Shown here: positions 1 through 64,000 of the stretch, in pieces | Position numbering within the stretch: position 1 is the stretch's first letter | Layout of the letters: each line of letters opens with the position of its first letter | Assembly: GCA_902774905.1 (NCBI GenBank) | Contig: CACYKF010000003.1 | Coordinates: forward strand, 2,174 to 66,173 | DNA: 64,000 bases | Direction of reading: 5' to 3' | Source of the DNA: an uncultured bacterium | GTDB lineage: Bacteria; Cyanobacteriota; Vampirovibrionia; Gastranaerophilales; Gastranaerophilaceae | Made by a program: the position numbers and the translations under genes | Notes under the pieces: model-generated | Told to the model about the DNA's origin: nothing | What the model saw: only the letters and a program-made list of their open reading frames with translations | Databases searched by the model: none

Positions 1-113
1 AAGAATGTAACGAATTCTTAAGCAATTTTTACAGAACACGCAATTCCTACCTAAAAAAATACTTTATATATGAGTAGATAGGTTTATATTGATTTGGAAA
101 GGTAGGTTTTTTT

Positions 114-716
114 ATGAACATTGGTGTAGGAAAAGCAGCAGTTTACGGGTTATGTGGCGGTACTATCGCAGGTGCGGTAATTAAACCGAAAACACAGTCA
201 GGAGAACACGCAGCAAATAAATTTTCAACAGTTGCAGGCTTAGGCACATTAGCAGTTACTCCATATTTGGTAAAAAGCATTGTTACAAAAAATCCGCGTA
301 GTACGGTAAAAATTGCAAATCAGGCAGGCAAAACCATTGAAAAAGGTATAGAATATGCAGCAAAATACGGTAAAAAGGCGTTAAACAGTGATTTCGTCCA
401 AAAAAACTGCAGAGGCTTGTATGTCAAATTTAAAAATACAAAAATCGGTCAAAAAATAATTGATGCGGTAAATAAAGGTATATACAAAATATCTTCTAAT
501 AAAACAGTACAAAAAGTTGTAACAAAAGCAACTGAAGCATTAAAAACATTTGCTAAATCTTCTACAGCGAAGAAAGGTGCCATCGGTTTAGTTGCAGCAG
601 GGGTTGCACTGCTTGCTTACGCAGGAATCAAAACTATTACAAATTACTATAAAAAAGAAGGTGCAATCGACCAAAAATACAAAGATATGGAAGTAATGGA
701 TAATATGTTAGCATAA
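114..716 (+). CDS. hypothetical Lys-rich membrane-anchored protein
   Basis: 200-aa ORF with hydrophobic helices at the N-terminus (AAVYGLCGGTIAGAVI) and near the C-terminus (AIGLVAAGVALLAYAGI). Purine-rich GGAAAGG lies upstream and a hairpin terminator follows at 738-774. No family recognised. Confidence 0.55.
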   Translation: MNIGVGKAAVYGLCGGTIAGAVIKPKTQSGEHAANKFSTVAGLGTLAVTPYLVKSIVTKNPRSTVKIANQAGKTIEKGIEYAAKYGKKALNSDFVQKNCRGLYVKFKNTKIGQKIIDAVNKGIYKISSNKTVQKVVTKATEALKTFAKSSTAKKGAIGLVAAGVALLAYAGIKTITNYYKKEGAIDQKYKDMEVMDNMLA

Positions 717-737
717 CAAATATAAATCATAACCATA

Positions 738-774
738 AAAACAGGATGAGAATATAATTCTCATCCTGTTTTTG
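738..774. terminator. bidirectional intrinsic terminator hairpin
   Basis: aaaacaggatgagaa / ttctcatcctgtttt inverted repeat with A-run and T-run flanks, between convergent genes. Confidence 0.75.
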
Positions 775-933
775 TTATTTCTTATATGCAAAACTTATTT
801 TGTAAAATTCACTTGTAACATCAATAATTGCCCAGCGAATAATTTCCGCACCGGTAATTTCGGATAAGGCTTTTTCAATATCTGTCACATTTTTACTGAT
901 TTTAGTAATATCAGAAATAATTGATGTTTGCAT
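775..933 (-). CDS. small hypothetical protein (52 aa) downstream of glmS
   Basis: Track ORF 775-990 trimmed to the internal ATG (MQTSIISD...), which lies 10 nt after the glmS stop; the longer form overlaps glmS. Weak RBS, no domain recognised. Confidence 0.3.
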   Translation of the reverse strand: MQTSIISDITKISKNVTDIEKALSEITGAEIIRWAIIDVTSEFYKISFAYKK

Positions 934-943
934 AATGTTAAAC

Positions 944-2788
944 CTATTCAACCGTAACAGATTTCGCAAGGTTTCTCGGCTGATCAACATCTTTGCCCAA
1001 AAATTCCGCTATATAATATGCAATCAACTGTAACGGAACAATAGCAATAATCGGTGAAAGCATTTCATCAACCTCAGGAACTCTTATAATATAGTCAAAC
1101 AAATCATCGAGTTTTTTGTCCGTTGAATTAGTAAGTGCAATCATACGAGCATTTCTTGCTTTTGCTTCTTCACTGTTTGAAAGAAGTTTTTCATAAACAG
1201 AACCTTTCATCAATACAGACAAAACAGGCATTGTTTCATCAAGCATAGCAATAGGTCCGTGTTTCAGTTCTCCTGCCGGATAACCTGTTGCGTTTATATA
1301 ACTTATTTCTTTAAGTTTCAATGCTCCTTCCAATGCAGTCGGATAATTTACCCCTCTTGCAATATAGATAAAATCTCTTGTCCCTGAATACTTTCTTGCA
1401 CAAGTCTGAATATAATCTTTGTTTGCAAGAATTTGCTCTATCTTTTGAGGGAGCAAAAGCATTTCTGATTTTAAATTCTTTATAGTTTCATCACTTGCAG
1501 AGCCTTTAATTTCAGCCATATAAAGCGCCAAAAGATAGAAAGATGTAAGTTGCGCAATATAAGATTTAGTAGCGGCAACCGACACTTCAATCCCTGCATT
1601 AACAGATAACAGGCTGTCGGCTTCTCTTGCCATAGCACTGTCAGGTCTGTTTGTGATAATTAAAATATGCGAACCTTTGGCTTTTGACTGCTTAATCGCC
1701 GTCAAAGTATCAGCGGTTTCTCCTGACTGAGAAACACCAATTACAAGAGTATGAGCATCAGTTACGGTTTTTCTGTAGATATATTCGCTTGAAGCCTCAA
1801 CATCAACAGGAATCCCACATAAATCTTCTATCAAATATTTGCCTATCATTGCCGCATGTAAAGATGTTCCGCAGGCAATAACTTGTATTCGATTCAGATT
1901 TTTAAGTGTTTCTTTTGTTAGTTTAACTTCGTTTAATTCAACAGGAGAATCAGAAGTATGAAGTTTCCCGACCAAAATGTTTCTTATGACATCAGGTTGT
2001 TCATGAATTTCTTTGAGCATATAGTGTTTATAACCCATTTTGCTCAAAGCAACAGGTTCCCACGGCAACTGCTCAATTTTCGGAGTAACTTCATTACCGT
2101 TAACATCCTGAATTTTAACGGAATCTTTTGTCAAAGTAGCAATCTGATTATCTGATAAATATATTGCTTTATTAGTATGTTTAATAAATGCAGGAATATC
2201 AGATGCGGCATAATATCCGTCATGTCCGATGCCGATAATCAACGGAGCGTTACGTTTTGTTATAACAAGTTTTTCCGGTTCGTCATTATGCATAATTTCA
2301 AGTGCATAAGCACCTTCAATTTCTTTTGTTGCAAGTTCAACCGCTTTTGTTAAATCTTTAGTTTGAGCATATTTTTGCGCAACTAAATGTGCAACAGTTT
2401 CGGTGTCAGTTTGAGAACGAAAAACACAGCCGTCTTTTTCAAGTTTTGCTTTTAATTCTTTATAATTTTCAATAATACCGTTGTGAACAACAACAAGACT
2501 TCCGCAGTTGCATGTATGCGGATGAGCATTGACGGTAGTTGGTGCGCCATGGGTTGCCCATCTTATATGACCGATACCCATTGTAGATTTTGAAATCTCG
2601 TAAGCATGAGATGACAATTCATCACGCAAATTTTTTAACTTGCCTACGGCTTTATACACTTTTATTTCTTCATCACATTTCACCGCAATACCTGATGAAT
2701 CATATCCTCTGTATTCAAGTTGTTCCAAACCGTCTAATAAAATATCCAAAACGGGATTAGTTCCCACATATCCTACGATACCACACAT
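944..2788 (-). CDS. glmS: glutamine--fructose-6-phosphate aminotransferase
   Basis: N-terminal MCGIVGY (catalytic Cys after Met), two SIS modules (GTSLHAA, SQSGETADT) and a C-terminal ...AKSVTVE. Start trimmed to M13, which has an AAGGAGAGG RBS. Confidence 0.95.
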   Translation of the reverse strand: MCGIVGYVGTNPVLDILLDGLEQLEYRGYDSSGIAVKCDEEIKVYKAVGKLKNLRDELSSHAYEISKSTMGIGHIRWATHGAPTTVNAHPHTCNCGSLVVVHNGIIENYKELKAKLEKDGCVFRSQTDTETVAHLVAQKYAQTKDLTKAVELATKEIEGAYALEIMHNDEPEKLVITKRNAPLIIGIGHDGYYAASDIPAFIKHTNKAIYLSDNQIATLTKDSVKIQDVNGNEVTPKIEQLPWEPVALSKMGYKHYMLKEIHEQPDVIRNILVGKLHTSDSPVELNEVKLTKETLKNLNRIQVIACGTSLHAAMIGKYLIEDLCGIPVDVEASSEYIYRKTVTDAHTLVIGVSQSGETADTLTAIKQSKAKGSHILIITNRPDSAMAREADSLLSVNAGIEVSVAATKSYIAQLTSFYLLALYMAEIKGSASDETIKNLKSEMLLLPQKIEQILANKDYIQTCARKYSGTRDFIYIARGVNYPTALEGALKLKEISYINATGYPAGELKHGPIAMLDETMPVLSVLMKGSVYEKLLSNSEEAKARNARMIALTNSTDKKLDDLFDYIIRVPEVDEMLSPIIAIVPLQLIAYYIAEFLGKDVDQPRNLAKSVTVE

Positions 2789-2898
2789 AGTTATTAACCT
2801 CTCCTTAATTATATTAGTCGGCATTATAATACCGACCTAATATGTATGATACCATTAAAATATTTTTGTTTGAGATAATTTTATATAATTTTTACATT

Positions 2899-3243
2899 TT
2901 AAAATGAACGCCCGTAAACCCTCATAGGATAAGGTGGATAATATACATTATGATCATTCCATCTGTTACCTGTATAATAACCTTGTTGATAAGACGGACC
3001 CATATAAGGGTTGATATAAGGTGACGGAGGAATTTGAGGGGTGTAGCCTGTCGGTTGTCCGACAAAAGCACTTTTTAATTTACTCCACAAACCTTTTTTT
3101 TCTGAGCAATATGTATCCCCGTTTTGAACCCAATTTTCTTCCCCGTAATCGTTTGATGAGTAACTTTGGCTATAAGCAAAAACACTCAATCCCGAAAATA
3201 AAATAGTAAACATAAAAATTGAAATAAATATTTTTTTATACAT
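2899..3243 (-). CDS. secreted Tyr/Pro/Gly/Asn-rich small protein
   Basis: Signal peptide MYKKIFISIFMFTILFSGLSVFAYS. The mature part is low complexity (YYPPYP, GYYTGN). No family recognised. Confidence 0.6.
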   Translation of the reverse strand: MYKKIFISIFMFTILFSGLSVFAYSQSYSSNDYGEENWVQNGDTYCSEKKGLWSKLKSAFVGQPTGYTPQIPPSPYINPYMGPSYQQGYYTGNRWNDHNVYYPPYPMRVYGRSF

Positions 3244-3348
3244 AAAATAAATCCTCTCAAAAACAATAATTTATCAGTATAAGATTTTTTTTATTCCCCT
3301 GCAGGTTAACAATTGGATTAATTTTGAATAGAATGTTAAAATCAAGGC

Positions 3349-5412
3349 ATGGGAAGTAAGAATAATAAAAAGCGAGTAGTCGCCTATCTCCATTCTCATT
3401 GGGACAGGGAATGGTACAGAGAGTTTGAAGTATTCCGTTTAAGATTATTAAGAGTATTTGATAATGTATTGGATTTGCTTGAAAGAGGTGAAATTCCATC
3501 ATTTTACTTTGACGGACAGGTATGCGCACTGCTTGATTATTTAAAACTGCGACCTGAAAAAGAACAACTTGTAAGAGAACTTGTAATTGATAAAAAACTT
3601 TTTATCGGTCCGTTTTATACACTTGTTGATGAGTTTTTGACAGACGGGATATGTTTCAGAAAAAACCTTGAAATCGGAATGGATATAGCAAGAGATTTTG
3701 GTTGTGAAGATTTTATCGGATATTTTGCCGATACATTCGGACATAGCAAAAATATTCCTGAAATTTTAAAAGAGTTTGATATAGACAAAGCAATAGTATG
3801 GAGAGGAGTACCGGATGAACTACCGGCAGATTTTATTTTCTGCGGAGTTCCGACTGTTAATCTTGTCAGAGGTTACTTTATGGATATTTTTTCTTCTGAT
3901 AAAACAATGGAAGAAAAAGCACAATTTCTAAAGAAAAACCTTGATATGATTGCAGAAAAGTCAGGAGATACGCTATTATTGCCAATAGGTGCAGATCACC
4001 TTGGAATCCCGAGAGATATTGCATACCAAATCGAAGAGATTAATACCTATCTTGATGATTATTACATCGTCTTATCTTCACCGTTTGACTATTTTGAAGA
4101 TGCTAAATTTAAAGTCAAATATAATGATGAACTCCGTGATAATTCAAAAACATTCATTCTACCGGGATGTTACAGTGCAAGAACGAAACTAAAACAACTC
4201 AATGCGGAATGTTCATATAAACTTGACCTTGCTAATAAACTTCAATACAATTTTGGCGGGAATTATGACAGTGCGATTGAATATGCTTATGAATTACTGC
4301 TAAAAAATCAGGCACATGACAGTATTTGCGGATGTTCAACCGATGAAGTACATCAGGAAAATATTGTTCGTTACAACAAAATCAGACAAATCGCAAATAC
4401 AATTATTGAAGAAATAAGATTTAATCAGGAAGAAAATATCGTTGCAAGTTTTAAATATCAGGATAAATATAAGATACTTGAAACATATCAGACAACTGCC
4501 CCCAAAGAAGGACAAATAACAGATAAAAAACAAGGATTTCCAAACAGTATATTGTATGATACATATAAAATTCCTGTCACAGAAGATTATACAACAATTT
4601 ATACTGTACTGAGGGAATTCAGATCAGATGGCGAACCGTCAGACTTGGAAGTTTACAATAATTGTTTGCAAAATTCAAACATAAGACTTGAAGTTGTAAA
4701 CGGACAAATTGATTTATACGAAGGTAAAAATGTTCACAGAAACTTTATGGAATTTGTCAGATTCAAAGATGAAGGTGATACATACAACTATGCCCCGAAC
4801 CGCACTGATAAAGGTGAAATCGCAAAAATACGCTCTGCAAAAATAATTATGAATGGACCGTTGAGATGTGCAATAAAAATTGACACTTCATTTTTCGGTG
4901 TAACAGTATTTCTTAACAAAAAATCTAATTTGCTTAATTTTAAAATAAATTGGTCAAATTTGCTTACAAACAAACTATGGCAGGTAAGGTTTAATCTGCA
5001 AAAACCGATAAAGGAAACATGGTCAGAAGATTTGAATGAAATTATTAAAAGAAAATTCAACCCTGAATACAATATTCGAGAAAATCTTCCGACAGAAAAA
5101 GGGCACGAAGCAAAAACAAATACAGCCCCTATGCAGAGATTTGTCTGGGCAAACGGTTTTGGAATTATAACAAAAGGTTTGTGCGAATATGAAGTTTATC
5201 AAAATACATTATCGATAACACTTTTGCGCAGCACAGGTATAATATCAAACCCTCAAAATCCGGCAAGAACAACCCCGGCAGGTCCGCCGATTAAAGTTCC
5301 GGGGGCTCAGCAAATAGGTGAAAACAGTGCAGAGTTTGCGATAGGATTTTTCGACAAAGACGACTGGGCATTTAAAGTTGAAGAAATTTACCCTCAGACT
5401 ATAATTTTATAA
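3349..5412 (+). CDS. glycoside hydrolase family 38 protein (alpha-mannosidase / mannosylglycerate hydrolase-like)
   Basis: YLHSHWDREWY near the N-terminus and QAHDSICGCS match my recollection of GH38 catalytic-domain signatures. At 687 aa it is shorter than typical MngB. Confidence 0.75.
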   Translation: MGSKNNKKRVVAYLHSHWDREWYREFEVFRLRLLRVFDNVLDLLERGEIPSFYFDGQVCALLDYLKLRPEKEQLVRELVIDKKLFIGPFYTLVDEFLTDGICFRKNLEIGMDIARDFGCEDFIGYFADTFGHSKNIPEILKEFDIDKAIVWRGVPDELPADFIFCGVPTVNLVRGYFMDIFSSDKTMEEKAQFLKKNLDMIAEKSGDTLLLPIGADHLGIPRDIAYQIEEINTYLDDYYIVLSSPFDYFEDAKFKVKYNDELRDNSKTFILPGCYSARTKLKQLNAECSYKLDLANKLQYNFGGNYDSAIEYAYELLLKNQAHDSICGCSTDEVHQENIVRYNKIRQIANTIIEEIRFNQEENIVASFKYQDKYKILETYQTTAPKEGQITDKKQGFPNSILYDTYKIPVTEDYTTIYTVLREFRSDGEPSDLEVYNNCLQNSNIRLEVVNGQIDLYEGKNVHRNFMEFVRFKDEGDTYNYAPNRTDKGEIAKIRSAKIIMNGPLRCAIKIDTSFFGVTVFLNKKSNLLNFKINWSNLLTNKLWQVRFNLQKPIKETWSEDLNEIIKRKFNPEYNIRENLPTEKGHEAKTNTAPMQRFVWANGFGIITKGLCEYEVYQNTLSITLLRSTGIISNPQNPARTTPAGPPIKVPGAQQIGENSAEFAIGFFDKDDWAFKVEEIYPQTIIL

Positions 5413-5500
5413 GAATAAATGCTTTACATCATTTATACTATTGAAATTAGACAAAAAGTGTAGTTTAATGTTATCATAGGCAGTTGTAAGGTACGGAATT

Positions 5501-6460
5501 ATGTTGGAAATCACCAAAACTCAGGATGACGGAACATTAAAAACCCTTGATTTGAATGAGGCGGTTTCAGGTTCATGGTTCAATCTGATTAACCCTACAA
5601 GAGAGGAAATTCAACAGGTTTCTCTCGTTCTTGGGCTTGATGAAAGTTTTTTAAACAACTCATTAGACGCAGACGAACTTTCTCGTATGGAATTTGAAGA
5701 CGGTAATCTGCTTGTCATCACCAATGTACCGATTATGGATGATGAGGGCAATTTTGATACCTTACCGTTAGGTCTTATTTTTACGCACGAAAGTATGATT
5801 ACAGTATGTTCAAAAGAAAATAAAATTATTAGTTCGTTTAACGAAGATACAGCAAAATTTTTTGATACCCGTGAAAAAGCAAATTTTATGTTGAGTATTT
5901 TGTTCAGAGCAGCAAAATTTTATCTGCGTTATTTGAACATTATCAACAAACAAACCGATAGTATTGAAGATTCGCTAAAGAAAACAACACATAACAAAGC
6001 ACTTTTTCAACTGATGGAAATTCAGAAATCTTTAGTTTACTTTACAACCTCACTAAAAGATAATCAATTAGTGCTTCAAAAACTTTTGAGAATAGTTAAT
6101 ACAAATACGGGCAACCTGCAATCTATTCTGAAATTTACGGAAGACGATATAGACATGTTGGAAGATGTCATTATTGAAAATAAACAGGCATCCGAGATGG
6201 TTGAAATGCACAGAACAATTCTTGAAAGCATGATGGATTGTATGGCATCAATTATTAATAATAACCTCAACCTTGTAATGAAATTTTTGGCATCCATTAC
6301 AATTATTATGTCTATACCAACAATGATAGGCAGTTTTTGGGGAATGAATGTACCTATGCCGTTTGGTTCAAACAGTCTTGGATTTTTATTTGTAATTTTG
6401 ATTTCAATTTTGGCGACATGCATTGTTGCCGTTTTCTTCAGCCGTAAAGGTATGATGTAA
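5501..6460 (+). CDS. corA: CorA-family magnesium/cobalt transporter
   Basis: Soluble N-domain followed by two C-terminal TM helices, with the GMN motif (SFWGMNVPMPF). Confidence 0.9.
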   Translation: MLEITKTQDDGTLKTLDLNEAVSGSWFNLINPTREEIQQVSLVLGLDESFLNNSLDADELSRMEFEDGNLLVITNVPIMDDEGNFDTLPLGLIFTHESMITVCSKENKIISSFNEDTAKFFDTREKANFMLSILFRAAKFYLRYLNIINKQTDSIEDSLKKTTHNKALFQLMEIQKSLVYFTTSLKDNQLVLQKLLRIVNTNTGNLQSILKFTEDDIDMLEDVIIENKQASEMVEMHRTILESMMDCMASIINNNLNLVMKFLASITIIMSIPTMIGSFWGMNVPMPFGSNSLGFLFVILISILATCIVAVFFSRKGMM

Positions 6461-6596
6461 TATTCCATCTTTTTAGGTACATTTACTTAGGCATTGTAAA
6501 TTTATATGTAGAATTTCTTAATCTTTTGACAAAAAATATTTTGTTTTGACTTTTATTTTGTTATAGTAGGTGAAAATAATTCGACAAAGGAATGTT

Positions 6597-7463
6597 ATGT
6601 TGAATACAATAAATAAGATTAAAGAAGAACAAAAGTCAAACAGACTGTATGTTTCAGAACCAAATCAAAAACTATCTCAAATTGAAATCCGTTTAAAAAA
6701 TATATTTGATAACGAACTCAAATCGCATGACTCGGTTTTGGTAAATTATAAACCCGAAGTAGTAAAGCGCCTTGCGGATTATATTTCCGGTAAAATTACC
6801 CGTCCTGCCTCAATCGGAATTGCGGGAGAAACAGCAAGCGGGAAATCAACCATTACTCTTGATATTATTGATACCATAAACGCATTTGCTGACAAAGAAA
6901 AACTTGAAAATGTTATCACAAGAGTGAATACAGACGATTATTATTACGACCGTTCCGATATGGTCAAAAAGGCAGGCAGCTTTGCACAGTTTGCAAAACA
7001 CTACGATTTAGACATTCCGGATGCTCTTGAACTTGAACTGATGCATGCCCAGATAAAAGAACTTTTATCAGGCAAAGAAGTTTATTTGCCCAAATATGAT
7101 ATGTCAGGTACAGCGATAAGATATGATAATCATACGCTTGCAAAACCGTCAAAAGTTATAATTTCAGAAGGTTTATTCACATTAACCGAAAAAATTAAAG
7201 ATGCTTTTGATTTTAAAATATATGTTGATGTCAGAGAACACATTCAAAAAGAAAGATTTTATATAAGAGCAGAAGAAAGACATCTTGGCGACAGCGCACA
7301 TTCTATCTACAAAAATGCATCAGAAAAAGCCGAAATTTATATAAGACCTTGCAAAGAACATGCCGATATAATTCTTTCAGGCGAAGCAGTCAGAACAAGA
7401 TACAAAATATTCCTGAATAAAATCATTGCTATTGTTGAAGAAGAACACTTTGCAAAAGCATAA
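6597..7463 (+). CDS. uridine kinase / phosphoribulokinase-family P-loop kinase
   Basis: Walker A IGIAGETASGKST with a PRK/Udk-like layout. ATG at 6597 preferred over the track GTG at 6570 because of an AAAGGAA RBS. Confidence 0.65.
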   Translation: MLNTINKIKEEQKSNRLYVSEPNQKLSQIEIRLKNIFDNELKSHDSVLVNYKPEVVKRLADYISGKITRPASIGIAGETASGKSTITLDIIDTINAFADKEKLENVITRVNTDDYYYDRSDMVKKAGSFAQFAKHYDLDIPDALELELMHAQIKELLSGKEVYLPKYDMSGTAIRYDNHTLAKPSKVIISEGLFTLTEKIKDAFDFKIYVDVREHIQKERFYIRAEERHLGDSAHSIYKNASEKAEIYIRPCKEHADIILSGEAVRTRYKIFLNKIIAIVEEEHFAKA

Positions 7464-7480
7464 TTCAAGTTATTAAAATT

Positions 7481-8809
7481 CTATTTCTTATCCTTACGCT
7501 CTCTTGCACTGAGCCTTATTGGATTGCCAAAAAATCCGAAAGCCTCTCTTAGTTTGTTTTCAAGATATCGTTTGTAATTGTCTTTCAGTAATTCTTCGTT
7601 ATTTACAAAAAATACAAAGGTCGGAGGCTGAGATGTTACCTGCGTTGTATAATAAATTTTTAATTTCTTTCCTTTAAAACTTGTAGGTGGATTGAGTGCG
7701 TAGGCTTCGTTGATAACCTTATTCAAAAGTCCTGTTGAAATACGCTTATTACCTTCATTATAAACCTTTATGCCTTCATCAAAAATTTGAGTTAATCTCT
7801 GTTTTGTAACCGCACTTATAAAAATTTTCGGTGCAAAACTCAAAAACGGTATATCATGTTCAAGTTTTTCACTGAATTTATTTATAGTATTTGCTTTTTT
7901 ATCTTCTATCAAATCCCACTTGTTTATAGCAACAATTATACCTTTACCTGCATCGGTTATAATTGAAGAAATTCGTTTGTCTTGCTCTGATATTCCTTCT
8001 TTGGCATCAATAACCAAAAGCGCAACATCACAATCACGAATTGAACGAATTGCTCTGTCAACCGCAAATTTTTCAACTCCATAATCAACTTTGGATTTTT
8101 TTCTTATTCCTGCAGTATCAACAATAGTAAATTCTGTATCTTTATATTTTATATAACTGTCAATACTGTCTCTTGTTGTTCCGGAAACATCTGAAACAAT
8201 AACTCTTTTTGTGTCAAGTAATGCATTTACAATAGAAGATTTGCCTGCGTTTGGTCTGCCTACAATGGCTATTCGTATGCGGTTTTCCTTTTCTTCATCT
8301 TCAGTTTGTTCAAAATCATCTGTTATGATTTCTAACAAATCACCTACTCCGCCTGACCCGTGCAAGGCAGAAATTGCTATCGGTTCACCGACAGACAAAG
8401 CATAAAAATCACTCGTCATTGCCATAGATTCAGGGTTGTCGCACTTATTAACGGCAAGATAAACAGGTTTTGATGCCCTGCGCAAAATATTTGCTATATC
8501 GTAATCAATAGGGTTGATACCGTCTTTACCGTCAACAAGAAAAATAATTTTATCTGCTTCCTCACAGGCAAGTTGCGCCTGAGAAAAAATTGAATTCATA
8601 ATATCATCGTCATCACCGGGGATAATACCGCCTGTATCAATTACGGTGAAACCTTTCCCCTGCCAATCGACATCAAAATAAATTCGGTCACGGGTAACCC
8701 CCGGAGCATCATCAACAATTGAATTTCTCGCTCCGACAAGACGATTTACAAATGTCGATTTGCCAACATTTGGTCGCCCAACTATTGCAACTACAGGTTT
8801 TCTTTTCAT
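7481..8809 (-). CDS. der: ribosome-associated GTPase Der/EngA
   Basis: Two tandem GTPase domains (GRPNVGKST..DTGG..NKCD and GRPNAGKSS..DTAG..NKWD) plus a KH-like C-terminus. Start trimmed to MKRKPVVAIVG. Confidence 0.95.
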   Translation of the reverse strand: MKRKPVVAIVGRPNVGKSTFVNRLVGARNSIVDDAPGVTRDRIYFDVDWQGKGFTVIDTGGIIPGDDDDIMNSIFSQAQLACEEADKIIFLVDGKDGINPIDYDIANILRRASKPVYLAVNKCDNPESMAMTSDFYALSVGEPIAISALHGSGGVGDLLEIITDDFEQTEDEEKENRIRIAIVGRPNAGKSSIVNALLDTKRVIVSDVSGTTRDSIDSYIKYKDTEFTIVDTAGIRKKSKVDYGVEKFAVDRAIRSIRDCDVALLVIDAKEGISEQDKRISSIITDAGKGIIVAINKWDLIEDKKANTINKFSEKLEHDIPFLSFAPKIFISAVTKQRLTQIFDEGIKVYNEGNKRISTGLLNKVINEAYALNPPTSFKGKKLKIYYTTQVTSQPPTFVFFVNNEELLKDNYKRYLENKLREAFGFFGNPIRLSARERKDKK

Positions 8810-8921
8810 AGGGCTAAAATAACACAAAAAATAGTGTTTGTAAAATGAAAACTTGTTAACTTTCTTGATTTTAGAGTTATTTTTTTATAAAATTAAATAG
8901 AAAGACTGAAGGGAGTATATT

Positions 8922-9179
8922 ATGGCACAACAATACAATAATCCGAATGCACAAAATATAAAAAAACGCTATGCCGTTCTCGCATTTATTAAAGGATCAA
9001 CAGCACCATTAGTATTATATGTAAAAGAACCGCAACAGTTGTACGATGAACTTGTAAATCTTATGCAGTCACAAAAAGCAGTCCTTTTTGAACACGAAAC
9101 AGAAGGTCCTATCAAAAAAGTTTGTTTTGTATCAAATCAACTGTCAGCAGTCGCAATCCAAGAAGAACAATATATGTAA
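8922..9179 (+). CDS. hypothetical small protein (85 aa), first gene of the yceD-rpmF operon
   Basis: GAAGGGAG RBS. The stop lies 2 nt before the yceD start. No family recognised. Confidence 0.5.
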   Translation: MAQQYNNPNAQNIKKRYAVLAFIKGSTAPLVLYVKEPQQLYDELVNLMQSQKAVLFEHETEGPIKKVCFVSNQLSAVAIQEEQYM

Positions 9180-9181
9180 TT

Positions 9182-9682
9182 ATGGAAAGAATATTATCAA
9201 TTGAAGAACTTGAAAATGCACCAAATAAAACTTTACACTGCGTTTTTAATGAAAAAATAGACCAAATAGATTGTAAGACACCTGTAAAAGCCGATTTATA
9301 CGCAAAATCTTTAGGCGAATTTATACAAATTACGGGGCACATAAATACGACAGTGATGCTTGAATGTGATTTGTGTCTTGAAAAATTTGAATACGAACTT
9401 GATTTTGATATAGATGAATTATATTCAAAAGGTTCATTAGTATCTGATTATGAAAATTCTGACAAAGAGTTTGAAATCAAAGACGGACAATTCATTACCG
9501 ACCTTAACGGAGAGAAAGAAATTGATATTTATGACTTATTGTATCAATCTGTAATATTAAATTTCCCAAATAAAAAGGTTTGTGGTATTAATTGTAAAGG
9601 GAAAGAATATTTATCTCACGAAGAAAATAATGACCCAAGACTGGAAGTCTTTAAAAATCTCCAAATTAACCAAAAAAAGTAG
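9182..9682 (+). CDS. yceD: YceD/DUF177 family protein
   Basis: Acidic protein with a CDLC motif, in the canonical position immediately upstream of rpmF. Start trimmed to MERILSIEEL. Confidence 0.8.
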   Translation: MERILSIEELENAPNKTLHCVFNEKIDQIDCKTPVKADLYAKSLGEFIQITGHINTTVMLECDLCLEKFEYELDFDIDELYSKGSLVSDYENSDKEFEIKDGQFITDLNGEKEIDIYDLLYQSVILNFPNKKVCGINCKGKEYLSHEENNDPRLEVFKNLQINQKK

Positions 9683-9709
9683 ATAGTAGAAAATAAAAAG
9701 GAAAGAAAA

Positions 9710-10018
9710 ATGGCAGTACCAAAGAAAAGAACAGGCCATAGCGCACAAGGTTCAAGAAGAGCCAACTGGAAAGCAACAAAGCCTGAAACGACAAAATGCC
9801 CTAATTGTGGCGCAACAGTTTTAGCACATACAGTATGTACCGAATGTGGTACATATAAAGGTCAACCTGTAAAATTAGCAGACAAAGCAGCGGCAGCAGC
9901 AACTGCAAAGAAACCTGCTAAAAAAGCACCTGCAAAAAAGACTACTAAAAAAGCAGAAGCAAAAGTTGAAGAAACTAAGGTTGCAGAAACAAAAGCAGAA
10001 GAAAAAACTGAAGAATAA
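9710..10018 (+). CDS. rpmF: 50S ribosomal protein L32 with C-terminal Lys/Ala-rich extension
   Basis: MAVPKKRTGHSAQGSRRANWK plus a CPNCG...CTECG zinc ribbon, followed by a tail of about 45 aa (AKKPAKKAPAKKTTKKAEAK...). Confidence 0.9.
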   Translation: MAVPKKRTGHSAQGSRRANWKATKPETTKCPNCGATVLAHTVCTECGTYKGQPVKLADKAAAAATAKKPAKKAPAKKTTKKAEAKVEETKVAETKAEEKTEE

Positions 10019-10033
10019 ATAAGTTAAATAGTA

Positions 10034-10079
10034 TATAGTTGAAAAGTTGATTATTTCTATCATCAACTTTTCAACTATA
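10034..10079 (+). other. 18-bp perfect stem-loop between rpmF and plsX
   Basis: Arms tatagttgaaaagttgat / atcaacttttcaactata with a 10-nt loop. No U-tail, so it looks more like a processing or attenuation element than a strong terminator. Confidence 0.5.
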
Positions 10080-10106
10080 AAACTTATCAACTATAGATGA
10101 GGGAGT

Positions 10107-11171
10107 ATGGCAAGAATAGCAATAGATGCAATGGGTGGAGATTATGCACCGAGAAAGATAGTTGAAGGCTCATTATGGGCTGCAATGGAGTACGGTGTAG
10201 GTTTGGAACTTGTCGGAAGAGAAGACGAAATTCAAAAAGAATTAGACCATATCAGACAAGTCGGATATATTTTGTCCGATATCGGAACAAAGGGACATAA
10301 AAGAAGAATTAAGATAGATTTAGACAAGATTGACTACACTATTACACACGCATCAGAAGTTATCGGAATGGGTGAAGCGGTAGGTCAGTCTATTCGTCGT
10401 AAGAAAGATTCATCAATTGTAGCCTCAGTTAATGCCGTAGCGCAGGGCAGATGTGAAGCCGTAGTCAGTGCAGGTTCAACAGGTGCGGCTATGGCGGCAA
10501 GTTTATTCGGATTAGGCCGAATTTCGGGCATTACAAGACCTGCTATTGCAGTTACATTACCAAGATTAGATAAACCTGTTGTAATAATTGACGGTGGCGC
10601 AAACAGTGATTGCAACGCAGGAATGCTTGCACAATTTGCGCAAATGGGTGTTGCATTTGCTAAATTAAACCTCGGGATTGAAAATCCAAAAGTCGGCATT
10701 TTGAGTATCGGAGAAGAAGAAGGAAAAGGAAACGAACTTGTCAAAGAAACTTATCCGCTTTTAAAACAAATGCATGAAGAAGGTCAATTTGAATTTGTTG
10801 GTAATGTTGAAGGGAAAGAAGTTTTTAAAGAAAAAGCAGATGTAATAGTTACTGACGGTTTTTCAGGCAATATCGTATTAAAAGTAACGGAAGGTTCATC
10901 TTCAATGCTTTTAAATATGATTAAAGCGGAATTCAAATCCGATATAATCGGAGCAGTAATCGGTCTTTTGGCTAAACCGTTTTTACGCCGAATTCTCAAA
11001 AAAGTAAATTGGGAAGTTTTTGGCGGAATGTTACTTTTAGGAGTTAACGGAATTTCAGTTATCGCGCATGGAAGAAGTTCTGCTTTTGCAATGAAAAATG
11101 CAGTCGGAGCAGCAGTAAAAGCACTTAACAAGGATATCAATTCAAAAATATCAGAAAGTATAAACAAGTAA
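10107..11171 (+). CDS. plsX: phosphate acyltransferase PlsX
   Basis: IAIDAMGGDYAP, GNVEG and VTDGFSGNIVLK motifs. Conserved rpmF-plsX-fabH order. Confidence 0.95.
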   Translation: MARIAIDAMGGDYAPRKIVEGSLWAAMEYGVGLELVGREDEIQKELDHIRQVGYILSDIGTKGHKRRIKIDLDKIDYTITHASEVIGMGEAVGQSIRRKKDSSIVASVNAVAQGRCEAVVSAGSTGAAMAASLFGLGRISGITRPAIAVTLPRLDKPVVIIDGGANSDCNAGMLAQFAQMGVAFAKLNLGIENPKVGILSIGEEEGKGNELVKETYPLLKQMHEEGQFEFVGNVEGKEVFKEKADVIVTDGFSGNIVLKVTEGSSSMLLNMIKAEFKSDIIGAVIGLLAKPFLRRILKKVNWEVFGGMLLLGVNGISVIAHGRSSAFAMKNAVGAAVKALNKDINSKISESINK

Positions 11172-12181
11172 TGACAAATTTTAAACCAATGAAAATAGCA
11201 GGAATAGGGTATTGTGTACCGAAAACGGTTATCACAAATGATGATTTAAAAAAACTTTATGAAACATCAGACGAGTGGATTTATACAAGAACAGGTATAA
11301 AAGAAAGACGCGTTGTTTCAGGTAATGAAACCGCTATTGATTTGGGTTTGGTTGCTGCAAAAAATGCACTCACAAAATCAGGTTTAGAACCAAAAGATAT
11401 TGACTGTATTATTTCAGCCGCTTCAGTACCTCCGCAACTTTATCCGACATTATCCTGCACTTTGCAGGATAGGTTAGGAATTCCAAATCAGGTTCCTGCA
11501 TTTGATTTAACTGCAGCATGCACAGGCCTAATTTATGCAATGCAGGTTGCAAGAGGATTTATCGGGGCGGGGATTTATAAAAATATACTGATTGTTGCCT
11601 CTGATAACAATTCTAAAATTACAGATTGGACAGACAGAGGGACATCAATTCTATTTGGCGATGGTGCAGGAGCAATGGTTGTAACCGAATCTGATGACGG
11701 GATAGACGATATTTTATCAATAAATATCAGTGCGGATGGTTCAATCGGACAAATGATTCAGACAAATATGCCAGGACAGTGTTGTCCGTTGGTTGAACAG
11801 GCAGATGAAGTCGGAACAGGCAAAATTATAATGAACGGGAAAGAGGTTTATAAATTTGCCGTTTCAACAGTTCCAGCCTATGTTGAAGAATGTATTGCCA
11901 AATCAGGTATGACATCAGAAGAAATTGATTATCTTATTCCGCATCAGGCAAACCAAAGAATTATAGAATCTATTCAAAACAGATTAAAATATTCTGACGA
12001 CAAAGTTATTTCTAACATAAAATATTACGGCAACACATCAGCCGCATCAATTCCAATCGCACTTGTAGAAGGTGTAGAGCAGGGCAAAATCAAACTCGGT
12101 TCAACGGCAGTTCTTTGCGGTTTTGGAGCAGGGATGACTTGGGGTGCAGCAGTTGTTCGTTTGCGTAAAGGTATTTGCTAA
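11171..12181 (+). CDS. fabH: 3-oxoacyl-ACP synthase III
   Basis: Active-site Cys in DLTAACTGLIYA, HQAN, GNTSAAS and a C-terminal GFGAGMTWG. Confidence 0.95.
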   Translation: MTNFKPMKIAGIGYCVPKTVITNDDLKKLYETSDEWIYTRTGIKERRVVSGNETAIDLGLVAAKNALTKSGLEPKDIDCIISAASVPPQLYPTLSCTLQDRLGIPNQVPAFDLTAACTGLIYAMQVARGFIGAGIYKNILIVASDNNSKITDWTDRGTSILFGDGAGAMVVTESDDGIDDILSINISADGSIGQMIQTNMPGQCCPLVEQADEVGTGKIIMNGKEVYKFAVSTVPAYVEECIAKSGMTSEEIDYLIPHQANQRIIESIQNRLKYSDDKVISNIKYYGNTSAASIPIALVEGVEQGKIKLGSTAVLCGFGAGMTWGAAVVRLRKGIC

Positions 12182-12402
12182 TGAGCCACAAAATAGCAAT
12201 TAATGGTTTTGGTCGTTTGGGCAGAAGTGTTGCAAATGTCATGCTCTCAGGCACAGACAATTACAAAATTTACACAAAAGAACAAGATTTTTTATCTGAT
12301 TTTGATTATAAAGCAGTATGCGAAAAGCAAGATTCTTTGGTAAAAGCATATAAAGCAGTTAGATCAAAGTATTACCCTGAAAAAGATTTGTATAAATTAT
12401 AA
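12181..12402 (+). CDS. 73-aa ORF carrying only a GAPDH-like N-terminal dinucleotide-binding signature
   Basis: MSHKIAINGFGRLGR resembles the GAPDH N-terminus (INGFGRIGR). The ATG overlaps the fabH stop as TAATG. The rest has no GAPDH similarity. Confidence 0.4.
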   Translation: MSHKIAINGFGRLGRSVANVMLSGTDNYKIYTKEQDFLSDFDYKAVCEKQDSLVKAYKAVRSKYYPEKDLYKL

Positions 12403-12561
12403 ATCTTCAGGCAAATACATAATATTTTTTTCTAAAATTTCTCTTGTATGTTCATAACAACAACTTTTTTGGGTAAGTTTTTGGTATTCACGGACAATAT
12501 TTAAAACATCATCAACGGTAAGACGAATCATGCGTCTTTCATTTTCAATAATTTCAGCCAT
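12397..12561 (-). CDS. small ORF (54 aa) not in the ORF track
   Basis: I translated it by hand: MAEIIENERRMIRLTVDDVLNIVREYQKLTQKSCCYEHTREILEKNIMYLPEDL. An AAAGGAAG RBS lies 5 nt upstream. Its 3' end overlaps the convergent ORF by 6 nt. Confidence 0.35.
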   Translation of the reverse strand: MAEIIENERRMIRLTVDDVLNIVREYQKLTQKSCCYEHTREILEKNIMYLPEDL

Positions 12562-12599
12562 AAATTCTTCCTTTCTTTTGCTTTATATCGGAAGAATTT
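12562..12599 (-). promoter_or_regulatory. hairpin that can sequester the RBS of the 54-aa ORF
   Basis: Perfect 10-bp arms aaattcttcc / ggaagaattt with an 18-nt loop. On the mRNA the 3' arm contains GGAAG and abuts the ATG. Confidence 0.4.
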
Positions 12600-12648
12600 A
12601 TTTTAAATTTAAAAAGTCATTTATAAGGTTTAAAAACAGAATTTCAAA

Positions 12649-13644
12649 TTATAATAAATTTTTGATAATTGCATCCGTAAATTCACTTGTAGAATGATTA
12701 CCACCTAAATCTGCGGTTTTAAATCCTTCAGATAAAGTTTTAAATAATGCATTCTCTATTTTTTTAGCATAATCGTATTCATTGATATATTTAAGCATTT
12801 CAATTGCAGATAATAAAAGCGCAGTCGGATTAGCCTTATTTTGTCCTTTTATGTCAGGAGCAGAGCCATGAACAGGTTCAAATACAGCGCAATCAAATCC
12901 GATATTCGCGCCTTGTGCAACACCAAGACCACCAATTAACCCCGCAGTCAAATCAGACACAATATCACCATAAAGATTAGGCAATACAAGAACATCAAAT
13001 CTTGTCGGATCCTGAACAAGTTGCATACACAAATTATCAACCAAAATTTCTCTTTGCTTAATATCGGGATAATCTTTTGCTACATTTCTGTATGAATCCA
13101 AAAATAAACCGTCAGAAAGTTTCATAATATTTGCTTTTGTAACAACACAAACTTCTTGCCTGCCATTTTTTATAGCATAATCAAATGCAAAACGGCAAAT
13201 TCGTTCAGATGCTTCTCTTGTAATAATCTTAATACTGTGAGCGGTATTTTCATCAATCTGTTCTTCTACTCCGGCGTATAAATCTTGCGTATTTTCGCGG
13301 ACTACAACCAAATCAACATTTTCAAATTTTGTTTTAACACCGGGGAGATTTTTGCATGGTCTTAAATTTGCATATAAGTCTAAATCTTTGCGCAATTGCA
13401 CATTGACAGAACGAAATCCTTTTCCTATCGGAGTTGTTACAGGTGCCTTTAAAGCAACTTTATTTGTTTTAATCGAATCTAACACCCTTTGTGGTAACGG
13501 TGTTCCTTCAGATTCAATAACATCAGCACCGGCACTTTGAAAATCCCAATTTATATCAAGACCGCTTTCCTTAATAATTTTTACAACACTTTCAGATATT
13601 TCAGGACCTATTCCGTCACCGTTTATTAATGTAATATTATGCAT
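12649..13644 (-). CDS. isocitrate/isopropylmalate dehydrogenase family protein (NAD-IDH-like)
   Basis: Family motifs GDGIGPEI, LKAPVTTP, ANLRP, YGDIVSDL and HGSAPDI. At 331 aa it has the short NAD-dependent layout. Confidence 0.85.
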   Translation of the reverse strand: MHNITLINGDGIGPEISESVVKIIKESGLDINWDFQSAGADVIESEGTPLPQRVLDSIKTNKVALKAPVTTPIGKGFRSVNVQLRKDLDLYANLRPCKNLPGVKTKFENVDLVVVRENTQDLYAGVEEQIDENTAHSIKIITREASERICRFAFDYAIKNGRQEVCVVTKANIMKLSDGLFLDSYRNVAKDYPDIKQREILVDNLCMQLVQDPTRFDVLVLPNLYGDIVSDLTAGLIGGLGVAQGANIGFDCAVFEPVHGSAPDIKGQNKANPTALLLSAIEMLKYINEYDYAKKIENALFKTLSEGFKTADLGGNHSTSEFTDAIIKNLL

Positions 13645-13718
13645 AACAAAAACCTCCGCAATATAATAATTTAATTATATAACAGAGGAAAAAAAATAGG
13701 GGAAAATAAATTTTTAAA

Positions 13719-15125
13719 TTAACCTTGGAATGCTTTAAACGAACGCTGCATGTTTTTATCTAATGCGCTTTTTACTGATTCGTATTCTGTCTGCATAGCG
13801 TTGTGTTCAGAATCTAAAAGGCTTATTTTTCTTTGATATTTTTCATCTTTAGCATTAATTTCTGCGGTTTTTCTCTGGTATTCCGCTTCGGCTTGTGAAA
13901 TCGCTTTATTATTATCAGATTCGACAATCTCAGAAATAGAAGAATAAATTTTGCCGCTCCAAGTAATTCCTTTCAAGTTGAAAGTAAACGGATTTTCATT
14001 TGAAGCAACTGTCATATTTTCATTTGAATAAGCCGCCTGTTCGATATTTACAAGACCTTTTGACAAAGCATTACTAATCCAAACACTGCTGTTTAATAAA
14101 CTTGCATCATCCGGCAATACTTTTTGACCGTCTTTTGCTTCTCTAATACCATCACTTATATTAAATGAAGAATAATTTTTAGAACCTGTATTATCGGTTG
14201 ACTGACCATTGATTCTGTACCAAAGATTTGTGTACCACTGTGCCTTTGTAGGATCATCATACTGATATGCCTGATTTGCAGACAATCCGAGTTCATTAAG
14301 TTCATCCTGGTATTGCGCTAATGCACTCTTATATTGTTGATAACCGTCATATAACTGTTTATATGTTATTGTCACCGCATTGCCGTTTGAATCAACTAAA
14401 CCGGGAACATTTCCACCGTTTGTCGACGGATTAGTTGCTATATCTATTAATTTAGATTCTTTTGCAGAAACATAAGATACTAATTTGGTAAATTTTTCAC
14501 GGTCACTTTCCATTTGGACTAAATGGATATTAAGATCAGCCTTTGAAACATTTTCACCGGCAGATTGGCGATTAACAATTACATTATATTTAGCCAATGA
14601 GTCAAGATAATTTCCCTGTGCCGCTAATTTATCAGCCGCCCAAGAACTTTGTGCATACCCGACACCAACATACTCTACTGCATTATTCCAATACTGTGCA
14701 AAGGCTCCCAAATTTTGATGAACATCTGTCCATGTAGATTCCAAATTTGCGGTTTTAAATGATCTATTAATACCATATTTCGTTAGAAAAGATTCCAAAT
14801 TAGGGGAACTTTCGTAATTTTTTATGTCTTTATTAGTTAATAATACTTTTCCTGAATTATTTGTTAATACATACTGATTTTTTCCATCTGCATACTCATA
14901 CATTGTAGCAACGGTCAAAGGTGTTTTAACCGAATCACCGGTTGAATCAAAGGAAATAAACGAATATTGAATATCATTTAACGCTGCAATATACACCTCA
15001 CTTGCTTCCTGAGACTGAGTTGCAAGACGCATTTTTGCGTTAGAAATCTGCTGAGATTCATACTCATTAGAGGTAAGTCGAGCCGTAATTGATAATAATC
15101 TTGCCTGTGAAGATGCTAATCCCAT
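13719..15125 (-). CDS. hypothetical protein with helical N/C termini and an aromatic/Asn-rich core (flagellin-like architecture)
   Basis: 468-aa ORF with a GAAAGGA RBS and no signal peptide. The N-terminal 50 and C-terminal 60 residues are heptad-like and charged (QARLLSITARL...; AEAEYQRKTAEINAKDEKYQRK...). No family recognised. Confidence 0.7.
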   Translation of the reverse strand: MGLASSQARLLSITARLTSNEYESQQISNAKMRLATQSQEASEVYIAALNDIQYSFISFDSTGDSVKTPLTVATMYEYADGKNQYVLTNNSGKVLLTNKDIKNYESSPNLESFLTKYGINRSFKTANLESTWTDVHQNLGAFAQYWNNAVEYVGVGYAQSSWAADKLAAQGNYLDSLAKYNVIVNRQSAGENVSKADLNIHLVQMESDREKFTKLVSYVSAKESKLIDIATNPSTNGGNVPGLVDSNGNAVTITYKQLYDGYQQYKSALAQYQDELNELGLSANQAYQYDDPTKAQWYTNLWYRINGQSTDNTGSKNYSSFNISDGIREAKDGQKVLPDDASLLNSSVWISNALSKGLVNIEQAAYSNENMTVASNENPFTFNLKGITWSGKIYSSISEIVESDNNKAISQAEAEYQRKTAEINAKDEKYQRKISLLDSEHNAMQTEYESVKSALDKNMQRSFKAFQG

Positions 15126-15350
15126 GATAATTTATTCCTTTCAGAGTTACTCTTATATGTTGTGACGGAACAAAGAGAGTGTTTCTTTAATATTTTCAGA
15201 CAAATGTAAAGTTATGTAACAAAAAATATATAAATTGAATATAAAAAGTCAATATTTTTTTAAGTGATGTTTTTATATATATGTAAGAAATAAATAAAGA
15301 AAAAAGAAAAATCGTTTAATTAAGAGTTTTAAGAAGAGAGGAACAAAACT

Positions 15351-15527
15351 ATGGCAACTGTGCTGTTATTTTCTGATGCAATTTTAAATACATATAAGGA
15401 TACTTCCGAAGGTTTGAAAGATATCAAACTAAACGAAAGCAGAAAAGTAAGAAAGACTTTAACACAAATGATGAAACAGTCATTCTTCCAAGGTGCAAAC
15501 AGATTCGGGACGAATTTTATTGCATAA
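15351..15527 (+). CDS. small ORF (58 aa) not in the ORF track
   Basis: MATVLLFSDAILNTYKDTSEGLKDIKLNESRKVRKTLTQMMKQSFFQGANRFGTNFIA. AGAGAGGAA RBS upstream, and the terminator at 15615-15641 follows. Confidence 0.35.
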   Translation: MATVLLFSDAILNTYKDTSEGLKDIKLNESRKVRKTLTQMMKQSFFQGANRFGTNFIA

Positions 15528-15614
15528 GCAGTTGGATAATCAACAAAAGGAAAACGGAAAGAACCTAAAAAGGAATAAGAATAAGGAAAACAAAGAATTA
15601 GGAATATATATTAT

Positions 15615-15641
15615 AAGCCCTCAAAAGAGGGCTTTTTATTT
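15615..15641 (+). terminator. intrinsic terminator
   Basis: aagccctc-aaaa-gagggctt hairpin followed by tttatttta. Confidence 0.7.
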
Positions 15642-15644
15642 TAT

Positions 15645-16397
15645 CTATTTTAATAATTTATCAAGACCATAAACAAAATCGTTTTCTTTTGCAACATGCT
15701 TAACCGCAAGCATAACACCGTCCATATAGCATTTTCTATCGGTTGAATCATGACGGATTTTTAATATCTGACCGTTTGAGCCAAAAATAACCTCCTGCGA
15801 AGCCATAAAACCCGGCATTCTGACAGAATGTATCTGAATATCAGAATACGAAGTTCCGCCTCTTGAGCCTTTGATAGTTTCTGTTTCCGGGCAATTACCT
15901 GTTTTAAAACTGTCTTTTGCCTCTGACATCATTAATGCTGTTTTTATTGCGGTACCGGATGGAGCATCTTTTTTCTGATTGTGATGTAGTTCAATAATTT
16001 CAGCATTATCAAAATATTTTGCAGCCATTTGCGCAAATTTCATCATCAATACCGCACCTGTTGAAAAATTCGGAGCAATCAGACATCCTGTATTGTTATT
16101 TTTTGATAAGTTTTCTAACTGTTCAATTTGATTATCTGACAATCCCGTTGTTCCGATAACAATTTTTATCCCGTTATTAAGGCAAAATTTAGCATTCTCG
16201 AATACTGATGAAGGTTGGGTAAAATCGACCAATACATCAATTTTTTCGGATTTAGAAGCCTCATCAATCGAAGAATAAACATCATCTCCGCAAATATCAA
16301 TTTTTGCAGCAAGTTCAACATAATCATCACTTAAAACAGCCTGACAGACTTCTTTTCCCATTCTGCCATTAGCACCGCAAACCGCAACTCTTATCAT
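15645..16397 (-). CDS. dapB: 4-hydroxy-tetrahydrodipicolinate reductase
   Basis: GANGRMG nucleotide-binding motif and ELHHNQKKDAPSGTA signature. Start set at MIRVAVCG, which has a GGGGAG RBS. Confidence 0.9.
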   Translation of the reverse strand: MIRVAVCGANGRMGKEVCQAVLSDDYVELAAKIDICGDDVYSSIDEASKSEKIDVLVDFTQPSSVFENAKFCLNNGIKIVIGTTGLSDNQIEQLENLSKNNNTGCLIAPNFSTGAVLMMKFAQMAAKYFDNAEIIELHHNQKKDAPSGTAIKTALMMSEAKDSFKTGNCPETETIKGSRGGTSYSDIQIHSVRMPGFMASQEVIFGSNGQILKIRHDSTDRKCYMDGVMLAVKHVAKENDFVYGLDKLLK

Positions 16398-16398
16398 T

Positions 16399-16938
16399 TT
16401 AGTACTCCCCATCACTCATAATCGGAGCATCTTCTTCATCTTTTAATGCAGACAAATCATCCGCACACACAGAATCAAAATCTTCAGGAAGCATGTCATT
16501 ATCAGGCCACTGAGTATCATTATCATATCTTGCAGATGAAAGATTTTCGCATGAAGACAAATCGGAATTTGATAAATCAGATTCCGCAAGAATACATCCG
16601 GCCATATCCGCTCCTGCAAATGTGCAATATGTCATTTGCGCATAACTGCAATCCGCACCGGTCAAAATAGCATCCGTAAAATCACATTCAACTATACTTG
16701 CCCTTGTAAAATCAACCGATGTTAAATCGGCATCACTAAAATTTACCAAAGATAAATCACCGTCGGCAAATGAACTTGAATTCAAATCAACTCCGCTGAA
16801 ATCAACATCTTTAAGCACAATACCTGAAAAATCAACTTCGCTTAAGTCAATATCATCTCTATCCTTTTTCCATTCGTTAAATTGTTCCGGGGTTCTTTCA
16901 ATTAAAGACAATAACTCATCTTTTGTATAATCTAACAT
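16399..16938 (-). CDS. pentapeptide-repeat protein
   Basis: Long run of A(D/N)LXX-type repeats (DFSGVDLNSSSFADGDLSLVNFSDADLTSVDF...) with an acidic C-terminus. Confidence 0.85.
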   Translation of the reverse strand: MLDYTKDELLSLIERTPEQFNEWKKDRDDIDLSEVDFSGIVLKDVDFSGVDLNSSSFADGDLSLVNFSDADLTSVDFTRASIVECDFTDAILTGADCSYAQMTYCTFAGADMAGCILAESDLSNSDLSSCENLSSARYDNDTQWPDNDMLPEDFDSVCADDLSALKDEEDAPIMSDGEY

Positions 16939-17018
16939 TATTTTCTCCTTAAAATAAATATTTTATACACTTATACGGATTTTATAATAAAACATCAATA
17001 TATATATAGTCAAGAGTT

Positions 17019-17666
17019 TTATACAATTTTGTACTTTAAAGCCTTTAAAGCAGCCTGAAGTCTGTCATCAACCTCAAGTTTTTGTAAAATATTTGCAACA
17101 TGCGCTTTTGTTGTATTTACACTTATAACAAGATGTTGGGCAATTTCCATATTACTATACCCCTCAGTCATAAGTTTTAAAATCTGTGCTTCTCTTGTTG
17201 TTAAATCATAGTCTTTATAATTCGTGTCCTTATCATCTATTTTTGTCGATGATGTAGCCTGAAGAACAATATGCGCAATACTCGGATCAAACCATGCTGC
17301 ACCTTCTGAAACAGACTGAACAACCTGAACAAGTCGTTGAAGATTTATCTCTTTAGAACAATAAGCATTTGCACCGGCTTTTAAACTGTTTAAGACTTCT
17401 TTTTCATCATTATGAGAAGTTAAAATAATTATTTTTGCCTCGGGATTTATAGAGTGAATGGCTTGAGTAGTTTCAATACCGTTCATTTTAGGCAAGCCCA
17501 AATCCATAATGACCAAATCTATAGTATTATTTTTAAACACCTCAATAGCATCTTCTCCGCTTGATGCCTCATAAATAACATCAACATAATCCACATCTTC
17601 AAATGTTGTCTTTAAGCCAAAGCGAGTTAATTCATGGTCTTCAACAATTAATAAATTTTTCTTCAT
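17019..17666 (-). CDS. NarL/LuxR-family response regulator
   Basis: REC domain (LLIVEDHELTR, DLVIMDLGLP) plus a LuxR HTH (LTTREAQILKLMTEGYSNMEIAQHLVISVNTTKAHV). Confidence 0.9.
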   Translation of the reverse strand: MKKNLLIVEDHELTRFGLKTTFEDVDYVDVIYEASSGEDAIEVFKNNTIDLVIMDLGLPKMNGIETTQAIHSINPEAKIIILTSHNDEKEVLNSLKAGANAYCSKEINLQRLVQVVQSVSEGAAWFDPSIAHIVLQATSSTKIDDKDTNYKDYDLTTREAQILKLMTEGYSNMEIAQHLVISVNTTKAHVANILQKLEVDDRLQAALKALKYKIV

Positions 17667-19204
17667 ATATTTAATTCCTTTTTAGGTAAATCATAATCAG
17701 GATTCAATTTCAAACTGTGTTCAAAATTTTCTTTTGCTTCTGCACTCAGTCCCCGGTCTTTTAAAATAAGACCTAAATAATAATAGTATCGACAATCAGA
17801 GTTATCAATATATTTAGCAATTCTTAAATAAGAAACTGCCTTATCAATGTTATCTTTTTTGAGTGAAACCCTTGCCAAATCAATCCATGCATCTTTAAAA
17901 TCAGGATTGATTGATATGGCTTTTTTCAGATATTCAAATTCTCTGTCAGGCTCTAACAATGCCATTTGATAATAAGCCATAAATGACTTTGAAGATACTT
18001 TTAAAATTTTGGAATAAATATCTTTTGCCTTTTGCACATCTTTCATTGTCAAATAAGTTTGAGCAAGGGCAAGTTCAGCGGAAAAATCATTAAATTTTCC
18101 CTGAATTTTCTTATAATACTTTAAGGCATTTTGATAATCTTTGTTACGATAGGCAATATTACCCAAAACAAGGAGACTTGACGAATTTTTTTTATCAATA
18201 TCAAGAGTTTTTAGGGCATAATTTTGCGCCTTTTCAAACTCTTTCATATCATAATAAACTCTTGCATAAAGAGCATAAACATCTTTATTAATCGACTTTT
18301 TACCTGATATTGATGTTTGAAGTACACCGATAGCCTTGTTATATTCCCCGTTATCATAATAATAATGAGCAAGGTGATATTTTTTTAGATAATCATTTTT
18401 AACCGACTTATAAAGCACATATTCTTTTGACGCATCAACTTCATCATCAAATATCACAGTTTTTAATCCGTAATGTTCAAAATCTTTTATCAAATTGACT
18501 GCATCTTTCGGATTAGTACTTTGTGCGACAATTTCGGCCTTTAACCTTTTATAATTAAGATTTTGGGGATTTTTAACAATTGCCTGATTTATATATTTAT
18601 CCGCCTGTTTATAATCCCCGCTTTTCATTGCCCCGAATGCGGCAACATAATTTGCATAATCTGAATCAGTTAAAAGAGCCGTTTGTTTAGTCAATTCTGC
18701 TGTCGCTTCTCTTGACTGATCATTATAACGCATATTTGAATATAATTCCGCAAGGTATAGTTGATCTTTTTTGGTTAAATTACCTGACGGGAAATAGAAG
18801 GCTTTTATATCATCTTCAATCTGAGAAGATAAACTGCCATCTTCAATTTTTGACATCGCAAGTTCAGATAAATTAAAAAAACCGATAGATGCCATTTCTT
18901 CAGAAAGGCGCATGTACACATAATCGTTTGGGGTTACAGAATCAATCAAAACCTTAAAATCAGAATAAGATGAACGGATATTACTTTTAATAAACTTATC
19001 CATCGCAATAGCATATTGATTTTTTACGGCATTTTGAGTTAAAGTTGCTCTTTTAAGTGCAAAAGACGGAATAACAACCGTTTCCTTATATGTATTTTGA
19101 TTGTAATCAAGAGGATTAACCGGAGCAATACCTTTCATATCAAGCGAAAAAGCAGGCGAAGACAAGAATAACAAAGATAATAATAAGCCTATACTACGCT
19201 TCAT
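17663..19204 (-). CDS. secreted TPR-repeat protein
   Basis: Signal peptide MKRSIGLLLSLLFLSSPAFS followed by many TPR-like A/Y/L repeats. Overlaps both neighbouring genes. Confidence 0.8.
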   Translation of the reverse strand: MKRSIGLLLSLLFLSSPAFSLDMKGIAPVNPLDYNQNTYKETVVIPSFALKRATLTQNAVKNQYAIAMDKFIKSNIRSSYSDFKVLIDSVTPNDYVYMRLSEEMASIGFFNLSELAMSKIEDGSLSSQIEDDIKAFYFPSGNLTKKDQLYLAELYSNMRYNDQSREATAELTKQTALLTDSDYANYVAAFGAMKSGDYKQADKYINQAIVKNPQNLNYKRLKAEIVAQSTNPKDAVNLIKDFEHYGLKTVIFDDEVDASKEYVLYKSVKNDYLKKYHLAHYYYDNGEYNKAIGVLQTSISGKKSINKDVYALYARVYYDMKEFEKAQNYALKTLDIDKKNSSSLLVLGNIAYRNKDYQNALKYYKKIQGKFNDFSAELALAQTYLTMKDVQKAKDIYSKILKVSSKSFMAYYQMALLEPDREFEYLKKAISINPDFKDAWIDLARVSLKKDNIDKAVSYLRIAKYIDNSDCRYYYYLGLILKDRGLSAEAKENFEHSLKLNPDYDLPKKELNI

Positions 19205-20906
19205 TACTGCCTCCTTCAGTATTCAGATAATACCTGTTAAATATATCAAGAACTCTCTGTTCACTTTCACCGATTTGTTCTGACATAGTATAACTTTTAA
19301 TATCATACAGATTATGTGATTTTAAAAGTGGTAAATCCTCTGCGGAAATCTGAGTTTCAGACTCAGATAACAACACTTTTGAAATCTTATCAAGTGAAAT
19401 TTTTAAAAACATATCGACAATTTCAGGGTCAAAATGAGAGCCTGCCCCATCAGAAATTATGCCTAATACATTTTTTATAGGCATCTTGTCACGGTAATGT
19501 CTTTTTGATGTTATTGCATCAAATACATCTGCTACTGCAAGAATACGACCGCCAAGAGTAATTTCTTCACCTTTCAAATGTCTGTAATAACCTGAACCGT
19601 CATATTTTTCATGATGAGAAGATGCCATTTCCGTAATTATTCTGAAATCCGGCGACATATAAAGTTTGTTCAAAATATTATGAGTTATTCTGACATGTTC
19701 CTGAATATGTTTGTATTCTTCATCGGTCAATTTGCCTTCTTTTTGCAAAACAGAATCCCTGATTCCGATTTTACCAATATCATGTAAAGTAGCCGCTTTT
19801 TCTATAAGACTTTTTTCTTTCTGACTTAATCCGAGTTCTTCGGCAATAAGAGAAGAATAAAGTTTAACTCTTGTTGAATGACCTGCGGTAATTTTATCTC
19901 TCGCATCAACTGAGGTTGCAAGAGTATCAATAAAACTTTCAAACAAAAGTTTTTGTTCACGGTACATCTGTAACTGCTGATCAAATAACTGGGCATTTTC
20001 TAACGCAATACTTGCACTGCCGCCAATTGCTATAAGTAAATCCTCATCATTTTTAGTAAAAATACCGTCAATTTTATTCAACACCTGAAATGCGCCGATA
20101 ATTTCGTGGTTATTATTCATAATAGGCATACAAAGAATTGTTTTTGTATGATACCCTGTATTTTTATCAACTTCCGGGTTAAATCTTGAGTCTGAATAAG
20201 CATCTGTAATATTAAGAGTTTCACCCGTTTGAACAACATAACCCGCAAGTCCTTTATCGGCAGGAAATCTAATCTCTTTATTTTCAACACCGAGTGCAAC
20301 CTTTGACCACAATTCATTTGAGTCTTTATCCCATAAAAAAACAGTACATCTGTCAGCCTGCATGGCATTTCTTGTTTCTTCCGCAATAACCTTTAACAGT
20401 TCATCAATATCAGTTAACGCAGTAATTGAACGACTGATTTTAACAAGTGATACAAGCGGATCAGTCTGTGTCGGCAAAGAATAATCCATACCGTTTTGCA
20501 ACTGTTTTATTCTTGTGTTGATAAGATCTGACAGACTATACTCATCCTTTACGGATGAAAGTTTCAGAGCATTATTATAATGAATCAAAGCAACATCTTT
20601 ATTATTTTCAGAAAAATTAATACTGCCCTTGATTAATTCAGATATAAGTAATGCCGTTGTATCCTGAGATTGTTCCGCCATAAAAGAACCATCCTGAATG
20701 TCTGATATATTCTGTTCCCCGCCTAAAGAGTAGTTCAAAAAAGCATTTAAACTCAAGCATATTGATATAATATCAGGATAATTATTGCCTTTAACCTTTA
20801 CATATATATTACTTACAAGTTCTTTTGCGTTTTGATAATCCTTTTGACGAATATAATCAAGCGCAATACTTACATTATTTTTAATATCCTCTGATATGAC
20901 CGCCAT
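19194..20906 (-). CDS. GAF domain / HD-GYP domain protein (putative c-di-GMP phosphodiesterase)
   Basis: GAF core (CTVFLWD...GLAGYV...ILCMPI) and HD-GYP (LHDIGK, HHEKYDGSGYY). Start set at MAVISEDI, which has an AAAGGAAAC RBS. Confidence 0.85.
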   Translation of the reverse strand: MAVISEDIKNNVSIALDYIRQKDYQNAKELVSNIYVKVKGNNYPDIISICLSLNAFLNYSLGGEQNISDIQDGSFMAEQSQDTTALLISELIKGSINFSENNKDVALIHYNNALKLSSVKDEYSLSDLINTRIKQLQNGMDYSLPTQTDPLVSLVKISRSITALTDIDELLKVIAEETRNAMQADRCTVFLWDKDSNELWSKVALGVENKEIRFPADKGLAGYVVQTGETLNITDAYSDSRFNPEVDKNTGYHTKTILCMPIMNNNHEIIGAFQVLNKIDGIFTKNDEDLLIAIGGSASIALENAQLFDQQLQMYREQKLLFESFIDTLATSVDARDKITAGHSTRVKLYSSLIAEELGLSQKEKSLIEKAATLHDIGKIGIRDSVLQKEGKLTDEEYKHIQEHVRITHNILNKLYMSPDFRIITEMASSHHEKYDGSGYYRHLKGEEITLGGRILAVADVFDAITSKRHYRDKMPIKNVLGIISDGAGSHFDPEIVDMFLKISLDKISKVLLSESETQISAEDLPLLKSHNLYDIKSYTMSEQIGESEQRVLDIFNRYYLNTEGGSNEA

Positions 20907-21033
20907 TTTAGTTTCCTTTTTTGTCATTTTACTACATTTTTCAAATAATTACAAAGAAATTTACAATATTAACCTTATATTAAAATTACTTAATATATTA
21001 CGGATTAAAGATGTATTGTGTTAAAATTGAAAT

Positions 21034-22797
21034 ATGGGATATGGAGAAGATAAAAAAGTAAAAAATGCCGAAAGAAACAGGCGTTGTAACAATATAACAA
21101 ATGTGCTTGATATTTTATACATATTTATAATTGTAATTTTACTTATTCATCTTTTGGTATTACAAATTATAGACCCTCGCCATTACAGAGAACGAGGCAA
21201 AATGCTCAGGGCAAGTCGTGATTTTGAACTGCGTGGTGATATTTTCGACCGTAACGGAATAAAACTTGCCACAGACAGAATATACTACAACATTTATGCA
21301 AGACCCGTTGATTATTCAAAAAGAGAGACTCCTGAAAAAGTTGCACATCAAATTGCACCTGTTTTGGGACTAAATGAAAAAGCCCTGTCAAAAAAAATAT
21401 CTGACAGAAGTATCAAAGTACATTCAGTAAAGAAAAATGTTGATAGAGATACTGCCCAAAAACTAATGAAGGTAATATCAAAGAATAATTTCCGTTCAAT
21501 TTCTCTTGATAAAAAGGATGTCAGAGAATATCCGCAAGGTGTATTTGCATCACATGTTTTGGGCTTTTACAATTTTGACGCTGATGTATCAGATGGGGTT
21601 GAATACAGTGCAAAAGATAAACTTGAACATGTCGTAAAGGCTACAGGATATCAGCAAACCCGTGACGGTAAAATTATATACAAATTTTCAACTGACCCTG
21701 TTGCACCGACAATGAATCCAAAAGGTCTTGATGTCACCCTGACTATTGACGCCGCAATTCAGCATGTATGCGAAAAAGAGTTATTTAAAATGGTTAAAGA
21801 AAAAGGCGCATTACGAGGGGCCGCAATTGTAATGAACCCTAAAAACGGGGAAATTCTTGCCTATGCAGTTTATCCGACTTATGACCCGAACCATTTTCAA
21901 AAAGCCTCAAATACCGCAATAAGAAATTGGCCGTTGGTAGATGTATATCCGCCCGGCTCAACATTCAAAATTATTACGGTAACAAGCGCCATGGAACTTG
22001 GCAAAATCAACGAAAATTCAATAATACCCGACCAAGGTATAATGAAATACGGCAATTATACGATTAAAAATTACGACTACGAACAAAGAGGTGCCCCCGG
22101 GAGAATTAATCTTGTTTACCTTTTTGAACATTCAAGCAATGTCGGCTCGGTTAATGTCGGTAAACTTATGACTTATAAAGAATTTTATTCAATGCTCAAA
22201 AAGTTTGGCTATGGGGAAAAATCAGGAATTGATTTACCGGGAGAATCTTCAGGATTGCTTGCAAATCCAAAGCACTGGGATGACGGGATAAGAATGACAA
22301 TGTCTTACGGTTACGGAACATCCGTATCAATTATGCAAATGGTTTCAGCCGTTTCTGCACTTGCGAATAACGGAGTTAGAGTAACCCCGCATATAATCAA
22401 ATATGCGCCGGAAGAGGAAGAAGAAAAAATAAAAAGAATTCCAACAATTTCACCCAAAACAGCAAAAACAATTACAAAATTGCTTGTTCAAAGTGTTAAT
22501 AACGGAAAATCGACAATAAAATCAGATTTATATAATATAGCGGCAAAAACAGGGACATCAAGAAAACCAGCAGCAAACGGCAAAGGTTATTCAGGGGCAA
22601 TGTATACTTCTACAATAGGGTACTTCCCTGCTAATGACCCGCAGGTGCTTGTTTATGTCGTTGTTGACAGCGCATCAAAAGGTGCAGTTTGGGGAAATAC
22701 TGTTGCGGGGCCTGTTTTTCACGAAATAACCGAACAAGTAGGGCGAATACTTGATATTAAACCTGATAAAGTACAAAAACAAACAACAAAACATTAA
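21034..22797 (+). CDS. class B penicillin-binding protein (FtsI/PBP2-like transpeptidase)
   Basis: N-terminal TM helix and the transpeptidase motifs STFK, SSN and KTGT. Lies directly upstream of murE. Confidence 0.9.
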   Translation: MGYGEDKKVKNAERNRRCNNITNVLDILYIFIIVILLIHLLVLQIIDPRHYRERGKMLRASRDFELRGDIFDRNGIKLATDRIYYNIYARPVDYSKRETPEKVAHQIAPVLGLNEKALSKKISDRSIKVHSVKKNVDRDTAQKLMKVISKNNFRSISLDKKDVREYPQGVFASHVLGFYNFDADVSDGVEYSAKDKLEHVVKATGYQQTRDGKIIYKFSTDPVAPTMNPKGLDVTLTIDAAIQHVCEKELFKMVKEKGALRGAAIVMNPKNGEILAYAVYPTYDPNHFQKASNTAIRNWPLVDVYPPGSTFKIITVTSAMELGKINENSIIPDQGIMKYGNYTIKNYDYEQRGAPGRINLVYLFEHSSNVGSVNVGKLMTYKEFYSMLKKFGYGEKSGIDLPGESSGLLANPKHWDDGIRMTMSYGYGTSVSIMQMVSAVSALANNGVRVTPHIIKYAPEEEEEKIKRIPTISPKTAKTITKLLVQSVNNGKSTIKSDLYNIAAKTGTSRKPAANGKGYSGAMYTSTIGYFPANDPQVLVYVVVDSASKGAVWGNTVAGPVFHEITEQVGRILDIKPDKVQKQTTKH

Positions 22798-22809
22798 GAG
22801 GAATAAAAT

Positions 22810-24285
22810 ATGAAACTTGACGAACTAATTGAATACTTAAAATACAAAGACCTTATAAACTTTAAAAATGTAGAAATTTCAGGAATTTCTTATAATTCAA
22901 AAACGACAAAACAAGGCGATATATTTGTATGCCTAATTGGGGAACATACAGACGGGCATGAATACGCTCAAATGGCAATAGATAACGGTGCCGTTGCACT
23001 CCTTGTTGAAAGGAAAGTTGAAGATGTAAATGTCCCTCAGGTTCAGGTCGCTTCAACAAAGTACCAAATAGCAGATATTGCGGACAGATTTTATTCAAGC
23101 CCGTCAAAAGGGATAAATTTAATCGGTATTACAGGTACTAACGGAAAAACAACCGTTACACATCTTATTCAAAAAATATTGGAAGAAAATAATCAAAAAT
23201 GCGCACTTATTGGGACTTTAGGATATAAATTATCATCAACAAGCGAATACAGAAACGCAAAACACACAACTCCTCAGGCTCCGGAACTTCAGGCAACATT
23301 AAGAATGATTAAAGATATAGAAAAAATTGATAATGTTGTAATGGAAGTAAGTTCACACGCATTAGAACAAAACAGAGTAGGCGGCTGTCGCTTCAATGGT
23401 GCGGTTTTTACTAATTTAACCCAAGACCATTTAGATTACCATATTACGATGGAAAATTACTTTAAAGCAAAAGCACTGTTATTCCAAAGACTTGAAGAAG
23501 GGAATTTTGCAATAATAAATATTGATGATGAATATGGCGAAAGATTTTTAAATGAAGTACCTGAGGGAGTTTTAAAACTAACATACGGAGTAAAAAACAG
23601 TGCAGATGTTATGGCTAAAAATATAAGTTTTTCTCCAAACGGCGCAGAATTTACTCTTACATATAAAAATGAAGAATATAGCGTAAATCTTCACATGAAC
23701 GGTATGTTTAGTGTTTATAATGTGCTTGCAGCCATTGCATCTTCTGTTGCAATGGGTATTGACATAAATATTGCATTGAACGCATTGCAAAATGTTCATG
23801 GTGTTGCAGGAAGATTTGAAGTAGTAAACAAAAAACCGCTCGTTATTGTTGATTACGCACACACCCCTGACGGGCTTGAAAATGTATTAAAAACGGCAAG
23901 AGAAATTACACCGTCAAATGGCAAACTCATCTGCGTTTTCGGTTGCGGTGGGGACAGAGATGCGACCAAGCGTCCCAAAATGGGAGCGATAGCACAACAG
24001 TTATCAGACAGAATAATTATTACAAGCGACAATCCAAGAAGCGAAAATCCGCAACAGATTATAACAGATATTATTGCAGGGTTAAAATCAGTTGATCCTG
24101 AAACAGTTACGGTTGAGCCTGACAGAAAAGAGGCTATCGGACTTTTAAAAACAATTGCTTCAAATAATGATGTGGTAATTATTGCAGGCAAAGGACATGA
24201 AGATTATCAAATCCTCAAAGATAAAACTATTCACTTTGACGATAGAGAAGAAGCAAGAAAAGTTTTTGCAGGAAGTGTAATTTAA
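22810..24285 (+). CDS. murE: UDP-MurNAc-L-Ala-D-Glu--2,6-diaminopimelate ligase
   Basis: GITGTNGKTT P-loop and Mur ligase middle and C domains. The DNPR motif is typical of meso-DAP-adding MurE. Confidence 0.95.
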   Translation: MKLDELIEYLKYKDLINFKNVEISGISYNSKTTKQGDIFVCLIGEHTDGHEYAQMAIDNGAVALLVERKVEDVNVPQVQVASTKYQIADIADRFYSSPSKGINLIGITGTNGKTTVTHLIQKILEENNQKCALIGTLGYKLSSTSEYRNAKHTTPQAPELQATLRMIKDIEKIDNVVMEVSSHALEQNRVGGCRFNGAVFTNLTQDHLDYHITMENYFKAKALLFQRLEEGNFAIINIDDEYGERFLNEVPEGVLKLTYGVKNSADVMAKNISFSPNGAEFTLTYKNEEYSVNLHMNGMFSVYNVLAAIASSVAMGIDINIALNALQNVHGVAGRFEVVNKKPLVIVDYAHTPDGLENVLKTAREITPSNGKLICVFGCGGDRDATKRPKMGAIAQQLSDRIIITSDNPRSENPQQIITDIIAGLKSVDPETVTVEPDRKEAIGLLKTIASNNDVVIIAGKGHEDYQILKDKTIHFDDREEARKVFAGSVI

Positions 24286-24332
24286 AATAGCAAATTTTTA
24301 ATTTACGATTTTTATATCATGCAGAGGTCTAA

Positions 24333-25250
24333 ATGATAACAAAATTACTTATAGAACAACATTTCCACGGCGCATACGGAGTAGATTTTAATAAGGCTAC
24401 CGTAAATGATGTCCTGGATGTTGCAAAAAAAATTAAAAAAGACGGAGTCGGCGGGATTTTCCCTACACTTGTCACTGACAGCGTTGAAAATACGCAAAAG
24501 CAAATAAAAGTGATAAAAGAGGCTTCTAAAAAACAAAAAGACGGAGCAAAAATATTTGGCATTCATCTTGAGGGAATATTTTTAAATCCCGAAAAAAAAG
24601 GTATTCACAATCCTGCACATTTTTTAGAACCGACAATTGAAAATTTTAAGAAAATTGCAGATGATTTTATAAAAATCGTCACTCTTGCACCTGAACTTTG
24701 TCGTGCGTACATGAAAAATGGCGAAAATTTAATAACTTACCTGAGAAATAAAGGAGTTAAAGTTCAGGCAGGTCACTGCATCGGTGGAGATTTGACAGGT
24801 TGTGACGGAGTTACGCACATGTTCAACGCAATGAGCGGAATAAATCACAGAACAAAATCAACCGCTTTATCTGCATTGATAAATGACAAATTGTATACTG
24901 AAGTTATTGCAGACGGATATCATGTAAATGACGATGCACTAAAACTTCTTTTCAAATCAAAACCTGCGGATAAAATTTTATTAATATCCGATTCACTTCC
25001 CTGCGCAAAAACAAATTTAAGCAGTTTTGTATTTGCGGATGAAAAAGTATATTTTGACGGAGAAAAAGCGACATCAGCACAAGGTACACTTGCAGGAAGT
25101 TCAAAAATTTTGCCTGATATTGTCAAAACGCTTGGCAAAAAAGGTCTATTTAATCCGCAATTTATTGAAAATCCGTACAAATACCACAAAGTTGACCTTG
25201 ACGGGAAACTTGAATGGGATGAAGATTTTAATATCGTTTCTATTTCTTAG
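24333..25250 (+). CDS. N-acetylglucosamine-6-phosphate deacetylase-like amidohydrolase (short form)
   Basis: EQHFHGAYGVDF, IHLEGIF, AGH and GTLAGSS align by eye with NagA motifs. It lacks the N-terminal beta-sandwich of about 50 aa. Confidence 0.7.
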   Translation: MITKLLIEQHFHGAYGVDFNKATVNDVLDVAKKIKKDGVGGIFPTLVTDSVENTQKQIKVIKEASKKQKDGAKIFGIHLEGIFLNPEKKGIHNPAHFLEPTIENFKKIADDFIKIVTLAPELCRAYMKNGENLITYLRNKGVKVQAGHCIGGDLTGCDGVTHMFNAMSGINHRTKSTALSALINDKLYTEVIADGYHVNDDALKLLFKSKPADKILLISDSLPCAKTNLSSFVFADEKVYFDGEKATSAQGTLAGSSKILPDIVKTLGKKGLFNPQFIENPYKYHKVDLDGKLEWDEDFNIVSIS

Positions 25251-26814
25251 ATTTATCGGCAAGTTCTGAATCAACTCTTAAAAATACAGGGAAAATTTCA
25301 TCTTTTGTAATAAGTTTTCCTGCTTTTATATTTGTTGATGTTATGTCATCATATTTGGTTGTTATATCATAACTTAACTGTTTTGCCATATCATTTGCGA
25401 TATTTGGGCAATACGGATAAATTAATGACGAAATTATGCACATAATTTCAAGTACCGTTGCCAAGACCTGACCACACTCCGTCATTTTTTCTTCTTTAGC
25501 CAAAGTCCAAGGAGCATTATCAGTTACAAATTTATTTGTAGCATCAACAAGTGAAATAATTTCCTGAGCCGCTTCCTGAATTTCAAAATGATTGAAATGA
25601 TTTTCAACAATTTTTACCGTACCTAAAGCGGTTTTCAGTAAACTTTCCGCTTCCCCTGAACGATTTTCAATAAATTCAGATCTTATTTCCCCGTCAAAAT
25701 ATTTAACAAGCATTGATAAACTTCTGTTTAACAAATTGCCCATACTGTTTGCAAGGTGCGCATTAACTTTTTCTTTAAAATCCTGGTCTGAATAATTGCC
25801 GTCACGCCCGCAAGGTGCAGATGTTGCCATATAGTATCTGAACGCATCAGGATATTTCAATTCAAAATTCTCTAAAACAGAAGTCGGAGAAACAACATTG
25901 CCTAATGATTTTGACATTTTTGTTTCATCAATCGTGATCCATCCGTGTGCAAATATGTGTTTAGGCAAAGGCAAATCTAATGCGAGCAGAATCGCCGGCC
26001 AATAAATTGCGTGGAATTTCAAAATATCTTTACCTATCACATGGACATCTACCGGCCATAAATTTTTAAATTGTTCACTTGAACCGTCAGGGTCATATCC
26101 GATAGCGGTAATATAATTCGACAGTGCATCAATCCATACATAAATTGACTGTTCAGGGTCATCTAAAATATCAATACCCCAGCCAACATTTTCTTTGGAG
26201 CGGGAAACTGAAATATCCTGTATATCTTCTAATTGATTTAATACTTCATTTGCCCTGAAACTTGGGACAATAAAATCGGGATGTTCCTTTATGTGCTTAA
26301 TAATTGCATCTTTATAATCCGTTAATTTAAAGAAATAATTTTCTTCTTTTACAACATCCGGTTTTTTAAGATGGTCTGGACAAAGTCCGTCCTCTGTTAA
26401 ATCTTTTGGGTTTAGGAAGCACTCACAACCCTGACAATACCAGCCTTCATATTCATGCTTATATATTGCGCCTTTATCTTTTAATTTTTGAAATATCTTC
26501 TGAACAATTTGTTCATGGTCTTTGTCAGTTGTTCTTATAAATCTGTTATATTTTATATCAAGTTTTGCCCAAGCATCTTTAAATTTCTGAGCATTTTCAT
26601 CACAAAGTTGTTTTGGGGTAATACCATGACTTGCTGCTGTTTTTTGTATTTTAATCCCATGTTCATCTGTACCTGTTAAAAAAAACATATTGTCGGTTCT
26701 TAACGAATAATGTCTTGCGATAATATCTGTCAAAATCTTTTCATACGCATGTCCGATATGCGGAGCACCGTTCACATAATCAATCGCAGTAGTTAAATAA
26801 TATTTATCAAGCAT
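25240..26814 (-). CDS. metG: methionine--tRNA ligase
   Basis: APHIGHAYE (HIGH), KMSKS and a Cys knuckle CQGCECF...CPDH. Start trimmed to MLDKYYLTTA, which has an AAGGGAG RBS. Confidence 0.95.
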   Translation of the reverse strand: MLDKYYLTTAIDYVNGAPHIGHAYEKILTDIIARHYSLRTDNMFFLTGTDEHGIKIQKTAASHGITPKQLCDENAQKFKDAWAKLDIKYNRFIRTTDKDHEQIVQKIFQKLKDKGAIYKHEYEGWYCQGCECFLNPKDLTEDGLCPDHLKKPDVVKEENYFFKLTDYKDAIIKHIKEHPDFIVPSFRANEVLNQLEDIQDISVSRSKENVGWGIDILDDPEQSIYVWIDALSNYITAIGYDPDGSSEQFKNLWPVDVHVIGKDILKFHAIYWPAILLALDLPLPKHIFAHGWITIDETKMSKSLGNVVSPTSVLENFELKYPDAFRYYMATSAPCGRDGNYSDQDFKEKVNAHLANSMGNLLNRSLSMLVKYFDGEIRSEFIENRSGEAESLLKTALGTVKIVENHFNHFEIQEAAQEIISLVDATNKFVTDNAPWTLAKEEKMTECGQVLATVLEIMCIISSLIYPYCPNIANDMAKQLSYDITTKYDDITSTNIKAGKLITKDEIFPVFLRVDSELADKSKK

Positions 26815-26894
26815 AGTATAATCTCCCTTTAACAGTTTGATAATAACACAAAAATATAGGGAGAACATAATTAAAAATACAAATCGATATTATA

Positions 26895-26931
26895 TATTTC
26901 TAAATGTAAAACTACTTTACATTTAGAAATA
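26895..26931. promoter_or_regulatory. perfect 16-bp-arm palindrome in the metG / SLH-gene divergent region
   Basis: tatttctaaatgtaaa-actac-tttacatttagaaata. It ends 7 nt before a TATAAT box at 26939-26944. Confidence 0.6.
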
Positions 26932-26996
26932 ATTGTACTATAATAAATGCGATGTTGGTTTACTAATAGTAGTAGAAAAGAAAGAGGAAGTAAAAA

Positions 26997-28265
26997 ATGA
27001 AAAAATTATTAGCAGGCTTATTAGTAGCAGGTATGCTTTCAATCACTACGGCTCCTGTCTTTGCTGCAGCAAAGATTAAAGACGTAGATGCAAACTACTG
27101 GGCTAGAACAGAAATTGCAGAAGTTGTTGACGATTCTGTAATGTTTTTATCAAACGGTAAATTCAACCCTGAAGCAAAAATTTCAAGAGTTGATTTCGTT
27201 ACCGCTTTATTAAAAGTTTTGGGTCAAAGCAACGCAGCAATTGTTACCGAAGTTCCTTATACTGATGTAGCAAAATCAGGTGCAGACCATGATGCAATTG
27301 CAAGATCTCAACAAATCGGTTTGGTTTACGGTTATCCGGACGGAACATTCAGACCAAACGGTTCAATTTTAAGAGATGAAGCACAATCAGTTATATCTCA
27401 CATCACAATTGACGGAACAGTTAACAATTCTATCGTTTCAAAATTCGCTGATGCTAACAAAATTCCTAACTGGGCAAAAAATGTTTATGCTAAAACATTG
27501 TCATACGGAATTTATGTAAATCATCCGAATGAAAACGAATTAAGACCTACTGAAGACTTAACAAGAGCAGAAGCTGCTGTATTGTTATACAGATTAAGCA
27601 AAAAATTAGACCTTGTTAAATCTCAATACAAAGCAGAAACAATTTTAGGTACTGAACACTTAAATGTTTCTAAAAAAGCACCTTGCAACGAAGTTACAAT
27701 TACTAACTTGAGAAATGTTGTTAAAGAAGGTAACATTTTAGAAATTGAATATACAGATAAATTCAAATCTAAATTAGCATCTGCAGGTGATACTGTTGTA
27801 TTTACAAACCCACAAGATATCGTTACAGAAGAAGGAACATTATTATTCCCTGCAGGTTCTAAATTCTACGGAACAGTTTTGAATATTCAAGATCCGCAAT
27901 GGTTCAACAAAAACGCAAGAGTTTACACTCAAATTACTAAAGTCGTAACTCCGAGCGGAAAAACAGTTGATATGAACGCTAAACCATTCTACAAAGATTA
28001 TGCTTTGAAAGAAGGTCCTTGGATGACAGCAGGTAAAGTTGCATTATACACTGTTGGTGGTACTGCAGTTGGTACAGGCGCAGGTGTTGGTTTCTCATTC
28101 ATTCCTAACCCTGACAAAGTTGGTACCGGTGTTGCAATTGGTACTCCTGTCGGTGCAGGTGTTGGTTTAATCACAGGTTTGGTAACTCCTGGTTTGAACT
28201 ATGTTGCACACGAAGGTGAAGAAATTCAGGTTATCTTACTTGATGACGCAAGCATCTCTAAGTAA
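26997..28265 (+). CDS. SLH-domain envelope protein with C-terminal glycine zipper
   Basis: Signal peptide (...APVFAAA) and three SLH repeats (DVDANYWA..., YTDVAKSGADHDAI...GYPDGTFRP, FADANKIPNWA...LTRAEAAVLLYRL). A beta-rich domain and a GxxxG-rich hydrophobic tail follow. Confidence 0.85.
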   Translation: MKKLLAGLLVAGMLSITTAPVFAAAKIKDVDANYWARTEIAEVVDDSVMFLSNGKFNPEAKISRVDFVTALLKVLGQSNAAIVTEVPYTDVAKSGADHDAIARSQQIGLVYGYPDGTFRPNGSILRDEAQSVISHITIDGTVNNSIVSKFADANKIPNWAKNVYAKTLSYGIYVNHPNENELRPTEDLTRAEAAVLLYRLSKKLDLVKSQYKAETILGTEHLNVSKKAPCNEVTITNLRNVVKEGNILEIEYTDKFKSKLASAGDTVVFTNPQDIVTEEGTLLFPAGSKFYGTVLNIQDPQWFNKNARVYTQITKVVTPSGKTVDMNAKPFYKDYALKEGPWMTAGKVALYTVGGTAVGTGAGVGFSFIPNPDKVGTGVAIGTPVGAGVGLITGLVTPGLNYVAHEGEEIQVILLDDASISK

Positions 28266-28286
28266 TTTGATTTTTTAAAACATATA

Positions 28287-28322
28287 AAAAAGAGGTTCTG
28301 ATTATTCAGAGCCTCTTTTATT
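28287..28322. terminator. bidirectional intrinsic terminator
   Basis: aaaagaggttctga / tcagagcctctttt hairpin with one mismatch, flanked by A- and T-runs between convergent genes. Confidence 0.7.
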
Positions 28323-28441
28323 ATATTAATAGAAAATTTCGTTATTGCTGGGTTTCACCCAACCTACCAACTGTTCGACTATCATTGGTTAAAGCATATC
28401 GACAAGTATCATAAGCGTGTTGTTTGATAGTTAGTAAATTT

Positions 28442-28837
28442 TTATCCATTATTTTTGCTTTCTGTTATTTCTTTTGCGTTATATTTATCCAATAATTTTT
28501 TATCGAATTTATTTAAAACTAATGTTGCTCCGGCTAAATATGCAAAACCAAATGCACATGCTGCCGCTATACCAGCTCCGAATTTTGCTAATTTAGAAGG
28601 TGCTTTTGAAATTTTAGATACTAATTTACTTCCGCCAATTGCAGAAAAGCCACATACTAAAATCAAACTTCCTGATGTAATTGCTTGATTTATTGCGTGT
28701 GCTTTAGGGTATTTTGATACAAATTCATCTTTTTTATCATTTGGCACAATGAAGGTTCTATTTTGCTGATTATTATAATTAACAGAATATTTTGTATTAT
28801 TCCCCTGTACTTCAATTTGTTGTATTTTTATTGACAT
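28442..28837 (-). CDS. hypothetical small membrane protein
   Basis: 131 aa with an AAGAGGG RBS, a Q/N-rich N-terminus and two hydrophobic segments (SLILVCGFSAIGG, GAGIAAACAFGFAYLAGATLVL). No family recognised. Confidence 0.55.
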   Translation of the reverse strand: MSIKIQQIEVQGNNTKYSVNYNNQQNRTFIVPNDKKDEFVSKYPKAHAINQAITSGSLILVCGFSAIGGSKLVSKISKAPSKLAKFGAGIAAACAFGFAYLAGATLVLNKFDKKLLDKYNAKEITESKNNG

Positions 28838-28903
28838 TTTACCCTCTTTACTTTCGCATGCTATATCATATTATAAAACCCGTAAAAATAAAATTTGCGA
28901 TCT

Positions 28904-28937
28904 AAAAAACAGGAAGTGAAAAATTACTTCCTGTTTT
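28904..28937 (-). terminator. intrinsic terminator (copy 1 of a repeated hairpin)
   Basis: acaggaagt / acttcctgt stem with a T-run on the minus strand, directly after the stop of the 28961-29575 gene. Confidence 0.7.
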
Positions 28938-28960
28938 AAGAATTACATTTACCCCTACTG

Positions 28961-29575
28961 CTATCCTGCCATTTCAATCCAACTGTTATCAGATATTAAT
29001 TCGCCTGTCGGATTTCTTTTTACAATAGTGGTTTCTAATTTGCCGTTAGGGTATAGGTCTTGATAATATTTGATTTGTCCGTTATCTTGCGTGAATGTTC
29101 TGCGTAATACTCTTTCAAGATGTGAATAATTTTTACCCTCATAAGGCACTTCTATATGCACCTTTCGTATTTTATAATCGGTTAGTTTTTCGGGATTAAT
29201 TTCACCGCTTGTAATCATATTATTTAATTTAGAGCCGACAACACCCCAAACTCCGTCTTTGGGTACTCTGCGTTTTGGCAAGATTTTTTCAGATAAATAT
29301 TTTAATACCGCTTTACTGCTTTCTATACACCCTTTGGAATGTTCAGCATCCATTAAAGCCGTATAATAACTAATACTACGCCCGAATGATACATTTGAAG
29401 CCAACCCCTCACCCGAACCTGTAAAACTCATTTTATTCGTCAACAGGTTCGACCTCTCCCTTTGGTAGAGGTTTGTTTGATTGTTGTTTGGGCACATTGA
29501 ATTAATGCACCCATAACTTTGCGTTTGATTTTGGTATATGGGCATAATCCCCATATATTTACCCCTGATTAGCAT
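28961..29575 (-). CDS. hypothetical protein (204 aa)
   Basis: Start trimmed to MLIRGKYMG..., which has a GAAAGGAG RBS. Q/N-rich N-terminus and a globular C-half. No family recognised. Confidence 0.55.
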   Translation of the reverse strand: MLIRGKYMGIMPIYQNQTQSYGCINSMCPNNNQTNLYQRERSNLLTNKMSFTGSGEGLASNVSFGRSISYYTALMDAEHSKGCIESSKAVLKYLSEKILPKRRVPKDGVWGVVGSKLNNMITSGEINPEKLTDYKIRKVHIEVPYEGKNYSHLERVLRRTFTQDNGQIKYYQDLYPNGKLETTIVKRNPTGELISDNSWIEMAG

Positions 29576-29753
29576 ATTAATGCTCCTTTCATAAATGTAC
29601 TGATAGTAATAACAAAAACTCAAATTGTGTTGGTCGGCAACTTCGCCAATCAACACTAAATAAATCGTCTAAATCGTTTTGAGTAATATCTGTCCATTTA
29701 TGTCCTTTGTTTTTCTTGATTTTATAATAACACGAGAAAAAATAAATTTGCTA

Positions 29754-29814
29754 CTCTTGTAATAAAATTTTACAAGAGTAAAACAGGAAGTGAGAATTTT
29801 CACTTCCTTGTTTT
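29754..29814 (-). terminator. tandem hairpins after the Spy-like gene (copy 2 of the repeated hairpin)
   Basis: Hairpin aaaacaggaagtga / tcacttccttgtttt (one bulge) is adjacent to hairpin ctcttgtaa / ttacaagag. Confidence 0.55.
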
Positions 29815-29827
29815 ATTATTTTATATC

Positions 29828-30385
29828 TTACTTTTCTTCTTTTTGTGGAGGTGGAGGAGGGAAGATCCCTTTTTCCCCGCCTTTAAAGTCAGGACCAAAC
29901 ATTCCAAACGGTGGTCTTGGCGGATGTTTCTTTTCAAATCTTTTTCTGCCTTCAGATTTCATCTTTGCAAGTTCGTTTTTCTGCTCATCAGTTAAAATCT
30001 TTTCAAAATCTTTTCCGTTTTGTTTTCTGATTTGATGTGCCTTTTTGTCAAGTTTTCTCATCTCTTTGAACTTTTTGGATATTTGTTCATGTTTTTTTGT
30101 TTCATCTAAATCAGATTTTTTAATTGTACCTATCTCTTTTTTTAGTTCAATCTTTTTATCCATCAAAGATTTCATTTGTTTTGCACCTTTTTGATGAATT
30201 TTCTTTGCTTTAGTCTTTTGTTCTTCCGTTAAATTCAAACGCTTTTCAAAAGATTGTCTGACTTTCATTTGTTGTTCTTTTTGCGGTTTTTGAGGAATAG
30301 TATCGGCGGATTCATTTGCAAAAGCCTGCGCTGAACCGATTGTTAAAACTGCCGATAATAAAAGTACAGGTAGTAATTTTTTCAT
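29828..30385 (-). CDS. Spy/CpxP-like periplasmic protein (LTXXQ motifs)
   Basis: Signal peptide MKKLLPVLLLSAVLTIGSAQA, two LTxxQ motifs (LTEEQK, LTDEQK), a Lys-rich helical body and a Pro-rich tail. Confidence 0.7.
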   Translation of the reverse strand: MKKLLPVLLLSAVLTIGSAQAFANESADTIPQKPQKEQQMKVRQSFEKRLNLTEEQKTKAKKIHQKGAKQMKSLMDKKIELKKEIGTIKKSDLDETKKHEQISKKFKEMRKLDKKAHQIRKQNGKDFEKILTDEQKNELAKMKSEGRKRFEKKHPPRPPFGMFGPDFKGGEKGIFPPPPPQKEEK

Positions 30386-30395
30386 GGTGTTCTCC

Positions 30396-30893
30396 TTATA
30401 ATAAGTCTTGTAACTGAATACTTAATTCTTTTTTAGCATTAAAAATGCGTGATTTTATTGTACCTAACGGACATTTTAACTTTTGCGCGCACTGTTCGTA
30501 TGAATATCCGTCAATTTCTGTCATAATTATTACTTCTTTGAGTTTTGGTTTTAAGCCTTCTATGGCTTTAATTATTTGTTTTTGCCTTTCTAAATTTATT
30601 ATCTTATCTTCAGGTGTTGATTTTTTATCTTTTACACATTCTAATGTGTAGTCCTCGTTGTCGGATGTATTAAAAACTTTGTAATACGCAGATTTAAGAT
30701 AATCCAATGATGTGTTTTTGGTAATCATTGAAATCCAACTTTTCAATGACCCTTTTTCTTTGTATTTGTCTGAATTTTTCCAAATTTTAAGATAAACTTC
30801 CTGCTCTATATCTTCATTTTCTTCTTTGGTTATCAGGCGAATAATATTTTTGATATTTTGTTTGTTATTTTCAATTATTTTGTTAAAATCCAT
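30396..30893 (-). CDS. ECF-type RNA polymerase sigma factor
   Basis: Region 2 (DIEQEVYLKIWKN...SWISMITKNTSLDYLK) and region 4 (EVIIMTEIDGYSYEQCAQKLKCPLGTIKSRIFNAKKEL). Confidence 0.9.
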   Translation of the reverse strand: MDFNKIIENNKQNIKNIIRLITKEENEDIEQEVYLKIWKNSDKYKEKGSLKSWISMITKNTSLDYLKSAYYKVFNTSDNEDYTLECVKDKKSTPEDKIINLERQKQIIKAIEGLKPKLKEVIIMTEIDGYSYEQCAQKLKCPLGTIKSRIFNAKKELSIQLQDLL

Positions 30894-31238
30894 CTACTCT
30901 ACCATTATTAAGCCGTACGAATCAACAGGCAATCCTAAATCTTCCGCACTTAAAGTCGTACCGTATCTCAATGTATCCGATATATCGGTATTAAAATTCA
31001 TAATCCCAATTCCCGTACCCAAAAAGACAAACAACAATAAAGAGCATGCGATTTTGAAAACCTTTGATGATTGACGCTTCTTTTTGTAATAAGGTTTTAC
31101 TTCCTGAACCAAAGAAGAAATTTTTTGCATCTTTTCATGCTCTTTTCTGCAATCTTCACATTCTTCAAGATGTTTTTGAAAATCTTCTTCACTTGCAAAA
31201 GTAAAATATGCTTCGTATTTTGAACATTTTTTTGTCAT
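30894..31238 (-). CDS. anti-sigma factor (zf-HC2, single TM)
   Basis: H-x3-C-x2-C motif (HLEECEDC) and TM helix IACSLLLFVFLGTGIGIM. Its stop abuts the sigma gene start. Confidence 0.75.
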   Translation of the reverse strand: MTKKCSKYEAYFTFASEEDFQKHLEECEDCRKEHEKMQKISSLVQEVKPYYKKKRQSSKVFKIACSLLLFVFLGTGIGIMNFNTDISDTLRYGTTLSAEDLGLPVDSYGLIMVE

Positions 31239-31261
31239 AATTTATATCCTTTACAACATTA

Positions 31262-31287
31262 TAACGATTAGAAAATAAAAAAGTTCA
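31262..31287 (-). promoter_or_regulatory. ECF-type promoter candidate
   Basis: On the minus strand TGAAC-N16-CGTTA. The -10 element ends 23 nt before the anti-sigma start codon. Confidence 0.55.
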
Positions 31288-31556
31288 TTTTTTATAAAAT
31301 TATTTACCTATTTACACATATAATCCTTTTGTATTATATAAAAATACTCCCAAAGAGTAGTGGTAATCTATACTAAAGAATGGTGCAACACAATGGCATG
31401 AGGGTTTATTATATTAATGTAAGTTCAATGCATCCAGGCACTTTTTCGGGGTTGCGATAAGATTTGTTTCTTTTCCGGTTTGGTTTAAAATGTTTTGAAC
31501 TTACACTTTATTAGCGAATTTTTCATGTTTTATAACTTCCGGCTTGTTTTGTTTTC

Positions 31557-31585
31557 TTGCAAGGCAAGTCTTTTTATTTTATAAT
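31557..31585 (+). promoter_or_regulatory. sigma-70-type promoter of the parvulin gene
   Basis: TTGCAA-17 nt-TATAAT, about 34 nt upstream of the ATG at 31619. Confidence 0.65.
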
Positions 31586-31618
31586 AGTTTGGTAAAAGTT
31601 TTAGAAGGAGTTTATATT

Positions 31619-31903
31619 ATGACAGAAGTAAGAGCAAGCCATATTCTTGTTAAAACAGAACAGGAAGCAAAAGATCTATATGACGAAATAACTTCAGGCA
31701 AAATTGATTTTGCCGATGCGGCTATGGAAAAATCTATGTGTCCGTCAGGCAGAGCAGGCGGAGATTTGGGCTTCTTTGGCAAAGGAATGATGGTTAAACC
31801 GTTTGAAGATGCTTGCTTTTCTATGGAAGTCGGGGAAATTTCACAGCCTGTTGAAACTCAGTTTGGCTGGCATTTAATTCAACTTACCGGAAAAGAAGAT
31901 TAA
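31619..31903 (+). CDS. PpiC/parvulin-type peptidyl-prolyl isomerase
   Basis: ASHILVKTEQEA...CPSGRAGGDLGFFGKGMMVKPFEDA...FGWHLIQ. Start trimmed to MTEVRASHIL, which has an AGAAGGAG RBS. Confidence 0.9.
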   Translation: MTEVRASHILVKTEQEAKDLYDEITSGKIDFADAAMEKSMCPSGRAGGDLGFFGKGMMVKPFEDACFSMEVGEISQPVETQFGWHLIQLTGKED

Positions 31904-31929
31904 TTTATTCTGCAATTGCGGGGGAAAAT

Positions 31930-33492
31930 ATGAATATCAGGGATTTTATGCAGACTAATGGAATACATTATCTGCTTGTCAATTCAACTAATGAATTTTT
32001 GGTTGAATACAATACTTTGGCGCAAAATTCACGCTACAAACTTACCGGCTTTACCGGTTCAACGGGCGAAGCGCTTGTTACTCCTCAAACAATTTATCTG
32101 TTTGTTGACGGTAGATATCACATTCAGGCTGAAAATGAGGTTGACCCAAATATTGTGACTATTGTAAAACTGCAAAGTTTAGAAAACCTTATTGATGAAA
32201 TTATGGCAAGAGTACCTGAAAACGAAGTTTTAGGGGTATTTTCAAAGAAAATATCACAAAACAGAGCATTAAAACTGAGTGCAAAGCGTGAGCTGAAATA
32301 TTTTGCAAAAGACCCGTTTGATGAAGATACAAATTATGATAATAGCGGGGATATTTTGATAGATACAAAATATACAGGTTTATTATCAGAAGATAAAATA
32401 TCAAATATTTCCGCAAATTTGAGTAATGATGAAGCACTATATATTACGGATTTGGATGAAGTGTCTTATCTTTTTAATATGCGGAACTTTACAAGACAAA
32501 CTTATAGCGCAAAAATTCAGGCAAAAGCAATTATAATGAAAGATAATGCAATATTGTTTTCAGGAGAAAAGTTAAAAACTCTTGATGATTTTTTAACAAA
32601 TGTGAAACATGATGTTTTTGTTGATAAAAACAATATTAATGCCTATGAGTATAATTTGCTTGGTAACAGGGCTTTTGAAATGAAAATAAATCCTGTTAAA
32701 CTAATGAAAGCACAAAAAAACAAGTTTGAACTTGAACATCTGAAACAGGCTTTTGAAAAGACTGATAATGCAGTAAAAGCAATAAGAGAGTACATCAACA
32801 ACAACGACAAATTATCCGAATTTGATATAGCGGTTCAACTTGCAAAAGAATTTAAAAATCAGGGCGCAACAGGATTAAGTTTTGCCCCGATAGTTGCAAA
32901 AGACCAAAACAGCGCACTTGCACACTACTCAAAATGTTCAAAAGACGAAATTATAACAGACGGGAGTCTTGTTTTAATAGACTGCGGAGCATACTTTGAA
33001 GGCGGACTTGCAACAGATATTACAAGAGTTTTTGTAAAAGGTGAACCGAAACCATTGCATAAAAAAATCTATACGACAGTACTTAAGGCATTTTTGAATG
33101 CATACAACTACGGGAAAACACACAATCAAAGACCATTGTACGGACAAGAAATACATAATTTTGTAAAAAATTATTTTGCAAATATGGATTTGGAAGGATT
33201 TGTATTTAATCACGGATTAGGTCACGGAATAGGGGTAAATGTTCACGAATATCCTCCAAATTTGAGCGAAAGAGAGATTGCAAAAGTTCCGCTGCTTGAC
33301 GGAGAGTGCTTTTCAATTGAACCCGGACTTTATAAGCAGGGTGAATTTGGAATAAGACTTGAAAATTCCTGCTATTATAAGGACAGTAATATTCATTCTT
33401 TTGTTAAAATGAATTATGAGAAAAAACTTATTGATTATGATATGCTAACAGATATTGAAAAAGAATGGCTTAGCGAATTTGAGGTAATATAG
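31930..33492 (+). CDS. Xaa-Pro aminopeptidase (M24B)
   Basis: Creatinase-like N-domains and M24 metal ligand motifs (DCGAYFEGGLATDITR, HGLGHGIGVNVHE, EPG). Confidence 0.85.
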   Translation: MNIRDFMQTNGIHYLLVNSTNEFLVEYNTLAQNSRYKLTGFTGSTGEALVTPQTIYLFVDGRYHIQAENEVDPNIVTIVKLQSLENLIDEIMARVPENEVLGVFSKKISQNRALKLSAKRELKYFAKDPFDEDTNYDNSGDILIDTKYTGLLSEDKISNISANLSNDEALYITDLDEVSYLFNMRNFTRQTYSAKIQAKAIIMKDNAILFSGEKLKTLDDFLTNVKHDVFVDKNNINAYEYNLLGNRAFEMKINPVKLMKAQKNKFELEHLKQAFEKTDNAVKAIREYINNNDKLSEFDIAVQLAKEFKNQGATGLSFAPIVAKDQNSALAHYSKCSKDEIITDGSLVLIDCGAYFEGGLATDITRVFVKGEPKPLHKKIYTTVLKAFLNAYNYGKTHNQRPLYGQEIHNFVKNYFANMDLEGFVFNHGLGHGIGVNVHEYPPNLSEREIAKVPLLDGECFSIEPGLYKQGEFGIRLENSCYYKDSNIHSFVKMNYEKKLIDYDMLTDIEKEWLSEFEVI

Positions 33493-34238
33493 TGGAAATA
33501 ACAAGCACTAATAACGAATTAATAAAAACTTGCGCAAAACTTCAGCAAAAAAAGTATAGAAATGAATCTGGGAAATTTTTGCTTGAAGGCTATAAAGCCA
33601 TCAAAGAAGCATTTGACTACGGTTTAGAGTTAGAAAATGTTTTTGTTGATAAAGAACACATTAACGACTATCAATTTGTAAAAGAATTGATTATTGAAAC
33701 GAATTCCGCAGTACTGAAAAAAATTTCTTCAACAGAATCCGCCCCGCCTGCCGTAGCAGTTGCAAAACAAAAAAACTATGATATAAAAATTTTCAAAACT
33801 CTTAAAAAAATCATACTGTTAGAAGGAATAAAAGACTTGGGGAATTTAGGGACAATAATTCGCTCTGCTGTTGCATTCGGATGTGAAGGAATTGTTCTTT
33901 ACGGCGATTGTGCAGATATATATAACCCAAAATGCGTTCGTTCATCAGTCGGAAACCTTTGGAAAATACCAATTGTGCATATTGAAAAATTTGAACTTTT
34001 AAAAAATACCTTTGGGGATTTTTCAAGAATTGCCACTTTGCCAAAAAGCAGAAATTATTTAAAGAATTTTTTGCTTAAAGAGCCGGCTCTTATTATGTTC
34101 GGAAGCGAAGCAGACGGGCTTTCCCCCGAACTTCGAAACTTTTCAACGCACAATGTCAAAATTGAAATGAAAGAAAATGTTGAATCTTTAAATCTTGCAT
34201 CTTCAGTTTCAATTATTGTGTATGAATTATTTACTTAA
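33492..34238 (+). CDS. SpoU/TrmH-family RNA 2'-O-methyltransferase
   Basis: LLEGIKDLGNLGTIIRSA, FGSEADGLS and ESLNLASSVSIIVYE motifs. The GTG start overlaps the preceding stop. Confidence 0.85.
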   Translation: MEITSTNNELIKTCAKLQQKKYRNESGKFLLEGYKAIKEAFDYGLELENVFVDKEHINDYQFVKELIIETNSAVLKKISSTESAPPAVAVAKQKNYDIKIFKTLKKIILLEGIKDLGNLGTIIRSAVAFGCEGIVLYGDCADIYNPKCVRSSVGNLWKIPIVHIEKFELLKNTFGDFSRIATLPKSRNYLKNFLLKEPALIMFGSEADGLSPELRNFSTHNVKIEMKENVESLNLASSVSIIVYELFT

Positions 34239-35085
34239 CAAGTTCTTTCAAATAATTCGGAAGCGCAAATCTTGCGTAATGATAATCCTTATTATACATC
34301 TTGCAAGTTGGTATAATTTCGTTTGCTCTTTCGTCATTGTAGTATTTCAAAGGTTCTACATCTACGGAACAAAATGCCCAAGCCCAGTAACCGCCGGGAT
34401 AAGTTGGCATATTTGATGTATAAGTGGATACAATCGGAAATACTCTATGCAACTGCTCATACATTTTTTTGATTTCGCTATGATTTGTAACGGGAGATTC
34501 AGACTGAGCAGCCATTATACCGCCTTTTTTGAGAGAATTTTTAATATTTGTGTAAAATTCATCTGTAAATAGACCTTCTCCGGGTCCCATAGGGTCTGTT
34601 GAATCGATTAAAATTATATCGTATTTGTCATTCTTATCTTTTATAAATTCAATCGCATCTTCAACTCTTATTTCAACCTTAGGATTATCAAGTTCGCAAG
34701 CAACAGTCGGCAAGAATTTTTTGGATGCTTCAATTACCATACCATCTATTTCGCATAAAACAACTTTTTCAACAGTCTTGTGCTTTAAAACTTCCCTTAC
34801 TGTTCCACCATCACCGCCTCCGATAACAAGAACAGATTTTGGGCACGGGTGCTGCATCATAGGAATATGAGATATCATTTCGTGATAATGGTATTCATCA
34901 CCTTCTGTTACCATCATCAAATCGTCAAGAGTCAAAACTCTGCCTAACATTGAGTCTGATTCAAAAACTTCAACTTTTTGAAACGGAGAATTATCGGAAA
35001 ATAAAACTTCTTTTGCCTTTATAGCCAAACCAAATCCCTGCGGGGTAATTTCATGATAATAACCGTTTTCTATACCATTTTTCAT
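34231..35085 (-). CDS. speE: spermidine synthase
   Basis: SPFQKVEVFES, VLVIGGGDGGTVREVLKH and IILIDSTDPMGP motifs. Start set at MKNGIENG, which has a GAAAGGGAA RBS. Confidence 0.9.
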   Translation of the reverse strand: MKNGIENGYYHEITPQGFGLAIKAKEVLFSDNSPFQKVEVFESDSMLGRVLTLDDLMMVTEGDEYHYHEMISHIPMMQHPCPKSVLVIGGGDGGTVREVLKHKTVEKVVLCEIDGMVIEASKKFLPTVACELDNPKVEIRVEDAIEFIKDKNDKYDIILIDSTDPMGPGEGLFTDEFYTNIKNSLKKGGIMAAQSESPVTNHSEIKKMYEQLHRVFPIVSTYTSNMPTYPGGYWAWAFCSVDVEPLKYYNDERANEIIPTCKMYNKDYHYARFALPNYLKELVK

Positions 35086-35106
35086 TATAATATTCCCTTT
35101 CATAAA

Positions 35107-35136
35107 CAAAACCTGCACAATATATGCGCAGGTTTT
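35107..35136 (-). terminator. hairpin between the HIT gene and speE
   Basis: aaaacctgc / gcaggtttt stem with T-rich flanks on both strands. Terminator or leader attenuator. Confidence 0.45.
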
Positions 35137-35164
35137 ATTTTATCATATAAATATATTCATTCAA

Positions 35165-35479
35165 TTATTTTTTACCTAAGATATGTATATGAAGATGAAA
35201 TACTTCCTGTCCTGCCTCTTTGCCTGTGTTTATTTGTGTTCTGTAAGATTTTAAACCAACCTTTTTTGTCACTTCCTGAACAGTTTGCAAAAGTTCCGCA
35301 AGCAAATCCTTATCATCAACATCATTTAGTGTTGCATAATGTTTTTTGGGACAAACAAGCATGTGGACAGGAGCCTTTGGATTTATATCATTAAATACAA
35401 CGGTATTTTCACTTTCATACACAAATTCCGTTCCAAAATCACCATTTATTATCTTACAAAAAATACAATCTTCACTCAT
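35165..35479 (-). CDS. HIT-family nucleotide hydrolase
   Basis: CIFCKI N-terminus and the histidine triad HLHIHILG. Confidence 0.9.
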   Translation of the reverse strand: MSEDCIFCKIINGDFGTEFVYESENTVVFNDINPKAPVHMLVCPKKHYATLNDVDDKDLLAELLQTVQEVTKKVGLKSYRTQINTGKEAGQEVFHLHIHILGKK

Positions 35480-35482
35480 AAT

Positions 35483-36061
35483 TTACCCCCTTAACTTTTT
35501 ACCCAATGAAAGACCTGCAGGCAAAGGCAGAACAACATTTTCATAATTCGGATTGCTATTGATATCTTCTAAAAATGGTTGAACCTTTTGCGCATGCGAA
35601 ATTACATTATCACACGCTATATATCCTCCGACAACTAAATGCGGTTCAATCAAATGGAAAAAGTCAATATACTGCTTTTTACATGCATCAACAAATGCCA
35701 AATCAATCTTAAAATCGTCAGGAAGATATTCAAGTATTGTTGAAGCATCCCCCTGTTTGATTTCTATAATATCGTCAACCTGGCATTTTTCAAAATTTTC
35801 TTTTGCAAGCACGATTCTTTTTTCATAAAATTCAATAGTAGTAAGTTTCCCGCCTGTTTTTTTTAATGCTTTACCAAGCCAAATACCGGAATATCCGTTT
35901 GATGTTCCGACTTCTAAGACATTTTTTATTCCGCCGTCAACTATAAGATTATACAAAAATTCCGCAGTAGTTCTTGAAATATTCCAAAAATCATGTTGCG
36001 TTTTTTCAAGTTCTTTTAACACTTCTTGTGTTGTTTTGTCAAATGTGTCTATAATCATCAC
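35483..36061 (-). CDS. class I SAM-dependent O-methyltransferase (family 3-like)
   Basis: SAM motif VLEVGTSNGYSGIWL and acidic ligand motifs (FVDACK, CDNV), as in caffeoyl-CoA OMT-like enzymes. Confidence 0.75.
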   Translation of the reverse strand: MMIIDTFDKTTQEVLKELEKTQHDFWNISRTTAEFLYNLIVDGGIKNVLEVGTSNGYSGIWLGKALKKTGGKLTTIEFYEKRIVLAKENFEKCQVDDIIEIKQGDASTILEYLPDDFKIDLAFVDACKKQYIDFFHLIEPHLVVGGYIACDNVISHAQKVQPFLEDINSNPNYENVVLPLPAGLSLGKKLRG

Positions 36062-37473
36062 TTAATCGTTTTAACCCTGTCCGTTACAACAATCGCTCTA
36101 ACAGGAACATCGAGCGGACTTGTTTTGATGATGTCCTTGGTCGTAGTGTCAATAACCGAATACATTCCGGCTTTTGCATTTGTAACCATAATCAGTTCGG
36201 TATTATCAATCGGCGTAATATTTGTAGCAAAAGACCCTGTATCAAGATACAATTTATCAGTAACCATATCGTCTTTTGTATCAATAATTTCGACTATATT
36301 ATCATTTGCTCCGAGTATATACAAATCATCCCCATGAGAATATAACCTGACAGGTTTTTCACAAGTATAAATTTCTTTTACAAGTTCTAAGGTATTATAA
36401 TCAACAATCGCCATTCTGCTCCTTGTTCTGCTTACAGCATATACCTTGCCGTTTAAATAAGCGATATCTGAGATATTTGGAAATGTTCCAAGATTGTTTA
36501 ATTTATAGCGATTATCAAGTTCAATAGCCCATATATCGTTTTTATTTCTGTCAACATAAAAAATCTTTTTGCCATTATCAGCCAAAATTAGTTTGTCGCA
36601 TTTTCCGTTAATCTTTAACTGTCTTTTTTTAGTCATTGTTTGCAAATCAAAGACATAAATGCTTGAACTTGAGCCTGATGAAATATATGCAATTTTGTTT
36701 TCTTTATCTATAACAATCTGCTCAGGAATTTCGTCAAATGTCACATCTTTAATAATCTTTTCATCCATAAGCGATATGACATTCATAACATGAGAATCAA
36801 AATAAGTTACAAGCAAAAATTTACCGTCCCAACCTTTTATATCATTAATCACCGCATTTTGCTCAAGTCCATAGGCAGGAATTTTTGAATTTGAACTTAC
36901 AACCTGAATATTACGGCTGACGCCCGGTGCGATATAAAATGTTTTACCCTCAAGTTCCGCTATCGGAGTAGTCCGCTTTGCAGTTGAAAATCTCAGGTTA
37001 TCAATTCTTAAACCTGTATCATCTGCGACATCTGCATCCAAATCACCTATAATTCCTTTCATAGATGTCGGAATAACAAGACCTTTGGGCAATAACAAAT
37101 CTTGGGACAAAAGCCCTGACTGAATTTCATCAGGGAGATTTGCGATATTTAAAACAGTTTTCTTTCCGTTTATATTTATTACTTTTAACAGGGTATAACC
37201 GTTATTCAAAATGACCATATCCGGTTTATTTTTCATAACCTGACCGACAGGATAGACATTTTTTTCTTTAACCTGTTCCACAGTTTGAATTTTTGACGGA
37301 AATACAAGCAAATACATAGTATTATCAGGCAAAATTATGGCACCATCAAAACGAAAATCCGTTCCTGCAAAATCTTTACTGATAAAATCTTTTACTTCCT
37401 GTGGAACTTCTGCACTCCAAACACTACCTGCAAAAAATAAACACATCATTAAGGATAAGAATAATTTTTTCAT
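36058..37473 (-). CDS. secreted beta-propeller (YVTN-repeat-like) protein
   Basis: Signal peptide MKKLFLSLMMCLFFAGSVWSA. The C-terminal half has repeats of about 40 aa of the form (I/V)Y(V/A)x(S/D)xxxxx(I/V)xx(I/V)D. Confidence 0.65.
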   Translation of the reverse strand: MKKLFLSLMMCLFFAGSVWSAEVPQEVKDFISKDFAGTDFRFDGAIILPDNTMYLLVFPSKIQTVEQVKEKNVYPVGQVMKNKPDMVILNNGYTLLKVININGKKTVLNIANLPDEIQSGLLSQDLLLPKGLVIPTSMKGIIGDLDADVADDTGLRIDNLRFSTAKRTTPIAELEGKTFYIAPGVSRNIQVVSSNSKIPAYGLEQNAVINDIKGWDGKFLLVTYFDSHVMNVISLMDEKIIKDVTFDEIPEQIVIDKENKIAYISSGSSSSIYVFDLQTMTKKRQLKINGKCDKLILADNGKKIFYVDRNKNDIWAIELDNRYKLNNLGTFPNISDIAYLNGKVYAVSRTRSRMAIVDYNTLELVKEIYTCEKPVRLYSHGDDLYILGANDNIVEIIDTKDDMVTDKLYLDTGSFATNITPIDNTELIMVTNAKAGMYSVIDTTTKDIIKTSPLDVPVRAIVVTDRVKTIK

Positions 37474-37474
37474 A

Positions 37475-38605
37475 TTACTTGAATACCCCTTTTACCTTTG
37501 ACACAATAGACTTGTTGTCTTTTGCCTCTTTGCCTGTCTGCATCTCATAAAGTTGTTTATAGAGATTTTTTTCAGGTTCACTCAAATTTGTAGGTGTCTT
37601 TATCTTTAATATTACTATATGATCGCCTTTTTGAGAAGGTCTTGTAATAACAGAAATTCCTCCACCCTTAATCTTTACTATATCACCAAATTGAGAACCT
37701 GACGGAATATTAATTTCATATTCGCCGTATAAAGTTTTTATTTTTACCTTATCCCCAATTACAGCCTGAGCAGGAGAAATTTCAAGTTCTGTAATAACAT
37801 TTATTCCGTCACGCTTGTAATATTTTGAAGGCTCTACATGAATTACAACAAACAAATCACCGTTTGGACCACCGTTAATTCCGCAATCGCCTTCGCCTGA
37901 TATTCTCATTTTTGACATGTTATCAACACCTGCCGGAATTTTGATTGAAACCGTACGCTCTTTATTAACCTGACCTTGCCCTGAACAAGTTTTGCAAGGA
38001 TTATCTATCACCTGACCTGCTCCATGACAACGCGGACAAACAGAAATTTGAGAAAAACTGCCTAACGGTGTTCTTGCAACCGTCTGAACCTGACCGGCTC
38101 CGTTACATTGCGGACAAGTCTTTGGCTGAGAGCCTTTTTGTGCTCCTGTACCGTTACAATCAGGACAAACTTCAAGATGCTGAAATTTTATCTCTTTATC
38201 GAGTCCAAAAACGGCATCTTCAAACTTTATTTTTACATCATACCTTAAATCATCACCCCTTTGCGGTGCATTAGGATCATGCATACCGCCAAATCCAAAA
38301 TCTCCAAATCCGCCAAAGAATGATTCAAATATATCGTTGAGATTGCCAAAACCACCTGCAAATGGACCGCCTGTATCAAAGCCGGCATTTTTTAAGCCGT
38401 CTTCACCGTAGCGGTCATAGGTTGCTCTTTTATTGTCGTCAGACAAGGTTTCATAAGCCTTACCAAGTTCTTTAAACTTCTCCTCCGCATCAGGGGCTTT
38501 ATTCACATCGGGGTGTAATTGTCTTGCGCGTTTTCTAAACGCTGATTTTATCTCGTCTTTTGAAGCATCTTTTGATACTCCAAGAATTTCATAATAGTCT
38601 GCCAT
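37475..38605 (-). CDS. dnaJ: molecular chaperone DnaJ
   Basis: J-domain with HPD, a G/F-rich linker and four CxxCxGxG motifs ([32 protein letters not shown]). Confidence 0.95.
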
Positions 38606-38733
38606 AACTTTTTATATCAAATATCCCTGTTTTTCTTGTACTCTCACCCGAATTTCAAAAAACTCATAACTTGTTTTGAAATTCCACACTCTGCCAAATG
38701 CAGAGAGATGAGTTTAATATATTTATACTACAA

Positions 38734-39297
38734 TTATTCGGCTGTGGCAACATTTACCATTGTAGGTCTTAAAACTTTGTCACCCATTTTGTAACCTTTT
38801 CTCAATTCGGCGATAACTGTGTGTTCTTTATGCTCACTTGTAGGGGTCTGCATTACCGCTTCGTGAAAATTCGGGTCAAATTCTTCCCCGACTGCCTTGA
38901 TTTCTTCTAAACCAAGTTTTGTTAAAGTTTCGTAAACCTGTTTTTGAATTAAATCAAAACTTTCTTTAACTTTTGCACAGTCATCAACATTTTCTAAAGA
39001 TTTTTGTCCTCTTTCAAAATTATCAAGAACCTCAATAAGTTTTGTTAATGCATTTTCCGTACCAAATTTTATCAGCGCTTCTTTTTCTTGTTCATGGCGC
39101 TTTCTAAAATTGTCAAAATCTGCAGAAAGTCTTATATACTGATTATTTAACTGTTCATATTTTTCTTGCCAATCATCTTTTTTAACTTCCGATTCTTCTT
39201 GCTTTTCTTCATCTGCTGAATTTTCAATCGGCTCATTTATATCTATTTCTTTATCTGTTTCTTCATTTTTGAACGGATTAGAACTGTTTTCTTCCAT
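38734..39297 (-). CDS. grpE: nucleotide exchange factor GrpE
   Basis: Acidic N-terminus, RLSADFDNFRKR coiled coil and a C-terminal beta domain (GYKMGDKVLRPTMV). Confidence 0.9.
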   Translation of the reverse strand: MEENSSNPFKNEETDKEIDINEPIENSADEEKQEESEVKKDDWQEKYEQLNNQYIRLSADFDNFRKRHEQEKEALIKFGTENALTKLIEVLDNFERGQKSLENVDDCAKVKESFDLIQKQVYETLTKLGLEEIKAVGEEFDPNFHEAVMQTPTSEHKEHTVIAELRKGYKMGDKVLRPTMVNVATAE

Positions 39298-39388
39298 AAT
39301 ATTATCTCCCTTATAACTAATTCATAAAAACATTATACCCCTCAAAACAGGCATTTATAACAAAGTTTATTATTTTTTAATAATTCAA

Positions 39389-40630
39389 TTAAAGTTTAAA
39401 AAGTGCATCATAAATTCCTTCAGAATAGGTCGGATGGGGGAAACAAACCTCTTTTAACTTATCAACGGTTATGCCGTTTTGAATTGCTATTGTTATCTGC
39501 TGAATTAATGAAGATGCTTCACTTGAAACAATATGCGCACCGACTATTTTGCCATTTTGAGAAAGAATTTTTATTAATCCGTCAGTTTGACCGTCACAAT
39601 GCGCTTTGCCTATTGCAGATAGTAATACCAAAGATTTTTTATATGAATCAGGTTCTAAATCCTGTTCTCGTTTACCGACCCATGCAATTTCCGGTGTACC
39701 GTAAACCACGCTTGGGGTTAATCCTTTTTCAAATTTTATTCCGTCAGCATCTTCTATTGCCTGTTTTATTGCATAATGCGCAAGTTGAATTTCACCCGTT
39801 ACATCTCCGATATAAGTTACTCCATCAATTTTATCAGTAATATTCGGGGTTCTGCCTACAGCAACAAGTACCATCTCAGGTTGTAAAATTTCGTCGTTTG
39901 ATAAAGTAATTTTTTTATTATTTATTTCCTTTACACAAGTTTGAGTAAAAAACTTGATTTTTTCTGTCTTAAATATACGCTCTAACCTCTTTGAAACTTC
40001 TGCATCCGCAAGCGGTAGAAGGTGCGAGGCAAGTTCTACAACAGTTGTTTCAACTCCAAAATTATTAAATATTCTTGCCCATTCAACTCCGATTGCACCA
40101 GAGCCAACTATTAAAATACTTTTGGGCAAACTTGCAAGATTTAAAATATCATCTGAAGATAACAAAAATTCATGGTCAAATTCTAAACCTTTTATAATTT
40201 TCGGACTTGAACCCGTTGAGCAAACAATTTTAGAACAATTATAAATATCAGCATTACATTCTACTATCGTATTTTTATCTTTAATTTTTGCCTCACTATT
40301 TATAACAGTCACTTTGGCATTTTTCAGCGCAAGTTCTATCCCTTTGCGCAAAGTTTCAACAGTTTTATTTTTTCTTTCTAAAACTTTTGAATAATCAAGA
40401 GTAACATTTTGAGTGGTCACACCAAACTTTTCAGCATTTAAAATCTGTTTATAGACTTCTGAAGAATGAAGAATAGATTTTGTCGGGATACAGCCTTTAT
40501 TTAAACAAACCCCGCCAATTTGTTTTTTTTCAAACAGCACGACAGATTTTCCCTGTGCTGATGCGTGTAGTGCATAAGTATATCCCGCAGGTCCTGCGCC
40601 TATTATCCCTATATCAAAATTATTATTCAT
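39389..40630 (-). CDS. dihydrolipoyl dehydrogenase-like pyridine nucleotide-disulfide oxidoreductase
   Basis: GAGPAGY FAD motif, redox-active GGVCLNKGCIPTK, GSGAIGVE NAD motif and a C-terminal HPTYSEG. It is compact at 413 aa. Confidence 0.8.
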   Translation of the reverse strand: MNNNFDIGIIGAGPAGYTYALHASAQGKSVVLFEKKQIGGVCLNKGCIPTKSILHSSEVYKQILNAEKFGVTTQNVTLDYSKVLERKNKTVETLRKGIELALKNAKVTVINSEAKIKDKNTIVECNADIYNCSKIVCSTGSSPKIIKGLEFDHEFLLSSDDILNLASLPKSILIVGSGAIGVEWARIFNNFGVETTVVELASHLLPLADAEVSKRLERIFKTEKIKFFTQTCVKEINNKKITLSNDEILQPEMVLVAVGRTPNITDKIDGVTYIGDVTGEIQLAHYAIKQAIEDADGIKFEKGLTPSVVYGTPEIAWVGKREQDLEPDSYKKSLVLLSAIGKAHCDGQTDGLIKILSQNGKIVGAHIVSSEASSLIQQITIAIQNGITVDKLKEVCFPHPTYSEGIYDALFKL

Positions 40631-40645
40631 TTTTCCCCACTCCTG

Positions 40646-40670
40646 TCCCTCTCCCTAAAAGGGCGAGGGA
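40646..40670 (-). repeat. GC-rich intercistronic hairpin containing AAGGGCGAGG (copy 1)
   Basis: tccctctccc-taaaa-gggcgaggga, between the alr stop and the lpd-like start. Confidence 0.5.
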
Positions 40671-40675
40671 AATAA

Positions 40676-41800
40676 TTATCTTGTATAAACTCTCGGCAGT
40701 CTGACTTTTAGACGGCAAGTAAGTTCATAATTTATTGTATTTAAGATATTTGCCCAAACATCAATTGATTTGTTTTCATCAAGCAAAGTAACGACATCTC
40801 CGCATTTACAATCGACCCCTGTTACATCAAACATAATCTGATCCATCGTGATATTACCGACCTGAGGGACTTCAACTCCGTTCAGAGTTCCCGTTATTTT
40901 ATTTGACAGCCCTCTTGGCAAACCGTCAGCATACCCTATCGGAACTGTCGCAATAGTTCTTTCGCCTTTTGCAGTATAAGTATGGCAGTAACTAATCCCT
41001 TCACCGTCTTTTGCTTTGTGTATATTTACTATTCTGCCTTTTAAAGAAATTAATTGCTTTAAATTCGGCATCCTGAAATTAACACCCTGTGGGAAATCAG
41101 GATACAATCCGTATAAAGAAATCCCTATTCTGCACATATTTGAATTTGGCTTTTTATAACAAATTGTCCCTGCGGTGTTTAAAATATGCAGCAAAAGACC
41201 TTCTGTATCAATATTATCAACTACGCTATCCCATTTAGCGAACTGTTCTTTTGTTTTATCAAGTTCTTCTGCTGCTGCAAGGTGGGTAAAAATCCCTCTG
41301 AAATCCAGATAAGGCGAATTTTGTACTTCTTTTATAAAATCAAGTGCTTCGTCTGCTCTGACACCTATTCTGTTCATCCCTGTATCGAGTTTTACATGAA
41401 CTTTCGGTTTGACACCTGTTCTTTCATAAATCTCTTTGCAGGCTTTTAAGTGTTCGTGCGTAAAAATTGAGATACTTATATTATTCTGAATGGCAGTTTC
41501 TAATGCCCAAACAGGAACAGCACCAAGCACTAAAATCTCACATTTGATTTTTGCCTGTCTTAAATCAACCCCCTCATCTATTGATGCGACACCAAGCATA
41601 TCAACTCCGCTTGCCAAAATTGTCGGCGCAAGCATAATTGAACCATGACCGTATGCATCAGCCTTTACAACCCCTAACAGTTTCATATCCGGCGAAACAT
41701 TTTTCCTGATTTCTTTAATATTATGCTCCAAATTGCCTACATTTATTTCAACCCAGGCATCTCTGTGAATATTTATATTTGTCTGTCTTGTACTGCTCAT
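40676..41800 (-). CDS. alr: alanine racemase
   Basis: VVKADAYGHG PLP-lysine motif and a typical N-terminal RDAWVEINxxNLxHN. Start set at MSSTRQ; the track TTG start is 27 nt upstream. Confidence 0.9.
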   Translation of the reverse strand: MSSTRQTNINIHRDAWVEINVGNLEHNIKEIRKNVSPDMKLLGVVKADAYGHGSIMLAPTILASGVDMLGVASIDEGVDLRQAKIKCEILVLGAVPVWALETAIQNNISISIFTHEHLKACKEIYERTGVKPKVHVKLDTGMNRIGVRADEALDFIKEVQNSPYLDFRGIFTHLAAAEELDKTKEQFAKWDSVVDNIDTEGLLLHILNTAGTICYKKPNSNMCRIGISLYGLYPDFPQGVNFRMPNLKQLISLKGRIVNIHKAKDGEGISYCHTYTAKGERTIATVPIGYADGLPRGLSNKITGTLNGVEVPQVGNITMDQIMFDVTGVDCKCGDVVTLLDENKSIDVWANILNTINYELTCRLKVRLPRVYTR

Positions 41801-41829
41801 ACAACAATTATAAGACAAAATATACAAAT

Positions 41830-43296
41830 TTATAACAGTTTACGCAATTCTTTTTCTACTTCATCAAACACACTTTCCCAATCGCCGTTTTGGGGTTGTC
41901 TAAATAGTTTTAAACTATCATACCAATCAGATTTTGAAAGGTCATTATGCCAGCGCCAGTTATAGACATGTGGTAATAACACCCAGCATGGCTTACACAT
42001 AGCACCCGCAAGATGCGCCAAAGATGTGTCGTTACAAATTATCAAATCCAAATTTTCAACCGCCCCCGCAGTCCACGAAAAATCTTTAAATGTTGACGCA
42101 AGGTCAATTACATTATATTTATCTTTAATCTTTTCAAATTTTTCAGAGCCTTCAAAAGTCTGACAGGAATAAAATTGAGTGTTTGGTAGTTCAAAAAGTC
42201 TGAAAAAATCCTCAACGCTCAAAATTCGCTCTTTATCATAATACGAATTCCCCTGCCATTTAATCCCTATTTTAAACTTATCGTTATCAAAATAATTATC
42301 CCTGTAATACTTCACCTTATCAGGATTAGGCATGATATACCCGTCATCATGATGAATAAACATATCATCTCCCGATTTACCCAAAACATAAGGCAAACTC
42401 AAAAACGGCAGGTGATAATCAAAATTCATTTCTTTTTCGTTTTTAAACATTCCCATAATCTCTGCTCCATAGGAATTTTCCTCAAATAATGGTTTTAATT
42501 CCTCCTGAGGTTTAAAAATTACTTTTTTGCATTTTGAAATAAGTTCCGGCATAAAACGGTAAATCATAATATTATCGCCAAATCCTGCTTCGTAATAAGT
42601 ATAAAGAGTTTTATCAGACAAATCTTCCTTTCCTGTCCAAATTGGTTTTTGCCTCATCAAATTAGGGTAAGTCTTTTCCTGCGAAACAATGGCACTTTGT
42701 TTGCATAATCTTTGTTCAAAGCATTTTAGACCATCTTTATAATTCTTATCCTGCATATAGGCAAGTGAAAGAAAATATGTCGTTTCCCAATCATCAGGAT
42801 TTATTTCAAGAACCTTTTTGTAACACTCTATCGCACCTTTTGTGTCGTTTTCATTGAAACAAAGATATGCAAGATTAAAATATGATTCAGTACTTTTGGG
42901 GTTAAGTTCTATCGCCTTATAATAAGTTTCTTTAGCCTTGTCATACTGCGCATTGTTTTTATAAGCCATGGCAAGATTAAAAGTATTTTCGTAGTTTTCA
43001 GAATTATTTTTTACTAATATCTCGTAAAGGTCCACTGCATTTTGAAAATCCTCTTTTTTGAAATACATCTTTGCAAGATTTTCGATATAAAAAGGCAAAG
43101 GCTTTAATTCAATCGCTTTTTGCAGGCATAGAAGCGCTTTATCAAACTCACTTACCTGAGTATATAAAATCCCGAGTAAATTCCAGACTTCATGGTTTTG
43201 TTTATCATCATTTAAAATCTGTTCATACAAATCTCTGGCATTTGTTAGTTGCCCTTTTTGATGATATTCAAATGCCTGTTCAATTTTGTTTCGCAT
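41830..43296 (-). CDS. TPR-repeat + glycosyltransferase family 9 (heptosyltransferase-like) protein
   Basis: The N-terminal half has TPRs. The C-terminal half carries the GT9-like motif ICNDTSLAHLAGAMCKPCWVLLP. The start is ambiguous (ATG 43296 or TTG 43314). Confidence 0.75.
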   Translation of the reverse strand: MRNKIEQAFEYHQKGQLTNARDLYEQILNDDKQNHEVWNLLGILYTQVSEFDKALLCLQKAIELKPLPFYIENLAKMYFKKEDFQNAVDLYEILVKNNSENYENTFNLAMAYKNNAQYDKAKETYYKAIELNPKSTESYFNLAYLCFNENDTKGAIECYKKVLEINPDDWETTYFLSLAYMQDKNYKDGLKCFEQRLCKQSAIVSQEKTYPNLMRQKPIWTGKEDLSDKTLYTYYEAGFGDNIMIYRFMPELISKCKKVIFKPQEELKPLFEENSYGAEIMGMFKNEKEMNFDYHLPFLSLPYVLGKSGDDMFIHHDDGYIMPNPDKVKYYRDNYFDNDKFKIGIKWQGNSYYDKERILSVEDFFRLFELPNTQFYSCQTFEGSEKFEKIKDKYNVIDLASTFKDFSWTAGAVENLDLIICNDTSLAHLAGAMCKPCWVLLPHVYNWRWHNDLSKSDWYDSLKLFRQPQNGDWESVFDEVEKELRKLL

Positions 43297-43320
43297 GTAA
43301 ATCCACTCTACCAAATCCTT

Positions 43321-43341
43321 TTTCCCTCAAGGGCGAGGAAA
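43321..43341 (-). repeat. GC-rich intercistronic hairpin containing AAGGGCGAGG (copy 2)
   Basis: tttccctc-aagggc-gaggaaa, between the permease stop and the GT9 start. Confidence 0.45.
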
Positions 43342-43350
43342 TTTTATATT

Positions 43351-44331
43351 CTACATTTTTACCCCAATTGCTTCAAATAAGCCGTTTATATTAAATACAT
43401 TATATTGAAATATTAAGCCTAAAATTGTACCAACCAAAACGAGTAAACCTAAGATTATTAAAGTGTCTTTTTTATCCCCGTTTTTACGAAGCAATACTAA
43501 AATACCAAGTCCGCCTGAAGTGCAAAGACCAGCAATCAATGAGCCAAAACTGATTGTATTTTTAACAAACAACATTGTAAGCATCACAGATATAGCACAA
43601 TTTGGGATTAACCCTATAAGCGAAACCAAAAATGGCTGAAGCGGAGAATTCATAAGGCAATATTTTGCCATAATTTCTTCTGAACCTGCTCTTGATAGAA
43701 TAAACGCAAGAACAACCGATATTAAAAATATAAATACAAAAATATTTAATGTATGCTTCAACGGATGAAGCCAAAAATCTCTTTTTCTTGATGCATGGAT
43801 AAGATGATGATGGCAACAGCCTTCAATTTCATCTTCATGAACTTTTTCAATTACAGGTTCTTTAGCGTTATATGTAACAAGCCAATCAACTATATATCCG
43901 ACAACTATCGCAACAGCAATTTTTACCGCAATAATAGGCAAAATTAACGGTGCTTTCTGCGGGTAAGTCAATAGAACAGGAATTGCCTCATCTGAAGTCG
44001 CCAGATAAACCGCAACCAATGTACCTCTTGAAAGTAACCGTCTTGTATAAACCGTACTTGCAATAACAGAAAAACCGCATTGAGGTAAAGATGCGAACAA
44101 ACTGCCAAACAAAGGTCCTACCTTTTTAATCCAAAAAACAAACAAATGACGTTTTTTGGCATAGTACCGTTCAATAAATTCAATAAGAACGAAAATGATA
44201 AATAAAAACGGTATCAAACCCAAACTGTCAATCAGTGCATCTTTCAAAAAATCAGGAATAAACTCTATCGGTTCAATAAGTTCTTCCGGCATATTCCATA
44301 TAAAATTCAATACTTCGGTTATTGCGCTCAT
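43351..44331 (-). CDS. polytopic membrane protein, putative metal permease (ArsP_2/10-TM-like)
   Basis: About 10 hydrophobic helices with a central loop HEDEIEGCCHHHLIH (Cys/His metal-binding look). The family assignment is from memory only. Confidence 0.6.
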   Translation of the reverse strand: MSAITEVLNFIWNMPEELIEPIEFIPDFLKDALIDSLGLIPFLFIIFVLIEFIERYYAKKRHLFVFWIKKVGPLFGSLFASLPQCGFSVIASTVYTRRLLSRGTLVAVYLATSDEAIPVLLTYPQKAPLILPIIAVKIAVAIVVGYIVDWLVTYNAKEPVIEKVHEDEIEGCCHHHLIHASRKRDFWLHPLKHTLNIFVFIFLISVVLAFILSRAGSEEIMAKYCLMNSPLQPFLVSLIGLIPNCAISVMLTMLFVKNTISFGSLIAGLCTSGGLGILVLLRKNGDKKDTLIILGLLVLVGTILGLIFQYNVFNINGLFEAIGVKM

Positions 44332-44340
44332 AATTATTCC

Positions 44341-47295
44341 TTACAACTTAAATCCTTTTTGAGTACAAAAATCATTCAGTTTTTCTTTTTCAAAAGTTAC
44401 ACAATTCTTGATATACGAATTATTGGTTTCTTTCACCACAAATTCCATCGCCTTTTCAAACATTACAGCAGAGCCGCGCAGATATTCTATCTGATCTTGT
44501 GTTGCAATTTTACCGATATCATAATAGTATTTGCCATACAAAAGATACAATCTTGAAAGCATATCATACATTTTACATTTTTTTGCAAGTTTCAATCCTT
44601 CTTCAATATTTATTTTTGCACTTGTATAATCAGCAATATTCATATAAGCCTTACCCAGTACAAAACGCAGTTTAGCGTTAAAGAAACAGTTATCAATATT
44701 AGGATTGACAGATATCTCTAAAGCCTGAGATGCAATATCTATTGCACTCTTTGAATTTTCTGTAACAATAGTAGCGTCAGCAATCAGATACCATGCCAGC
44801 AAAGCGCCTAATGCCATTTTTTCTTTTGCAAAATATGTAACCTGTTCGTTATAAATTTCAAGTGCCTGCTGAGCCTTGTTCTCATCTTTAAAAACTTTAC
44901 CGAGTAATGTTTTCAAAATATTTTTAGTAAAACTATCACCTGTATTGTTCGCAAAAGTAACTGCTTCAAAAAGTTCTTCTCTTATGCCTTCATAATCTCT
45001 TGTCATAAATTTGTTGATAATATAGACAAGATTAAGTCTTGAAACCGAAATTTCATCCATAAAATTGTCGCGGTAATGTGCATCAACATCCTGCAGTATA
45101 CGCATTGATGCTTTTATATCACCTTTCATAGTATTTGCATAAGCCTGAACAGTTTTTGCCCTTGCAATTAGTTGTTTGTCATTTATTTTATGTTTATCAA
45201 TAATGGTAAACAAATTTTTCAGGACATCAAAAGTTCTTTCATTACCCTGCAAAGCAAGAGCAGTAGCAAGAACAAGATAAACCTTTAGCCATGTATCGAA
45301 TAACAAACCTAACGGGAACAATTTGTTCAATCTTGGTTTTGCAAGATACTGATTTAAAATCGGTAAAACATCATTATCTGCAAGAGAAATAACTTCTCCG
45401 CAATTACCGATATCTAAAAGTGCAGATAATTTGGCGCTTATAATCATTGCCCTTTCAAGTTCCTGACCATCTTTTAATTTTCTCAAAACATTATCTACAC
45501 ATTCGACATTTCCGAAATAATTACCTGTTTTTAAGCAACATTTGGCAAGATATCCCAAAAGTTCAATCTCTTTTACTTCATCATTATTTGTCCTTGCATT
45601 TGATATAGCATCCGGCAGAAATTCCAATGCTTCCTGAGGATCGTATTCAGATAGCAGTTTCCCTAATTTCTCACTTATACTGTATCGGATATTTATAGTT
45701 TCATTTTCACTAAATTCATTCAATAAGGCAAGACATTGTTTCTGCGCTATTACATATAAATTTATATCTCCGATATAAGATGCCAAACGAGTAGTCTTTG
45801 TCCAAATATCAAACGCCATTCGTGTTTCTCTTAGGTTATGAGCAATCATAGCCATAGTTGCATTGGTATTAAGGTTAAAGACACTTATTGCTTTCCCTAT
45901 TTTGACATTTATATCATCAAATTCCGAATCTCTTGTTATGTTTTTTAATATAGTTTCCCAAAGCATCAGGTTGTTAAACTCATAGCAAATACTATCAAAT
46001 TTCCTGACAAAATCCGACATTTCGAGATAACTTAAAATCTCATTAAATTCTAATTCATTAAACCCGAAAATTTCCCTTATAAGAGTAATATTTATCTTAT
46101 CTCCTAAAATGGCAGAAGCGCAAAGAACCTTATGCGCAATTTTATTTACCTTTTTAAGAGTTGAAAGTCTTTCTTTTATCAACTGAGAGAAATCATCCGG
46201 TAAAACAAACGCTTTGTCATTTATCTGACAGTCATATACATAACTGTAAGCCTGCTGAATATATGCGAGATTTCCGTTTGCCTTTTCATTTATGAGTTCT
46301 TTTTCTCTTTCGGATACATAACCTTCCGCATCTTTATTTATTTTTACATCATTTATAAGTTCTTCTTCTGTGACAGGTCTTAAGTTAATATCCTCAAAAG
46401 AATTTATGTTCTTGTTATCAAACCCGAAAAAACCGCATATTGGCTTTGGTTCATTATAAATTGCAATAAATTTTAAGTTGTTCCAATTTTTGTCTTTACG
46501 AAGCAGATTTGTAAAAAATTCCGCGCTAAATCCGTCTATAAAATCAAAATTATCAACAACAAAAATAAATTTACCACTCGATATAAATGCATCAAATATT
46601 TTGTTCAAAATTGAATAAGTGCGCTTTTTGTTAATTATGATATCTTCGTAATTTCCGTCATTAAAACTGTATATAAAATTGAACAAATCGGATACTTCAG
46701 GCGGTTGAAGGAATTTAAACTCTTTTGAGAAAAATTCATTGGCATTCTTTTTCAGTTCAGCATTGTTAATACAAAAATTCGGAAGACTAAAAAGATTTAA
46801 TAGCATATCCTGAACAACACCGCCCGGAGTTAATTGAGTAAGTGGAGTACATTTACCCAAGCATATATTTCTGTCCTCGATTTTTTTTAATGCTGAATAC
46901 AAAACAGAAGTTTTACCGCAACCTTTTTCTCCTGTTATAGAAATTACTTTTTTGTTTTTATCGGATAGAGCATTTGAAAGAATATCTATACCTTCTTTAA
47001 AAGAGCATAGTTTAGGATTAAACTGTAAAGGATTGGAAGGCTTACTTGTCCGTTTTTTCTTTTCAGGTTCACCAAATGATGCCCCACACTTTCTGCATTT
47101 TACAGCACTTGGGAAATTTACTCCGTTACATTTTGGGCAAATTTTCAACAGTTCCTGACCGCAATTTGAACATTTTAATTGTCCTGCAGGATTAACGGTC
47201 TTGCAGTTTGTGCATGATATACCCGTTCGTGTTTTACAATACGGGCATTTTAAAGCGTCATGTGCTATGTTATTTTTACAAACAGGACATTTCAT
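44341..47295 (-). CDS. triple zinc-ribbon / P-loop NTPase / TPR-like (STAND-type) protein
   Basis: Six CxxC pairs in residues 3-70, Walker A GEKGCGKT (46909-46932), Walker B-like FIFVVDNFDF, then about 650 aa of helical TPR-like repeats. Confidence 0.8.
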   Translation of the reverse strand: MKCPVCKNNIAHDALKCPYCKTRTGISCTNCKTVNPAGQLKCSNCGQELLKICPKCNGVNFPSAVKCRKCGASFGEPEKKKRTSKPSNPLQFNPKLCSFKEGIDILSNALSDKNKKVISITGEKGCGKTSVLYSALKKIEDRNICLGKCTPLTQLTPGGVVQDMLLNLFSLPNFCINNAELKKNANEFFSKEFKFLQPPEVSDLFNFIYSFNDGNYEDIIINKKRTYSILNKIFDAFISSGKFIFVVDNFDFIDGFSAEFFTNLLRKDKNWNNLKFIAIYNEPKPICGFFGFDNKNINSFEDINLRPVTEEELINDVKINKDAEGYVSEREKELINEKANGNLAYIQQAYSYVYDCQINDKAFVLPDDFSQLIKERLSTLKKVNKIAHKVLCASAILGDKINITLIREIFGFNELEFNEILSYLEMSDFVRKFDSICYEFNNLMLWETILKNITRDSEFDDINVKIGKAISVFNLNTNATMAMIAHNLRETRMAFDIWTKTTRLASYIGDINLYVIAQKQCLALLNEFSENETINIRYSISEKLGKLLSEYDPQEALEFLPDAISNARTNNDEVKEIELLGYLAKCCLKTGNYFGNVECVDNVLRKLKDGQELERAMIISAKLSALLDIGNCGEVISLADNDVLPILNQYLAKPRLNKLFPLGLLFDTWLKVYLVLATALALQGNERTFDVLKNLFTIIDKHKINDKQLIARAKTVQAYANTMKGDIKASMRILQDVDAHYRDNFMDEISVSRLNLVYIINKFMTRDYEGIREELFEAVTFANNTGDSFTKNILKTLLGKVFKDENKAQQALEIYNEQVTYFAKEKMALGALLAWYLIADATIVTENSKSAIDIASQALEISVNPNIDNCFFNAKLRFVLGKAYMNIADYTSAKINIEEGLKLAKKCKMYDMLSRLYLLYGKYYYDIGKIATQDQIEYLRGSAVMFEKAMEFVVKETNNSYIKNCVTFEKEKLNDFCTQKGFKL

Positions 47296-47300
47296 AATAC

Positions 47301-47918
47301 TTATTGTTCATCCAGAACTTTCTTTACTCTCTCAATCAAACCATAAATTCTTTTTGAAACTTCAGACTGAGAAATTCCGAGTTCTTCCGCCATTTGCCTT
47401 TGGGTAAGACATTTATCATACCTTAGGATAAAAATATCCATAAATTTCTGTTCAGGTTCTTCTTCATTTATTTGTTCAAGTGTATCGGCAATAAAATTGA
47501 CGACTTCGTTGTGTATTGCATTATCTTCAGGATTAAGAGGAATATTGATACTTTCGTAACCGGGACTGAAAGATGTATAATCATATAATGATACAGGTTC
47601 AGCCGTAGGTGCAGCAGTCAAATCCTCAACCGGCATAACAGACTCAATCGGAACCTCTGTTGTCGTCATATAACCTGATTTTGAACGACGCAATCTTCCT
47701 GAATCTTTCAATACATTAATTATAGAAGTAGTTACGACTTTGCGCAGATATGCTTCCAAAGTAGGCTGATTATCAATTGCACTTATAATAGATGCAGAAC
47801 GACGGCACGCCTCATTTAGAAAATCATCAAACAAATCCTCATTATTAGGAAATTTGCGATCATTTTTTATGATTTTTGATATTAAGTCTATCTTCTCCTG
47901 TGTAATTTCCACAAACAT
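47301..47918 (-). CDS. divergent sigma-70-family protein
   Basis: Region-4 HTH LTQRQMAEELGISQSEVSKRIYGLIERVKKVL and a region-2-like N-terminus (LEAYLRKVVTTSIINVLKDSGRLRR). A linker of about 70 aa separates them. Confidence 0.65.
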   Translation of the reverse strand: MFVEITQEKIDLISKIIKNDRKFPNNEDLFDDFLNEACRRSASIISAIDNQPTLEAYLRKVVTTSIINVLKDSGRLRRSKSGYMTTTEVPIESVMPVEDLTAAPTAEPVSLYDYTSFSPGYESINIPLNPEDNAIHNEVVNFIADTLEQINEEEPEQKFMDIFILRYDKCLTQRQMAEELGISQSEVSKRIYGLIERVKKVLDEQ

Positions 47919-47947
47919 ATCCCTTCGTCATGGAAATTATAGCATAT

Positions 47948-50900
47948 TTACAAATAAATTTTAAGTATTACGGTTGTGCTCTGGTCATTTCCCACACTAT
48001 TTGGGGCTTTCAAGACCTTTAAAGTTTGGTTAACAGATTGTAACACAATATTATCTACCTGTGCCGAACCACTTGATAGCAATATTTTTGCCTGACTGAA
48101 TGAACCGTCCTTGTTGTAAAGAACACTCAGCCTAATCTGATCGGAATAAGTATAATCAGTAGCAAGAAGTAAATCACTTGACAAAGATGCTTTCAAACTC
48201 TTACCTGCAGACTGAAAATATTGTTTAAAGTTAGTATCAAAAGAAATATAATCAGGGACTTCCCAACTCAATTTTCTCACTGACAGGAATGAAGTTGCAG
48301 GAATAGGTTTTGCTGCCTGTTGAACTGCCGCATTTTGAACATTTTGACCTGTATTAGCATTAGAACCTGCATGTTGCGGGACTGTACTTTGTGACTGTGC
48401 ATTATTATTCATAACAACATTACTGTTATCAGGATTTACAGTAGGTACATCATTACCAAGATTGTTATTCAATGCCGTATTATCAGTAACTAACGGTTCA
48501 TTGTCTTTTGGTATAGGATTCATAAATTTTGAAACGGATAAAATTATTATACTTGCAATCATGATAACAAGTGCAAGTCCGCCAACACCAAGAACTATCG
48601 GTATTATTTTCCCTTTTTCATTCACTACGGGGGCTACACTATTTAATCCGTTATCATCAGGAATAACTGTGCTGTTATTGCTATAAAGTTCTTCTAAATG
48701 TTCATTACCGCCTGAAATATCAACTTTCGAAGAGTCTTTATTGATATCAATAAAAATTTCTCCCGGATTATGATTTTTATCTGTTATCACAAATGAATTT
48801 TCTTTTACCGTATCTGAATTGAGTAAAATATCTACGGCAGAATCATCAGCAAAATAATCGATTTCCGAATTATCGTCAATCGGTGAAACCGTTTCAAAGT
48901 TAGCAAAATCTTCTACTTCCGCAAAACTTACTTCTGCGTTGTATGGTTCAGTCGTCGGCACATCCCCAAAATCAGAAAAATTAACCAATCCGTATTCATC
49001 AGAATCTGTATGTTCTTCAACCTGTTCTGTCGGCAATTCGTCAAAATCGTGAGCATCTTCACTATATTCAGAAAGAACAGAACTTTTTTCCTCAGAAACA
49101 TATTCAGGAAGTTCAAGTCCTATACCATTAGAGATATCATCAAGGTCGGCTTTAAACTCCTCATTCCCATTAGCAGTAGTATCAGCCGATGCAGATTTAC
49201 TATCATTTATAATCAAATCATCATCTCCGGACTCAATATCATCACGAACTGAAGATAAATCTTCATCTAAAATATTTTCATCGGCATCATTTTCAGAAAC
49301 ATCGGAATCAATTTCTGAATTCTCAACATCTTTCGTTTCAGAATTTGCATCATTTATTTCCAAATCAATTGATTCAAAATTAATCGGGTCATCCGGAACT
49401 TCACCGGTTGGGACTTCAGAAATTTCACCTATATCAAAAACACTGTCATCATCAGAATCAAATATATCTGCAAATCCATCAGTTTCAACATCAAGAGTTT
49501 CACCAATATCAAATAACTCTTTGTTTTCAGAATCAGAACTCTCATCAGAAATATTTTTATCTTCATCATTAATAACAGTTTCTTCATCTGTTTTTAATAT
49601 ATTTTCATCGTTTAACTCTTCACCAGATAGCATAGTATTTTCGGCATCTTCTGAAATATCAGGTTCGATAATTAAAGACTCCGTTTCGGAAATATCAGCA
49701 TCTTCTGACAACACAACATCATCATTCGTATCATCATTTTGTTCTTCAATCTCACTTACTTCAATCTCACTTTCAGAAGGTTCTTCAGTAATAAAATCCT
49801 CAAACCCGTCTAAATTCACATCTGAATCAAAATTATCCAAATTTAATTCTTCTTCATCCAAAGTCGAATCTTCTGAATCAAATGTTTGTTCAGACTCTAA
49901 AGTTTTATCTTGAATATCAGCTGTTTCTTCAGAAATTTCTTCAGTTTTATCTGTTTCATCAAATTTTTCTACAATTTCAGAAATCGATTCATCCGAAATT
50001 TGTTGTTTCGGCTCATTAGGACTATCATCCACAATATTATCCTGAATTGAATTTTCTGTAACACTTTGTTCTTCTGATATCCCAACATCTGAAGACGAAT
50101 CTTCAATATCTGCTGCAGAAGTATTATCAGATATTTCATCAAGAGTTAAATCTTCTTCTGACAAATCCAAGTTCGGAAAATCAGAGATATCTTCCCCGAA
50201 AATATCATCTTCTTCTACAATATTTTCGGGTTCAACAGAGTTATCGGCTTTTGGCACATCTTCAATAACTGCGTCATACTGATTTTCATTTTGGGATGTA
50301 GAAGTTTGGCTATCCTCATCAGAAATTTCTGCTTCTTTTTCGAAATTTTCAGATAACTCAATATCTTCTTCTAAAACATTTGTCACATCAATATTGTCTG
50401 ATATACCGTCATCAAGTAATTCTTCTGCAGCATCAGCAATTGTTTCCCCTGCCATGCCTGCAAGTTCTATTGCTTCATCGGAGACTGCATTTGCCCCAAA
50501 TACTTTTGCATCTTCAACTGCTCCTGCAACCGCAGATATAGTGTCTGCCGCCCCTGCTGCAAATTTTACCCCGTCAACAACATCATCAAGCAAACTGTCG
50601 CCGTTTAAATCCTGAGGTTTTTCATCCTTAACCTCATTTGCAGATTCGGTATCTTGCACCTCATCAACAGGAGCATCAGTCATATTTACAAAATCATCAA
50701 AATCTACAACTTCATTTTGGGCAAGACTGTTTGATTTTGATACTTGCAAAGCCGTTGCTACCCTTGAAGCAAGAGTTTCAAAATTATCGTATTCAAGCAC
50801 CGCATTTCTTAAACTGTTGCTTTTTAGAAGAAGAGAAATAAATTCATTAAATTCTTCATCAGTTACATCATGATCCGCAACAGCAACAGAAAGTTCACGA

Positions 50901-51436
50901 CCTCGCAAAATTTGTTCTTCTGTAAGATTTTTATCGGTTGTACCGCTATAAGCATTGATAAAATCTATCATTTCAAACGGGGATTTCAACTTTTCTGGTT
51001 CAAGGAAATAATATTCACCATTACAGTTATTTAAATTGATTGCAGACGGTTCAAAAAAACCGATAAAATTAATTCGCTGAAAACTTTTGTCATATTTTAG
51101 AACAGCATAAATGTCAGGAACAATACCTAAATCATAATGAGATTTTGGAATAAAAATTTCATATTCATTGAAAATTACTCTGACATCTATATGGATATTT
51201 TTTAATATAACATCTGCAATATCAACTTTTTCAACAATTCTTTTTATGGAATGAATACTCGCAATACCATCTGTATCTACACCTAACTTTTCAAGATATG
51301 AAATAATAGCCTCTGACCCGATTACATTAAAAAATATTCTGTTTTGAACAGAAGTATCAATAAAATTAGATGCCATAAATTGCGCTTCTGCCAAATTATC
51401 CTTTGTAATTTCAACTAATTCTGTTTCTAAATTCAT
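47948..51436 (-). CDS. 1162-aa acidic single-pass membrane protein with TonB_C-like C-terminus
   Basis: AGGGGAG RBS. Globular N-domain (about 240 aa), a D/E/S/N-rich region (about 48737-50719), TM helix IIPIVLGVGGLALVIMIASIIILSV (48533-48607), an N/Q linker and a C-terminal ...DGSFSQAKILLSSGSAQVDNIVLQSV... Confidence 0.8.
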   Translation of the reverse strand: MNLETELVEITKDNLAEAQFMASNFIDTSVQNRIFFNVIGSEAIISYLEKLGVDTDGIASIHSIKRIVEKVDIADVILKNIHIDVRVIFNEYEIFIPKSHYDLGIVPDIYAVLKYDKSFQRINFIGFFEPSAINLNNCNGEYYFLEPEKLKSPFEMIDFINAYSGTTDKNLTEEQILRGRELSVAVADHDVTDEEFNEFISLLLKSNSLRNAVLEYDNFETLASRVATALQVSKSNSLAQNEVVDFDDFVNMTDAPVDEVQDTESANEVKDEKPQDLNGDSLLDDVVDGVKFAAGAADTISAVAGAVEDAKVFGANAVSDEAIELAGMAGETIADAAEELLDDGISDNIDVTNVLEEDIELSENFEKEAEISDEDSQTSTSQNENQYDAVIEDVPKADNSVEPENIVEEDDIFGEDISDFPNLDLSEEDLTLDEISDNTSAADIEDSSSDVGISEEQSVTENSIQDNIVDDSPNEPKQQISDESISEIVEKFDETDKTEEISEETADIQDKTLESEQTFDSEDSTLDEEELNLDNFDSDVNLDGFEDFITEEPSESEIEVSEIEEQNDDTNDDVVLSEDADISETESLIIEPDISEDAENTMLSGEELNDENILKTDEETVINDEDKNISDESSDSENKELFDIGETLDVETDGFADIFDSDDDSVFDIGEISEVPTGEVPDDPINFESIDLEINDANSETKDVENSEIDSDVSENDADENILDEDLSSVRDDIESGDDDLIINDSKSASADTTANGNEEFKADLDDISNGIGLELPEYVSEEKSSVLSEYSEDAHDFDELPTEQVEEHTDSDEYGLVNFSDFGDVPTTEPYNAEVSFAEVEDFANFETVSPIDDNSEIDYFADDSAVDILLNSDTVKENSFVITDKNHNPGEIFIDINKDSSKVDISGGNEHLEELYSNNSTVIPDDNGLNSVAPVVNEKGKIIPIVLGVGGLALVIMIASIIILSVSKFMNPIPKDNEPLVTDNTALNNNLGNDVPTVNPDNSNVVMNNNAQSQSTVPQHAGSNANTGQNVQNAAVQQAAKPIPATSFLSVRKLSWEVPDYISFDTNFKQYFQSAGKSLKASLSSDLLLATDYTYSDQIRLSVLYNKDGSFSQAKILLSSGSAQVDNIVLQSVNQTLKVLKAPNSVGNDQSTTVILKIYL

Positions 51437-51604
51437 GCTTAATCTCCCCTTCTAAATATATAGATGACACCTAAAAAAAAATTATTCCAAAAATATTGTA
51501 AATTTTTGTAAAGATATTGGAAAAATGCTCATTATTTTGTCAAAATCATAAAGTCAGTTGTTTTTATATGCTTGTGAAGTAAATGTGTTCAAGGAGGTTT
51601 TCTC

Positions 51605-52027
51605 ATGTCTTTAAGTGTTAATCCTGTTTCGAGTGTAAGTTTTCGTGCTCAAGAAGTCGTTCAACCAAGTGCAGAAGATATTTTAAGCCGTCCGGGGGCT
51701 TTTGCAAAACCGGAAACTACATACTCACAACCTGCAAAGAAAAAACATACTTTTCTTAAATATGTAGCAGGAGCATTGATTACAGCAGGGGTATTAGCAG
51801 GAGCATTATACGGTCTTAAAAGAGGATTCCCTAATGTATTTAAAGTCACTGAAGACATAAGCAAACTTGAAGGTGGGGTTCTCAAAAAAACACAGGCTTA
51901 CATTACAACAGGTGTGGCAAAAGGTGCCGAATATGTCGAAAAATGCGCTGATAAAGTTGTTAATTATTCCACAAAAGGATGGGATAAATTAAAAGGATTA
52001 TTTAAAAGTACAAAACCCGATGCTTAA
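51605..52027 (+). CDS. hypothetical small membrane-anchored protein
   Basis: 140 aa with a strong AAGGAGG RBS and one TM helix (YVAGALITAGVLAGALYGL). Its terminator is at 52045-52073. Confidence 0.6.
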   Translation: MSLSVNPVSSVSFRAQEVVQPSAEDILSRPGAFAKPETTYSQPAKKKHTFLKYVAGALITAGVLAGALYGLKRGFPNVFKVTEDISKLEGGVLKKTQAYITTGVAKGAEYVEKCADKVVNYSTKGWDKLKGLFKSTKPDA

Positions 52028-52044
52028 TCATAACTTAATAAATA

Positions 52045-52073
52045 AAAAGACTCTTTAAAAAGAGTCTTTTTTA
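52045..52073 (+). terminator. intrinsic terminator
   Basis: aaagactctt-taaa-aagagtcttt hairpin followed by a T-run. Confidence 0.75.
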
Positions 52074-52156
52074 TTGTTGGAGAATATTGAAGTATATGAT
52101 ATAATAGAGATGTAATTCGTTTTAAGCACTTATAAAGTTCTGAAAGAAAGGACTTT

Positions 52157-53902
52157 ATGAGTTATACACTACCTTATACTTTTGTCCCCGGAACAAAAGC
52201 AAGAGCGCAGGAAGTAAATGCCGATTTTTCAGCAATAATTGACGCACTTGATGATACAGATGTAAGAAAAGTTAATACCGATTTTTCAAATATATCCTCA
52301 GAAGCAATAGACATTATAAAAAATAATTCTTCTATTCGTAACCTTGGGGAACTTATTTTTTCACCTATTCCTTTAACAGATTCAAGTCTTCACCTGCTTG
52401 ATGGCAGCACATTGCAAAGAACGGGAATATATGGAGATTTTGTAAGTTATATTGCAAAAAAATATAATACAGATGTTTCTTATAATTCAGATATGTTCTC
52501 TACAACCGGAACCGTATCCGTAACAGGCGACGGTATAGCAAGCGGTTTTAGTACAAGTAACTATGTAAAAGCCGAAGGGGCATATCCTATTGGAGAAGAT
52601 TTTGAATTATACCTGCCTTTTACACCTTCCCAAAAAACAAGCAACTCCGAAATATACAGAGCAACCGAATCAGGTTCATTCAGATTCGTATGTAACCAAA
52701 TAACCAACGGCTCTGTAATGTTTAATATGACAGACGGAATAAATGGCTTAGGATCACCTGTTTTAGTACAGAATACCAACCTTGTGGTTGGAGATAGTTA
52801 TATTTTAGTCATAAAGCAAAAAAATCATACATGTACATATGGATATATCCATAACGGACTGTACACACAAACAGGGACAAAATCAAATTTTCCAATAAAC
52901 ATTTCAACCATTACGAACTTTATGATTGGACGAGGAGCAAATACAGGTTTTGACGGTTCAATAGACTTAAAACAGTTTAAACTTGTTATAAATGGAGAAG
53001 AAATCATAAACGGAAGTAAAATTAATAATTACTTTACTGATGAAGAATCATGGCAGCAAAGTGTAAACAAATACGGAGAATGTGCAAAGTTTGTTTATAA
53101 TCCTACCGAAAACACTGTCAGACTTCCAAAGATAAAAGGATTAATTGAATACACAACATCTACATCGGAACTTGGGGAATTAACAGAAGCAGGGCTGCCT
53201 AATATCACCGGGAAACAAAATGAAGTCAGACGCGACGGAAATCCTAATAATGAGGGGGCGTTACATTCATCTCATACAAGGACAGGGGTATCGAGCGGAA
53301 CCGGAGGAGGTCAGGCTGCGGATATTTACTTTGATGCAAGTTGGTCAAACCCGATTTACGGCAAATCTTCAACCGTACAGCCTCAAACCGTAAAATATCT
53401 CGTTTATATTGTAGTAGCAAGTACCCCGAAAACTAATATTCAAGTCGATATTGACCAAATAGCCACAGACATAAATGGAAAACTTGACAAAGATTTGAGT
53501 AACATAGAAGTATCTAATATTCGTAATTTTGACGGTCAATGGACATATAAATACATGCTAATCAACAACTCTAATGTAAGCGCCGGCAAATACGATGTAG
53601 ACCTATCATCGTATCTTCCAGATGATCAATACAAGTATGAGGTGATTGTAAATATCTATGCTACACAAAATACAAGTACAACAAACGCCTTTGTTATTTT
53701 ATCTTCAAGTATTATAACAGAACCGGGGACATCCGGTACATTCTCCTGCCTTGCTGTAAATTCAAACAGCTCGGTATCCGGGACACAAACAATATTCCCT
53801 GTTGGTAATAACAAAATTTTATCTTATAGGCTTGGCGGACAAAATTTTGATGCAATGTTTATACGCTTATATGGTTACAGACGAATAGGTACAAATAATT
53901 AG
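52157..53902 (+). CDS. phage tail-collar / LamG-like fibre protein
   Basis: LGELIFSPIPL...LLDGSTL...YGDF (collar-like). A middle domain ends with GSIDLKQFKLVINGEEI (LamG/ConA-like ending). Then GLPNITGK...FDASWSNPIYGKSSTVQPQTV (tail-fibre-like). Confidence 0.65.
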   Translation: MSYTLPYTFVPGTKARAQEVNADFSAIIDALDDTDVRKVNTDFSNISSEAIDIIKNNSSIRNLGELIFSPIPLTDSSLHLLDGSTLQRTGIYGDFVSYIAKKYNTDVSYNSDMFSTTGTVSVTGDGIASGFSTSNYVKAEGAYPIGEDFELYLPFTPSQKTSNSEIYRATESGSFRFVCNQITNGSVMFNMTDGINGLGSPVLVQNTNLVVGDSYILVIKQKNHTCTYGYIHNGLYTQTGTKSNFPINISTITNFMIGRGANTGFDGSIDLKQFKLVINGEEIINGSKINNYFTDEESWQQSVNKYGECAKFVYNPTENTVRLPKIKGLIEYTTSTSELGELTEAGLPNITGKQNEVRRDGNPNNEGALHSSHTRTGVSSGTGGGQAADIYFDASWSNPIYGKSSTVQPQTVKYLVYIVVASTPKTNIQVDIDQIATDINGKLDKDLSNIEVSNIRNFDGQWTYKYMLINNSNVSAGKYDVDLSSYLPDDQYKYEVIVNIYATQNTSTTNAFVILSSSIITEPGTSGTFSCLAVNSNSSVSGTQTIFPVGNNKILSYRLGGQNFDAMFIRLYGYRRIGTNN

Positions 53903-53915
53903 GAGGTAGTTTTAT

Positions 53916-54428
53916 ATGTATTATGCAATAATAAAAAATAATGAAATCATTGGCACAAGTGAATGTCCATACGCAAATAAAGATATCGAAAATATAGAAA
54001 TAAGCGAAGAAATTTTTAACGAAATAGAAAAATATACATATTTTGAAGGCGAAATTATTCCGGACACTCATTATGAAGAAAAACAAGCGCAAAAGGAACA
54101 AGAGCGTATTAATAGACTTTCAATGACCCGTTCGGATTTCTTCGACGGCACAATAAAAGCATTTGGGGTTGACGGCAATGATCTGCTGATTATTATAGAA
54201 AACATACTGAATACTCTTAAAATTGACACAATTGAGAAAAAAATTGCGATAAATAACTACCGCAATGCGCTGAATTTTTACAGAAATCATACACTTTTCA
54301 CATTGTTAAGCAATATTCCAATAAAGATATCCGAGGATTTGACAATAACTATTACGGATAAACAATGGGATAAATTCTTTGACGAAACAGATAAGAAAAA
54401 TCCTGAAGCCTACAAAGAACTTTTATAG
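53916..54428 (+). CDS. hypothetical protein, possible fibre assembly/chaperone partner
   Basis: 170 aa with an AGGAGG RBS 13 nt after the fibre-gene stop. The call is based on position only. Confidence 0.45.
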   Translation: MYYAIIKNNEIIGTSECPYANKDIENIEISEEIFNEIEKYTYFEGEIIPDTHYEEKQAQKEQERINRLSMTRSDFFDGTIKAFGVDGNDLLIIIENILNTLKIDTIEKKIAINNYRNALNFYRNHTLFTLLSNIPIKISEDLTITITDKQWDKFFDETDKKNPEAYKELL

Positions 54429-54446
54429 AGAGTTACATGGATTGTT

Positions 54447-54477
54447 GACCATCTGTAAAACAGATGGTCTTTTTTTT
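54447..54477 (+). terminator. intrinsic terminator
   Basis: gaccatctg-taaaa-cagatggtc hairpin followed by T8. Confidence 0.8.
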
Positions 54478-54544
54478 ACAATTCTTAATATATAAATAAG
54501 TGTTTAATATACGCTTGCATAGTGATTTTACGGGAATAAATAAA

Positions 54545-54580
54545 GTCAAACAATTAGAATCTTTCTTCAAATTGTTTGAC
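54545..54580. promoter_or_regulatory. 11-bp-arm perfect palindrome overlapping a -35 box
   Basis: gtcaaacaatt-N14-aattgtttgac. The right arm contains most of the TTGACA box at 54576-54581. Confidence 0.5.
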
Positions 54581-54604
54581 AAAAAATAAAAAAAATAATA
54601 TTAT
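54576..54604 (+). promoter_or_regulatory. near-consensus sigma-70 promoter
   Basis: TTGACA-17 nt-TATTAT, 37 nt upstream of the ATG at 54641. Confidence 0.65.
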
Positions 54605-54640
54605 TACTACATAAGTAGTAGAAAGTATGGAAAGAGTTTT

Positions 54641-54829
54641 ATGAGAGTAGATAGTATAAAAGGTACGGTAATATTTGGGAACAGAACAAACGGAATGGTC
54701 ATACCATCGGATATTGGTAAAAAGATAAAAACTTCAAGCGGAAGCAATTATTCGCCTATATTTGGCAGTATGGGTTTTAAACCGATTGCGGTTCCGATTT
54801 GTGACACATTTGTTCATGTATTCAAATAG
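54641..54829 (+). CDS. hypothetical small protein (62 aa)
   Basis: Has its own promoter, a GGAAAGAG RBS and a terminator at 54871-54904. No family recognised. Confidence 0.45.
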   Translation: MRVDSIKGTVIFGNRTNGMVIPSDIGKKIKTSSGSNYSPIFGSMGFKPIAVPICDTFVHVFK

Positions 54830-54870
54830 ATATTCATATATAATATCCTTCTTATAACTACTATATGCAC

Positions 54871-54904
54871 AAGGCCTCTTCCCAATTTGAGGTCTTTTAT
54901 TTTG
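54871..54904 (+). terminator. intrinsic terminator
   Basis: aaggcctc / gaggtctt hairpin (one G-U pair) followed by ttattttg. Confidence 0.6.
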
Positions 54905-54912
54905 TGATGTTC

Positions 54913-54941
54913 TTGATTTTAGAAAGTTGTTGTGTTAATAT
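54913..54941 (+). promoter_or_regulatory. promoter candidate for tRNA-Gly
   Basis: TTGATT-17 nt-TAATAT, ending 11 nt before the tRNA 5' end. Confidence 0.5.
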
Positions 54942-54952
54942 GAGTGTGCAGT

Positions 54953-55024
54953 GCGGAAGTAACTCAGTGGTAGAGTTCCTGCCTTCCAAGCAGGCTGTCG
55001 CGAGTTCGAGTCTCGTCTTCCGCT
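54953..55024 (+). tRNA. tRNA-Gly (anticodon UCC)
   Basis: Folded by hand. Acceptor GCGGAAG/CTTCCGC, D-stem ACTC/GAGT, anticodon stem CCTGC/GCAGG with loop CTTCCAA, T-arm GCGAG-TTCGAGT-CTCGT. CCA is not encoded. Confidence 0.9.
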
Positions 55025-55028
55025 AATT

Positions 55029-55064
55029 AAAACAGATGGACTTTTGTTCATCTGTTTTAATTTG
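55029..55064 (+). terminator. intrinsic terminator after tRNA-Gly
   Basis: aaaacagatg / catctgtttt stem followed by aatttg. Confidence 0.65.
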
Positions 55065-55183
55065 TTGTATCGCATATACTTGATAAATTATTAATATACA
55101 AAACTTCAAAAATAAAACTCTAAATATAATATTTATGCTAATATATTAGGTATATTAGGGATAAGTAAATGTAAGGAGTTAGA

Positions 55184-56173
55184 ATGACTGTGACTTTAGA
55201 TAAAACGGATTCTGTCCAATTACTAAAAGACAAAGACTGTGCAATTCGTACAGTGGATATGGAAGTTGACACGCTTGAAAAACTTAAAAACAGTATCGGA
55301 GCAGAACTGACTGATGCGCTTGATGCTATGCAGAGTGCGAAAGGGAGAATTATTATTACAGGTATGGGCAAATCCGGGCATATCGGTAAAAAAATTGCAG
55401 CATCTCTTGCTTCAACAGGGACTCCATCATTTTTTGTTCATCCTGCAGAAGCAAGCCACGGCGATTTGGGTATGATTACAGAAGACGATGTAGTACTTGC
55501 AATCTCTAACAGTGGAGAATCTAAAGAACTCGTCGATATTTTAAATTACTGCAAAAGATTCGGGATTAAACTTATTTCAATTACAAAAAATCCGCAAAGT
55601 TCATTAGGCAAAGCAGGTGATATCGTTTTAACATTACCAAACAACGGTGAAGCATGCCCGTTAGGACTTGCTCCGACAAGTTCTACTACCGCAACACTTG
55701 TTTTGGGCGACATTTTAACAACTTGTTTAATCGAAAGAAAAGGATTTACAAAAGAAGATTTCAATAACAGGCATCCGGGAGGGAAATTGGGTTCTATATT
55801 ACAAAAAGTTTCAGACCTTATGCATACCGGAGAAGAAATGCCTATTTTGGACGAAAAATCAGGAATGAAAGAAGCACTTTTAGAAATGACAACAAAGCGC
55901 CTTGGTTGTGTCGGATTTATTAATTCAGACGGAGAACTAACAGGAATGTTAACTGATGGGGACTTGAGAAGATGTTTATCTCCTCAGGTGCTTGAAAGAT
56001 GTGCAGGAGAACTTATGACTAAGAATCCTAAAACTATTTCAAAAGACGCTATGGCATCTTCAGCAATGAAAATTATGCATGATAAAAAGATTACGAATTT
56101 ATTTGTAGTTGAAAACAAAAAACCTGTCGGAATTATTCACATTCACGATTTATTAAATAATGGAGTTATATAA
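55184..56173 (+). CDS. kpsF: arabinose-5-phosphate isomerase (KpsF/GutQ family)
   Basis: SIS domain (GMGKSGHIGKKIAASLASTG) plus two CBS domains. Confidence 0.9.
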   Translation: MTVTLDKTDSVQLLKDKDCAIRTVDMEVDTLEKLKNSIGAELTDALDAMQSAKGRIIITGMGKSGHIGKKIAASLASTGTPSFFVHPAEASHGDLGMITEDDVVLAISNSGESKELVDILNYCKRFGIKLISITKNPQSSLGKAGDIVLTLPNNGEACPLGLAPTSSTTATLVLGDILTTCLIERKGFTKEDFNNRHPGGKLGSILQKVSDLMHTGEEMPILDEKSGMKEALLEMTTKRLGCVGFINSDGELTGMLTDGDLRRCLSPQVLERCAGELMTKNPKTISKDAMASSAMKIMHDKKITNLFVVENKKPVGIIHIHDLLNNGVI

Positions 56174-56197
56174 ATAGATATTAAGGGATAAAGATAT

Positions 56198-58039
56198 ATG
56201 AAACTTGAATCAACAACAGCAAAAAATTCATTCAAATACGGTTGGCTATTAACAAGGATATGGCCATATATAAAACCATATTGGTTTAGAATACTTTTAG
56301 GGTTTGCAGTTGCAGTACCTTTAGGGTTATTAGATGGTGTGACAGCATTTGCGCTAAAACCATATATGGATTATGTAATTGGCGGACAGAACCTTGAATT
56401 TAGTGCATTTAAGCATGCTTTTGTAATTACAAGCGTTCAAATGGCGTATATTTTACCGTTTGCAGTTGTCATTTTTGCAGGTGTTCAGGGCTTATTGAGA
56501 TATTTAAACGGATACCTTTCCACTTGGACATCTCAAAGAATTACAAATGATATAAAATTTGATTTGTTTAAAAAATTAATCTATATGCATCCGCAATTTT
56601 TTGATGAAAATTCCTCGGGGGTAATAATTCAAAGATATATGAACGATCCGCAAACGGCTTCAACAGGAATAATTGATCAGATAAAAAGTATTACAACAAG
56701 TTTATTCGGCGCATTAGGTTTAGTTGCAGTAATGCTTTACAGTTCCTGGAAACTTGCAATTATCGGTGTTGTGGTTCTGTGTGCGGCATTTATACCGGTT
56801 GCACTTATAAGAAAAAGAATAAAAAGTGCTTCAAACAAAAATATGGTAATAGGCGGTAATATTACAACCAACATAAATGAAACATATTCTGGCAACAAAG
56901 TAATGGCTGCTTATCAACTTCAAGACAGACAAGACAAATATTTTAGAGAACAAACTTGGAATGCTTTTAGGGTAAACATGTCTTTATATAAAAGAGCAGG
57001 CTGGATGTCCCCGATTATGTATTTGATTGCGTCATTCGGAATTGCAACTGTTTTAGGCTTTGGGACATATTTGATTAATTCCGGTCAAATGACTGCAGGA
57101 AGTTTTGCATCATTCGTAACCTCTTTATTATTACTCTACAAACCAGTTAAGAATTTAGGGAATACTCTTACTGATATTCAGACTTTATTTGTTGCGTTGG
57201 GTCGTGTATTTGAATTGTTTGATTTAAAAACAGAAATCAATGACATACCAAACGCAAAAGAACTTAAAGGTTTTAACGATTCTATTAAATTTGAGCATGT
57301 ATATTTTGAATATTTGCCTAATGAACCGGTGCTAAAAGACTTAAATCTTGTTGTACCTAAAAATGAAACCCTTGCTATCGTTGGGAATTCCGGAGGAGGG
57401 AAATCTACACTTGTAAACCTTATCCCTCGTTTTTACGATATCAAGTCAGGATCTATAAAATTTGACAATGTTGATATAAGAGAATTTACCCTTGACTCGT
57501 TGCGAAAAAATATTTCAATGGTATTTCAGGACAATTTCTTATACACGGGAACTATAAGAGAAAATATTATGATGGGTAATTTTGATGCAACTGAAGATGA
57601 ACTCAGAATGGCAATAGAATCAGCGCATCTTGAAGAAATGATTGCTGATTTACCGTCAGGTCTTGATACAATGCTTGGAGAAAGAGGTTTAACACTCTCA
57701 GGCGGTCAAAGACAAAGAGTCGCAATAGCAAGAGCAATGTTAAGAAACGCACCGATTGTAATTCTTGATGAAGCGACATCCGCACTTGACAATGAATCGG
57801 AAGCAATTGTTCAAAAAGCAATGGATAACCTTATGAAAGACCGTACGGTATTTATTATTGCTCACAGACTTTCTACAATTAAAAATGCAAACAGAATAGC
57901 GGTAATAAATGAGGGTGAACTTGTCGAACTCGGCACTCACGAAGAACTCATGAGTATTGAAAACGGTCAGTATAAGGCTTTATATGATATGCAATTTAAA
58001 AAGCAGGAAGGTGAAAATTTAGAACAGGCATTATGCTAA
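56198..58039 (+). CDS. ABC exporter, MsbA-like lipid A/lipid flippase
   Basis: Six-TM exporter domain. The NBD has GNSGGGKST, LSGGQRQR and ILDEATSALD. It lies next to kpsF. Confidence 0.85.
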   Translation: MKLESTTAKNSFKYGWLLTRIWPYIKPYWFRILLGFAVAVPLGLLDGVTAFALKPYMDYVIGGQNLEFSAFKHAFVITSVQMAYILPFAVVIFAGVQGLLRYLNGYLSTWTSQRITNDIKFDLFKKLIYMHPQFFDENSSGVIIQRYMNDPQTASTGIIDQIKSITTSLFGALGLVAVMLYSSWKLAIIGVVVLCAAFIPVALIRKRIKSASNKNMVIGGNITTNINETYSGNKVMAAYQLQDRQDKYFREQTWNAFRVNMSLYKRAGWMSPIMYLIASFGIATVLGFGTYLINSGQMTAGSFASFVTSLLLLYKPVKNLGNTLTDIQTLFVALGRVFELFDLKTEINDIPNAKELKGFNDSIKFEHVYFEYLPNEPVLKDLNLVVPKNETLAIVGNSGGGKSTLVNLIPRFYDIKSGSIKFDNVDIREFTLDSLRKNISMVFQDNFLYTGTIRENIMMGNFDATEDELRMAIESAHLEEMIADLPSGLDTMLGERGLTLSGGQRQRVAIARAMLRNAPIVILDEATSALDNESEAIVQKAMDNLMKDRTVFIIAHRLSTIKNANRIAVINEGELVELGTHEELMSIENGQYKALYDMQFKKQEGENLEQALC

Positions 58040-58080
58040 CCCTCTCAAATGTTAAGAAAAGTCTCATTTTTCTTAACATA

Positions 58081-58108
58081 TTGCATGTTTTCAAATTCCA
58101 TATATAAT
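58081..58108 (+). promoter_or_regulatory. sigma-70-type promoter of the HU gene
   Basis: TTGCAT-16 nt-TATAAT, 32 nt upstream of the ATG. Confidence 0.55.
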
Positions 58109-58139
58109 AGTCATGTTTAGTTAAGAAAGGAGATTTGTT

Positions 58140-58412
58140 ATGAACAAAGAAGAATTAGTTGCTGAAATCGCTAAAGGCGCAAAAGTTTCTAAAAAAGATG
58201 CTGCATCTGTATTGGCTGCAACAATCGAAACTATTGAAAAAGCAGTAAAAAAAGGTGACAAAGTTACTTTAGTTGGCTTTGGTACTTTTGAAGCTCGCAA
58301 AAGAGCAGCAAGAACTGGCAGAAACCCACAAACAGGTAAAGAAATTAAAATCGCTGCAAAAACAGTTCCTGCATTCTCAGCTGGTAAAAAATTCAAAGAA
58401 TTAGTAAAATAG
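58140..58412 (+). CDS. hup: DNA-binding protein HU
   Basis: MNKEELV...GFGTFEARKRAARTGRNPQTGKEIKI..., the canonical HU/IHF fold signature. Confidence 0.95.
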   Translation: MNKEELVAEIAKGAKVSKKDAASVLAATIETIEKAVKKGDKVTLVGFGTFEARKRAARTGRNPQTGKEIKIAAKTVPAFSAGKKFKELVK

Positions 58413-58428
58413 TTCTTTATAAGAATTA

Positions 58429-58466
58429 AAAAAGACCGTTTGGCATTTTGCCAAACGGTCTTTTTT
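58429..58466. terminator. bidirectional intrinsic terminator
   Basis: aaaagaccgtttggca / tgccaaacggtctttt, between convergent HU and permease genes. Confidence 0.8.
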
Positions 58467-58527
58467 AATTAAGCAATTAGACAAAGCATGCTAAAACTAT
58501 ATTCTTCTGGTTATATTATTCAAACAC

Positions 58528-60057
58528 TTATCCGCGTTTTTGTTCCCCAATACGCTTTTGCCTGTACCCGTATAAAACATAGATCAAAAATCCGACTGCA
58601 AGCCATATAATAAAGTAATTTGAAGATGTTTTTAAAGTATTTAAAGAGAAAAATATCAAAACAAGGCAAATCAAAATACCAACAAGAGGCAAAACAGGTG
58701 AAAACGGGACTTTAAACGGTCTGTGAGTATCAGGATTTGTCTTTCTCAAAATTAATACCGCAAGACAAATTATTACAAAAGATGTAAATGTACCGTAATT
58801 ACACAAATCTGCCGATATTTTCAAATCCATAAACAATCCGCACACAATTACCACGATACCTGAAATCCAAGTCATAACATGCGGAGTTTTAAATTTTTTA
58901 TGAATCATTCTCCATGAACGAGGCAAAAATCTGTCACGGCTAATGGCGTATAAAATTCTTGTTGTACCGAGTTGATATACAAGCAGAACAGTAGTCAAAG
59001 CGCACAAGGCACCTATTGAAATAAATCCTGCAAACCAATCCTTACCGACAAATTTCATAGCATGTGCAATCGGTGCAAGCGAATCAATCTGATGAAGCGG
59101 AACAATTCCGGTTAAAACAAGAGCAACACATACATAAAGAACAGTACATATCACAAGTGTTCCCAAAATTGCGACAGGCAAATCTCTTTGGGGTTTTTCT
59201 GTTTCTTCTGCAGCCGTAGAAATGGCATCAAAGCCGATATATGCAAAAAATATTGTAAATGTTCCCATCAAAATGCCGCTTACAGGTTCAACAGGCAAAA
59301 ACGGATGCCAATTTTCAGGTTTTACATAATGAGAACCTATTATGATAAAGGAAAGAATCATAAACAAATTCACCCCGACCATAATACTTGCAACCTTTGT
59401 CGATTCTTTAACACCCTTTATAAGTAATAATGTCAGAACTAAAACAATTACAACAGCAGGCAAATTTACTGCAACAGGGATTTTATCGAATATAAACGGA
59501 ATCTTGTCGTGAATATCCCACCCGTATTTATCACACATTGAATATAATGCTCTGTAATCATATCTTAACCAAATAGGGAAATTCAAAACAAAATCCGGCA
59601 AATACGCTCTAAAGCCTTTTAAAAACTGCATAAAATACCCTGACCACGCACTTGCAACAGTAATATTGCCGATTGCGTACTCAAGCATCAGAATCCAGCC
59701 GACCATCCAAGCCATGAATTCTCCCATCGTAGCATAAGTGTATGTGTAAGCACTACCCGCAACAGGAATCATTGAAGCGATTTCACTATAACAAAGCGCC
59801 GGAACTATGCAAGCAACCGCAGCCAAAACCATTGAAATTACAATTGCATGACCTGCACCCGCACTTTCAGAATTGCCTGTAATAGCCGCTCCTACAATTG
59901 CAAAAATTCCCGTACCAACAACTGCACCAATACCGATTACAATAAGGTCAAAAACATTCAAGGTCTTTTTTAATTCAGTCTTTTTACTTGTCTGAATTAA
60001 ATCTTCGATACTTCTTTTTTTAAATATATTTCGGCAAATATTTTTTAATAATTCCAT
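58528..60057 (-). CDS. APC-superfamily amino acid permease (copy B)
   Basis: About 12-14 TM helices and an N-terminal LxKTLxVxDLIxxGxGAxxGxGIF motif. Paralogous to the upstream gene. Confidence 0.85.
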   Translation of the reverse strand: MELLKNICRNIFKKRSIEDLIQTSKKTELKKTLNVFDLIVIGIGAVVGTGIFAIVGAAITGNSESAGAGHAIVISMVLAAVACIVPALCYSEIASMIPVAGSAYTYTYATMGEFMAWMVGWILMLEYAIGNITVASAWSGYFMQFLKGFRAYLPDFVLNFPIWLRYDYRALYSMCDKYGWDIHDKIPFIFDKIPVAVNLPAVVIVLVLTLLLIKGVKESTKVASIMVGVNLFMILSFIIIGSHYVKPENWHPFLPVEPVSGILMGTFTIFFAYIGFDAISTAAEETEKPQRDLPVAILGTLVICTVLYVCVALVLTGIVPLHQIDSLAPIAHAMKFVGKDWFAGFISIGALCALTTVLLVYQLGTTRILYAISRDRFLPRSWRMIHKKFKTPHVMTWISGIVVIVCGLFMDLKISADLCNYGTFTSFVIICLAVLILRKTNPDTHRPFKVPFSPVLPLVGILICLVLIFFSLNTLKTSSNYFIIWLAVGFLIYVLYGYRQKRIGEQKRG

Positions 60058-60060
60058 CGG

Positions 60061-61653
60061 CTATTTATTTTCACTTTCTTCATCTCTCAAAAAACCTCTG
60101 ACAAGTTCTCTGTGAACTCTGTTTTCGTTATCACGGTTTCTGATAAACCCGTACAACAAATAAATTATCGCCCCGACACCAAGCCACACAGGAAATAATA
60201 ATGCTGAACTGCCTGCTTCCATAGACTTATAAACCATTAATCCCCCGCAGCACAAAATACCTAATATAGGCAAAAGCGGTGAAAAAGGGACTTTAAAAGG
60301 TCTTGGTCTGTTCGGGTCAGTATGTCTTAAAATTAAAACTGCCAAACATACAATTATAAAAGATGTAAATGTTCCGTAATTACAAAGTTCTGCGGCAACA
60401 CTTAAATTTAATGTTAAAATACCCAAAACCGCAAGTCCTCCGACTGTCCAGGTTAAAAGAGCAGGGGTTTTAAATTTCGGGTGAATTTTTTGAAATCTTT
60501 TGGATATAAAATGATCTCGACTCATAGCGTACAAAATTCTTGTTGCTGCCATTTCCAAAACAAGCAATACAGATGTTAAACCCGCCAAAGAACCTATAGA
60601 AATCAAACCGGCTGCCCAATTTTGTTTTGCAAGCATCATACAATAAGCCATTGGGGCTTTTAGAAAATCGGCACTGACAGGAACGCTTGTATCAACCATA
60701 CCTGTCAAAACAAGTGCAACAAGCACATAAACAATAGTCGTAACAATCAAAGAACCGATAATTCCAACAGGCAAATCTTTTTGCGGATTTTTACATTCTT
60801 CAGCCGCAGTAGCCAAAGCATCAAATCCGATATAAGCAAAGAAAATTAAAAATGCGCCTGCAAATATACCTGCCGCACCATTTGGAGCAAACGGAGTCCA
60901 ATTTTCAGGTCTTACAAAAAATGCGCCTGCAATTACAAATAACGCAATGACGGCAAGTTTTATTACAACCATCAACCCTGCCATTTTAGCGGAATCCTTT
61001 GTTCCTTTAACCAAAATAGCAGTCATTAAAAGAACAATAAAAATCGCAGGAATATTTATACAAATAGGAACTCCAAAAAATGTCGGAACAGTAATATCAG
61101 GATTTTCTGCAACCATTTTTGATACAGTAAATACATCATTAGTCATCCAAACAGGCGGATGACTAATCCACTCAGGCAACCCCGGGAACCCTTGCAAAAA
61201 CTGCATCAAATGGTTAGACCACGCACATGCAACCGCAATAAAACCGATAGCATATTCAAGCATCAAAACCCAACCGACCATCCACGCTGCAAATTCACCC
61301 AATGTTGCAAATGTGTAAGTATAAGCACCACCTGCAACAGGAATCATTGTAGCAAATTCACTGTAACATAATGCTGAAAATACACAGGCAATAGCAGCAA
61401 TTATCATTGAGACTACAAGCCCCGGACCTGCACCTAAAGATGAACCGTCTCCAGCGGCAGCAATACCGACAATCGCAAAAATACCCGAGCCGATAATTGC
61501 ACCGACACCAAGTATAATCAAATCCCAAACCCCAAGCGTTTTTTCAAGACTGCTGTTTTTAGCGTCAGCAAGCATTTCGTCAGGGTTTTTAATTCTTGTA
61601 ATATTTTTCAAAAAATTGCGAGTAAATGTCGCTCTGTTAAATTTTTCAGCCAT
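60061..61653 (-). CDS. APC-superfamily amino acid permease (copy A)
   Basis: Same architecture as copy B (LEKTLGVWDLIILGVGAIIGSGIFAIVG...). A 3-nt gap separates it from copy B. Confidence 0.85.
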   Translation of the reverse strand: MAEKFNRATFTRNFLKNITRIKNPDEMLADAKNSSLEKTLGVWDLIILGVGAIIGSGIFAIVGIAAAGDGSSLGAGPGLVVSMIIAAIACVFSALCYSEFATMIPVAGGAYTYTFATLGEFAAWMVGWVLMLEYAIGFIAVACAWSNHLMQFLQGFPGLPEWISHPPVWMTNDVFTVSKMVAENPDITVPTFFGVPICINIPAIFIVLLMTAILVKGTKDSAKMAGLMVVIKLAVIALFVIAGAFFVRPENWTPFAPNGAAGIFAGAFLIFFAYIGFDALATAAEECKNPQKDLPVGIIGSLIVTTIVYVLVALVLTGMVDTSVPVSADFLKAPMAYCMMLAKQNWAAGLISIGSLAGLTSVLLVLEMAATRILYAMSRDHFISKRFQKIHPKFKTPALLTWTVGGLAVLGILTLNLSVAAELCNYGTFTSFIIVCLAVLILRHTDPNRPRPFKVPFSPLLPILGILCCGGLMVYKSMEAGSSALLFPVWLGVGAIIYLLYGFIRNRDNENRVHRELVRGFLRDEESENK

Positions 61654-61747
61654 TTCGTTCCTTTTAATTTAATGTAGGGGAAATACACCCCGAACTACAC
61701 TTTCCTAATCATAAATGTACTCTGAAACAGGTTCAGAATAACATTTA

Positions 61748-62620
61748 TTATTTACATAGAGGGAATCCCATTTCTTCACGCTGTGCTACATAGAGTTTTG
61801 CAACAGCAGAAGCCATAGTTCTTACCCTGCCGATAAAGTTGTTACGCTCGTCTTTACTTATTACCCCTCTTGCATCCAAAAGGTTGAAAGTATGAGAACA
61901 CTTCAAAACATAATCATAGGCAGGCAAAACAAGTTTTGCATTAACGCAGTTATCCACTTCTTTTTGATAAATATCAAAACTTTTGAACAAATCATCTGAA
62001 TTTGAAACCTCAAAATTATATTTTGACTGTTCCACTTCGTTTTGATGGTAAACCTCGCCATAAGTAATATTATCATTCCACATGATATCGAATACAGAAG
62101 ATTTATTCTGCAAATACATTGCGATTCTTTCCAAACCGTATGTAAGTTCTAACGCAACAGGTTTAATTTCAAGTCCGCCAACCTGCTGGAAGTATGTAAA
62201 CTGAGTAACTTCCATACCATCAAGCCAAACTTCCCAGCCTACGCCTGCAGCACCGAGAGTCGGAGATTCCCAGTTATCTTCGACAAAACGAACATCATGT
62301 TCTTTCAAATCAATTCCCATAGCCTCAAGGCTGCGCAAATAGAGTTCCTGCGCATCATCAGGACAAGGTTTCAGGATAACCTGAAACTGAAAATAATGTC
62401 CAAGACGATTGGGGTTTTCGCCATATCTTGCATCTGTCGGGCGTCTGCAGGGTTCAATCATAGCGGTTGACCAGGGTTCAGGACCCAACACTCTTAAAAA
62501 AGTTGCGGGGTTCATTGTAGATGCCCCTTTTTCAATGTCATAAGGCTGTTCAATTATACATCCGTAATCAGCCCAAAATTTTTGTAAGTTTAAAACTAAG
62601 TTTTGAAAATTTAATGCCAT
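61748..62620 (-). CDS. glyQ: glycine--tRNA ligase alpha subunit
   Basis: [17 protein letters not shown]...QPSRRP-like [15 protein letters not shown]...FEVSN. Start trimmed to MALNFQ. Confidence 0.95.
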
Positions 62621-62710
62621 AACATATTCCAATATTGTATAGTGTACACTCGTTCAATAACGATATTACAAATATAGCACAAAAACAAGAATATATTAAT
62701 TAAATGATAC

Positions 62711-62737
62711 AAAAAAAAGCGGGAAAAATTTTCCCGC
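62711..62737 (-). terminator. intrinsic terminator downstream of the GT8 gene
   Basis: gcggga...tcccgc hairpin followed by T8 on the minus strand. It lies 170 nt after the GT8 stop. Confidence 0.7.
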
Positions 62738-62907
62738 AATAAAGTAAGTTAAGTTTTTTTATTTAATTATTTTTTACATTAAATTTTATCTGCTAATCTA
62801 TCATTGATACAAATAATTTCAATATCCTTAAGAGTTTGGTTATTACACTATCAAGACATTACCGAAGATATTTTTCTACATTATAAACCGGTATTATTAC
62901 TGATATT

Positions 62908-63927
62908 TTAGGCATGTTTTTTCCTTCTAAATTTAAATTTAATCCCCAATATGGTAATTATCTTATGTGTTCTATCTCCACTATTTTTAGCACTAAATAA
63001 GAAACGATAAATATTGGTAAATTGAGACTTTAAAACATAATATAGAATATATTTAATCGCCTTTTTTGCATATTTTGTGTTAAGAAGTGCAAAATAATAG
63101 TCAAAAGCATAAAAATCAGTATTGAATGTCCATGGTTTGCGTTTATTATTGTAATGAACAATGACAATATTCTTTTTTGCATCATTCAATTCTTTCAGAC
63201 AATATTTTGAATAATAAGGCTTTTCCCCCATATTTTGCTGATAATTATATTTAGGATTTAACCACAAAACATTGTCTTTAAAAGTGTAATTCAAAACATC
63301 CTGATCTTGCCAAACAAGCAAACCCTGTTCATATAAATTTTGCGTATTTTCAAAAAATACAGGAGTTAAATTTTCCTCAACTAATTTCCTATTATTAAAT
63401 AAAATTACACCAGCATTAAATTCGGCATTAATACCGAGACGCTTCTCATCTTTCGGGGAAAAATACGGATTCATTTCCTGAACCACTGCACAGTACTTAT
63501 CCCCTAAATCTATATTATATAAGTCCGAAAGAGATTTTTTCACAATTATATCACAATCGAGATACAAAACTTTTTCTAATTGAGGTTTAATTTTTGGAAT
63601 AATATACCTGTAATATGTTTGTCTTGTAATATGACTGCAATTGGGGACTAAAGGACAATCTTTAAATATATTATTATCAATTTTTATAAATTCAATATCA
63701 AAATTTTTTATTCTTTTTAATTCTAAAATTATCTGTTTACTTCTATCCGAGATATCATCATCCAAAATATGAAAAAAATGAAAATCATTATCATTAGCAT
63801 TTAAAAGAATAGACGACAAAACTGCAGTTAAATGCATAGCAAAATTTTCATCACTTGCAAAAAATATATGCATAATACCAGCAGTACTACTCATTATACA
63901 CATCTTTTCTTCACATTCTGCTATCAC
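62908..63927 (-). CDS. glycosyltransferase family 8 (LPS glycosyltransferase-like)
   Basis: IFFASDENFAMHL...SSIL, the DxD motif in YLDCDIIV and a C-terminal VHYNNKRKPW. GTG start with an AAAGGAG RBS. Confidence 0.8.
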   Translation of the reverse strand: MIAECEEKMCIMSSTAGIMHIFFASDENFAMHLTAVLSSILLNANDNDFHFFHILDDDISDRSKQIILELKRIKNFDIEFIKIDNNIFKDCPLVPNCSHITRQTYYRYIIPKIKPQLEKVLYLDCDIIVKKSLSDLYNIDLGDKYCAVVQEMNPYFSPKDEKRLGINAEFNAGVILFNNRKLVEENLTPVFFENTQNLYEQGLLVWQDQDVLNYTFKDNVLWLNPKYNYQQNMGEKPYYSKYCLKELNDAKKNIVIVHYNNKRKPWTFNTDFYAFDYYFALLNTKYAKKAIKYILYYVLKSQFTNIYRFLFSAKNSGDRTHKIITILGIKFKFRRKKHA

Positions 63928-64000
63928 TTAACTTACTCCTTTGTTAAATACTTACACTCCATTTTATGCAATTTAACAAAACATTTTTTCGTTTATTATG

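Follow-up and report, generated by a model that had tools for sequence, protein, structure and literature searches.

The closest precedent for the locus analysed here is in cyanobacteria, in which ECF sigma and DUF1822 genes adjoin EACC2-caspase genes, with STAND NTPases among the variable C-termini of the latter (Kaur, Iyer, Burroughs, and Aravind 2021, PMC8195603); DUF1822 is described there as a TPR protein, and its fusion to a transmembrane (TM) segment or to TonB_C is not mentioned. Other parts of the locus resemble better-known systems. RpoE-RseA, SigW-RsiW, and FecI-FecR each consist of a two-domain sigma factor and a bitopic membrane protein whose N-domain is cytoplasmic and whose C-domain lies outside the cytoplasm, and an ECF-like GGAAT...GTC promoter fronts the unit, as it does here. 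In MalT/LAL-type activators and PH0952 (8bob and 6mfv), a TPR/SUPR-like sensor arm comes after a P-loop STAND module, and TonB and TolA join a TM helix through a low-complexity spacer to a periplasmic C-terminal TonB_C-fold domain. In the type III CRISPR systems CalpL-CalpT-CalpS and Craspase-Csx30-RpoE, a sensor acts on a sigma-binding protein and frees an ECF-like sigma factor; the likeness is one of three-part sensor/sigma-binder/sigma logic only, and the locus lacks their protease, CRISPR context, and cyclic-nucleotide sensor.

The locus lies in the window, the whole 64-kb stretch of DNA analysed, and includes three minus-strand open reading frames (A, B, and C) whose coordinates, lengths, and gaps of 29 and 5 nt, as given in an initial annotation, are all reproduced exactly. 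The features of the locus are as follows.

52044..52071, both strands: bidirectional terminator-like hairpin after Z (12-bp stem, then a T-run)
51605..52027, plus: gene Z, small membrane protein, 140 aa, divergent from A
51515..51543, minus: P1, sigma-70-like promoter, TTGACA-N17-CCAATA, read from the sequence
51497..51512, minus: direct repeat (G/T)TTACA-AAAA-TTTACA, from conservation
51463..51489, minus: ECF-type promoter-like block TGGAATA-N14-GTCATC, ~27 nt upstream of the A start codon
47948..51436, minus: gene A, ORF of 1162 aa
50732..51436, minus: A N-domain, DUF1822, aa 1-235, alpha/beta core plus helical bundle
48608..50731, minus: A polyacidic disordered region, aa 236-943, from composition
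50432-50575, minus: G/A-rich island inside the polyacidic region, aa 288-335
48533..48607, minus: A single TM helix, aa 944-968, from hydropathy
47951..48532, minus: A N-rich linker (aa 969-1037) and TonB_C-like domain (aa 1038-1162), from profile matches
47936..47964, minus: P_BC, TTAAAA-N17-TG-n-TATAAT (extended -10), from a consensus scan
47301..47918, minus: gene B, ORF of 205 aa, ECF-like sigma-70-family factor (TIGR02937 and Sigma70_r4)
44341..47295, minus: gene C, ORF of 984 aa
47080..47295, minus: C three C4 zinc ribbons, aa 1-72 (DZR, E 1.5e-8)
45931..47001, minus: C STAND module (NBD, helical, and winged-helix), aa 99-455 (AAA_16 and AAA_22 matches)
44344..45930, minus: C TPR-like superhelix, aa 456-984, all-helical model

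Z, A, B, and C form one conserved unit, with Z divergent from A-B-C. In gut and rumen Gastranaerophilales, represented by 61 species-level genomes and 80 metagenome contigs, the A-B-C order is kept wherever the contig permits. All 61 genome loci contain C, 60 contain B, 59 the A C-domain, and 53 the A N-domain; loci without a part of the trio are at contig edges, and strand and order are invariable (n = 61). Metagenome contigs with room have B in 58/58 and C in 52/52, including a clade in which C is only 42 to 49% identical. Synteny in relatives, which the initial annotation had named as a check on the trio, thus extends to wherever the contig reaches, and the trio is not a product of chance. 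Downstream genes vary by lineage, and an ArsP gene follows the trio in only 13/61 genome loci. Z is the first divergent ORF, 162 to 177 nt upstream of A, in 51/53 genome loci, lies 163 to 244 nt upstream of A in 18/18 divergent metagenome loci inspected, and is also given by an independent gene call in L142 to L144. This single-pass protein has a conserved N-terminal motif (VSxVxFRG...LxRPGxF), a KKKS stretch preceding the TM helix, and a C-terminal motif (GHYxAKxGExIxKYTYxP); flanking charges of +2.8 before the helix and +0.85 after it suggest an N-in topology, and no family was found in Pfam, PADLOC, or PHROG. Z and the near-invariant control region, both absent from the initial annotation, belong to the A-B-C unit. 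A, C, and Z are annotated merely as hypothetical proteins.

Strong constraint acts on the DNA of the A-B gap and on that upstream of A. In the upstream region, 40/117 columns are at least 90% identical, versus ~0.47 at 4-fold sites (five sites only), and no conserved RNA structure is predicted there. P1, which we infer acts as a promoter, reads TTGAC(a/t)-N17-aAATAT in relatives, often preceded by TG, with the columns TTTTGAC and tttg.aaa conserved in 54 sequences. The direct repeat may be an activator site or resemble an UP element; GTTACA-N4/5-TTTACA, with at most one mismatch, is present in 127 of the 130 sources containing the upstream region, and the rest of the window matches it no more often than expected by chance. 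The ECF-type block, with -35 GGAAT and -10 GTC elements, is found in 116/130 sources at up to one mismatch and in 128/130 at up to two, with a spacer of constant length and variable sequence. Its GGAAT-to-GTC spacing of 15 nt is 1 to 3 nt below that usual for ECF promoters, and a second parse, GTTACA-N18-GGAATA, is possible. TGGAATA-N14-GTCATC has a single exact match in the window, in front of A, and is not found elsewhere in 2.26 Mb of window and cluster flanks, so no regulon is visible. P_BC reaches from the last part of A into the A-B gap; all 54 sequences have TGnTA[TC]A[AC]T there, 47 of them as exact TGnTATAAT. The initial annotation took the trio as co-transcribed, and the short gaps agree with this, but the extended -10 promoter in the A-B gap indicates that B-C is not simply co-transcribed with A and that the trio is not one simple operon. 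No minus-strand terminator-like site was found in the A-B, B-C, or C-D gaps, and the span has just one on that strand, a weak stem of 5 pairs in the A coding region (49691-49679).

Protein A is a bitopic membrane protein. Its N-domain (AF2 pLDDT 85.7) matches DUF1822 (PF08852) with 17.9 bits in the window protein and 25 to 41 bits in four homologues, and precomputed Pfam matches place DUF1822 in 29/34 homologues; the A N-domain family is narrow, with 767 matches in 1.84 billion representatives. DUF1822 of A models as a restriction-endonuclease-like fold: six BFVD matches have E ≤ 1e-3, including one that bears the name "Restriction endonuclease," and another so named has E 2.5e-3. DUF1822 is called a TPR protein in PMC8195603, whereas the matching part of the A model has a nuclease-like alpha/beta core. 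Together with the invariant residues E69, D72, D75, H82, D84, R86, K98, H100, P107, and D108, acidic and His among them, this modelled fold could give DUF1822 an enzymatic role outside the best explanation below, and it makes the initial claim of no enzymatic domain anywhere doubtful.

Residues 236 to 935 of A contain 228 D/E versus 22 K/R (net charge of the whole protein, -222), and across 53 species the composition of the polyacidic region is kept (26 to 34% D/E), its sequence is not, and the whole protein varies from 848 to 1381 aa. The TM helix is the top hydropathy window in 53/53 orthologues, and no second TM helix or signal-peptide-like N-terminus was found in A; the flanking charges (+2.1 on the N-side and -1.3 on the C-side) suggest an N-in/C-out topology, such that DUF1822 and the ~700-residue polyanionic tether are predicted to be cytoplasmic and the TonB_C-like domain periplasmic. 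A linker of 69 residues, 17 of them N, is followed by a C-terminal stretch of ~125 residues that matches TonB_C in 26/26 orthologues (best E 1.5e-6) and TonB_2 in 25/26, with a mean column identity of 70%; the window protein itself is under the Pfam cut-off. This architecture and topology are conserved in 53 species, and the globular N-domain, acidic tract, single TM helix, and TonB_C-like end called initially all stand, with the N-domain now identified as DUF1822. Unlike TonB and TolA, which have an N-terminal TM helix and a Pro-rich spacer, A has its TM helix ~940 residues from the N-terminus and an N-rich spacer; no ExbB/ExbD genes are among the two genes checked on either side of A-B-C, and the A C-domain profile has no sequence match to solved TonB.

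Protein B is, from its profile matches, a two-domain (sigma2 and sigma4) ECF-like factor of the sigma-70 family. A profile check of the 205-aa protein gives 67.5 bits for TIGR02937 against a cut-off of 42.9, and TIGR02937 and Sigma70_r4 each match 32/32 orthologues. Sigma2 (aa ~20-90) and sigma4 (aa ~129-203) are separated by a variable linker, which is ~40 to 50 residues rather than the 70 first given; region 4 is as originally described, and region 2, then called degenerate, is significant by itself, with the N-terminal 100 residues alone matching the sigma2 part of TIGR02937 (E 8e-5 to 5e-6). A CRISPR III-E sigma model is weakly matched by 19/32 orthologues (best E 4.7e-6). The true start is likely the GTG at 47912, giving 203 aa, and near-identical members of its 90% cluster are 203 aa in the NCBI annotation.

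Protein C, a MalT-like STAND ATPase, carries three zinc ribbons at its N-terminus and lacks a DNA-binding domain; the ribbons, P-loop NTPase, and TPR-like helices read from the translation are all borne out. Twelve invariant Cys in CxxC pairs correspond to the three ribbons (mean majority fraction, 0.82), and the STAND module also matches NB-ARC and nSTAND5 weakly. The best solved-structure match is the STAND+TPR protein 6mfv (E 7.9e-11), and MalT 8bob (E 6e-7, TMt 0.58) is a further fold match. Walker A (GxxGxGK) is G122-K128, and Walker B is hhhhD248-N249, both motifs being invariant; with D-N rather than D-D/E, C possibly binds ATP without hydrolysing it. The superhelix, with many fold matches among TPR proteins, is presumed to be a sensor or partner-binding arm and is conserved like the NBD (0.84 and 0.71 versus 0.74). 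In contrast to MalT/LAL activators, C has no LuxR-type HTH, carrying the zinc ribbons and the D-N Walker B instead, so that DNA targeting would come in trans from the sigma factor.

The four genes are most likely an uncharacterised envelope-to-transcription signalling device and not ordinary neighbours. Our leading interpretation, held with a little less than even confidence, is a lineage-wide module, vertically inherited among the Gastranaerophilales (Melainabacteria) of gut and rumen, that governs a dedicated ECF-like sigma factor and is best read as a sigma switch that would be gated by membrane protein A and STAND ATPase C; the initially proposed wiring of a sigma/anti-sigma pair coupled to a STAND switch is plausible. 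Expression of B and C would start at the housekeeping-type promoter of the A-B gap, with its extended -10, and DUF1822 of A would hold or modulate B at the membrane in an anti-sigma-like manner, with Z a possible co-factor in this control, while the TonB_C-like domain would report envelope state. The C TPR arm would bind a conserved cytoplasmic ligand or partner, and C would also bind ATP and then oligomerise, with the clustered zinc ribbons engaging A, B, or RNA polymerase to switch B on or off. Active B could then fire the ECF-type promoter (GGAAT-N15-GTC) upstream of A, providing feedback and a regulon. Differing from classical ECF/anti-sigma pairs, A has no detectable class I anti-sigma domain and a cytoplasmic part of >900 residues, its gene is upstream of B with a promoter between them, and there is a third, STAND partner; Pfam finds DUF1822 alone and no anti-sigma domain in A, and fold comparisons with RsiW and MucA are non-significant (E 2.6 to 5.3). 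The putative anti-sigma gene coming first and the sigma gene having its own promoter run against this explanation, the usual operon being sigma then anti-sigma. The missing anti-sigma domain, the short GGAAT-to-GTC spacing, the second parse of the ECF-type block, the lack of a visible regulon, the possible enzymatic role of DUF1822, and the D-N Walker B of C also weigh against it. The composition, for which the initial annotation knew of no characterised system, is not wholly unprecedented, since the ECF sigma/DUF1822 association has been described once, and the EACC2-caspase neighbourhoods likewise have a large sensor-type gene with a possible STAND C-terminus (PMC8195603). By that paper's description, however, the module differs in lacking an EACC2 or caspase domain, in having a separate STAND protein with zinc ribbons, in the fusion of DUF1822 to a ~700-aa acidic region, TM helix, and TonB_C-like domain, and in being lineage-wide where theirs are patchy.

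Several other readings use the same parts. B-C could be the regulators and A and Z their targets, with A not regulating B, which we regard as possible but unlikely; C would then, just as tentatively, be a "split MalT," an HTH-less STAND ATPase licensing sigma B, and B, with the same reserve, would drive Z and A, an envelope-spanning acidic scaffold in the style of TonB/TolA or HubP. B-C having its own conserved promoter and a gap of just 5 nt in the window, the confinement of the special promoter-like block to the front of A, the nearest solved folds of C being PH0952 and MalT, and A having no recognisable anti-sigma domain are all consistent with this, but DUF1822 also accompanies ECF sigma genes in cyanobacteria, in unrelated settings (PMC8195603), pointing to a DUF1822-sigma functional link, and transcripts from the A promoter may run on into B-C, as the A-B gap has no minus-strand terminator-like site. 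A conflict or defence system of the Kaur et al. type, with a STAND (NLR-like) sensor of invaders, a restriction-endonuclease-like DUF1822 effector, and a sigma transcriptional response, is improbable. Phage proteins, two of them named "restriction endonuclease," match the DUF1822 model, and the domain has invariant E, D, H, and K residues. STAND plus TPR is the architecture of Avs/NLR-like sensors. The sole literature precedent for sigma with DUF1822 is a conflict-system paper (PMC8195603), but every genome locus examined contains the module, fixed in position with conserved neighbours, and the ExK of PD-(D/E)xK, placed at consensus E129-P130-K131, is EPS in the window and variable in relatives. 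The C sensor arm is conserved like the NBD rather than hypervariable, PADLOC gives zero matches for the module, viral contigs contain zero relatives of it, and the A N-domain family is narrow, which suggests housekeeping rather than arms-race behaviour.

There is similarly little chance that A is a ToxR-style membrane-tethered DNA-binding factor in which a nuclease-derived DUF1822 recognises its own control region. The proposed target, the invariant GTTACA-N4-TTTACA or GTGTCATC element, is as improbable as the factor itself, and we give no more weight to the long acidic chain as a leash letting the anchored domain reach the nucleoid. The nuclease-like fold, the N-in topology placing DUF1822 in the cytoplasm, and the highly conserved DNA elements, with constant spacing and no RNA structure, would suit such a factor, but promoter hexamers explain these elements equally well, and a polyanionic tether would repel DNA. 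That the genes are functionally unrelated, together by chance or weak operon inertia, is scarcely credible: "hypothetical protein" as the only annotation of A, C, and Z would allow it, but order, strand, gaps, and regulatory DNA are kept in >130 contigs, in which C is 42 to 99% identical, while the flanks rearrange.

Genes A, B, and C form a strongly conserved and uncharacterised module, with a small membrane-protein gene, Z, divergent from A. The three minus-strand ORFs and the gaps between them (29 nt for A-B and 5 nt for B-C) are recovered as the initial annotation placed them, and the genes of the locus are as follows.

44341..47295, minus strand: gene C, an ORF coding for a 984-aa zinc-ribbon NTPase
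47301..47918, minus strand: gene B, an ORF coding for a 205-aa sigma-like factor
47948..51436, minus strand: gene A, an ORF coding for a 1162-aa acidic membrane protein
51605..52027, divergent from A: gene Z, an ORF coding for a 140-aa single-TM-helix protein whose N- and C-terminal motifs are conserved

A genome scan with C as the query, restricted to one genome per species, yields 61 loci. With tblastn, C is detected at all 61 and B at 60, and of the A domains the C-terminal one is detected at 59 and the N-domain at 53; gene order and strand are constant throughout, the absences coincide with contig ends, and the acidic middle of A can be aligned at just 6. A second scan, with an alignment of the A N-domain against metagenome contigs, adds 80 loci, including a divergent clade with 42 to 49% identity in C, and contigs with room carry B in 58 of 58 cases and C in 52 of 52. 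Synteny in relatives, on which the initial annotation had made its grouping depend, is thus kept at genome and metagenome loci alike wherever there is room, and with order and strand preserved the trio is therefore a conserved unit. The metagenome scan gave gut and rumen contigs only, with none from beyond the gut clade; rumen MAGs RGIG4922 and RUG13741 are 98 to 99% identical to the window across gene C, and other related records bear the labels Gastranaerophilales, Melainabacteria, or 'Cyanobacteria bacterium UBA'. The source is therefore a relative of cyanobacteria that is non-photosynthetic and lives in gut or rumen. Public records name the products of A, C, and Z 'hypothetical protein', and the G+C content of the window is 30 to 38%.

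An ArsP_2/arsenic-efflux-family permease gene (43351-44331, minus strand; NF037962, E 1.4e-70) begins 9 nt past C, and since an ArsP-like gene lies downstream of the trio at only 13 of the 61 genome loci, it is a recent local arrangement outside the module. Three of the related loci (L025, L035, and L043) are titled Methanomethylophilaceae archaeon or Muribaculaceae despite carrying this Gastranaerophilales-specific cluster, and these titles probably reflect mistakes in the binning or labelling of public MAGs.

By its profile matches B is a true sigma factor, divergent in sequence and built of two domains (ECF-like), in keeping with its earlier placement in the sigma-70 family. The NCBIfam sigma-70 model TIGR02937 matches aa 22-201 with 67.5 bits (cut-off, 42.9) and also matches 32 of 32 orthologues tested, all of which match Sigma70_r4 and r4_2 as well (best E 1.8e-9); with the sigma4 Pfam model the window protein itself reaches 23.8 bits, slightly below the cut-off of 24.1. 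The region 4 helix-turn-helix is present, as seen in the orthologue Pfam matches and in a profile match to SigF in the PDB (8jzt, E 8e-5). The first 100 aa alone align in register to TIGR02937 positions ∼21-86 (E 8e-5 to 4.6e-6), whereas Pfam Sigma70_r2 does not match window B and does not figure in the orthologues' list of 25 families; the sigma2 domain is therefore divergent. The stretch between the domains is variable (majority fraction 0.36, versus 0.80 and 0.72 in the two domains), and this linker and a whole-protein length of 186 to 210 aa in most orthologues fit an architecture of sigma2 and sigma4 only. Among the 32 orthologues every subgroup model, those for ECF included, stays below its cut-off. 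Translation of B probably starts at GTG 47912 and not at ATG 47918, because the reading frame begins GTG GAA in most relatives and NCBI annotates near-identical members (90% cluster) as 203 aa; the Shine-Dalgarno spacing in the window also suits the GTG better.

C had been read as three zinc ribbons, a STAND NTPase, and TPR-like helices, and both its motifs and its predicted fold bear this out. Twelve invariant cysteines at aa 3-70, arranged in CxxC pairs, make up three C4 zinc ribbons, and they are followed by an invariant Walker A motif (G122xxGxGK128) and a Walker B motif, hhhhD248-N249, with asparagine invariant at the second acidic position in 31 orthologues (window 46549-46554). With Walker B invariably D-N in place of D-D/E, slow or absent ATP hydrolysis is suggested, and C may work as a switch that binds nucleotide and not as an enzyme. 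AAA_16 scores 25.1 bits on window C against a cut-off of 32.6 and is found in many orthologues. The AlphaFold model built from 31 orthologues (pLDDT 82.9) has the STAND and TPR protein 6mfv as its closest solved structure (E 7.9e-11) and also matches MalT (8bob; E 6e-7, TMt 0.58), with further matches to TPR scaffolds; the P-loop NBD motifs and the fold matches are those of a MalT-like STAND protein. However, MalT/LAL activators carry their own LuxR/GerE-type C-terminal DNA-binding domain and C does not, the model being TPR-like helical up to the C terminus, and family searches with C found no helix-turn-helix, protease, or other effector domain. The TPR arm is conserved to the same degree as the nucleotide-binding domain (0.84 and 0.71 versus 0.74).

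The initial annotation described A as an unnamed globular N-domain, an acidic low-complexity chain, one TM helix, an N/Q linker, and a TonB_C-like C-terminal domain, and composition, a TM scan, and orthologue Pfam matches agree. The architecture is conserved in 53 species, in which the protein is 848 to 1381 aa long, the middle contains 26 to 34% D/E and 2 to 6% K/R, and the single TM helix lies ∼175 to 220 residues before the C terminus. In the window protein there are 228 D/E versus 22 K/R at residues 236-935, the net charge of the whole protein is -222, and the helix spans aa 944-968 of 1162. An N-in/C-out topology is suggested by the charges flanking the helix (+2.1 on the N side and -1.3 on the C side) and by the lack of a signal-like N terminus or a second hydrophobic segment. 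Beyond the helix, a 69-residue spacer with 17 N and 6 P leads to the last ∼125 residues, which are 70% conserved. TonB_C matches in 26 of 26 orthologues (best 1.5e-6) and TonB_2 in 25 of 26 (best 1.1e-7), with the window protein alone scoring 18.2 bits against TonB_C, under 24.6. A sequence profile of this C terminus finds no TonB in the PDB and only a chance match to ATP synthase epsilon (E 0.093), and the support for TonB_C therefore comes from Pfam. A itself is not a TonB orthologue, because its TM helix is not an N-terminal anchor, its spacer is N-rich and not Pro-rich, and neither ExbB nor ExbD is encoded by the two genes that were inspected on either side of the trio.

Inside the acidic region is a recurrent G/A-rich island (aa 288-335, window 50432-50575), with a median of 17 G+A in its best 30-residue window and a background of 9.5%; a short (D/E)AI(K/E)LAG motif comes after it in several species. 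Within a disordered chain, the island may serve as a conserved segment for interaction or membrane binding.

The globular N-domain of A is probably DUF1822 (PF08852), an assignment made through its homologues, with the window protein itself below threshold (17.9 bits; gathering score, 25). PF08852 is among the precomputed matches of 29 of 34 N-domain homologues and scores 25.0, 33.3, 36.1, and 40.6 bits in direct scans of four, with the matches spanning only the first ∼160 to 270 of 370 model positions. A profile of the N-domain finds 767 proteins among 1.84 billion representatives (the best 150 of 767 are mostly 700 to 1366 aa), and the subfamily is therefore narrow and lineage restricted. 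Aa 1-260 are modelled confidently (pLDDT 85.7, pTM 0.80), with a helical bundle coming after an alpha/beta core. A fold search of the PDB gives nothing significant, with HincII and the influenza PA endonuclease below threshold only, and six predicted viral structures in BFVD match at E<=1e-3 (E 2e-5 to 5e-4, prob 1.0, TMt 0.5-0.6). The BFVD matches are phage proteins of ∼160 to 200 aa and one 325-aa pandoravirus protein; one of the six is named 'Restriction endonuclease', and a second protein so named matches only at E 2.5e-3. The fold may thus be restriction-endonuclease-like. Invariant residues E69, D72, D75, H82, D84, R86, K98, H100, and P107-D108 fall in a stretch (aa 69-108) that spans the first core strands, and of a PD-(D/E)xK signature P107-D108 is invariant, the ensuing E-x-K of many relatives being EPS in the window. 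RskA, zf-HC2, and RseA_N have no match in A or Z even at E<=10, and comparisons of A with RsiW and MucA for a class I anti-sigma fold give only E 2.6 to 5.3; either protein may nevertheless act as an anti-sigma factor.

Z is recovered in independent gene calls too. At 51 of 53 genome loci it is the first divergent ORF, at a distance of 162 to 177 nt upstream of A, and it lies 163 to 244 nt upstream in 18 of 18 divergent metagenome loci inspected. The Z-A control region is near invariant, with 40 of 117 columns at least 90% identical among 54 sequences; for comparison, four-fold sites in invariant B codons have a majority fraction of ∼0.47, from five sites only. RNAalifold predicts zero pairs in the conserved leader, rejecting a riboswitch or attenuator, and the constraint therefore acts on DNA. 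The core of the control region is tGTTACAAAAaTTTACA-N7-TTTGGAATAtTTT-N10-GTGTCATCTATAT with fixed spacing. Among 130 sources holding the region, TGGAATA-N14-GTCATC is present with at most one mismatch in 116 and at most two in 128, and a GTTACA/TTTACA repeat is present in 127. Conserved hexamers about a fixed-length spacer of free sequence have the signature of a promoter, and the GGAAT...GTC element is one that we take to be ECF-like, given the usual ECF promoter consensus; GTTACA-N18-GGAATA is an alternative parse of the block. Neither the window nor 2.26 Mb of loci contains another conserved site of the A promoter motif, the extra matches there being scattered and single-mismatch. A two-mismatch copy of the direct repeat, GTTACATAACTTTACA (15205-15220, minus strand), lies ∼80 nt upstream of gene 13719..15125, and such GTTACA...TTTACA copies are at chance frequency (5 found in the window, 4.8 expected).

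The A-B gap contains TTAAAA-N17-TGnTATAAT in 54 of 54 sequences, exact for TGnTATAAT in 47, so B and C are predicted to have their own housekeeping-type promoter. The co-transcription proposed for the trio from its short gaps thus stands in part: no terminator-like sites are seen between A, B, C, and the next gene, but a single operon is too simple a description.

The module is of a known kind, that of sigma-factor signalling modules, and a sigma-DUF1822 link has been noted before: Kaur et al. (PMC8195603), the one paper from which this link comes, report sigma-DUF1822 gene pairing in cyanobacteria. The recurrence of the pairing in another lineage and setting is the strongest independent indication that A and B work together; a tblastn search of all plasmids with a DUF1822-positive homologue gives no match. 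The ECF re-classification paper does not describe STAND-controlled ECF regulation in its main text, which also makes no mention of CHAT, AAA, or Melainabacteria, and a literature search for DUF1822 did not recover this paper. The module is clearly set apart from those known by the free-standing zinc-ribbon MalT-like STAND ATPase, the DUF1822-polyacid-TM-TonB_C fusion, the fourth small membrane protein, and the near-invariant dual-promoter control region.

The wiring proposed initially, a sigma/anti-sigma pair coupled to a STAND-type switch, is reasonable as a hypothesis, and from the parts, their topology and synteny, and the constrained promoters we infer how it might work. The internal extended -10 promoter would yield B and C, and the cytoplasmic DUF1822 domain of A would control B while its periplasmic TonB_C-like domain senses or anchors to an envelope component. 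C would be an ATP-binding switch that uses its conserved TPR arm to recognise a ligand or partner of endogenous origin and its zinc-ribbon head, clustered through oligomerisation, to engage A, B, or RNA polymerase; active B would then fire the GGAAT-N15-GTC promoter ahead of A, giving feedback. Taken as a whole this mechanism is tentative, with a little under an even chance of being correct. A more elaborate version is doubtful: DUF1822 would be a new class of sigma partner on a restriction-endonuclease fold, with a MalT-like STAND ATPase acting on a sigma factor in trans, a two-input (envelope and cytoplasm) ATP-gated switch, and a ∼700-residue polyanionic chain serving as a leash or a DNA/RNAP mimic.

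The main rival, in which B and C are the regulators and A and Z are their envelope targets, is unlikely, and a ToxR-like DNA-binding role for A is highly improbable. So too is a role in defence: PADLOC, PHROGs, and IMG/VR searches for A, C, and Z are all negative, the sensor is not hypervariable, and the module, present wherever the contig reaches, lacks the patchy mobile distribution of known antiphage systems, all of which argues against a mobile defence island. If the sigma-switch mechanism is true, it would for the first time place DUF1822 in a functional context and assign it a fold; only two papers in the literature searched mention this family. The module is found at every gut or rumen locus examined from the Gastranaerophilales, an uncultured group, sister to cyanobacteria, that is associated with humans and animals, where the contig reaches, making it a candidate lineage-defining regulatory circuit, and its near-invariant promoter block offers a handle on the regulon without culturing the organism.

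Beyond Z is a gene coding for a 581-aa protein (52157-53902, plus strand) that matches a PHROG tail fibre (phrog_6921, E 1.3e-5), and whose N terminus and '...STVQPQTVKYLVYIV' segment look like those of phage tail-fibre or tail-collar proteins. It is kept beside Z in distant species, with 34 to 44% identity to a 426-aa protein at the related locus L142, and is detectable at 43 of 61 loci. This chromosomal fibre-like gene beside a sigma module could be one of the module's targets. A small ORF lies 3' of the fibre-like gene both in the window (53916-54428, plus strand) and in L142.

Follow-up and report, generated by a model that had tools for sequence, protein, structure and literature searches.

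Organization of the locus

The window analyzed, a stretch of 64,000 nucleotides, contains on the reverse strand a large gene with an ATG start (47948-51436), which encodes a protein of 1162 amino acid residues and is the first of a conserved three-gene operon. The second gene, located 29 nt downstream on the same strand (47301-47918), encodes a sigma-70/ECF-type sigma factor of 205 residues which matches TIGR02937 (sigma70-ECF) with 67.5 bits, above the cutoff of 42.9; the Pfam Sigma70_r4 score is 23.8 bits, just under the gathering threshold of 24.1, and region 2 was unmatched. The third gene (44341-47295, reverse strand) encodes a protein of 984 residues with a zinc ribbon (DZR, 1.5e-8), an AAA_16/STAND NTPase domain (2.8e-5), both according to Pfam, and a TPR-like region; a phmmer search of this STAND protein against PDB gave no match.

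The order large gene, sigma factor gene, STAND gene was found in all 74 loci with enough DNA, and the flanking genes vary. Median intergenic gaps are about 40 nt between the large gene and the sigma factor gene and 14 nt between the latter and the STAND gene, and the STAND proteins share 47-99% identity across syntenic loci. No terminator-like sites were found between the three genes, which are co-oriented, tightly spaced and probably co-transcribed from one nearly invariant promoter. The presence of a sigma factor as the next gene in an operon conserved across the order, absent from the preliminary description of this DNA, is the most informative fact about the locus.

An exhaustive profile search with the 1162-aa protein gave 772 clusters at 50% identity, and 499 homologues were found, mostly of the same length class. 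Every homologue belongs to the Gastranaerophilales, which are non-photosynthetic relatives of cyanobacteria; there are hundreds of them with a constant architecture, kept in 119 of the 120 listed homologues as well as in further 50%-identity clusters. Essentially every Gastranaerophilales genome examined, from gut and rumen, encodes the protein, whose distribution is single-copy and order-wide. This is contrary to a defense-island reading of the locus, which is also unsupported by PADLOC, whose defense-system models matched neither the 1162-aa protein nor the STAND protein.

Domain architecture and topology

The protein comprises, in this order, a cytoplasmic DUF1822 domain, an acidic tether of about 700 residues, a transmembrane helix, a periplasmic linker and a TonB-like domain, the cellular location of each part being predicted from the sequence. 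Hydropathy analysis shows a sole hydrophobic 19-residue window, at residues 941-975. The single transmembrane helix in it (residues 944-969; 48530-48607, reverse strand) is Gly-rich (G-x-G-G) and lacks His, according to hydropathy and the transmembrane sequences of the family; the preliminary description placed its limits at 48533-48607. Hydrophobic stretches are absent from the N-terminus, therefore the protein lacks a signal peptide. Across 38 homologues, the 15 residues before the helix form the only basic patch (K+R 3.0 vs. D+E 0.7), and those after it are balanced (K+R 1.8 vs. D+E 1.9). The absence of a signal peptide, the basic N-flank of the helix and the TonB/TolA fold of the C-terminus suggest a single-pass N-in/C-out topology with a cytoplasmic acidic region. 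In the charge-hydropathy plot, residues 241-943 and 970-1045 fall on the disordered side and both ends of the protein on the folded side. These analyses agree with the preliminary description, which had proposed one transmembrane helix, no signal peptide and a cytoplasmic polyanionic region, and had suggested that disorder and charge be predicted.

The N-terminal globular domain (residues 1-235; 50732-51436, reverse strand) was modeled by AF2 with a pLDDT of 84.9 and a pTM of 0.80, as an alpha/beta core followed by three helices. All 23 family N-domains tested match PF08852 (best 1.4e-10), a match that was precomputed for about 20 of the 120 listed homologues, and hhalign of the N-domain against an annotated Nostoc DUF1822 protein gave 91% probability and an E-value of 9.4e-7 over query residues 7-167. 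Taken alone, the N-domain of the 1162-aa protein reaches 17.9 bits (E 0.0018) and misses the gathering threshold of 25 bits, and the full-length protein against the Pfam HMM shows nothing at E ≤ 1. Coverage of the model is partial, with only profile positions 1-161 of 370 matched. At the family and profile level, the N-domain is a divergent version of the DUF1822 N-terminal module according to these sequence comparisons, as had been guessed in the preliminary description. Thirty-one of its residues are invariant, among them D75, D84, R86, P97, K98, H100 and an E215-x-DNFE motif. The N-domain profile gave no match to PDB sequences even at E ≤ 10, and the best match of the model in a Foldseek search of PDB (E 0.2) is not significant.

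The C-terminal domain (residues 1046-1162; 47951-48301, reverse strand) was modeled by AF2 with a pLDDT of 89.9. The top Foldseek match in PDB is the H. pylori TonB-CTD (E 1.6e-3, probability 1.00), followed by TolAIII and FusB, with TM-scores of 0.48/0.53. According to Pfam, 22 of 23 family members match TonB_2/TonB_C (PF13103/PF03544; best 1.8e-7), and mean column identity of the domain across the family is 76%. The TonB_C-like end of about 110 residues proposed earlier was thus confirmed at family level. The 1162-aa protein alone scores 13.5-18.8 bits against TonB_C, TonB_2 and TIGR01352 (E 0.013-0.1) and misses the cutoffs of 22-27 bits. One homologue is named "TonB C-terminal domain-containing protein" by NCBI. 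The domain is preceded by a periplasmic linker (residues 970-1045; 48302-48529, reverse strand) rich in N, P, T, A and Q, which in the 38 homologues spans 53-84 residues with 10.6% Pro, 13.9% Asn, 9.6% Thr and near-neutral charge.

The likeness to TonB/TolA C-terminal domains (PF03544, PF13103) thus lies in the fold, in a weak profile similarity of the last 115 residues or so, and in a predicted periplasmic location after a Pro-containing linker. In contrast to TonB and TolA, the transmembrane helix is near the C-terminus, the linker is rather short, and about 940 cytoplasmic residues have no TonB or TolA counterpart. Since the helix is far from the N-terminus, starting at residue 944, and neither His nor an SxxxH motif was found in the transmembrane helices of the 38 homologues, ExbB/ExbD-type coupling is unsupported; nothing ties the protein to ExbBD or TolQR.

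The acidic tether

According to composition and the charge-hydropathy plot, residues 236-940 (48617-50731, reverse strand) are a non-repetitive, polyanionic disordered tether with about 33% D+E, about 3% K+R and a net charge of about -200. Counted over residues 241-900, the composition is 17.3% D, 16.2% E, 10.6% S, 7.1% N and 3.2% K+R, with a computed net charge of -200 in this region and of -222 for the whole protein, in agreement with the acidic low-complexity region reported before. Across homologues the tether ranges between 364 and 923 residues, with net charges of -90 to -293; its composition and charge density (about -0.30 per residue) are conserved despite the 2.5-fold length variation and poor sequence conservation. 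With a length varying from about 370 to 920 residues, the region is a conserved family feature rather than the strain-specific expansion that the preliminary description had considered as a possible outcome, along with missing profile matches at both ends and an extracellular acidic region; profile matches exist and the region is predicted to be cytoplasmic.

Two islands in the tether are conserved in the full-length alignment of 38 homologues. The first (residues 286-336; 50429-50581, reverse strand) is Ala/Gly-rich and ends in S-x-E-A-I-x-L-A-G-x-(A/S)-G-(D/E). The juxtamembrane island (residues 871-940; 48617-48826, reverse strand) contains, in this order, V-x-ENS-x-VISDK-x-F-x-x-GEI-x-IDIN, EHLEELYN, LNNDVR or LQxPGR, and the basic patch; its residues 871-900 align without gaps and have a mean identity of 54%.

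A tandem-repeat origin of the acidic region was ruled out, three two-copy micro-duplications being the only repeats present. The recurrent aromatic-acidic motifs described earlier are mostly compositional: 23 of 34 aromatics in the 1162-aa protein are flanked by acid, vs. 18.5 expected from composition-preserving shuffles (p = 0.088), and most of the listed motifs lack positional conservation. In 38 non-redundant homologues, acid-flanked aromatics show a modest excess (mean z about 2), no aromatic clustering was found in the acidic regions, and hydrophobic residues are spread more evenly than by chance (mean z = -2.8). A role of these motifs as specific SLiMs was therefore rejected, since they do not exceed composition in the query and are mostly unconserved in position.

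The promoter region

A GGAATA-N14-GTCATC element lies about 27 nt upstream of the ATG (51463-51488, reverse strand). It is found as a single copy in the 64-kb window, vs. 0.07 expected; an exact match occurs once, in the same position, in each of 66 of 81 loci, and the spacing is identical in 73 of 74. By resemblance, its GGAAT/GTC core looks like an ECF-type promoter. Six nucleotides upstream of GGAATA is a direct repeat, TTTACAAA-AA-TTTACAAT (51495-51512, reverse strand), a conserved block of HLR1 type which fits the published RpaB site consensus (G/T)TTACA(T/A)(T/A)-N2-(G/T)TTACA(T/A)(T/A) (Riediger et al. 2019, PMC6525291). The strict HLR1 pattern is present upstream of the large gene in 75 of 81 loci, and the composite promoter (HLR1 plus the GGAATA/GTCATC core) in 70 of 81 with invariant spacing.

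As in HLR1/RpaB-regulated cyanobacterial promoters (PMC6525291), the repeat is in an activating position, its center being about 45-50 nt before the inferred start; however, the host is here non-photosynthetic, the core promoter looks ECF-like, and binding by an RpaB orthologue is putative. A single response regulator was identified in the window (17019-17666), and it belongs to the LuxR/GerE type. A PWM scan of the window and about 1.5 Mb of loci gave no further copies of GGAATA-N14-GTCATC, therefore no regulon is definable, and a scan for consensus sigma-70 promoters was uninformative (37 sites vs. 42.6 expected). The TGTAA-N5-TGTAA repeat is found as an exact 16-mer upstream of a Tolypothrix sigma-DUF1822 operon; as a DUF1822-specific operator it was discarded, being a general cyanobacterial HLR1/RpaB motif that also precedes unrelated genes.

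DUF1822 and sigma factor genes in cyanobacteria

In cyanobacteria, DUF1822 genes adjoin genes for ECF sigma factors and CHAT/EACC2-caspase proteins (Kaur, Iyer, Burroughs & Aravind 2021, PMC8195603). Among six annotated cyanobacterial plasmid loci, a sigma-70-family gene is directly upstream of DUF1822 in three and, according to NCBIfam, in one more. The cyanobacterial proteins (PMC8195603) and the one described here have a homologous N-terminal module, and in both cases the gene adjoins a divergent sigma-70/ECF gene and a third gene for a large signaling protein. However, the cyanobacterial DUF1822 proteins are soluble, of 250-385 residues, and encoded after the sigma gene, whereas here the gene precedes it; only the first 160 or so profile positions are shared, fused here to the acidic tether, the transmembrane helix and the TonB-like domain; and the third gene encodes a DZR-STAND-TPR protein instead of a CHAT, CHASE2 or M48 protein. 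Between the sigma factor of the window and those adjacent to DUF1822 in cyanobacteria, identity is just 14-17%, too low to establish them as orthologues.

Discussion

The 1162-aa protein is predicted, with moderate confidence, to be a single-pass inner-membrane, anti-sigma-like regulator of the adjacent ECF-type sigma factor. Regulation of the sigma factor across the envelope is the most likely role because the gene always shares its operon with that of an alternative sigma factor. This is further supported by the constant architecture, the predicted N-in/C-out topology, known from anti-sigma factors of the RseA, FecR and RsgI types, the synteny in 74 of 74 loci, the composite promoter and the DUF1822-sigma pairing in cyanobacteria. 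As in those anti-sigma factors, a cytoplasmic head and a periplasmic sensor domain would flank a single transmembrane helix, and the gene shares its operon with that of an ECF-type sigma factor, the promoter resembling an auto-regulated one; a long disordered segment is known from RsgI as well. In contrast to them, the head is DUF1822, without a detectable ASD or zf-HC2, a polyanionic tether of about 700 residues is placed in the cytoplasm, the fold in the periplasm is of TonB/TolA type, the gene order is regulator before sigma factor, and a STAND ATPase is the third constant partner.

In this mechanism, the DUF1822 domain would hold or modulate the sigma factor, and the periplasmic TonB-like domain would dock by strand pairing to an outer-membrane protein or to peptidoglycan and report the envelope state. 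The tether would most likely leave the head that binds the sigma factor free to move and, by electrostatic exclusion, hold it away from DNA and the anionic membrane, and it may also serve as a nucleic-acid mimic towards the sigma-RNA polymerase. A signal would free the sigma factor, possibly through cleavage in the Gly-rich helix or at the juxtamembrane island, or through input from the STAND ATPase, and the freed sigma factor would then amplify its own operon, driven by the RpaB-type HLR1 repeat in activator position together with the ECF-like GGAAT/GTC core. Against a sigma regulator, searches of the 1162-aa protein and the family N-domains with Pfam and NCBIfam gave no match to zf-HC2, RskA or ASD domains, a value of 0.049 against Sigma_reg_N in one family member being the only such match. 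Furthermore, the N-domain fold has no significant structural neighbor in Foldseek, regulators are less often encoded ahead of their sigma factors, the STAND ATPase is left without an explained role, and we know of no anti-sigma mechanism that needs an acidic tether of 700 residues.

A sub-mechanism compatible with the sigma-regulator explanation, put forward in the preliminary description and in our view unlikely, is that the tether itself is the effector, a tethered nucleic-acid mimic which would fill the DNA channel once the DUF1822 head has recruited the sigma-RNA polymerase holoenzyme, on the model of sigma-70 region 1.1 and the acidic tail of RNA polymerase delta. Conserved charge density and composition over so wide a length range, the predicted cytoplasmic location, the genetic coupling to a sigma factor and the fact that ECF sigma factors lack region 1.1 all favor it; however, a D+E content of about 33% is far below that of known acidic mimics, an entropic or electrostatic spacer would equally conserve composition, and the hydrophobic residues are dispersed rather than set in DNA-like periodic patterns. 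Region 1.1 and the C-terminal tail of delta are likewise disordered, strongly acidic segments, and they are tied to the transcription machinery, but the tether is about ten times longer, has a lower charge density and is membrane-tethered, and its contact with RNA polymerase is hypothetical.

Two further readings dispense with an anti-sigma function. A structural or energy-transducing envelope protein like TonB or TolA, improbable in our judgment, would join the inner membrane to the outer membrane or peptidoglycan through its periplasmic domain, with the acidic part as an anchor, crowding brush or cation-binding buffer and the sigma factor merely controlling expression. The TonB/TolA fold with its Pfam matches, the Pro-containing linker, the NCBI name of one homologue and a near-universal occurrence in the order, as for a core envelope component, are consistent with such a protein, but the position of the helix at residue 944 and its lack of His or SxxxH in the 38 homologues speak against it, as does a linker of just 53-84 residues, and the conserved DUF1822 head and the invariant sigma/STAND pairing would be left unexplained. 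It is very unlikely that the protein is a membrane-tethered DNA-binding regulator like ToxR and CadC, which have the same topology, with the head a PD-(D/E)xK-like nuclease fold that would reach promoter DNA on the long tether and cooperate with the sigma factor. The best, non-significant Foldseek matches of the N-domain are indeed restriction and PA-type endonucleases (HincII, AspBHI, influenza PA-N), the invariant D75 and D84-x-R86 lie on adjacent strands and have a D...E-x-R equivalent in Nostoc DUF1822, and the promoter DNA blocks are highly conserved. However, the E-values of these matches are 0.2 or more, with TM-scores near 0.2, R replaces the catalytic K, no profile match to nuclease families was obtained, DNA would repel a tether with a charge of -200, and the known RpaB-type HLR1 site and the ECF-like core account for the conserved DNA blocks.

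A broader and more tentative extension of the sigma-regulator explanation, which we consider possible although rather doubtful, is that DUF1822 represents an unrecognized class of anti-sigma domains which bind sigma factors in photosynthetic as well as non-photosynthetic Cyanobacteriota, wired in the Gastranaerophilales into a new trans-envelope switch with a TonB-like sensor of the envelope, cytoplasmic STAND input and a DNA-mimicking leash. Until release, this leash would prevent the sigma factor, or its holoenzyme with RNA polymerase, from reaching the chromosome.

In both branches of the phylum DUF1822, a domain widespread in cyanobacteria, is genetically coupled to an ECF-type sigma factor, and this coupling would offer a first clue to the function of the domain. 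The tether is among the largest conserved polyanionic disordered regions in bacterial cytoplasmic proteins and has a clear genetic context, which makes the role of a long acidic tether in bacterial signaling directly testable. If the proposed role is true, a TonB/TolA-fold domain would serve, without the helix that couples to ExbBD, as the periplasmic part of a protein regulating a sigma factor. Finally, the near-invariant HLR1 before the operon in non-photosynthetic Melainabacteria suggests an RpaB/HLR1 circuit independent of photosynthesis.

Composition and domain organization of the 1162-aa protein

The open reading frame on the reverse strand at 47948-51436 is genuine and codes for a protein of 1162 aa. 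Between residues 241 and 900, D accounts for 17%, E for 16%, S for 11% and N for 7%, whereas K+R make up no more than 3%; this segment has a net charge of -200, and the whole protein one of -222. The sole hydrophobic segment comprises residues 944-969 (nt 48530-48607). No signal peptide is predicted, since the acidic N-terminus lacks any hydrophobic stretch. A charge-hydropathy plot classes residues 241-943 and 970-1045 as disordered, and both termini, the N-domain (residues 1-235, 50732-51436) and the C-domain (residues 1046-1162), as folded. No repeat-array organization was found in the acidic region, and the recurrent aromatic-acidic motifs claimed in the preliminary description are largely expected from its composition: 23 of the 34 aromatic residues touch an acidic one, compared to 18.5 in shuffled sequences (p = 0.088), with a mean z of about 2 over 38 non-redundant homologues. 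Comparison with shuffles showed no clustering of aromatic residues in this region, and its hydrophobic residues are more dispersed than by chance (z = -2.8). Three opposite-strand open reading frames inside the gene, at 49521-49913, 50394-50615 and 48462-48686 of the forward strand, encode Ser-rich and Ala-rich products and were rejected as genes, being shadow frames of GA-rich acidic codons.

A search of 5.8 billion proteins retrieved 499 relatives, and an exhaustive N-domain profile search gave 772 clusters at 50% identity. The same domain plan is found in 119 of the 120 homologues listed, as well as in full-length members of further clusters: an N-domain of about 235 aa, an acidic region or tether of 364-923 aa (net charge of -90 to -293, D+E 26-35%, K+R 1-5%), one transmembrane (TM) helix and a C-terminal part of 168-199 aa. 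Even between close relatives (70-80% identity) the length of the tether varies by tens of residues; length is thus plastic, and composition is conserved. Two islands of the tether are conserved: an Ala/Gly-rich one at residues 286-336, ending in S-x-EAI-x-LAG-x-(A/S)G(D/E), and a juxtamembrane one at residues 871-940, with the pattern V-x-ENS-x-VISDK-x-F-x-x-GEI-x-IDIN ... EHLEELYN ... LNNDVR.

A genome scan gave 184 species-level genomes with the gene; the top 80 comprise gut and rumen MAGs of Gastranaerophilales/Melainabacteria together with a few bins under other labels. Among the homologous gene neighbourhoods compared, L017, L022, L025, L044, L055, L059 and L078 carry the Gastranaerophilales-type operon on contigs deposited as Methanomethylophilaceae archaeon, Muribaculaceae, Acutalibacteraceae, Bacteroidaceae or Clostridium sp., probably through mis-binning or mislabelling of MAG contigs. 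Database entries name the family "hypothetical protein" and, once, "TonB C-terminal domain-containing protein"; no mention of it was found in the searchable literature.

Terminal domains and membrane topology

The N-domain of the query alone scores below the Pfam DUF1822 threshold (E 0.0018, 17.9 bits). At family level, DUF1822 was matched by 23 of 23 aligned members (best 1.4e-10), within profile positions 1-161 of 370, and a Nostoc protein annotated as DUF1822 gave 91% probability (E 9.4e-7) in profile-sequence comparison. The DUF1822 resemblance suspected earlier thus holds for the family, with a sub-threshold score for the query itself and partial coverage of the profile, and on these matches we classify the N-domain as a divergent, partial DUF1822. 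AlphaFold2 (AF2) modelled it confidently as an alpha/beta-plus-helical domain (pLDDT 84.9) with no significant structural neighbour in PDB; the best matches were restriction-type endonucleases (E ≥ 0.2, TM-score ~0.2; non-significant). These nearest, non-significant matches are the PD-(D/E)xK nucleases HincII, AspBHI and influenza PA-N. Residues D75 and D84-x-R86, on neighbouring strands, are invariant, and the aligned positions in the Nostoc protein read D...E-x-R. A nuclease-derived DUF1822 fold is possible, as a hint from these matches and not a result.

The query C-domain is likewise sub-threshold for TonB_C, TonB_2 and TIGR01352, and 22 of the 23 family members match a TonB-type profile (best E 1.8e-7). 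Its AF2 model (pLDDT 89.9) has as first match the H. pylori TonB-CTD (E 1.6e-3, probability 1.00), with TolAIII and FusB next, which bears out the TonB_C-like end described previously. The protein shares this fold with TonB and TolA but is not a TonB, because the defining N-terminal SxxxH anchor was looked for and is absent.

In the 38 homologues, the only basic patch of the protein is the stretch of 15 residues preceding the TM helix, with 3.0 K+R and 0.7 D+E versus 1.8 and 1.9 after the helix, which is rich in Gly and has no His in any of them. TonB/TolA-fold domains are periplasmic. This basic bias, the missing signal peptide and the fold of the C-domain together predict an N-in/C-out orientation, which would place the acidic region in the cytoplasm, in agreement with the preliminary description.

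Operon organization and gene neighbourhood

A sigma-70/ECF-type sigma factor gene (47301-47918, reverse strand, 205 aa) lies 29 nt downstream and matches TIGR02937 with 67.5 bits (cutoff 42.9). It is followed by a gene (44341-47295, reverse strand) encoding a 984-aa zinc-ribbon, AAA_16/STAND and TPR protein. This order is found in 74 of 74 loci that extend far enough, with variable outer flanks, median intergenic gaps of about 40 and 14 nt, and no terminator-like site found between the three genes. The preliminary description made no use of this context.

In the sigma factor, about 60 poorly conserved residues lie between the part resembling region 2 and the region-4 part; region 2 goes unrecognised by Pfam, both parts being covered by the NCBIfam ECF superfamily model alone. 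The STAND protein, the invariant third product of the operon, carries three zinc ribbons (DZR) at its N-terminus, an AAA_16/STAND NTPase, and a TPR-like part at its C-terminus; its conservation is above that of the 1162-aa protein (47-99% identity), and it had no match in PADLOC or among PDB sequences. An ArsP-type arsenic/heavy-metal efflux gene (43351-44331, reverse strand) starts 9 nt after it in the window and in the closest relatives; in more distant genomes it is elsewhere or on the other strand, and it was therefore excluded from the conserved module.

The divergent neighbours on the forward strand are partly syntenic across the order. The first (51605-52027), a 131-140-aa protein with one TM helix, is found in 27 of 81 loci by tblastn. 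The second (52157-53902), of 581 aa in the window, has variable-length counterparts in 59 of 81 loci, similarity being limited to the first ~40-90 residues (MSYTLPYTFVPGTKA...VN.DF), and matches Phage_tube weakly (E 0.019). A bidirectional terminator-like hairpin with a perfect 12-bp stem (52044-52071) separates the gene of the first protein, of 140 aa in the window, from that of the second.

A conserved composite promoter

The 170-bp region upstream of the 1162-aa gene contains nearly invariant blocks, even at 40-45% protein identity. In GGAATA-N14-GTCATC the spacing is unchanged at 73 of 74 loci; each locus has one copy of the element, and the window a single one (0.07 expected). We take it to be similar to the GGAAT/GTC-type ECF promoters, from the general ECF consensus. 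Six nucleotides upstream of it lies the direct repeat TTTACAAA-AA-TTTACAAT (51495-51512, reverse strand), which fits the published RpaB-binding HLR1 consensus, (G/T)TTACA(T/A)(T/A)-N2-repeat (PMC6525291). The repeat is centred about 45-50 nt before the inferred start, within the range of HLR1 activation, and the composite element is found in 70 of 81 loci.

Several unrelated genes of these non-photosynthetic Melainabacteria are also preceded by RpaB-type HLR1 direct repeats (opposite-strand sequence TGTAA-N5-TGTAA), which at sequence level suggests an RpaB/HLR1 circuit outside photosynthetic cyanobacteria. The window has two matches (0.34 expected), the second at 15205-15219 (forward-strand match, HLR1 on the reverse strand) upstream of gene 13719-15125; others include L001:17226-17240, L016:5595-5609 and 19726-19740, L050:18737-18751 and L071:16795-16809. 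Exact 16-mer copies lie upstream of a Tolypothrix sigma-like-DUF1822 operon (L086:4255-4269) and of a Planktothrix PspA...sigma-DUF1822 gene cluster (L085:667-681).

DUF1822 loci of photosynthetic cyanobacteria

In plasmids of cyanobacteria, a sigma-70-family gene of about 215 aa precedes DUF1822 in three of six annotated loci, and in one more according to NCBIfam; a CHAT, CHASE2, M48 or substrate-binding protein gene follows. An ECF-sigma and DUF1822 pairing adjoining EACC2-caspase genes has been described (Kaur et al., 2021, PMC8195603), beyond which no functional mention of DUF1822 was found in the searchable literature. Since the sigma-DUF1822 pairing with a large signalling protein is also found in photosynthetic cyanobacteria, such a triad appears ancestral to the phylum. 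The plasmid DUF1822 proteins are soluble and of 250-385 aa, whereas the Gastranaerophilales variant has the acidic tether, TM helix and TonB-like domain, a reversed gene order and a STAND partner.

Proposed function

We count as established how the protein is built, its predicted topology, the operon and its conserved promoter, and the genetic coupling of DUF1822 to sigma factors. For the function, we give an even chance that the protein regulates the neighbouring sigma factor as a single-pass anti-sigma factor does. In this reading, the DUF1822 head would engage the sigma factor in the cytoplasm and the TonB-like domain would dock to an envelope partner; on a signal, the sigma factor would be released, perhaps by proteolysis at the Gly-rich TM helix or the juxtamembrane island, or by input from the STAND ATPase, and would then boost its own operon. 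The tether may serve, electrostatically or entropically, as a leash that holds the head off DNA and membrane, because its charge is conserved while its length is free. A role of the tether as nucleic-acid mimic towards sigma-RNA polymerase is possible, with a low probability.

It is rather unlikely that the protein is a TonB/TolA-like envelope protein merely regulated by the sigma factor: the fold of the C-domain is shared, but the TM helix is misplaced, the SxxxH motif is absent, the periplasmic linker is short and the DUF1822 head would be left unexplained. It is very doubtful that the protein is a tethered DNA binder of the ToxR/CadC kind whose head has a nuclease fold; the support for this comes from the non-significant fold matches of the N-domain, and the conserved DNA blocks are already accounted for by HLR1 and the ECF-like core. 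The anti-sigma reading, drawn by analogy, agrees with the topology and operon position of anti-sigma factors; however, no recognisable anti-sigma domain was found, and the protein would work like these factors with no assignment to any known anti-sigma family.

The protein would thus be an unusual form of membrane-anchored sigma regulator, whose ingredients are individually known and whose combination is unusual and open to experiment: its DUF1822 head and its TonB-fold periplasmic domain are linked by an order-wide cytoplasmic tether with a charge of about -200, and its gene shares a putatively HLR1/ECF-driven operon with that of a STAND ATPase.
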